Shown one piece after another: positions 1 to 27,413 of a stretch of DNA of 27,413 nucleotides (positions within the stretch are counted from its first letter, which is position 1; each line of letters starts with the position of its first letter). The stretch covers positions 1 to 27,413 of the IMG/VR virus record IMGVR_UViG_3300030207_001508. One strand, 5' to 3'. The stretch comes from a virus. Taxonomy: Duplodnaviria > Caudoviricetes. The notes under the pieces are model-generated. The model did no database searches and was not told the origin of the DNA. It worked only from the letters and a program-made list of their open reading frames with translations. The position numbers and the translations under genes are program-made.

Positions 1-438
1 AGAGAACATTGGAAGTTTTGTCAGAAGTATATGATTGATAATTTCCACTTCAGAATATTTAAAGAGTGGCTTGCATTATCAGTTTTATCAGGCGATTTAG
101 ATTTTCCTGACTATACTGCTAATTCAAAAAGATATTGCAAACCAAGATGGACTCCACCTGCACAACATTATGTAGATCCATTAAAAGAAATAAGAGCGTA
201 TCGTGAGGCAGAACAAGCAGGTTATATGAGTAAGTCACAAGTAATTGCACAGACAAATGGTGGCGATTATGACGATATTGTGTCTGAGATTGCAAGAGAG
301 CAAGATGTCGCTGATAGTTTAGGAGTTACATTAGATAAAGATCTAGACTTAGAAGTAGAGATTGGATCTGAGGGTAATGTGAATATCACTCCTCCTCCAC
401 CAAACAGATCTAAAAAAACACGCAAAAAGGCTGAGTAA
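1..438 (+). CDS. Phage portal protein, lambda gpB family, C-terminal part (5' truncated)
   Basis: Frame open from base 1 (REHWKFCQKYMIDNF...); W-x-PP...VDPLKE and GGDYDDIVSEIARE resemble lambda-family portal C-termini; lies upstream of protease/capsid. Confidence 0.85.
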   Translation, partial: REHWKFCQKYMIDNFHFRIFKEWLALSVLSGDLDFPDYTANSKRYCKPRWTPPAQHYVDPLKEIRAYREAEQAGYMSKSQVIAQTNGGDYDDIVSEIAREQDVADSLGVTLDKDLDLEVEIGSEGNVNITPPPPNRSKKTRKKAE

Positions 439-440
439 TC

Positions 441-887
441 ATGGCAAATGTAAGTGGTACAGAGATTAATTTGACTCCTACAGAAGGAATGAAATCTGCT
501 GCACGAAAGTATAAAAAATGGAAAGAAGAAGGTAGAAAGGGCGGTACACAAGTTGCAGCGGTACGAGCCTCGCAAATTATTAGTGGAAAAGAACTTTCAG
601 CGGATGTTGTTGTAAGAATGTTTAGTTTTTTCGCTAGACATGAAGTTGACAAAAAAGCAGAAGGTTTTAGTCCTGGAGAAAAAGGATATCCGAGTCCCGG
701 GGCTGTGGCATGGCACGCCTGGGGAGGGAACGCAGGGTTCTCTTGGAGTCGAGGAAAAGCTGCTGCGATTAAAAAGGCAAGAGAAAGAGGAGAAGTTATA
801 GATTTAGCAAGACCATATCCAAATGAACACGCAGCAACTATTACAAATTCTGAGGAATATGATACATTTAGGCGGTCCAAGGCATAG
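441..887 (+). CDS. Phage head-associated domain; probably the N-terminal part of the protease/capsid polyprotein cut off by a frameshift
   Basis: ATG 2 nt after portal stop; motifs RMFSFFARHE and AWHAWGG; ends RPYPNEHAA...FRRSKA where a second open frame (872 onward) runs into the capsid ORF. Confidence 0.7.
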   Translation: MANVSGTEINLTPTEGMKSAARKYKKWKEEGRKGGTQVAAVRASQIISGKELSADVVVRMFSFFARHEVDKKAEGFSPGEKGYPSPGAVAWHAWGGNAGFSWSRGKAAAIKKARERGEVIDLARPYPNEHAATITNSEEYDTFRRSKA

Positions 888-1042
888 ACTTTATATTTGG
901 TATAAAGGATAATGAGGAGGGTGCTGAACTTCAATCAATTAGGTTCAGACTTTCTGAATATTCTGCCTCTGAAGCACAAGCTTGGCTTGAGAGAAACGAG
1001 TTTGAACCTATCAAGTTTGAACCTGCTACTAACGAAAAAACT

Positions 1043-3175
1043 ATGGCTGAAACAACTAAAGTTGAAAAAAGAGCAGAACCTGATGCTTTAAAAACAGGAG
1101 ATTTTGTGTCTTGGAATGCTAGTGGAGGTCGAGCTAGAGGTAAGATTACAAAGATTGTAAGAGATGGACAGATTGATGTTCCTAGCAGTTCTTTTGTTAT
1201 TAACGGAACAGCAGATGACCCTGCTGCTTTAATTCAAATATATAGAGATGGCGAATCCACCGATATATATGCAGGTCATCGATTTTCGGCACTTACAAAA
1301 ATTGCTGATATTAGATCGATTGAGAATGGAGATAAATTTGAGCGTAAAGAGGTTACGGACTTCAAAAATGTAAAAGCAAGAACATTTGAGTTTCCATTTT
1401 CATCGGAATATCCAGTCAAGCGTTATTTCGGTAACGAAATATTAAGCCATGAAGAAGGAGCAGCAGATTTAGCACGACTTAATGATGGCGGTGCGGTTTT
1501 GTTTAATCACGATATGAACAAACCTATTGGTGTGGTGGAGTCAGCTCGAATTGACCCAGAAACCAAACGTGGTTATGCCAAAATTCGTTTCTCTCGCAAT
1601 AAGTTTGCATCTGAAATATTACAAGATGTCCAAGATGGAATATTAAGAGGTATTTCTTTTGGATATCAGATAAATGATATGGAGGAAGCAGAAGATGGCA
1701 TGAGAGCCACCAACTGGTCAGTTCATGAACTATCAGTTGTAACTGTTCCAGCTGATCCAACTATTGGTTTTGGTAGAAGTTTGATAGAACCCTCTCAAGG
1801 TAATAGTATTAGTATGGAACAAGAATCTCCTATCGAGGAGATTAATTCTGCGGTTGAACCCGCATCAACAACAGTCCGAAACATGGAAGAATCAACTAAA
1901 GAAACTGCGGTTGATACGGCTCCAGCCGTTGAAATCGACATCAAAGCCGAAGTACAACGTGCTATTGATGAAAACAATGCTCGTACAGCATCAATCACTT
2001 CGTTATGTCGTGAGTTTGGAGAGTATGGAGCAGAACAGCTTGCTGATTCACTTATAAAGGGAAATAAAACTCCCGAAGAAGCTAAAGCAGCTATCCTCGA
2101 TCTTGTTAAAAACAAGGCAGAGGCAGTTAATACCCCAATACGTTCTACTGACATGAGTACTAATGAAGTTGGCTTAGACCAAAAAGAAATTAAGCGTTTC
2201 TCTTTCTTAAGAGCATTAAACGCATTAGCAAACCCAACAGATCGTCAAGCTCAAGAAGCAGCAGCTTTTGAGAGAGAGGTATCTGACGCAGCTTCTAAGA
2301 AGTATGAGAAACCTGCAAATGGAATTTTAGTTCCTAACGAAGTTTTAAAAAGAGACTTGAATGTAGGTACAGCAACAGCTGGTGGTAACTTAGTTCCAAC
2401 AGAATTACTTGCAGGTTCATTCATCGACATTCTTAGAAAGAGAATGGCTGTGATGGCAACTAACCCAACAATGCTTACTGGATTGTCAGGAAACGTATCT
2501 ATCCCCCGGATGACCTCAACCAGCACTGCTTATTTCGTTGGCGAATCGGGTTCTCCAACAGAAAGTCAGCAAGCTTTTGATCAAGTCAACATGACACCTA
2601 AGACAGTTGGTGCATTTGTTGATTACTCAAGAAGATTACTTCTTCAATCTTCAATTGATGTTGAGTCAATGATCAGAGATGATATTGCAAAGGTTATTGC
2701 TACTAAGTTAGATAACGCAGCAATCTATGGTTCTGGTAGTTCTAACGAGCCTCTTGGAATTAAAGATACAACAGGTGTAGGAACACAAACAATCAGTACA
2801 TTTGGTACTTTTGCTGAGTACATCGGAATGGAGACAGACGTTGCAGCAGCTAACGCTGATGTAGCTAATATGTTCTACCTAATTAATGCTTCTGCTAGAG
2901 GTGCTTTAAAGTCAACAGAAAAAGCTTCAAACACAGCACAGTTCGTGTTTGAGAACAATGAAATTAATGGCTATCCAGCTATTGTTTCTAATCAGCTTGC
3001 AAACAACGATGTTCTCTTTGGAGACTTCTCACAGTTTGTGATTGGTATGTGGTCTGGTTTAGATCTAACTGTAGATCCATATGCAAATGCAACAGCAGGT
3101 AGCGTAAGAATCATTGCGTTACAGGATGTTGACTTTGCTGTTAAGCAACCAGGTGCGTTCTGCTTCGGAACATAA
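1043..3175 (+). CDS. Fused Tudor/SH3-like domain, HK97-type prohead protease and HK97-fold major capsid protein
   Basis: LKTGDFVSWNASGGRARGKI (Tudor-like); protease motifs LFNHD, GISFGY, ELSVVTVPAD; capsid motifs GGNLVPTELLAGSFIDILR, AYFVGE, GSGSSNEPLGI, LFGDFS; frame is open upstream to 872. Confidence 0.93.
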   Translation: MAETTKVEKRAEPDALKTGDFVSWNASGGRARGKITKIVRDGQIDVPSSSFVINGTADDPAALIQIYRDGESTDIYAGHRFSALTKIADIRSIENGDKFERKEVTDFKNVKARTFEFPFSSEYPVKRYFGNEILSHEEGAADLARLNDGGAVLFNHDMNKPIGVVESARIDPETKRGYAKIRFSRNKFASEILQDVQDGILRGISFGYQINDMEEAEDGMRATNWSVHELSVVTVPADPTIGFGRSLIEPSQGNSISMEQESPIEEINSAVEPASTTVRNMEESTKETAVDTAPAVEIDIKAEVQRAIDENNARTASITSLCREFGEYGAEQLADSLIKGNKTPEEAKAAILDLVKNKAEAVNTPIRSTDMSTNEVGLDQKEIKRFSFLRALNALANPTDRQAQEAAAFEREVSDAASKKYEKPANGILVPNEVLKRDLNVGTATAGGNLVPTELLAGSFIDILRKRMAVMATNPTMLTGLSGNVSIPRMTSTSTAYFVGESGSPTESQQAFDQVNMTPKTVGAFVDYSRRLLLQSSIDVESMIRDDIAKVIATKLDNAAIYGSGSSNEPLGIKDTTGVGTQTISTFGTFAEYIGMETDVAAANADVANMFYLINASARGALKSTEKASNTAQFVFENNEINGYPAIVSNQLANNDVLFGDFSQFVIGMWSGLDLTVDPYANATAGSVRIIALQDVDFAVKQPGAFCFGT

Positions 3176-3176
3176 T

Positions 3177-3509
3177 ATGAAGGTCAAATTGCTACGACCA
3201 ACAATGATAGCTGGAGTCCCAACGGACTCTGGTTCTATTGTTGATATTAAGGAGCAAAGTGGGGAGTATTTAGTAGCTATTGGAAAAGCGGAATTAGTTG
3301 TTGAGACTTGTGAAGCACCTACTGCTAGTACAGAACCAGAAGTCGAGTCAGAAGATGCCGATAGCGACAAGGTTGATTTTTCTCAAATGACAAAATCACA
3401 AATTGAAACTTATGGCCGTCAGTTAGGAATAGAACTCGATAGAAGACAAAACAAAACTGATCTAATTACAAAATTAGAAGAGTTTATTTCTACTCAGGAG
3501 GAATCTTAA
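3177..3509 (+). CDS. Small head-associated protein (gpFI-like position) with C-terminal Rho-N/LEM-like helical domain
   Basis: ATG at 3177 just after capsid stop, preferred over the 3114 start; acidic linker then DFSQMTKSQIETYGRQLGIELDRRQNKTDLI. Confidence 0.6.
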   Translation: MKVKLLRPTMIAGVPTDSGSIVDIKEQSGEYLVAIGKAELVVETCEAPTASTEPEVESEDADSDKVDFSQMTKSQIETYGRQLGIELDRRQNKTDLITKLEEFISTQEES

Positions 3510-3510
3510 A

Positions 3511-3894
3511 ATGTCTGTTATTCAACAGAACTTAGAAAAACTTACTGTTGTTGCTGGTGTTGCTACTGCTGCTGTAACAAGCACAGCTACATCAAGTGCA
3601 ATAGATCTTCTCGAATACGATGGAGATGTAATGCTAATTTTGGATAGTGCTGCTGGTGGCGGTTCTTCTCCAACATTAGATATTAAAATTACTGAATCTG
3701 ATGCTTCAAGTGGTACATACACAGATTTATCTGGTGCTACTTTTACTCAAGTAACAGGATCTGCTTCAATGCAAACACTTGCAATTAACAAAGATGAGTG
3801 TAAGCGTTATATCAAGATTGTTCAGACAATCGGTGGATCATCCCCAACCTTTACTTTTAGTATCAACTTAGTTGGTCTTAAAAAGTACGGCTAA
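3511..3894 (+). CDS. Putative capsid decoration/cement protein
   Basis: GAGG upstream; beta-rich Ser/Thr/Ala protein with AIDL and KRYIKIVQTIGG; last gene before an intrinsic terminator, consistent with high copy number. Confidence 0.6.
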   Translation: MSVIQQNLEKLTVVAGVATAAVTSTATSSAIDLLEYDGDVMLILDSAAGGGSSPTLDIKITESDASSGTYTDLSGATFTQVTGSASMQTLAINKDECKRYIKIVQTIGGSSPTFTFSINLVGLKKYG

Positions 3895-3901
3895 AATATT
3901 T

Positions 3902-3927
3902 AGCCCTCAAATGAGGGCTTTTTTTTT
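3902..3927 (+). terminator. Rho-independent terminator ending the head gene block
   Basis: Stem AGCCCTC-AAAT-GAGGGCT with T run 3919-3927. Confidence 0.85.
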
Positions 3928-3930
3928 CTC

Positions 3931-4209
3931 ATGGCATTTACTGAAGATTTAGATATTTTTTTGGCAGACTTTGGAGATACTGTTGAGTATCTTGGTGTTA
4001 ATTACAAAGGAATATTAGAGCAACCTGACGAGATTGTTGCTGATGGTTTAGTAATGACAACTGACTATGAGTTAACAGCTAAAACTTCTGAATTAGGATC
4101 TTTAGTTTTTGATGATGTTGTAAAAGTAAATTCAGAAAATTATAAAGTTAGGAGTGCAAGAAAAATAGATGATGGTAGTTTTTGTTTAGTAAGCTTAACT
4201 AAAACATAA
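3931..4209 (+). CDS. Head-tail joining/closure protein (gpFII-like)
   Basis: 92 aa; FLADFG...YKVRSARKIDDGSFCLVSL pattern; position. Confidence 0.7.
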   Translation: MAFTEDLDIFLADFGDTVEYLGVNYKGILEQPDEIVADGLVMTTDYELTAKTSELGSLVFDDVVKVNSENYKVRSARKIDDGSFCLVSLTKT

Positions 4210-4211
4210 TC

Positions 4212-4640
4212 ATGGCAAGTAAAAGAGAACAGATTATAGCTGCATTAAAAACAACCCTTGCAGGTACTACAGGAGTATCTACTCGGATTTATAGATCACG
4301 AATAGAACCTATAACAAATGGAGAGTCCCCTGCGATTGTTATAGAACCTGTTACTGATGAGCCTTCTATAAACAGTACAAGCTATTTAAAAATAGATTGG
4401 ACTTTGCGTATAAGGATTGTTGTTATTGTTAGGGGAACTATTCCTGATAATGTTGGAGATCCAACTGTAGAAAGCTTATTTACAAAAGTACTTAATGATC
4501 CAACTGTTGGCGGTCTTGCAAAAGACATAAGACCAGCGACTCAGACATTTGAAGTTTTAGATGCAGATCAACCAGCAGGTCTTATAACCTGTGAGTTTGA
4601 AATTGATTACAGAACTTCATATAACAGTTTGAGTACATGA
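4212..4640 (+). CDS. Tail terminator/completion protein (gpU-like)
   Basis: REQIIAALK...RIYRSR...PAIVIEP...DPTVGGLA...FEIDYRT; precedes tail tube. Confidence 0.7.
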   Translation: MASKREQIIAALKTTLAGTTGVSTRIYRSRIEPITNGESPAIVIEPVTDEPSINSTSYLKIDWTLRIRIVVIVRGTIPDNVGDPTVESLFTKVLNDPTVGGLAKDIRPATQTFEVLDADQPAGLITCEFEIDYRTSYNSLST

Positions 4641-4681
4641 TTTATAATTAGGTCATACCCTAACAACCCAAAGCGTTTAAT

Positions 4682-4834
4682 ATGGAGTATGAAATCCCAA
4701 ATGAGGGTGGAACTTACATCCTTAATCCAAAAACTGGCAAGGCAAAGCTAGTCCAACAAACTTCACAAGCTGAACCCCCTAAAGAGGTAACAACTGATGG
4801 CACTACTGACAAGAAAGAGAGTAATTCTGATTGA
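4682..4834 (+). CDS. Small hypothetical protein (50 aa), not in ORF track
   Basis: MEYEIPNEGGTYILNPKTGKAKLVQQT...SD; fills the 4641-4796 gap and overlaps the tail tube start; TATAAT at 4643. Confidence 0.55.
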   Translation: MEYEIPNEGGTYILNPKTGKAKLVQQTSQAEPPKEVTTDGTTDKKESNSD

Positions 4835-5729
4835 AGCGGAAAGTTCTTATGGAACTGATCCGAGCATGGCTACTTCAACAGTTGTTCTCGTAACAGATTT
4901 AAGTATTACACCACAATCAAGTGATGTTGTTAACAGAGATGTTGTAAGACCATTCTTAGGTGCATCTGAACAGCTACTTGCTAATACTAGAGTTGAGTGT
5001 ACATTTTCAGTAGAACTTGCTGGATCTGGCTCGGCAGGGACGGCTCCGAGATATGGAGATGCCATCAAAGCCTGTGGGTTTGCGGAGGCAATTGTAAGTA
5101 GCACCTCTGTTACATACACTCCTGTGTCAGCTAGTTTCTCATCTGTCAGTATTCACTACAACGTAGATGGAGTAAGGCATATTGTTACAGGTTGTCGAGG
5201 AAGTTTTGTAGTCAATACAGAGGTAGGCTCGATTCCTACAATCGAATTTACATTCACTGGAATCTATAATGCCCCTACTGATACTGCTCTACCTACTATT
5301 GCTTATGGTAATCAAGCGACACCTCTAATATTTAAAAATGGCAATACTTCTGGTTTCCAACTTTTATCTTATGCAGGTGCTTTGCAATCATTAACAATGG
5401 ATGCAGGTGTATCTACAGTTTATAGAGAACTTGTTGGAGGAACAAAAGAAGTAATTATTACTGATAGAGCATCTAGTGGATCTGTAACTATAGAAGCACC
5501 AACAATTGCACAGAAGGATTATTTTACTGCTGCATTAACTGATAGTACACTAGGTAACTTGCAGTTCTTACATGGAACTACAGCAGGTAATAAAGTACAG
5601 ATTATAAGTAGCAAAGTTGATATTGGAGATGTCAACTACGGAGAGATGGATGGAGTGGCAATGCTTGAGATTCCATATACTCTTGTACCAAGTGCATCAG
5701 GTAATGAACTTAGCTTAATATATACATAA
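4797..5729 (+). CDS. Major tail (tube) protein
   Basis: GAGG RBS; 310 aa beta-rich; ESSYGTDP and ELAGSGSAGTAPRYG motifs; precedes chaperone and tape measure. Confidence 0.85.
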   Translation: MALLTRKRVILIEAESSYGTDPSMATSTVVLVTDLSITPQSSDVVNRDVVRPFLGASEQLLANTRVECTFSVELAGSGSAGTAPRYGDAIKACGFAEAIVSSTSVTYTPVSASFSSVSIHYNVDGVRHIVTGCRGSFVVNTEVGSIPTIEFTFTGIYNAPTDTALPTIAYGNQATPLIFKNGNTSGFQLLSYAGALQSLTMDAGVSTVYRELVGGTKEVIITDRASSGSVTIEAPTIAQKDYFTAALTDSTLGNLQFLHGTTAGNKVQIISSKVDIGDVNYGEMDGVAMLEIPYTLVPSASGNELSLIYT

Positions 5730-5780
5730 CTATTGACTTCCTAGCTAAAGTATAGAAGTATATATATTATTTAGTTTTTT

Positions 5781-6113
5781 ATGGCATTTGTTCGTAAAAA
5801 GACCAAGGTCTATCCTTGGCCTGTGGAAGTAGAACGTCCTTCTGAATCGATACCGGGCGAGTTTGAGAAAACATCATTTACAGGAAAATTTGCACGATTA
5901 TCAAGAACAGAATTAAATAAATTTGAGGACGAGGATGAGTATTCTGCTTTATCAAAAATTTTAGTTGGTTGGGAAGATGTCAACGAAGAGGATGGTACTC
6001 CTATATCTTTCAGTAAAACAATGTTAAAAGAGTTTGCAGAAGATACAGATTTTGTTGCGGCAGTATTAGCAGCATTTAAAAAATTCTATGCAAATGCACA
6101 AGTGGGAAACTAA
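5781..6113 (+). CDS. Tail assembly chaperone (lambda gpG-like)
   Basis: ILVGWEDVNEEDGTPISFS motif; ends GTG GGA AAC TAA slippery site. Confidence 0.85.
   Translation: MAFVRKKTKVYPWPVEVERPSESIPGEFEKTSFTGKFARLSRTELNKFEDEDEYSALSKILVGWEDVNEEDGTPISFSKTMLKEFAEDTDFVAAVLAAFKKFYANAQVGN
6104..6110 (+). promoter_or_regulatory. Programmed -1 ribosomal frameshift heptamer G GGA AAC
   Basis: X XXY YYZ in the correct phase directly before the gpG stop; -1 frame open 6110-6460. Confidence 0.85.
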
Positions 6114-6460
6114 CTGATGCTGCCATATACTGGGCTTCGGGTGGCAAACAGATAATAGATAGTACCGAGGAAGATGCAAAAGCATTCGGTATCAAAATAG
6201 AGAAGCAACCAGAGGTAAGTACTGATTTTGAAGTATGGGATGATAATTGGGAAATTGTTATGATGTTTTTAAGAATACAAACACAATGGAATATGTCCTT
6301 TGGAGGTGTAGTAGGATTAAAATACGAGGTTCTATTGCTTGCTGGAGGTCTATTTGACCTTTACAATGTAGAAAACCGCCAAGAAATGTTAGAGGGCTTA
6401 CAACTTATGGAATCTGTAGCTCTTCGTGAGATAAATAAGGAGAAGAAGAGTGGCAGCTAA
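6110..6460 (+). CDS. gpT-like extension (DUF1799-like) expressed as a G-T fusion of about 226 aa
   Basis: -1 frame reads LTDAAIYWASGGKQ...FEVWDDNWEIVMMFLRIQTQW...GLKYEV; includes the 6260-6460 ORF in frame. Confidence 0.8.
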   Translation, partial: LTDAAIYWASGGKQIIDSTEEDAKAFGIKIEKQPEVSTDFEVWDDNWEIVMMFLRIQTQWNMSFGGVVGLKYEVLLLAGGLFDLYNVENRQEMLEGLQLMESVALREINKEKKSGS

Positions 6461-8669
6461 AAAGCTAGAAAAGTTTACTATTGAAATAGATTTAAAAGGT
6501 TTAGAAGATCTTACTGGATTAACACGTTCACTAAAACAATTAGACAAAGCATTTAAACCCTTAAATCAAACAGGAATAAAAAGTCTTAATAATAATATAA
6601 AAACAACAATTGCACTTGTACCAAAAAGTGTAAATCAATTTAAGCAGAAAGAAAGAACATTAAAAGCACTTAGGAATGAAGTAAAGATTGGTGGTGCTGA
6701 ATTTAAAAAACTTGGAGCAGCAATTGATGCAAATGCTGCAAAATTAAAATCATTTACACAAATCCAACCAAAAGGAATGTTTGGAAGACTCAAGGCTTCT
6801 AAATTTGGAGTTGGAGGTAGAGCAGCACTTGGTGCAATGGCTGGTTCTATGGCAGGTCAATTTGGAGCTACAGGTCAAATGGCTCTGACAGGTGCTGCTT
6901 TAGGAGGCCCAGCAGGTGCTGCTGCAGGTGCTGTTATTGGTGGAACAATAGATACTGTTAAAGCAGCTAGTGCTGCTGCACAATATTCTGCACAAATACA
7001 AAAGTTAGAAGTTGCATTGAAAGGTGTAACTAAAACACAACGAGAATTTGCAAAGGCACAAAAAATTATATCTGATACATCGAGAAGATTAAATGTTCCA
7101 TTAGGAGCAGCCACCAAACAATTTACTACTTTATCTGCATCTGTTATTGGTGCTGGAGGAAATGTAGATGATGCAGAAAAAGTATTTAAAGGTGTATCTG
7201 AAGCTATTAAAGCAACAGGTGGAGATGCAGAGGATGTACAATCTGCAATCCGTGCGATGTCGCAAATTTTTGGTAAAGGTAAGGTGTCGGCTGAAGAATT
7301 ACAAGGTCAGCTCGGAGAAAGATTACCAGGAGCCGTGGTTAAATTTGCTACAGCAACAGGACGAACACTACCTGAGTTACAGAAAGACTTGAGAGATGGA
7401 ACTGTAGGTCTAAATGACGTTATGAAGTTTGTTGTCAAGCTTAGTGAAGATCATGCTGACGCTGCTGAGAAGATGGCAAATTCTCAAGCAGATGCAGGTC
7501 AGAAAATGACAGTTGCATTAAGAGAATTACAAAAAGAATTTGGAGATTTATTTGTTCCTGTAGGTGCAATGATTCAGAGATTTATTGCAAGTTTGGCAAA
7601 TATGTTGACAGCAATAGTTAAATTTTTCAAAGGTGTTAAGAAGGAAAATAACGAAATGGCTGCACAAGAATTTGCATTGGAACAGGTTGGAGGTAGAGAT
7701 GCTTTGACCAAGACTGGCAAAAGGAGACTTGCAAAAACAGGAGTTTTTGATGAAAGTATGCTTCAATCTGATAAACGATCTCAATTTAGTTTTATTAAAG
7801 ACCAGCGTTTAGATTTCTTAAACAAAGAAGACGAAGATACACCAAGTAAATTTGATGATCCTGTATCAGAAGATAAATTAAATGAAAAACTTGCAAAACG
7901 TCAGTTACAACTAGGATTAATAACTCAAGAAAAATTTGATCAATTAGCACTTGATAGAGAAGCACAATTAATTTTTGATGAAATGTCAGAAATACAAGGA
8001 GAAAAATTTAAACTTACACTTGATGAGATTAAACAAAAACTAAAAGACAATAAACAAGAAACATTTAATTTTAAAGAAGAATTAAAAAAAGTTGCAGAAT
8101 CTGCAATGGATTTAAAATCGCAGATTGGGGAACTTGCAGTAAATGCTGTAAATAAACTTGCGGATGGTTTTGTCGAACTTGCAATGACAGGTAAAGCAAG
8201 TTTTGGAGAGTTAGCAAGATCAATATTAGCTGATTTACAAAGGATGATATTAAAAGCATTATTTTTTAAAGCGTTATTTGCATTAGCACCGGGCTTAAAA
8301 ACTTTCTTAGGTTTTGAAAAAGGTGGTGTTGTAGAAAGTGCTAAAGGTAATGTATTCGCAGAAAATAAAGTTGTTCCGTATGCGTCAGGGGGTGTAATTG
8401 ATAAGCCAGTAATTTTCCCAATGGCACGAGGAATGGGGTTAGCTGGGGAAGCTGGACCAGAGGCCATCATGCCATTGAAGAGAGGCAAAGGAGGAAGATT
8501 AGGAGTTGAATCTTCTGGTGGAGTTGGTAATGTTGTGGTAAATGTAGATGCATCAGGTTCTAGTGTTGAGGGCGATGATGCTCAAGCATCAGCACTTGGA
8601 AAGATGTTAGGGGCTGCTGTACAAGCCGAACTTGTTAAAGCAAAACGACCAGGAGGCATACTAGCTTAA
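6450..8669 (+). CDS. Tail tape measure protein
   Basis: AMSQIFGKGKVSAEELQGQLGERLPGA core; C-terminal AGEAGPEAIMPLKRG and KRPGGILA of lambda-type TMPs; helical, Ala/Gly-rich segments. Confidence 0.93.
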   Translation: MAAKKLEKFTIEIDLKGLEDLTGLTRSLKQLDKAFKPLNQTGIKSLNNNIKTTIALVPKSVNQFKQKERTLKALRNEVKIGGAEFKKLGAAIDANAAKLKSFTQIQPKGMFGRLKASKFGVGGRAALGAMAGSMAGQFGATGQMALTGAALGGPAGAAAGAVIGGTIDTVKAASAAAQYSAQIQKLEVALKGVTKTQREFAKAQKIISDTSRRLNVPLGAATKQFTTLSASVIGAGGNVDDAEKVFKGVSEAIKATGGDAEDVQSAIRAMSQIFGKGKVSAEELQGQLGERLPGAVVKFATATGRTLPELQKDLRDGTVGLNDVMKFVVKLSEDHADAAEKMANSQADAGQKMTVALRELQKEFGDLFVPVGAMIQRFIASLANMLTAIVKFFKGVKKENNEMAAQEFALEQVGGRDALTKTGKRRLAKTGVFDESMLQSDKRSQFSFIKDQRLDFLNKEDEDTPSKFDDPVSEDKLNEKLAKRQLQLGLITQEKFDQLALDREAQLIFDEMSEIQGEKFKLTLDEIKQKLKDNKQETFNFKEELKKVAESAMDLKSQIGELAVNAVNKLADGFVELAMTGKASFGELARSILADLQRMILKALFFKALFALAPGLKTFLGFEKGGVVESAKGNVFAENKVVPYASGGVIDKPVIFPMARGMGLAGEAGPEAIMPLKRGKGGRLGVESSGGVGNVVVNVDASGSSVEGDDAQASALGKMLGAAVQAELVKAKRPGGILA

Positions 8670-8672
8670 TCA

Positions 8673-9029
8673 ATGGCAAACTTTAATACCACAGTAAATT
8701 TAGAACCTGATTTTGGGGTAACAAAAACCTCAAAGCCGATAAAACGTGTACTACGCTACGCTGATGGATATGAGCATCGTTTAGTTTTTGGGTTGGCTGC
8801 ACACCAAAACGCTAAAGTATATTCTCTTACTTTTGAAAATATTACTGAAGCAGAAAGCGATACACTAGAAGGATTTCTTGATGCTCGTGCTTTAGATAGT
8901 GCAAGTTTTGATTTCACACCTCCTAATGATGTACAGGGAAAATATGTTTGTGATAATTGGACAAAACGTATTCCTTTTCCTAATAGAGCAACAATAAACG
9001 CAACATTCAGACAAGTTTTTGAACCTTAG
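8673..9029 (+). CDS. Minor tail protein, lambda gpM-like (distal tail)
   Basis: YADGYEHR, FLDAR, SFDFTPP, ATFRQVFEP. Confidence 0.88.
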   Translation: MANFNTTVNLEPDFGVTKTSKPIKRVLRYADGYEHRLVFGLAAHQNAKVYSLTFENITEAESDTLEGFLDARALDSASFDFTPPNDVQGKYVCDNWTKRIPFPNRATINATFRQVFEP

Positions 9030-9036
9030 ATAACTA

Positions 9037-9624
9037 ATGGCTACAGCACCTGTTTTTAGTGACATACAATCTATTAATCCTTCAGCAATTATTGAACTAT
9101 TTGTTCTTCAATTAGACAATGCTATACATGGTGCAAATACTATATATCGTTTTCATGCAGGTAGTAATTTAAATGCAAATGGTAAAATTGTATGGGCTGG
9201 GAATGATTATTTAAGATTTCCAATAAAAGTGGAAGGCTTTGCTTTTCAACGTGGACAATTACCTCGCCCAACATTATCAGTATCTAATCTTGGACTTGGG
9301 TCAGTTGATGCATTGTCAATATCAGCACTACTTTTAACTGTTAATGAAACAACACCGGGGAATGATTTAGCAGGTGCTTCTATTACAAGAATAAGAACAC
9401 TAGCAAAGTTCATAGATGCAGCAAATTTTGCTAATGGTCAAAATGCAACTGCTGACAATACCGCTGAGTTTCCAAGAGAGGTTTATTATATTGATCGAAA
9501 ATCGGGAGAAAATAGAGATGTTGTTAGCTGGGAACTTGCTGCTGTTTTTGATCTTGCTGGAGTAAGAATTCCTAAACGTCAATGCACTCGTCAAATCTTT
9601 CCTTCTATTGGTACTTTTAGATGA
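9037..9624 (+). CDS. Minor tail protein, lambda gpL-like, lacking the Cys-rich C-terminal domain
   Basis: IIELF, FPIKVEGF, LPRPTLSVSN, RIRTLAKFIDAANF, YYIDRKS, WELAAVFDLAGVRIPKRQ; only one Cys. Confidence 0.88.
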   Translation: MATAPVFSDIQSINPSAIIELFVLQLDNAIHGANTIYRFHAGSNLNANGKIVWAGNDYLRFPIKVEGFAFQRGQLPRPTLSVSNLGLGSVDALSISALLLTVNETTPGNDLAGASITRIRTLAKFIDAANFANGQNATADNTAEFPREVYYIDRKSGENRDVVSWELAAVFDLAGVRIPKRQCTRQIFPSIGTFR

Positions 9625-10322
9625 TTTGGAAAGACGTAGCTTTAGCTCATGCAAAATCAGAAGATCCTAAAGAATCTTGTGGTCTTTTGTTAAATGTAAG
9701 AGGTAAAGAAAGATATTATCCATGTAATAATTTATCTCTTACAAATAATCAATGTTTTATATTAGATCCAGAAGATTATGTAAAAGCCGATAATTTGGGA
9801 GAAATTACAGCAATAATTCATAGTCATCCTGTAACACCTCCAACTCCAAGTCAAGCAGATAAAGTAGCTTGTGAACATAGTAATTTACCTTGGCATATTG
9901 TAAATCCTAAAACTGAGCAATGGGCTTCTTTAAGTCCAACAGGATATAAAGCACCATTGATTGGTAGACAATGGGTGTGGGGTGTAACTGATTGCTGGTC
10001 ATTAGTCCGTGATTACTATAAAGAAGAAAAGAATATTGAATTATTAGATTATGAAAGATCAATGTTACCAGAAGAATTTATTAAAAAACCTTTATTTGAA
10101 AAATATGCAGAAAGAACAGGCTTTAGAGAACTTGCTATAAACGAAAAACTAGAAATAGGAGATGTTTTGTTGATGTCTATATTGCACCCAACTTTAAATC
10201 ATGTAGCTATTTTTTTAGGGGATATGGTTTTACATCATTTAGCAGATAGACTATCTTGTAGAGAACCTTACTCTGAATGGTTGTTAAAATGTACAGGCAA
10301 GAGGTATCGATATGATGCGTAA
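9621..10322 (+). CDS. Tail assembly protein, lambda gpK-like (JAB/MPN plus NlpC/P60)
   Basis: PKESCGL and HSHP...PSQAD (JAMM); GVTDCWSLVRDYY, NHVAIF and LHH (NlpC/P60). Confidence 0.92.
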   Translation: MIWKDVALAHAKSEDPKESCGLLLNVRGKERYYPCNNLSLTNNQCFILDPEDYVKADNLGEITAIIHSHPVTPPTPSQADKVACEHSNLPWHIVNPKTEQWASLSPTGYKAPLIGRQWVWGVTDCWSLVRDYYKEEKNIELLDYERSMLPEEFIKKPLFEKYAERTGFRELAINEKLEIGDVLLMSILHPTLNHVAIFLGDMVLHHLADRLSCREPYSEWLLKCTGKRYRYDA

Positions 10323-10929
10323 TATTGTTTTACATGGAGACTTAGGTAAATTTATAGGTCATAAAAATCTTGAAGCAAAAGTGTCAACTGTTGCTGAATG
10401 CGTAAGATTTTTAATAACTAATTTTCCTCAAGCAGAGGCTTATATGGCAAAAAGATATTACAAAGTAATTTTAAAAGGAGACGATATAAATCAAGATGAG
10501 TTACATAATCCAATAGGTCAAGCTGAAATTAATATTGTTCCTGTAATCTCAGGTGCAGGTGGTAATTTTGGAAAAATATTTTTAGGAGTAGCACTAATAG
10601 GAGCATCGTTTTTATTTCCAGGTGCAGGTATGTTTGGGACTACAAGTTTATTTGGTGCAGGTGCAGGTGCAGGTATAGGAACAACAATCGGTACGGCATT
10701 ATCTGCTGTTGGAGCAGTTATGGTTTTACAAGGTGTAAGTGGAATGTTATTCCCTCTACCTGATGAGCCTGATTTTTCTAGTGAGGGAGATCCTAGAATA
10801 TCATTTAATTTTTCTGGAACTCAAAATACTAGTCGAGCCGGGACTCCTGTTCCAATTGTATATGGAGAAATTTTTACAGGTTCTGTCGTGATTTCTGCTG
10901 CTATAGATACTGAGCAGGTACAAGCATGA
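10312..10929 (+). CDS. Tail assembly protein, lambda gpI-like
   Basis: LHGDLGKF, IVPVISGAGG, Gly-rich hydrophobic segment, NTSRAGTPVPIVYGE. Confidence 0.9.
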   Translation: MMRNIVLHGDLGKFIGHKNLEAKVSTVAECVRFLITNFPQAEAYMAKRYYKVILKGDDINQDELHNPIGQAEINIVPVISGAGGNFGKIFLGVALIGASFLFPGAGMFGTTSLFGAGAGAGIGTTIGTALSAVGAVMVLQGVSGMLFPLPDEPDFSSEGDPRISFNFSGTQNTSRAGTPVPIVYGEIFTGSVVISAAIDTEQVQA

Positions 10930-13900
10930 CGAAAGATAATACAAAAATTATTCGTGGTGCAGGTGGCCCTCCTCCTCCTCCTCCTCCTCCAACTAGAACT
11001 CCTGACACATTACATAGTAGGCAATTTGCTACTATTCAAGATTTAATATCTGAGGGGGAAATAGAAGGATTTGCAACTGCCTCAAAAGAGAATAGAACTA
11101 AAGGTACAACTGCTTATAATAATGCTGCTTTAAAAGATATTTTTTTAAATAAAACTCCTGTTTTAAAATCTAATGCAAATTCAGCAAATCCATTAAGTAC
11201 TGATTTTAATTTTCAAGAAGTAACATTTGTTCCAAGATTTGGAACTTCTAATCAAACATTTATACCAGGCATACAAAGTAGTGAGTCTCCTACTGCTGTA
11301 GGAGTAACTGTCACAGCTTCAACTCCTGTAACAAGACAGATATCGAATACAAATGTTGATGCTGTAAAAGTCACACTTACATGGCCTAATTTACAGAAAA
11401 TTACTGATGGAGGAGATATTTTAGGTACTACTGTGGCATATAAAATACAAATACAATATAACTCTGGAGGTTTTACTGACCTTGTAAGCACTAGCGTTAG
11501 CGGAAGATCTGCTGATGCATACCAAAGGGATCACAGAATAAATTTAACAGGAGCTTTTCCTGTTGATGTAAGAGTTGTAAGAGTTACAGCAGATGCTGCG
11601 GATAGTAATACTGCTGACAGTTTTCAATTTACTAGTTTCTCAGAAATTATTGATGTGCAATCTGCATACCCAAATAGTGCATATTCTCATCTAAGACTTG
11701 ATTCTCAACAATTTACTTCTATACCTCAACGTATGTTTAGGATAAGAGGTATAAAAGTCAGAATACCGGGTGCAGGTGCATCTAGCTCTGGAACTCCAAG
11801 TATTGATGCTACAACTGGTCGCATTGTTTATCCAAGTGGTTATATTTTTAATGGAACAATGGGAGCTGCCGTTTGGTGTTCATGCCCTTCGATGATCTTG
11901 CTTGATCTTTTAACTAACACTAGGTACGGACTAGGAGATCACATTACAGATTCAAATTTAGATTTATTTAGTTTTGTTGCTGCATCTAGGTATGCCAATA
12001 CATTGGTTGATGATGGAACAGGAGCAGGTACTACCGAAGCTAGATTCAGTTGCAATGTAAATATACAGAAAGAGAGCGAAGCTTTTGATGTAATTAATGA
12101 TTTATCTAGCGTTATGAAATGTATGCCAATATGGACGGCAGGTGCTATAACAATCACTCAAGATAAACCAACAGATGCAAGCTATTTATTTAATTTGTCA
12201 AATATAACTTCAAATGGTTTTTCATATACAGGCAGCAGTTTAAAACAAAGACATTCTGTGGTTAAAGTAGGTTACTTTAATATGGACTCGCAAGAAATAG
12301 ATTATGAAATTGTCGAAGATAGCACAGCTATAACTAAGTTTGGAATTTCGATTAAAAATGTAAAAGCATTCGGTTGCACTAGTCGTAATCAAGCTGCTCG
12401 TCTTGGTCGCAGTATTCTTTTTGCGGAACAAAGGGAGTCAGAGGTAATTTCATTTACAACATCTATAGACTCAGGTGCAATTGTTAGACCCGGAACTGTT
12501 ATAGAAGTAAATGATCCTGTTAGAGCAGGTTTAAGAAGAGGCGGTAGATTAAAAAGTGCGACCTCATCTACAGTTGTAACTGTAGATGATACTAGTGCCA
12601 CCGATCTTGCGGTTGATGCAGATGGTAATCCTACAGGGAATGCAACAATATCTTTAATTTTACCTGACGGAAGCCTTGAAGTTGGCACTATATCTGATGT
12701 GACAGGAGGACAGATAACAGTAAATAGTGTTCAAAGGGCAGATGGTACTACTGCTTCTTCTTTTTCACAAACTCCAAATGCTAATACAGTTTGGTTAATA
12801 CAAAATACAACATTACAAGCACAACTATTTAGAGTCATAACAGTTGAAGAACAAGATGATGTTACATATCAAATTTCAGCTTTATCTTATATTCCGGGCA
12901 AATATGACTTTATAGAAGATGGCACACCATTACAGACTCGTACAGTAAGCATATTATCAGGACAAAAAGAACCTCCAGGTAACTTAGATATTGAAGAGAC
13001 AACTGTTGTCATTAATAATATTGCAAGAAGTAAAGTAATAATTAGTTGGAAACCTGTTTTAGGTGTAGCAAAATATTTAGTAACTTATAAGTTTGAAGAC
13101 GGAAATTATGTTTCTGTAGAGACTTATTCGCCTGATGTAGAAATTTTAGATACGCAAAAAGGTAATTATGAAGTGCAAGTATTTTCGTATAACGCAGCTT
13201 TGCAGTTATCATCCACAGCATCGACAGCAACATTTACTGCTGTTGGTAAAACAGCATTACCTGATGACGTACAAAATTTAACTATTGAGCCTGTAAATGA
13301 ACAATTTATAAGATTAAGATTTACACAATCAACTGCAATAGATGTTTTACATGGTGGGAGAGTTTATGTAAGGCATTCCAATCTGCCTATAGGATCTGCT
13401 TCTTTCCAAGCAGCACAAGATGTTATTGAGGCTGTGGCTGGATCTGCTACAGAGGCGATTTGCCCAGCACTTGCAGGTACTTATCTTGTTAAATTCCAAG
13501 ACGATGGTGGTAGATTTAGTACAACAGAAGCAAAAGTTGCATTATCTACAGTACAGATAACTGATGAAATAACTGTAAAAACAGATAGAGAAGATACAGA
13601 TTCAACTCCGTTTAATGGTACAAAATCTAATGTTGTATTTGATAGTACTTTAGGCGGTTTAAAACTTACAAATCCAGTAAGCAACTTAACAGGTACATAT
13701 GATTTTGTTGATACATTGGATTTAGGAGCAGTATTTTCTCTATCTGTAACAAGATTTTTTCAAGGTGTTGGTTTTTACACAGGAGATGAGTTCGATAACA
13801 GAACAGAATTGATAGATACATGGACAGATTTTGATGGGACAATTGCTAATGATGCAAATGCAAGATTAGCAGTACGAACTACAACAGATAACCCAAGCAG

Positions 13901-14318
13901 TTCTCCAACATATTCATCATTTAACGATGTAGCTAATGGAACATTTAAAGGTAGAGGTTTTCAATTTAGAGCAATTTTAGAATCTTCTGATACTGCACAA
14001 AATATTAATCTTCAACAACTTGGTTATTCAGCTACTTTAAAATCAAGAACAGAACAGAGTGCTGTAATAGCATCAGGATCATCAGCAAAAAATGTTACTT
14101 TTACCAATGCTTTCTTTGTTGGAACTTCGGCTCTTGGTAATTTAAATAATTTCTTACCAGCAGTTGCGATTAACCCACAGAATATGGCTACAGGAGATTA
14201 TTTTGAAGTAACTAATGTAAGTGGAACAGGATTTACAGTTCATTTTAAAAATTCAAGTAATGCTAGTATTAATAGGAACTTCACTTACCAAGCTGTTGGT
14301 TTTGGTAAAGGAGGTTAA
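10926..14318 (+). CDS. Central tail tip/host-specificity protein, lambda gpJ-like
   Basis: DLISEGEIEG, RFGTSNQT, YPNSAY, RGIKVRIP, NTRYGLG, AFGCTSRNQAARLGR, FN3-like repeats. Confidence 0.92.
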   Translation: MTKDNTKIIRGAGGPPPPPPPPTRTPDTLHSRQFATIQDLISEGEIEGFATASKENRTKGTTAYNNAALKDIFLNKTPVLKSNANSANPLSTDFNFQEVTFVPRFGTSNQTFIPGIQSSESPTAVGVTVTASTPVTRQISNTNVDAVKVTLTWPNLQKITDGGDILGTTVAYKIQIQYNSGGFTDLVSTSVSGRSADAYQRDHRINLTGAFPVDVRVVRVTADAADSNTADSFQFTSFSEIIDVQSAYPNSAYSHLRLDSQQFTSIPQRMFRIRGIKVRIPGAGASSSGTPSIDATTGRIVYPSGYIFNGTMGAAVWCSCPSMILLDLLTNTRYGLGDHITDSNLDLFSFVAASRYANTLVDDGTGAGTTEARFSCNVNIQKESEAFDVINDLSSVMKCMPIWTAGAITITQDKPTDASYLFNLSNITSNGFSYTGSSLKQRHSVVKVGYFNMDSQEIDYEIVEDSTAITKFGISIKNVKAFGCTSRNQAARLGRSILFAEQRESEVISFTTSIDSGAIVRPGTVIEVNDPVRAGLRRGGRLKSATSSTVVTVDDTSATDLAVDADGNPTGNATISLILPDGSLEVGTISDVTGGQITVNSVQRADGTTASSFSQTPNANTVWLIQNTTLQAQLFRVITVEEQDDVTYQISALSYIPGKYDFIEDGTPLQTRTVSILSGQKEPPGNLDIEETTVVINNIARSKVIISWKPVLGVAKYLVTYKFEDGNYVSVETYSPDVEILDTQKGNYEVQVFSYNAALQLSSTASTATFTAVGKTALPDDVQNLTIEPVNEQFIRLRFTQSTAIDVLHGGRVYVRHSNLPIGSASFQAAQDVIEAVAGSATEAICPALAGTYLVKFQDDGGRFSTTEAKVALSTVQITDEITVKTDREDTDSTPFNGTKSNVVFDSTLGGLKLTNPVSNLTGTYDFVDTLDLGAVFSLSVTRFFQGVGFYTGDEFDNRTELIDTWTDFDGTIANDANARLAVRTTTDNPSSSPTYSSFNDVANGTFKGRGFQFRAILESSDTAQNINLQQLGYSATLKSRTEQSAVIASGSSAKNVTFTNAFFVGTSALGNLNNFLPAVAINPQNMATGDYFEVTNVSGTGFTVHFKNSSNASINRNFTYQAVGFGKGG
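10968..10991 (+). repeat. (CCT)7-CCA trinucleotide repeat encoding Pro8
   Basis: Read directly from sequence; codons 15-22 of the gpJ-like gene. Confidence 0.95.
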
Positions 14319-14342
14319 CATGAAAAAAACTAGTATTTAATC

Positions 14343-15392
14343 GTGGCTGACGTAACTAATTACACAATTGAAAATGCTTCTGGGGCAAATGTGCGAATTG
14401 ATCTTAATAATGTTTTTGCTGCAATTCAATCTAGTAATTCAAAATCTACAGATTTAGCTGCTAGTCAATGTGTGGCAGGTATGCCTTTTCTAAATACAAC
14501 TACAAATATTTTAAAAATTAGAAATAGTGCAAATAATGGTTTTACTGATATTGGAAATATAAATACTGCAAATTTAGGGCTTTTGCCAGCAGGTGGTGGA
14601 ACTATGACAGGTGCTTTATTAGGACATGATGGCTCTAATGCTGCTGCACCTGCATTTAGTTTTGATACAGATACAGATTTAGGTCTATTTAGAAAGGCAG
14701 CAAACATAATGGGATTTAGTTCTGCTGGTACAGAACAAATGGTTTTTGATGCTAATGGAATTACATTAAGATTGCAAAATGAAATAAGATTTGGAGATAG
14801 CAATAGTTCTCATTACACAGCACTTAAATCAGCTTCTACAGTTTCTAGTAATACTACTTTTACTTTGCCTTCAGCAGATGGCAGTAATGGTCAATTTTTA
14901 AAAACAGATGGAAGTGGTGGTTTATCTTTTGCTACAGCAATAACAAGTTTAGCCAATTTAAATGCTAGTAACCTAACATCTGGCACAGTTCCTGATGCAA
15001 GATTTCCAGCGACTTTACCAGCTATTAGTGGTGCAAATCTTACAAATATTAGTGGAGCTGCTGTAAGAGCATTTGTTAATTTTAGAGGAACAGGAACAGT
15101 AGCAATTCTAGCTGGACTTAATGTAAGTTCAATTACCGATAACGGAACTGGAGATTATACAGTTAATTTCACAAGCAATATCGCAGATGCAAATTATACT
15201 CCTGTCTGTATGTCGCATGGACATGACACACAAGGTACACAAATACAACAAGTTGTAAGAGGTATGAGCAATGGAGCGGATAATAGCGGGCCAACTTTAA
15301 TGAGTACGAGTGCTTGCCGAATAAATAGAGGTTATACTAGCAGTAATAATTTTGTAGATGGTGTACGTCTTTTCTTTGCTGTATTAAGATAA
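14343..15392 (+). CDS. Tail fibre 1 (side fibre/receptor-binding protein)
   Basis: N-terminal anchor NASGANVRIDLNNVFAAI; GGTMTGAL, PAFSFDTDTDLGLFR, TLPSADGSNGQFLKTDGSG; C-terminal RAFVNF...NVSSITDNGTGDYTVNF domain. Confidence 0.82.
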   Translation: MADVTNYTIENASGANVRIDLNNVFAAIQSSNSKSTDLAASQCVAGMPFLNTTTNILKIRNSANNGFTDIGNINTANLGLLPAGGGTMTGALLGHDGSNAAAPAFSFDTDTDLGLFRKAANIMGFSSAGTEQMVFDANGITLRLQNEIRFGDSNSSHYTALKSASTVSSNTTFTLPSADGSNGQFLKTDGSGGLSFATAITSLANLNASNLTSGTVPDARFPATLPAISGANLTNISGAAVRAFVNFRGTGTVAILAGLNVSSITDNGTGDYTVNFTSNIADANYTPVCMSHGHDTQGTQIQQVVRGMSNGADNSGPTLMSTSACRINRGYTSSNNFVDGVRLFFAVLR

Positions 15393-15395
15393 GAT

Positions 15396-15404
15396 TGATA
15401 TACT
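15396..15404 (+). promoter_or_regulatory. Putative extended -10 promoter TG-A-TATACT
   Basis: In the short gap before 15420; similar TGn-(T/C)AnnnT at 21526, 23181 and 26953. Confidence 0.35.
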
Positions 15405-15419
15405 GAAATAAAAAAGTTT

Positions 15420-15659
15420 ATGGCTAATTCCGACAGTAGAATTTTATATAAACAAGAAGATGGTACAGTTGGTATAGTTTGCCCTTCAGACAATTGTGGT
15501 TTAACTGTAGAAGAAATCGCAAAAAAAGATGTTCCTAAAGGTTTTAAGTATAAGATAGTACCAGTAACAGATATTCCAACCGATAGGTCTTTTAGAAATG
15601 CTTGGATTGTAAATGAAAGCGATCTTACAGATGGAGTCGGGGAGGCAGACTTAACATGA
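15420..15659 (+). CDS. Putative fibre assembly chaperone, part 1
   Basis: Directly after fibre 1; IAKKDVP...IPTDRSFRNAW motif. Confidence 0.6.
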   Translation: MANSDSRILYKQEDGTVGIVCPSDNCGLTVEEIAKKDVPKGFKYKIVPVTDIPTDRSFRNAWIVNESDLTDGVGEADLT

Positions 15660-15919
15660 GTATTATTTCAACTGACATGACAAAAGCAAAAGCTTTGCAT
15701 AAAGAGGAAATTAGGTATGCAAGAAAAGCAAAACTAGAAGAGTTAGATATTGAATTTCAAAAAGCACAGGAAACAGGTGCATCAACAACTGACATTGTTG
15801 CTAAAAAACAAGCATTGAGAGATGCACCTGCTGATTCAGCTATAGAAGCAGCATCAACTGAAGCTGAACTAAAATCACAATGGAATACATCCATTCTTGG
15901 TACTTCTCCTTATAGCTAA
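15656..15919 (+). CDS. Putative fibre assembly chaperone, part 2
   Basis: ATGA overlap; KAKALHKEEIRYARKAKLEELD...KKQALRDAP resembles helical tail-fibre chaperones. Confidence 0.6.
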   Translation: MSIISTDMTKAKALHKEEIRYARKAKLEELDIEFQKAQETGASTTDIVAKKQALRDAPADSAIEAASTEAELKSQWNTSILGTSPYS

Positions 15920-16260
15920 TGGCAGTTACACCCGGCTCGTATAACATGACAGTTCAAAGACGATCAGACCATAGTGTCCAACTCGTTTTTAAGGACTCTA
16001 ACAATGATGCGATTGATTTAACAGGATATACAGTAGAAGCACAAGTATGGGAGGAAACTCGCACAACAAAATATGCTGACTTTGCTGTTACTTATACAGA
16101 TAGAGCCAATGGAAAAATAGATATAGCACTTACAGATACTCAAACTGCAACATTTATACCATTGATTTTGAAATATGACGTTTTATTGACCAACCCTAGT
16201 GGGTTAAAAGAGTATTATTTAGAAGGAAACATAAATGTAAGTGAAGGTTACACAGCATGA
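15919..16260 (+). CDS. Ig-like/BppU-N-like virion adaptor protein
   Basis: AIDLTGYTVEAQV, GKIDIALTDTQT, YDVLLT...YYLEG. Confidence 0.6.
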   Translation: MAVTPGSYNMTVQRRSDHSVQLVFKDSNNDAIDLTGYTVEAQVWEETRTTKYADFAVTYTDRANGKIDIALTDTQTATFIPLILKYDVLLTNPSGLKEYYLEGNINVSEGYTA

Positions 16261-16484
16261 CCTCAGTTAACGTCACTAATTTAAAAAATACTGTCACAGT
16301 AAATGAGGGCGATACAACTGTTGTTAATGTAACTACTGTCGGGCCACAAGGTCCTAAAGGTATTGACCTTGACGAAACAGCAAAAGTTAATGGCTCTGTC
16401 GTTTACTATGACTCTACTTCTGCTAAATTTAAAGCAGATGCAACAACTACCAAACTAACACTCGTTGATGGGGGTAATTTTTAG
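16257..16484 (+). CDS. Small virion protein with short collagen-like motif and C-terminal DGGNF
   Basis: GPQGPKG; NGSVVYYDSTSAKF; ends LVDGGNF; ATGA overlap. Confidence 0.6.
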   Translation: MTSVNVTNLKNTVTVNEGDTTVVNVTTVGPQGPKGIDLDETAKVNGSVVYYDSTSAKFKADATTTKLTLVDGGNF

Positions 16485-16486
16485 CA

Positions 16487-17938
16487 ATGGCTAACACAAT
16501 TCGTATAAAAAGATCTACAGGATCATCAGCACCAGGTAGTTTGGCAAATGCTGAACTAGCAAGTGCTGAAGGTAATGAGATTATTTATTATGGTAAGGGT
16601 TCCGGGGGTGCTGGAGGTTCTGCAACAAGTATCATAAAAGTTGGTGGTAAGGGTGCTTTTTGGGATAAAGATACAGTAAGAGCAGCCAACTCTGTATTAG
16701 CTGGGCCTGGAAGTGGTAGTGATGCAGCACCCGATTTTAGGGCATTAGTAGCTGCTGATATTCCATCTGTAGCACATACTAAAATATCAGATTTTGATGC
16801 AGGTGTAAGAACAAATAGATTAGATCAAATGGCTGCACCAACAGCTAGTGTAAGTCTTAACTCTCAAACAATTACAAATTTAGCTGATCCAGTAAATACA
16901 CAGGATGCTGCAACTCGTGGTTTTGTTGAGGCTACCTCACAAGGACTTGATGTTAAAGATTCATGCGTAGCTGCAACGACAGGAAATATTACGATTGCTA
17001 CAGCTCTTAATAATGGAGATACACTTGATGGAGTAACACTAGCAGATGGAAATAGAGTATTAGTTAAAGATCAAAGTACAGCATCTCAAAATGGAATATA
17101 TGTAGTTGGATCAAGTCCAGCTAGGGCAGCGGATTTAGCTGCTGGTTCTGATGCAGCAGGTATGTTTACCTTTATTGAACAAGGTACTGTAAATGCTGAT
17201 AACGGCTTTGTTTGTACGAGTAATAAAGGATCAGCGGTCACAGGGACGAATAATCTTACTTACGCTCAATTCTCAGGAGCTGGGCAGATCACGACAGCCG
17301 ATGGATTACAAAAATCTGGTAATACAATTTCGGTTGATTTAAAATCAAATGGTGGACTTGTTATTGAATCTACTGAAATTGCTGTTGATCTTTCTGCTAG
17401 TTCTATAACAGGAACTTTAGCAATTTCTGATGGTGGTACAGGAGCAACCTCTGCTAGTGCAGCAAGAACTGCATTAGGAGTTGCTATAGGTTCTGATGTA
17501 CAAGCTTTTGATGCACAATTAGCTGACGTTGCTGGATTAACTCCTTCTGATAGTGGATTTATTGTTGGGAATGGATCTAATTTTGTCATAGAAAGTGGGG
17601 CTACAGCTCGTGCTTCTCTTGGTCTTACTATTGGAAGTCAAGTTCAAGCTTATGACGCTGACCTTGATAATTTATCGGGTTGTCAATCAGGTGCTTCTTC
17701 TGCTTTAGCTGCATTAACACAAGCTGAAGTTCAGATCTTAGATGGAGCAACTGTTACAACTGCTGAGTTAAATATTATAGATGGAGATACATCGGCAACA
17801 TCAACAACACTTGCTACTGCTGATCGCATGGTAATTAATGATAATGGAACAATGGTTCAAGTTGCGTTATCTGATCTTGTAACTTTTCTTGAAAATGGAA
17901 GTGTATCAGGTTTTGATATAGATGGTGGATCGTATTGA
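16487..17938 (+). CDS. Tail fibre 2 with Mtd-N-like N-terminal trimerisation domain
   Basis: MANTIRIKRS...LANAELA; ITNLADPVNTQDAATRGFV; RVLVKDQSTASQNGIY; two AR(T/A)xLG...VQA(F/Y)DA repeats; ends IDGGSY. Confidence 0.78.
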   Translation: MANTIRIKRSTGSSAPGSLANAELASAEGNEIIYYGKGSGGAGGSATSIIKVGGKGAFWDKDTVRAANSVLAGPGSGSDAAPDFRALVAADIPSVAHTKISDFDAGVRTNRLDQMAAPTASVSLNSQTITNLADPVNTQDAATRGFVEATSQGLDVKDSCVAATTGNITIATALNNGDTLDGVTLADGNRVLVKDQSTASQNGIYVVGSSPARAADLAAGSDAAGMFTFIEQGTVNADNGFVCTSNKGSAVTGTNNLTYAQFSGAGQITTADGLQKSGNTISVDLKSNGGLVIESTEIAVDLSASSITGTLAISDGGTGATSASAARTALGVAIGSDVQAFDAQLADVAGLTPSDSGFIVGNGSNFVIESGATARASLGLTIGSQVQAYDADLDNLSGCQSGASSALAALTQAEVQILDGATVTTAELNIIDGDTSATSTTLATADRMVINDNGTMVQVALSDLVTFLENGSVSGFDIDGGSY

Positions 17939-17964
17939 ATTGAGCTATTAGGAGGTAAAGGCCA

Positions 17965-20085
17965 ATGGCTAATCAAATTCGATTTAAAAGAGCATCAGGA
18001 AGTGACCCAAGTGCATCTGATCTTGCTATAGGAGAACCAGGTCTTAGAACTGATACAGCAGAACTATTCTTTAAAAAAGACGATGGCACAATAGCAAAGG
18101 TATCAGGGGGAGGCGGTGGCCCCGACTTTAAATATTTAGAACTAAGAAATGCAGCAAATAATGGAGCAGCTAGTTATCCGGGGAATGATTTTACACTTGT
18201 AGAAGCAGGGACTACAACTGCTGTTAGTCCAGCAGCAGCAGCCACTCTATTAGTTAGTGTCTCAGGTGTTATACAAAAACCTAACGCTGGAACGTCAACA
18301 AGTGGCATCACAGGATTTATTGTTGATGGCTCAAGATTCAAAACTGCGACTAATCTCCCTGCTGCCCCTGATTTCATTATTTACCAAGAGTCTGGCGGTA
18401 TTGGCGAACCAAGTGACAATACAGTAACAAGTGCCAAAATCGTTGATGGAGCGATTGTAAATGCAGATATTAATGCAAGTGCAGCGATAGCTGGGTCAAA
18501 GATTTCTCCTGATTTTGGATCGCAAAATGTAGTTACAACTGGAACATTGCAAAGCGATAATATGACGATTTCGGGAACAGCCCCGAAATTAGATTTTGTC
18601 GATACAAATGCAAATAGTGACTTTAGAATTATTATTGATGGTGGTATTTTTTATATTCAAGACACAACAAATAGTAATGCAACAAGACTAACAATCGGTT
18701 CAGATGGTCAGTTTGATTTTGAGGGAAATGTTGATTGTAACAACGGATTAGACGTAACAGGAGCTATAAGTTCAACTGGAACTATAACTATTACAAATGA
18801 AGAACCTAAAATAAGTTTAGTAGATTCTGGTCATAACCCTGATTTTGAGATCCTAAACACAAATGGTACTTTTAAGATAAAAGATGCCACAAACGGAATA
18901 GATAGGTTAAAAGTAAATTCTGATGGTCATGTTGATATTCAAGACAACTTAGATGTAGGTAACGGCATTGATGTAGAAGATGGAGACATTACTCTAGCTT
19001 CTGGTCATACAGTTGATGGTCGTGACGTATCTGCTGATGGATCAAAACTTGATGGAATTGAATCAGGAGCAACCGCAGATCAAACTAACTCCGAGATAAA
19101 AACAGCTTACGAAGCTAATAGCAACACAAACGCTTTTACAGATGCACTTTTATCAAAATTAAATGGAATTGCTGCTTCTGCTACTAATGTCACTAATACT
19201 AATCAGCTTACAAATGGTGCTGGTTTTATTACTGCAACTCTTACTAATGAACAAGTCCAAGATATTGTTGGCGGTATGGTTACTGGTAATACTGAATCTG
19301 GTATTACTGTCACATATCAAGATAGTGATGGCACTTTAGATTTCTCTGTTGCTTCTCAAACTGATAATAACTTTACAACAACATTAAAAAATAAACTTGA
19401 TGGAATTGCTGCTAGTGCAACAAATGTCACTAATAATAACCAATTAACTAATGGAGCAGGGTATCTTACATCATCTTCTACATTAAGTTCATCAAATTTA
19501 TCTGGTGCTTTACCAGCTATTGATGGCTCTAATTTAACAGGCATTGCAGCATTTCCCTCTGGGACTCGTATGCTGTTTCAGCAAACTAATGCACCTACTG
19601 GCTGGACTAAAGACACTAGCGATACAAACAATAGAGCTTTAAGAGTAGTCTCAGGTTCAGCAGGTTCTGGTGGTTCTGTTGCTTTTACAACAGCCTTTGC
19701 GAGTAAATCTGTATCTGGTTCTATCGCTAATGCAACTGCTGGCGGTTCTATCGGTAATACATCTGCTGGGGGTTCAGTTAGCAACCATACTTTATCTACA
19801 TCACAAATACCAGCACATAGTCACAGCATGACCCAAAGAAATGCTGGCCTTGGTTGTGGACCTAATATACCTCAAGCTGGTATCCCCGGTACATTTGGTT
19901 GTAATACCAACAGCACAAGTTTTTCTACTAATAATACTGGTGGAGGCGGTTCACACAATCATGGTTTTAGTGGATCTGCTCACAATCACTCGTTCTCAGG
20001 TTCGGCACATAATCACAGTTTTTCTGGTACGGCTATAAACTTGGCAGTTCAATATTTAGACGTTATTATTGCAAGTAAAAACTAG
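17965..20085 (+). CDS. Tail fibre 3: Mtd-N-like N-terminus, mosaic shaft, collar domain and HxH needle tip
   Basis: AGGAGG RBS; MANQIRFKRASG...LAIGEPG; FPSGTRMLFQQTNAPTGWTK collar; HSH plus three HNH. Confidence 0.85.
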   Translation: MANQIRFKRASGSDPSASDLAIGEPGLRTDTAELFFKKDDGTIAKVSGGGGGPDFKYLELRNAANNGAASYPGNDFTLVEAGTTTAVSPAAAATLLVSVSGVIQKPNAGTSTSGITGFIVDGSRFKTATNLPAAPDFIIYQESGGIGEPSDNTVTSAKIVDGAIVNADINASAAIAGSKISPDFGSQNVVTTGTLQSDNMTISGTAPKLDFVDTNANSDFRIIIDGGIFYIQDTTNSNATRLTIGSDGQFDFEGNVDCNNGLDVTGAISSTGTITITNEEPKISLVDSGHNPDFEILNTNGTFKIKDATNGIDRLKVNSDGHVDIQDNLDVGNGIDVEDGDITLASGHTVDGRDVSADGSKLDGIESGATADQTNSEIKTAYEANSNTNAFTDALLSKLNGIAASATNVTNTNQLTNGAGFITATLTNEQVQDIVGGMVTGNTESGITVTYQDSDGTLDFSVASQTDNNFTTTLKNKLDGIAASATNVTNNNQLTNGAGYLTSSSTLSSSNLSGALPAIDGSNLTGIAAFPSGTRMLFQQTNAPTGWTKDTSDTNNRALRVVSGSAGSGGSVAFTTAFASKSVSGSIANATAGGSIGNTSAGGSVSNHTLSTSQIPAHSHSMTQRNAGLGCGPNIPQAGIPGTFGCNTNSTSFSTNNTGGGGSHNHGFSGSAHNHSFSGSAHNHSFSGTAINLAVQYLDVIIASKN
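19156..19464 (+). repeat. Two diverged 72-nt direct repeats (19156-19227, 19393-19464); third copy at 22770-22841 in fibre 4
   Basis: KLNGIAASATNVTNTNQLTNGAGF, KLDGIAASATNVTNNNQLTNGAGY, KLDGIASGANNITNNNQISNGAGY. Confidence 0.85.
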
Positions 20086-20391
20086 ATGACTATTAAAGTT
20101 GAAAGTGGAGATCATTGCCCTTTGATGGGTAAAACCTGCATCGGATTGCAATGTGCATGGTTTACAAAAGTACAAGGAACTAATCCACAGAACGGACAAG
20201 ATGTAGAAGAATGGGCTTGTGCAGTTGCATGGCTTCCAATGTTAGCCATAGAAAACAGCCAAAATACAAGAATGAGTGGTGCTGCTGTAGAGTCATTTAG
20301 AAATGAAATGGTAAAACGAATGGATATGCCGTTAGCTCCCAAAACCCCTAAAATAGAAAATATTAATATTACTAATTTATTGGAGGATTAA
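20086..20391 (+). CDS. Cys-rich fibre-associated protein
   Basis: Starts directly after fibre 3 stop; CPLMGKTCIGLQCAWF...CAVAWLP...AAVESFRNEMV. Confidence 0.65.
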   Translation: MTIKVESGDHCPLMGKTCIGLQCAWFTKVQGTNPQNGQDVEEWACAVAWLPMLAIENSQNTRMSGAAVESFRNEMVKRMDMPLAPKTPKIENINITNLLED

Positions 20392-20393
20392 TT

Positions 20394-20843
20394 ATGAAAC
20401 TAACAATAATAGCTGAAGATAAATCAGTAACAAAAGATGGTACTTGCGTTCCCGATATAGATATGTCATCTTGGTTGCCTACAGATGTATGGGCTGTGAA
20501 TTGGGATAGTGAAACCTCAACAGGAGAAATTGAATATAATGACGGAAAACCAAATGTAGCTATAAATGAAATTGGTATTTATTCTCAAGCCGTTACAGAT
20601 TTTGATAAAGCTTTACCTGATGCAGAAGAAACAAAGTTAAGAGGTTTTGTTCTTACTCCTATAAATTCACTAAGAGTTTTAAGAGATAATAAGTTAGCTG
20701 AAAGTGATTGGACACAGTTTACAGATTCTCCTCTTGCAGATGCTAAAAAAACAGAATGGGCAACATATCGCCAAAAATTAAGAGATTTACCAGCAACCGA
20801 AACTGATTATGAAAACCCAACTTGGCCTACAGAGCCAACTTAA
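20394..20843 (+). CDS. Tail fibre assembly chaperone
   Basis: GGAGG RBS; LRVLRDNKLAESDWTQ...WATYRQKLRDLP...WPTEP. Confidence 0.85.
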   Translation: MKLTIIAEDKSVTKDGTCVPDIDMSSWLPTDVWAVNWDSETSTGEIEYNDGKPNVAINEIGIYSQAVTDFDKALPDAEETKLRGFVLTPINSLRVLRDNKLAESDWTQFTDSPLADAKKTEWATYRQKLRDLPATETDYENPTWPTEPT

Positions 20844-21513
20844 AGATACTTCAATAGTTAACGACCCTTTTATCTGGTATAAAGATAATGTTTTGTCTGA
20901 AAGTTTTTGTATAGATACTATAGATAAATTTGAAAAATCTGATTCTCCATTTAAACTGCAAGGTCGTGCTGGATATGCTGTTAATACACAAATAAAAGAA
21001 AGTTTAGATTTATTTATAAGTGATAAAGAAGAGTGGAAATATGAAGATAGTATTTTAGAACAAACTTTATATCAAGGTGTTCAAGAATATATACAATCAT
21101 TAAATAAAAAGTTAAAATTACCTCTTTTTAATCCTAAATTGTCAAATTTTGGTATTTCTATTTTTGTAAATGATGGAGACCAGCATCATGTTTTTGATAG
21201 CGGTTATCAAATACAAAAAACCTCGGTAGGTAAGGGATATTCTTGGCATGATGATTTTTGTACTAAGGGAATGAATAATGAAGATGGTCCAAGATATTTA
21301 ACTTTTATCTGGTATTTAAATACTGTAGATGAAGGTTGGACTCAGTTTTACAATGGTAATCAAGTCGCACCAAAACAAGGCAGATTACTTTTATTTCCTT
21401 CTTCTTGGACTTATATTCATCAAGGCTATCCCCCAAAACAAACTAAATATATTATTACTGGGTGGATTCAACAAAATATAGCTACAAATGGTCAAACCAT
21501 AAATTATGTTTAG
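20809..21513 (+). CDS. 2OG-Fe(II) oxygenase, prolyl-4-hydroxylase-like (start uncertain)
   Basis: YSWHDD (HxD), RYLTFIWYLN, PKQGRLLLFP, WTYIHQG (distal His), KYIITGW. Confidence 0.9.
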   Translation: MKTQLGLQSQLKDTSIVNDPFIWYKDNVLSESFCIDTIDKFEKSDSPFKLQGRAGYAVNTQIKESLDLFISDKEEWKYEDSILEQTLYQGVQEYIQSLNKKLKLPLFNPKLSNFGISIFVNDGDQHHVFDSGYQIQKTSVGKGYSWHDDFCTKGMNNEDGPRYLTFIWYLNTVDEGWTQFYNGNQVAPKQGRLLLFPSSWTYIHQGYPPKQTKYIITGWIQQNIATNGQTINYV

Positions 21514-21566
21514 CCTTTATTATTATGCTATTTTATAAATAGAAAACAGACATTCCCTAGCTAATT

Positions 21567-23180
21567 ATGTCTCTCACAAAAATCACAAGCGAAGGAATTG
21601 CAGATGGCAGTATAGTAAATGCCGATTTGCATTCTGCTGCAAATATAGACGGAACTAAAATAGCTGACAATTCAATAGGTGGTGGTAAAATACCTGCGAA
21701 TCAAATAACAAATGCACACCTAGCCACAAGCACTATTCTTAGAGGTAATTTATCTAACAACTGTATAGGTACAACAGAAATAATTGACACGGCAGTAACA
21801 CTAGCTAAATTAGAACACGGCACATCTAGCAATGATGGTAAGTTTTTAAGGGCTAATAATGGTGCTGACCCTACATTTGAAACTGTAGACACTACAACAA
21901 ATTTAGGAATATCAACGGCAACAGATTCTGTAACAGTAACAAGTAGCACAGGAAACAACGCACAGATAAGTGAAGCATCTGGCTCGGCTGCTGGTGTTAT
22001 GTCTGTTGCTCATCACGATAAATTAGACGGCATCGAAGCTTCAGCCACAGCAGATCAAACGGCTTCAGAAATACTAACACTTATAAAAACTGTAGATGGA
22101 GCAGGGTCAGGATTAGACGCTGACACCTTAGACGGCATATCTTCAGCTAGTTTTGTCAGATCAGATGCAAGCGATACATTAACTGGAGCAGGGTACACAT
22201 TTAGCACTTCTGAAAATGAAAAAATTGTTTTATCTGGTTCAAGTGACCCTTATATAAGATGGCAAGAAGGTACAACTAATAGAGCTTATATTCAATTTAA
22301 TTCAAATAATTACTTTTATTTCGCAAATCAACAATATAATACAAATTTAAAATTAGGAGATACTTTTACATTTTATGATGGCAGTAGCGATAGAACTGTT
22401 TACCATACAGGCAATTTACCAACTTCTATTGCTAACTTATTGGAAGATACTACACCACAGCTAGGCGGTGACTTAGATACAAATAGTTTTGAAATAAGTT
22501 TAGATGATAACCACGCTGTTAAGTTTGGTAATAGTGCTGACTTAACTGTTAAGCATGATGGTAGTAATGCTTTTTTACAATGTAATACTGGGAGTTTAAA
22601 TTTATCTCCAAGTGGAGATGCTGGAATTCAAGTAAATCAATCAGGGTCGGTAAAATTAGCACATAATGACTCATTTAAGCTTGAAACAGCAAGTGGTGGA
22701 ATTTCAGTAACAGGAAATATAAGCGTATCAGGCACAGTAGATGGTCGTGATGTAGCTAGTGATGGGTCAAAATTAGACGGCATTGCTTCTGGTGCTAATA
22801 ACATTACAAATAATAATCAAATATCAAATGGTGCTGGCTATATGAGTGGAAGTACCTCTCAACTTGTAAAAGCATATGTTAATTACAACGGAAATAATAA
22901 CTCTATAAGAGACGATTACAATGTTAGTTCTATAACTGACCATGCTAACGGAGATCAAACTGTTAATTTTTCAAGTTCGATTTCTATGAGCTATACAGTA
23001 TCAGGTATGCCTATAGGCCATGACCACTTAGGAGCAAGATGTACAAATTGTATAAGAGGTAGTTCATCATCAGGGCCAACTCGTATGAACTCAACAGGTG
23101 TAAGAATAATGAGAGGTTTTGGATCTCATAACGCTAGGCAAGATGGTCATACAATGTGTGTGGCAATTCATAGACCTTAA
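21567..23180 (+). CDS. Tail fibre 4 / adhesin
   Basis: IADGSIVNAD repeats, VDGAGSGLDADTLDG, DTTPQLGGDLD, VDGRDVASDGSKLDG; C-terminal KAYVNY...NVSSITD domain paralogous to fibre 1. Confidence 0.82.
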   Translation: MSLTKITSEGIADGSIVNADLHSAANIDGTKIADNSIGGGKIPANQITNAHLATSTILRGNLSNNCIGTTEIIDTAVTLAKLEHGTSSNDGKFLRANNGADPTFETVDTTTNLGISTATDSVTVTSSTGNNAQISEASGSAAGVMSVAHHDKLDGIEASATADQTASEILTLIKTVDGAGSGLDADTLDGISSASFVRSDASDTLTGAGYTFSTSENEKIVLSGSSDPYIRWQEGTTNRAYIQFNSNNYFYFANQQYNTNLKLGDTFTFYDGSSDRTVYHTGNLPTSIANLLEDTTPQLGGDLDTNSFEISLDDNHAVKFGNSADLTVKHDGSNAFLQCNTGSLNLSPSGDAGIQVNQSGSVKLAHNDSFKLETASGGISVTGNISVSGTVDGRDVASDGSKLDGIASGANNITNNNQISNGAGYMSGSTSQLVKAYVNYNGNNNSIRDDYNVSSITDHANGDQTVNFSSSISMSYTVSGMPIGHDHLGARCTNCIRGSSSSGPTRMNSTGVRIMRGFGSHNARQDGHTMCVAIHRP

Positions 23181-23212
23181 TGCTAAGTTGAATGTACATT
23201 TACTAATTTTAT

Positions 23213-23446
23213 ATGTCTGCTATTACTCAAAAACAAGTTTTGCAATGGAAAGAAGAACTTAAAACTCACAAAGAAAGACTTGCACAAGCACAATCTGTTG
23301 TTCAGACAGAAACAAGAGTTATTTCAATGATTGAGGGCGGTATTCAGTTTGGGGAGAACTTGTTGAAGCAGAACGAACAAGAAGTCCTGCAATCAGATAA
23401 AGCGGAGACAAAGAAAGGATCAAAAACAGAACAACCAAACTCATAG
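23213..23446 (+). CDS. Small coiled-coil protein after fibre 4
   Basis: Heptad-like WKEELKTHKERLAQAQ...MIEGGIQF; TG-C-TAAGTT upstream at 23181. Confidence 0.55.
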   Translation: MSAITQKQVLQWKEELKTHKERLAQAQSVVQTETRVISMIEGGIQFGENLLKQNEQEVLQSDKAETKKGSKTEQPNS

Positions 23447-23480
23447 TACCCATAGCTTTAACAATTGCTTCTTTAATCAT
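23319..23480 (-). CDS. Small single-TM membrane protein (53 aa), not in ORF track
   Basis: MIKEAIVKAMGTMSLVVLFLILSLSPLYLIAGLLVRSASTSSPQTEYRPQSLK; long uncharged hydrophobic span; antisense overlap with 23213-23446. Confidence 0.55.
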   Translation of the reverse strand: MIKEAIVKAMGTMSLVVLFLILSLSPLYLIAGLLVRSASTSSPQTEYRPQSLK

Positions 23481-23718
23481 GTATCAGAAAATCTCTAATA
23501 TTTTGAGTATAGCTTCATTTGTACTCATAGTCAGCACTTTAATTTCAGCATTTTTTGGTTACAAATATGTAACCTCAGAACAATTTAAAACAAAAATTAT
23601 GAATGAAGTTCTTGGAAATGTTCAAGGACTTATGCCAAAAGTTTTAGATAATGCAATTCCAGACGTTACAGGTCCATCTTTACCAATACCTCCAGAAGCT
23701 AAAAAACTTGGAATCTAG
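23479..23718 (+). CDS. Small membrane protein with N-terminal TM, amphipathic helix and Pro-rich tail
   Basis: ILSIASFVLIVSTLISAFFGY TM; IPDVTGPSLPIPP. Confidence 0.75.
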   Translation: MYQKISNILSIASFVLIVSTLISAFFGYKYVTSEQFKTKIMNEVLGNVQGLMPKVLDNAIPDVTGPSLPIPPEAKKLGI

Positions 23719-23879
23719 TGAATTGTTATTGGTGTAATACTGAATTAATACCAAGTGGAGATATAGACATTGATGAGTCTATGCCAACTTATCCTGAGTT
23801 TTCAGTAATGACTAATTTATTGTGTCCTAAATGTTATTCGCAAGTAGAAGTATTAAAAAAAAGAGATGCTTTTGATTGA
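23718..23879 (+). CDS. Zinc-ribbon mini-protein (53 aa), not in ORF track
   Basis: GTG start sharing a base with upstream TAG; CYWC...CPKC; TGA overlaps next ATG. Confidence 0.7.
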   Translation: MNCYWCNTELIPSGDIDIDESMPTYPEFSVMTNLLCPKCYSQVEVLKKRDAFD

Positions 23880-24514
23880 TGGAGATACCTAGTATAAATA
23901 TTGCAGAAATATATATACCTGAGATATATATTCCAGAACCTTATACACCTAATATTCCTGTTGTAAATCAGTACTTAGATATCAATACACCAGGATGCAC
24001 TTATCAACATAGAGATATCAAAAATACAGGAAATCATAATTTATTGTTAGACGATCCAAACGGAACATATACAATTTGCGATTTTTCATTTCCAAGTTTT
24101 ATTCCTCCTGTTTACAATCCTAATCAAATGACGATAGTGGAAGAACCATTACCACAAGGAGGAGATCCAGAAATACCTGAGACAGAGACACCTAAAATTC
24201 CCGAAGAAAAAAAAGAAAAAGATATGCAAGTGCCTGAGTGTCCAGGTCCTAAAGACCAGCGAGTGGGCGATTTCAGAAATTCACAAAAGCTTGAAAAAGT
24301 AGTATCGCATCGCTTATCATCGGACAAAAGAGAATGCATAACTGAATATGAAAGAGTGGAATGGAAAGAGCAGTTCATCCCATCTGCCCCTCAGTTTGTT
24401 GGGGTCTTTAGCCTTGCTTTGGTTGGGGCTTCTGCTCCAGTTGTTTTACAACTAGTACGTCCCTTAGTTAAGCAGGTTGTTTCTAAAATAACTAAATCTA
24501 AAAAAGATAAATAA
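23879..24514 (+). CDS. Pro-rich, four-Cys protein with C-terminal membrane anchor
   Basis: ATG at 23879 (TGATG); EIYIPEIYIPE repeats; Cys at GCTY, TICD, ECPG, RECI; FVGVFSLALVGASAPVVL followed by Lys-rich tail. Confidence 0.8.
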   Translation: MEIPSINIAEIYIPEIYIPEPYTPNIPVVNQYLDINTPGCTYQHRDIKNTGNHNLLLDDPNGTYTICDFSFPSFIPPVYNPNQMTIVEEPLPQGGDPEIPETETPKIPEEKKEKDMQVPECPGPKDQRVGDFRNSQKLEKVVSHRLSSDKRECITEYERVEWKEQFIPSAPQFVGVFSLALVGASAPVVLQLVRPLVKQVVSKITKSKKDK

Positions 24515-24516
24515 TT

Positions 24517-25050
24517 TTAAATAATTGTACTAGCCCAACCAGTAATAATATATTTTCTTTCATTTGGAGCTGGTACTCCTCTATGCATATGCGTCCAACC
24601 TGCTGGCCAAATATACATACTACCTGCCATAGGGAATAATGTAGTTTTTTGATGTATAAACTCAGTACCTCCTCCAATTTTTATAGTATTAAGATAAATC
24701 ATCCAAGCAAGAATTCTATTTGGCGATCCATCAGTTTCGCAATGTATATAACTGTAATATGCTTTTGGTTCATATCTCATTAAGTAAGCAACATCATCCA
24801 CATCCCAATCAGCTAAATTTGTGCTTAATAAGGGATATTTTTCCTTATATCTTGCAAAAGTCGCTAATATTTCTTCTTTTAAAATATCAGATTTATAAAT
24901 ACTAATTGGTATTTCTAAATCATCTAGTTCCATAATATTCCCAACTCCACCTTTATTTGCCATTCTTATATTTGATTCAAAAAAAGAAATAAGATTATTG
25001 CAAGTTTCAATTGATAAACAATTAGGATTGTTCATCATATAATTTTCCAT
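24517..25050 (-). CDS. 2OG-Fe(II) oxygenase, prolyl-4-hydroxylase-like
   Basis: IHCE (HxE), RILAWMIYLN, GGGTEF, WPAGWTHMHRG, KYIITGW; TAA-ATG coupling with upstream gene. Confidence 0.88.
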   Translation of the reverse strand: MENYMMNNPNCLSIETCNNLISFFESNIRMANKGGVGNIMELDDLEIPISIYKSDILKEEILATFARYKEKYPLLSTNLADWDVDDVAYLMRYEPKAYYSYIHCETDGSPNRILAWMIYLNTIKIGGGTEFIHQKTTLFPMAGSMYIWPAGWTHMHRGVPAPNERKYIITGWASTII

Positions 25051-25767
25051 TTATGGTTTTGTATCAATTTTATGAGTATGCGGTATTACTTGATTAGGCG
25101 GTATAGAGACTTGTATGCCTTCACAAGTAACTGCATATTTTCCAACAAATTGCACTCCGCTACGCACTTGCTCGCCACATATCTTGAGTCTATAAAGTTC
25201 CATTTCCATTTTTAATTTTTGCGTTAAAAGCTTTTGATTTTCTATATTTACTTCTGTGGCTTCTAAACAAAGTTTTGGTGCTTTGCCTAATGGAACGCTT
25301 ATTTGTGCAGAAATTCCATAGTTAAGGTTAAAATTATCTTTTTCAAATCTTGGTATCTCTTGGTAATATTTTATTTCTCCTGTATCTTCGTCATAGATTG
25401 GAGTACGAGTTGTATATTCTATAGGTCGGTTAAAGCTCCACGAATCTGTCATGTATGGAGTAATCGTGAGAGTAGGAGATGCACAGACAATACCTTGCGA
25501 CATCCTAAATTGTGGATGGCTAGAAGGGGTTATCATTGTGGCATTGTTATTAACTACCCCGGTACTTTGCGATTGAGGACTAGCAACAGTAGTGTTTGCA
25601 AGGGTTTTGACAGGACTTAGTAATATTGCTATTGCCCAAAGGTACTTGTAGATTCTGTAGTAGTTGAGGTTGTTATAGTTCTGTTTATTGTTGTTATTGT
25701 GTCCAAACCTGGTGCCATGACGCTTTCGACCAAGCTGAAGGAACTTCCGGGAACTGCTACCTTCCAT
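25051..25767 (-). CDS. Exported four-Cys protein with beta-hairpin and long helix (putative outer-membrane protomer); start uncertain (ATG 25767 or non-canonical ATC 25653)
   Basis: Signal-like KYLWAIAILLSPVKTLA; PTLTITPY...NYGISAQISVPLG followed by coiled coil. Confidence 0.75.
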   Translation of the reverse strand: MEGSSSRKFLQLGRKRHGTRFGHNNNNKQNYNNLNYYRIYKYLWAIAILLSPVKTLANTTVASPQSQSTGVVNNNATMITPSSHPQFRMSQGIVCASPTLTITPYMTDSWSFNRPIEYTTRTPIYDEDTGEIKYYQEIPRFEKDNFNLNYGISAQISVPLGKAPKLCLEATEVNIENQKLLTQKLKMEMELYRLKICGEQVRSGVQFVGKYAVTCEGIQVSIPPNQVIPHTHKIDTKP

Positions 25768-26066
25768 CTTGGATTTGTTGTGCCATCTATAGAAGTCCAA
25801 CTAAAATTTACTCCTCCAACAGTTTGTTCATTAACAGTTGTCTGAGTCGGATCAATGTATCCATCAATGTCTGTACTTTCAATATTATGACCCGAAACTG
25901 AGAATGTGTAACCTGTACGATATTGATGACTTGTGATCGTTTCATTTATAACTGATTCAGAAGTCGAGCTGGTCGTACTCGACCCGGAACGAAACTGGGG
26001 AACTACAGGTGTAGCAAGAGCTTTGATCGGGTATAAGAATATTAGCAGTAAACAAAGTTTAGTCAA
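25629..26066 (-). CDS. Secreted Ser/Thr-rich beta protein
   Basis: TTG start overlapping upstream stop; signal MTKLCLLLIFLYPIKALA with ALA cleavage. Confidence 0.8.
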   Translation of the reverse strand: MTKLCLLLIFLYPIKALATPVVPQFRSGSSTTSSTSESVINETITSHQYRTGYTFSVSGHNIESTDIDGYIDPTQTTVNEQTVGGVNFSWTSIDGTTNPRWKVAVPGSSFSLVESVMAPGLDTITTINRTITTSTTTESTSTFGQ

Positions 26067-26580
26067 TTTCTATGCTGACAGTTGTAGATCCAATACAGCT
26101 TGTACCACTTCCCCCTGCTGTGCAGGTATGAATTCCAGAACTTAACGAAGTAAGTGCAAGCGATCCAGCAGTACCACCTGAGATTACTGTTGTCTGTCCA
26201 CCAAGAACAGGTAGAGTTGCGATGCCAGAACTAGGTGTGATTGCAGATTGAGTACTGTCCCCGGCTTGGTAACTCTCGGAAAAACTGAAGGCCGACCCGG
26301 CTGTTGTAACAGTTTTATTTGTATTAACAACAGCTGGTACACCCGAAGATAGCGAACCAAGATTAAGTCCTCCAATAGCATTAGTAACAAGCGAATCTCC
26401 TGTTCCTGTAGATGTGGTAACATTGTTCCCACTTATGCTGTAGCTCGATGGGGCTGCATTAGTGATTACATAAGGCGAGTCAATGGAAATTTGTGCAGAC
26501 GTTACATATTTAGCTGTAATCTCGGCATAACTTGGAGTTGCTGCTGATAGTGCAAAAATAAATGGAAGTAGCTTTTTCAT
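26059..26580 (-). CDS. Secreted Ser/Thr/Gly-rich beta protein
   Basis: Signal MKKLLPFIFALSAATPSYA; C-x8-C pair near C-terminus; ATGA overlap. Confidence 0.85.
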   Translation of the reverse strand: MKKLLPFIFALSAATPSYAEITAKYVTSAQISIDSPYVITNAAPSSYSISGNNVTTSTGTGDSLVTNAIGGLNLGSLSSGVPAVVNTNKTVTTAGSAFSFSESYQAGDSTQSAITPSSGIATLPVLGGQTTVISGGTAGSLALTSLSSGIHTCTAGGSGTSCIGSTTVSIEID

Positions 26581-26942
26581 TTTTGTGGTTTAGGGTCGAT
26601 TACTTCTGCTCCCTCAATCTTGAGAGGAGTTATTACCCTTATAGTCTGTATCATACCTTCGTTTTCGGCAACTTTATCGTCTTTCTTATTACCTTTTTTA
26701 GCTTGCTCTAGCCCAAAAGAACTCAGAGCCGTAGCGAGAAGAGAAGCTGGGAACGTGATATCTTGCTTTTCTCCTGTTGTGATGCCTGGAATCTTAGGTA
26801 AGTAATTACTTGTAACGAGCAAACCCGACCAAAAAACTACGAGAAGTCGGACAGCTATTGAGATGTACTCAAATTGTTCTTCTTTATCGCTTACTTTTTC
26901 TTTTATTTTTTGCAAAAGATTTTTAGGTTTCTTTACTGGCAT
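26577..26942 (-). CDS. Two-TM membrane protein heading the minus-strand operon
   Basis: ISIAVRLLVVFWSGLLVTSNYL and ITFPASLLATALSSFGL with charged termini. Confidence 0.8.
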   Translation of the reverse strand: MPVKKPKNLLQKIKEKVSDKEEQFEYISIAVRLLVVFWSGLLVTSNYLPKIPGITTGEKQDITFPASLLATALSSFGLEQAKKGNKKDDKVAENEGMIQTIRVITPLKIEGAEVIDPKPQK

Positions 26943-26985
26943 AAGTCTTTTCTGTCATAATAGACATATATTGAGGACTCGTAAA

Positions 26986-27216
26986 GTGGTTGAAGTAATA
27001 GCAGCAGTTGGGGGAGCAATGATGACAGCTTGTTTTGTATCTGTAGGATCAGTATCTTATCGAGGCAGACAATCAAGAGATGATCTTGTGAGAAATACAA
27101 CAGCTATAGAATTATTAACTACAAAAATAGATGATATGCATGATGACATGAAAGAAGTATTTCATCGTCTAAAAGAAGTAGAACTAGCAGTAGCAGAAAA
27201 CAAGTCAAGAAGATAA
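26986..27216 (+). CDS. N-terminal TM plus coiled-coil protein (possible holin/antiholin-like)
   Basis: GAGGA at 26973 before GTG 26986 (preferred to the 26863 start); VIAAVGGAMMTACFVSVG then heptads; TG-T-CATAAT at 26953. Confidence 0.65.
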   Translation: MVEVIAAVGGAMMTACFVSVGSVSYRGRQSRDDLVRNTTAIELLTTKIDDMHDDMKEVFHRLKEVELAVAENKSRR

Positions 27217-27274
27217 CCTCTCCCATTGACCACTAACAGAAGAGGTTATAGCTCTAGATGCATAGGTTGAGCTA
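27213..27274. other. Two adjacent inverted repeats in an intergenic gap
   Basis: ATAACCTCT (27213-21)/AGAGGTTAT (27241-49) and TAGCTC (27249-54)/GAGCTA (27269-74); no T tract. Confidence 0.45.
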
Positions 27275-27302
27275 CTATAAGACTAGCAACTACCTATTTA
27301 CA

Positions 27303-27413
27303 ATGCTAAAAATCATTGAACCTATTATTTTTGCTTTCCTAAGAGGGTCTGCATTAAAAAAACTCGCATTAGATATAATACGAGCTATGGTCAAAAAAAC
27401 TGACAATACAGTT
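27303..27413 (+). CDS. Small amphipathic protein (3' truncated)
   Basis: MLKIIEPIIFAFLRGSALKKLALDIIRAMVKKTDNTV, open to window end. Confidence 0.65.
   Translation, partial: MLKIIEPIIFAFLRGSALKKLALDIIRAMVKKTDNTV

Follow-up and report, generated by a model that had tools for sequence, protein, structure and literature searches.

A conserved envelope module of marine picocyanophages, a candidate lysis apparatus without phage endolysin or lipoprotein spanin

Here we describe a set of phage genes with envelope-targeted products that, judged by sequence, is conserved as one module in marine picocyanobacterial viruses of all three tail types (myo-, podo- and siphoviruses). We propose, with a probability of roughly 0.55, that it constitutes an endolysin-free and lipoprotein-free lysis apparatus bridging both membranes. 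It probably serves most marine picocyanophages for lysis, which in the podo- and siphoviruses is likely to proceed without a phage endolysin; position and presence/absence favour this over superinfection exclusion or an appendage. An earlier survey (Kongari 2018; PMC6139136) found no spanins in 20 Prochlorococcus or Synechococcus phages, out of 91 spanin-less phages in all, which leaves a conspicuous gap in what is known of lysis. The mode of cell burst shapes the organic matter released from the ocean's main primary producers, and a four-gene minimal version of the module in the model podovirus P-SSP7 opens the lysis role to direct testing.

The window, i.e., the whole stretch of 27,413 nucleotides analysed, derives from a lambda-like Prochlorococcus siphovirus near MED4-117. 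In it, six genes form one envelope module: A (26577..26942), B (26059..26580), C (25629..26066, with a TTG start) and D (25051..25767) on the minus strand, and F (23479..23718) and E (23879..24514) on the plus strand, with A, C, D and E as the core parts. The first-pass annotation had described a tightly coupled minus-strand operon converging on a plus-strand block, and the coordinates bear this out: A and B share an ATGA overlap, B and C overlap by 8 nt, D begins inside C, in the -1 frame, and at 25051/25050 a TAA-ATG junction leads from D into the gene for a 2OG-Fe(II) oxygenase (24517..25050, minus strand; PF13640). This oxygenase, lying between D and E, is a passenger outside the conserved module, being found within it in one of 244 loci, namely this window alone. 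A second passenger, between F and E, codes for a 53-aa CxxC..CxxC protein (23718..23879, plus strand) that matched no PHROG or Pfam family; it is present in some siphovirus loci, with 20 matches over the 244 loci. The first-pass annotation names neither gene.

Among the loci with enough flank, E is found in 207 of 207, and 185 of 186 have both B and C; A is present in 197 of 243. This co-occurrence is far above chance and upholds the earlier view of one conserved, envelope-targeted unit. Further genes join more sporadically: an accessory outer-membrane beta-barrel (PF24653) in 29/243 loci and the Gly-rich membrane protein T4-GC 219 in 96/243, the latter absent from the window. A promoter/terminator scan of the window stayed at shuffle level (21 vs 15.5 +/- 4.0), and the RNA runs gave no RNA holder among the matches listed. 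The convergent order B>C>D><E<F, with A attached, is that of a cluster of T4-GC 218, 219, 234, 235 and 237 plus a 'plasmid stability protein' reported from 15 of 16 cyanomyoviruses, S-PM2 excepted, for which functional clustering was suggested (Sullivan 2010; PMC3037559). Clustering in T4-like cyanophages, as given in the first-pass annotation, is thus supported.

The small inner-membrane protein A (DUF6450, phrog_2714/721; matching T4-GC 218, Syn9 gp161) has one clear and one weaker TM in a holin-like topology. Its earlier description as a two-TM protein holds for the clear TM and less well for the other: by our scan the window protein has a single TM and 23 of 39 homologues have two, the number also annotated for the homologue PSSP7_043. 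In size, topology and position A is holin-like, with no holin family matched in PHROG or Pfam. B (phrog_564) and C (DUF6322, phrog_650) are paralogues (hhalign 96%, E 2.5e-9) that align with T4-GC 237 and 236, respectively. B, with 32% Ser/Thr, is predicted to be all-beta with long N- and C-terminal strands (model pLDDT 65); C has 33% Ser/Thr and Thr-rich terminal segments.

Three Sec-type signal peptides had been proposed for the minus-strand proteins. A custom heuristic, calling an h-region followed by a small residue at the cleavage site, supports them in B (58/58 non-redundant homologues), C (45 of 55 homologues having a start in range) and D (76/76 with a placeable site, out of 79), with the qualification that D has no start near its signal core. 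The lipobox, reported as unseen in the first reading, is likewise missing from all homologues scanned (0/58 B, 0/56 C, 0/76 D), so that none of the three is the lipobox-bearing outer-membrane lipoprotein of a two-component spanin.

The hydrophobic core of D straddles the C stop codon, and the nearest starts, ATG 25767 and TTG 25800, lie 139 and 172 nt inside C, the TTG being an alternative start with GGAGGAG 10 nt upstream. Across loci, the D start lies 45-58 codons within C in the -1 frame, these final codons of C doubling as coding sequence for the D leader; the D frame shows 0 stops across the overlap against 132 expected (51 loci), which shows that the start inside C is under selection. 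The leader (25597..25767, minus strand), most of which shares its coding sequence with the 3' end of C, has 57 residues and a net charge of +9, and terminates in an h-region and a signal-peptidase-type site. A Tat signal was rejected (S/T-R-R-x-F motif in 1/49 leaders), as was a non-AUG start at the C stop, which would leave about 12 residues and would fall on a codon that is frequently GTA. Fusion of C and D through -1 frameshifting is disfavoured by the ATG enrichment at the D start and by D having its own start in some lineages. D starts are often annotated wrong or late, PSSP7_045 for instance starting past its own signal peptide, and are here corrected.

D (phrog_848/1755; T4-GC 235, gp165; E 6e-25 against the S-SSM5 T4-GC 235) has relatives in at least 455 phage records, almost all of which bear cyanophage names. 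Its mature part, from 25596, is predicted to fold as a 13-residue amphipathic beta-hairpin around a variable loop, followed by a 41-residue helix (pLDDT 78). Polar and hydrophobic positions alternate along the second strand (mean hydropathy -2.29 vs +2.68); the first is mildly amphipathic only (-0.81 vs +0.70). D is thus predicted to resemble an outer-membrane protomer, in agreement with the likeness first suggested. The three even cysteine counts given earlier (2, 4 and 4) are right and belong to B, D and E; the four of D are invariant in 132 sequences and E carries four in 87/89 homologues, whereas the pair in B, present in just 6 of 58 homologues, is lineage-specific.

E (phrog_570, T4-GC 234, gp164) and F are much as first described, E having 12% Pro and a single C-terminal TM with a basic tail after it, and F a single N-terminal TM. 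With a net charge of -1.8 before the TM and +5.9 after it, an N-terminal hydrophobic stretch in 0/89 homologues and a median of 3 open codons upstream, E is inferred to be an N-out/C-in inner-membrane anchor. Having a C-terminal TM and no N-terminal lipoprotein signal, it is not a unimolecular spanin. F has 79 aa, with the TM in 97/98 homologues and a short tail with a Pro end; set against an i-spanin, which combines an N-terminal TM with a periplasmic helical domain, the TM fits, but the tail is short and the gene was not found in P-SSP7. Its 'plasmid stability' label derives from phrog_568 alone. F matches no Pfam family and is TM-anchored, not a soluble partition or toxin-antitoxin domain; hence, the label, since passed into the literature (PMC9602691), is probably a mislabel and is corrected here.

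In Pfam, PHROG and PDB searches no module part falls in a characterised family or solved fold. The D, B and C profiles found nothing under E 0.07 in the PDB sequence search, Foldseek against the PDB gave no match for D and B at E<=0.001, and VIA-align over 48,161 chains gave a best Z of 4.3 for D, covering the long helix only, and of 2.4 for B, with TolC, CsgG and spanins absent among the matches listed. No Pfam match to curlin repeat, CsgG or aerolysin-type families emerged, and the corresponding fold rows are weak (B Z 2.4, from the model of pLDDT 65). Named BFVD matches at E<=0.001 are relatives in cyanophages and uncultured marine phages, and the ESM Atlas returned only unnamed or DUF6322 clusters, one tagged 'OMP1 protein family'. 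Complex prediction for mature C with mature D scored 0.00 twice, giving no verdict either way. The signal peptides being conserved, the genes co-occurring and characterised families going unmatched, none of the three outcomes named in the first-pass annotation as telling against it was found. A search of 185,579 cellular genomes gave 16 matches, the majority of which keep the complete gene order. Of the 14 of these loci with testable flanks, 10 have one or more flanking ORFs that match cyanophage loci, and in 8 half or more of the flanking ORFs do; a cellular origin was rejected, since these loci read as phage contigs. In the literature covered, which largely leaves out subscription journals, no functional assignment for the module was found.

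The lysis reading draws chiefly on genomic position and on the distribution of endolysins. In the T7-like P-SSP7 the module is reduced to E, A, C and D, with B and F not found and E itself pared down to linker, TM and tail; it is flanked by the tail-fibre genes on one side and the small terminase on the other, the very slot that holds an endolysin in S-CBP1, S-CBP2 and P60. Likewise, the siphoviruses S-CBS1 and KBS-S-2A have small membrane genes and an endolysin after the tail genes, where MED4-117 has the module. Thus, the module takes the endolysin position in podo- and siphoviruses. Genes 29-51 of P-SSP7, which include it, belong to the late class (Lindell 2007 via PMC7885011). In myoviruses it lies among replication and photosynthesis genes, with pstS, hli, psbA and the accessory OMP as neighbours.

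We searched 18 whole genomes with the S-CBS1 endolysin and the KBS-S-2A endolysin domain; the panel is not random, in that 7 of its 12 module-negative genomes came from an endolysin match list and 2 more supplied the probes. D and C occur together in six genomes, none of which matches either probe, while 11 of the 12 module-negative genomes match one of them, nine the S-CBS1 endolysin (over its C39-like domain only in S-PM2, S-N03, ACG-2014f and S-CBP2), with the KBS-S-2A domain adding P60 and S-B28. A podovirus-type D probe found nothing in these 12. S-B28, with a capsid 79% identical to that of P-SSP7, has the endolysin and lacks D and C. Among 32 named T7-like cyanopodoviruses, 18 have D, 11 an endolysin, none both and three neither among the matches listed (best 60 of 455, 110 rows from 233 records and best 40 of 1161). 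Five probes, among them the KBS-S-2A endolysin domain, matched none of five genomes (three CheckV-complete ones closely related to the window, MED4-117 and P-SSP7), and three cyanophage endolysins matched no ORF of the 244 loci. Hence, the module rarely co-occurs with an endolysin in small genomes. Host lineage is confounded with this pattern, many of the endolysin phages infecting estuarine CB strains. Syn5 has neither module nor endolysin by the probes used; thus, the module is not required by every endolysin-less phage.

Briefly, we advance the following mechanism. Late in infection, A may act as a holin-like inner-membrane trigger, perhaps with an adjoining small membrane protein at 27303. 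D would be exported, form two disulfides and oligomerise, the amphipathic hairpins, one from each copy, making up an outer-membrane beta-barrel and the long helices a coiled coil in the periplasm. Held N-out in the inner membrane by its C-terminal helix, E would span the periplasm with its Pro-rich spacer, and the paralogous beta proteins C and B might assemble on D into a polymeric periplasmic stem. The resulting bridge could then draw the membranes together or puncture them in a spanin-like manner, an outer-membrane protein replacing the lipoprotein. The buried start and long basic leader of D might keep its dose and export rate below those of C. The weakest step is the breach of the peptidoglycan, for which host wall hydrolases seem likeliest. 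The full version of this picture is more tentative: a secreted, disulfide-stabilised trans-envelope conduit with an outer-membrane barrel of two-strand protomers, a beta-subunit polymer and a signal-less inner-membrane anchor would be a new class of exit machine, possibly releasing the dominant ocean cyanophages without phage endolysin or lipoprotein spanin; a signal peptide in the second frame of the upstream gene would set its dose.

Several observations weaken the lysis reading. S-RIM2 carries the module plus two genes annotated as endolysin, and four further myoviruses (S-H35, S-RIM14, DSL-LC02 and S-ShM2), possibly joined by S-CAM7, carry it with an endolysin-like domain. The myovirus setting amid replication and photosynthesis genes, the mild amphipathicity of the first D strand and the want of a signal peptide to export the 170-residue N-terminal part of E weigh the same way. 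Further, a hydrolase fold is not recognisable in any module protein, nor did PHROG and Pfam give any of them a hydrolase family such as a holin-endolysin cassette would have; our Pfam scan also missed one of two positive-control endolysins, so that one of an unrecognised type could be encoded elsewhere. That last point would suit a spanin substitute only, disrupting the outer membrane after an endolysin that the probes missed, as would the myoviruses having both and the C/D overlap, which recalls overlapped spanin genes. An N-out/C-in inner-membrane protein with an outer-membrane partner is the unsearched alternative raised by Kongari 2018 (PMC6139136); the topology proposed for E and D fits it and counts for the lysis reading as well. 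Such a substitute should accompany an endolysin, yet all 11 endolysin-matching panel genomes lack D and C, and five module-negative phages are on the Kongari spanin-less list or kin to its members (PSS2, P60, S-PM2 and Syn5 among them). That the module replaces the endolysin in podo- and siphoviruses, rather than accompanying it, suggests more than a spanin substitute, which we regard as improbable.

The same position and near-exclusion of endolysins in small genomes are left unaccounted for by a curli-like surface filament or secretion channel, in which B and C would be the major and minor beta subunits, exported through a pore of D that E, F and A anchor, for anti-grazing, aggregation or decoy. 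The Ser/Thr-rich, paralogous, signal-bearing B and C, the placing of B ahead of C and D as befits a major subunit, and the PF24653 barrel gene speak for it, while P-SSP7 manages without B; it is unlikely, if the least so of the alternatives. Remodelling of the envelope for superinfection exclusion or permeability, by receptor masking or a nutrient pore, comes after it in likelihood and ahead of the spanin substitute. It draws on the envelope targeting of all parts, the pstS, hli, psbA and OMP neighbours in myoviruses and the endolysin-labelled genes of S-RIM2, but the late class in P-SSP7 is too late for exclusion, and the lysis position and near-exclusivity with endolysins in the smaller phages again argue against it. 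By far the least probable is that the proteins belong to the virion or to a mobility cassette that the plasmid-stability protein would drive, as hypothesised in 2010 (PMC3037559), which the PHROG label of F and the adjoining tail genes of sipho- and podoviruses would favour; F is a single-TM protein matching no Pfam family, the conserved signals of cleavable type that B, C and D carry misfit cytoplasmic virion assembly, and one module is common to three tail types.

The lysis apparatus that we propose recalls several known systems. The cyanomyovirus cluster comprises the same genes (A=218, E=234, D=235, C=236, B=237 and F='plasmid stability'), for which the cluster passage of Sullivan 2010 gives no envelope or lysis function (PMC3037559); here, the module extends to a siphovirus and podoviruses, occurs in the window without T4-GC 219, and has a D start inside C that is under selection. 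By eye, the predicted hairpin and long helix of D resemble one TolC repeat, and the paralogous secreted beta subunits B and C are reminiscent of curli (CsgG/CsgA/CsgB); neither system has a sequence match in Pfam or PDB or is among the fold matches listed. Phage PM2, with P17 and P18, is likewise a marine dsDNA phage lysing without a recognised endolysin, and its relatives swap the P17/P18 genes for ordinary endolysins (PMC1950889). Compared by description only, it differs in using two small proteins where the present module has four to seven; P18 homologues have been placed in S-PM2, a phage without the module (PMC1950889). There are, further, the two-component (lambda Rz/Rz1) and unimolecular (T1 gp11) spanins as defined by Kongari 2018 (PMC6139136), with which the module shares a putative inner-membrane anchor and outer-membrane partner, a periplasmic helix, conserved cysteines, a signal sequence encoded inside the upstream gene and the lysis-locus position. 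Unlike in spanins, the module parts have no lipobox, the TM of the E anchor is C-terminal, and the overlapped upstream gene C codes for a signal-peptide protein and not an i-spanin; moreover, the module adds secreted beta subunits and tends to replace the endolysin.

The window is 27.4 kb of a lambda-like siphovirus and takes in its portal-to-tail-fibre stretch; the envelope module is found where the tail genes end. Four of the module's genes are on the minus strand, namely A (26942-26577), B (26580-26059), C (26066-25629) and D (ending at 25051), and converge on the plus-strand genes F (23479-23718) and E (23879-24514); the gene junctions, hydrophobic segments and cysteine counts match those described in the first-pass annotation. 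By their module genes, the nearest cultured relatives are the Prochlorococcus phages MED4-117, MED4-184 and P-HS2 (B 90% and D 71% identical). The interval also holds two passengers: a 53-aa CxxC gene and a 2OG-Fe(II) oxygenase gene (25050-24517, minus) that, across the 244 loci compared, sits within the module in this window only. A second 2OG-Fe(II) oxygenase gene (20809-21513, plus) occurs among the tail-fibre genes, making two in one small siphovirus, and elsewhere a prohead protease is fused to the major capsid protein (1043-3175, plus), the product bearing a Hva1 Tudor-like domain (PF11160, E 1e-6) at its N-terminus.

We conclude that the envelope module is genuine, widely distributed and so far uncharacterised. 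Its gene order B>C>D><E<F, to which A is attached at one end or the other, is found again in myo-, podo- and siphoviruses, including the myoviruses S-SSM5, S-RSM4, P-TIM68 and Syn9 and the T7-like podovirus S37-C6. The expectation that the genes co-occur in other phages holds: where the flanks are long enough, E was found in 207 of 207 loci and B together with C in 185 of 186, counts that measure linkage and not prevalence since the loci were collected by similarity to B or D. The suspected clustering in T4-like cyanophages is likewise borne out by Sullivan et al. 2010 (PMC3037559), which reports the same cluster, as hypothetical proteins, in 15 of 16 cyanomyoviruses; the module of the window is a member of that cluster. 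The core varies: S-H68 retains B>C>D plus F with no E annotated nearby, and the reduced module of P-SSP7 comprises A, C, D and an E-like gene (042, which matches the E profile at E 1e-6), neither B nor F being detected in that genome. In two loci (L246 3880-4636 and L233 2743-3492) E has the same orientation as D, and the convergent layout is thus not essential. Two accessory genes (L082 7403-7975 and 3910-4338; L261 16855-17220), a Gly-rich membrane protein (T4-GC 219; 96 of 243 loci) and an outer-membrane beta-barrel (PF24653; 29 of 243), have no counterpart in the window. The 16 matches from cellular genomes appear to be phage contigs; one of them (L247), 188 kb long and assembled from a Nonlabens isolate, bears the complete module. 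Cyanophage loci match 13 of its 15 flanking ORFs, and it is probably the genome of a cyanomyovirus contained in a bacterial assembly.

The overlap between C and D is statistically strong, and stands separately from, and more firmly than, any reading of the module in terms of lysis. D is in the -1 frame of C at 192 of 194 distinct C/D junctions. Among the junctions listed (every second one), the hydrophobic core of D straddles the C stop codon and no start codon is found at the beginning of D, except in one podovirus lineage (6 loci), where D has an ATG of its own at this point. Over the last 45 codons of C in the 51 non-redundant loci lacking a junction start, the -1 frame has 0 stops versus 132 expected from synonymous shuffling and is open in 51 of 51 loci versus 2.4 expected, the loci being mutually related and these counts therefore not independent. 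As controls, the last 45 codons of B have 108 stops versus 111 expected, the middle of C has 170 versus 226, and the +1 frame of C shows no stop depletion. An ATG lies within the open -1 frame in 49 of the 51 loci; 47 have one in the last 60 codons of C versus 22 expected, 45-58 codons upstream, and it arises from an A preceding a tryptophan codon of C. The D leaders have a mean net charge of +6.7, and 38 of 49 show a Shine-Dalgarno-like 4-mer (a raw count without a control). By eye, P-SSP7 and S-SBP1 share the same C/D arrangement. Given the open frame over the end of C, the internal ATG and the missing junction start, D most likely has, judging from sequence, a signal peptide of ~57-70 residues encoded mostly in the second frame of C; alternatively, and less probably, it may be made as a C-D frameshift fusion. 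We found no report of this overlap in a search of mostly open-access literature. Also by eye, A starts within the 3' end of E in P-SSP7 (L263 37739-38379) and S-SBP1 (L276 3546-4120, where the E-like gene is unannotated), and in S-SBP1 a Trp codon, read in the -1 frame, again supplies the ATG of A.

Secretion of B, C and D, as proposed in the first-pass annotation, is supported by signal-peptide features, scored with an in-house heuristic, in 58/58 B, 45/55 C and 76/76 placeable D homologues; as it had also noted, no lipobox appears in any B, C or D homologue scanned. Of the even cysteine counts from which it suggested disulfides, those of D (four invariant in 132 sequences) and E (four in 87 of 89) are conserved, but the pair in B is present in only 6 of 58. 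No signal peptide was found among 89 E homologues; an acidic-to-neutral segment precedes the TM and a basic one follows it, an asymmetry that points to an N-out/C-in topology. B and C are paralogues, and the low-confidence model of B (pLDDT 65) consists wholly of beta structure, with long strands at both termini. D is modelled (pLDDT 78, pTM 0.47) with two 13-residue strands (42-54 and 88-100), the first mildly and the second strongly amphipathic, on either side of a hairpin loop, followed by a 41-residue helix; the inter-strand segment varies widely in length among homologues, as extracellular loops do. Such a two-strand protomer would need to oligomerise to sit in a membrane. The sequence and fold searches run gave no match to a characterised family.

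The location of the module parallels that of lysis genes. In P-SSP7 it occupies the interval from the tail-fibre genes to the small terminase, where S-CBP1, P60 and S-CBP2 carry an endolysin. Siphoviruses S-CBS1 and KBS-S-2A have a pair of small membrane genes plus an endolysin after their tail genes, the place at which MED4-117 has the module. Two small plus-strand genes in the window (26986-27216 and 27303-27413), divergent from the module and with one hydrophobic segment each, are holin candidates: the former resembles by eye Syn5 gp47 and the S-CBS1/KBS-S-2A gene two places before the endolysin, and the latter (phrog_2738/402), of a type matched in 61 of loci L001-L080, is similar to Syn5 gp48, located at the T7 holin position. 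According to PMC7885011, citing Lindell 2007, P-SSP7 genes 29-51, a block that takes in the module, are late genes.

D and C are present in 6 of 18 whole genomes, none of which matched the S-CBS1 or KBS-S-2A endolysin probes, and an endolysin probe matched 11 of the 12 genomes without them, four of these 11 through a C39-like domain only, in a panel that was chosen partly from endolysin matches and in which host lineage is confounded. Five probes gave no match in MED4-117, P-SSP7 or three complete genomes closely related to the window. The exception is Syn5, whose whole genome yielded neither module nor endolysin with the probes used; a podovirus-type D probe accords with the D/C absences. Among the matches listed for 32 named cyanopodoviruses, 18 have D, 11 an endolysin, none both and three neither. 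Separately, the endolysin-bearing myovirus S-N03 has an A-family gene (DUF6450; NC_070959.1 143441-143581) without C or D. Module and endolysin-like gene do occur together in the myoviruses S-RIM2, S-H35, S-RIM14, DSL-LC02, S-ShM2 and perhaps S-CAM7. The endolysin-labelled genes of S-RIM2 (574 and 735 aa) adjoin a tail gene and, according to PMC9602691, a glucosaminidase was detected in purified virions of S-SCSM1; hence, such enzymes may serve entry.

We favour, at a probability of roughly 55%, a non-canonical lysis apparatus. Briefly, A would be a trigger in the inner membrane, D an outer-membrane barrel plus periplasmic coiled coil, and E an inner-membrane anchor with a Pro-rich spacer, with C and B forming a beta stem that bridges D and E; this bridge would rupture or join the membranes, and wall breakdown would rely on host wall hydrolases. 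The genes present, their linkage, the dual coding of C and D, the module's position and its pattern of occurrence are read directly from sequence; folds and topology are predictions, and how the proteins assemble, where they sit, that they lyse the cell and that host enzymes open the wall are inferences. The same predicted beta proteins might instead build a surface filament, the foremost of several unlikely alternatives, followed by a role in exclusion or permeability; against both stands the position shared with endolysins. Slightly behind comes a spanin-only role alongside an endolysin missed by the probes; a Pfam scan caught one of two control endolysins. That the proteins belong to the virion or serve mobility appears very improbable.

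A functional assignment of the module was likewise not found in the mostly open-access literature searched. Because it fails the lipobox test, the module falls outside the spanin families, though it may act like a spanin. Kongari 2018 (PMC6139136) counts these phages among those without spanins and mentions the topology predicted for E and D as one not yet searched for. For lysis without a recognised endolysin, PM2 provides a precedent (PMC1950889).
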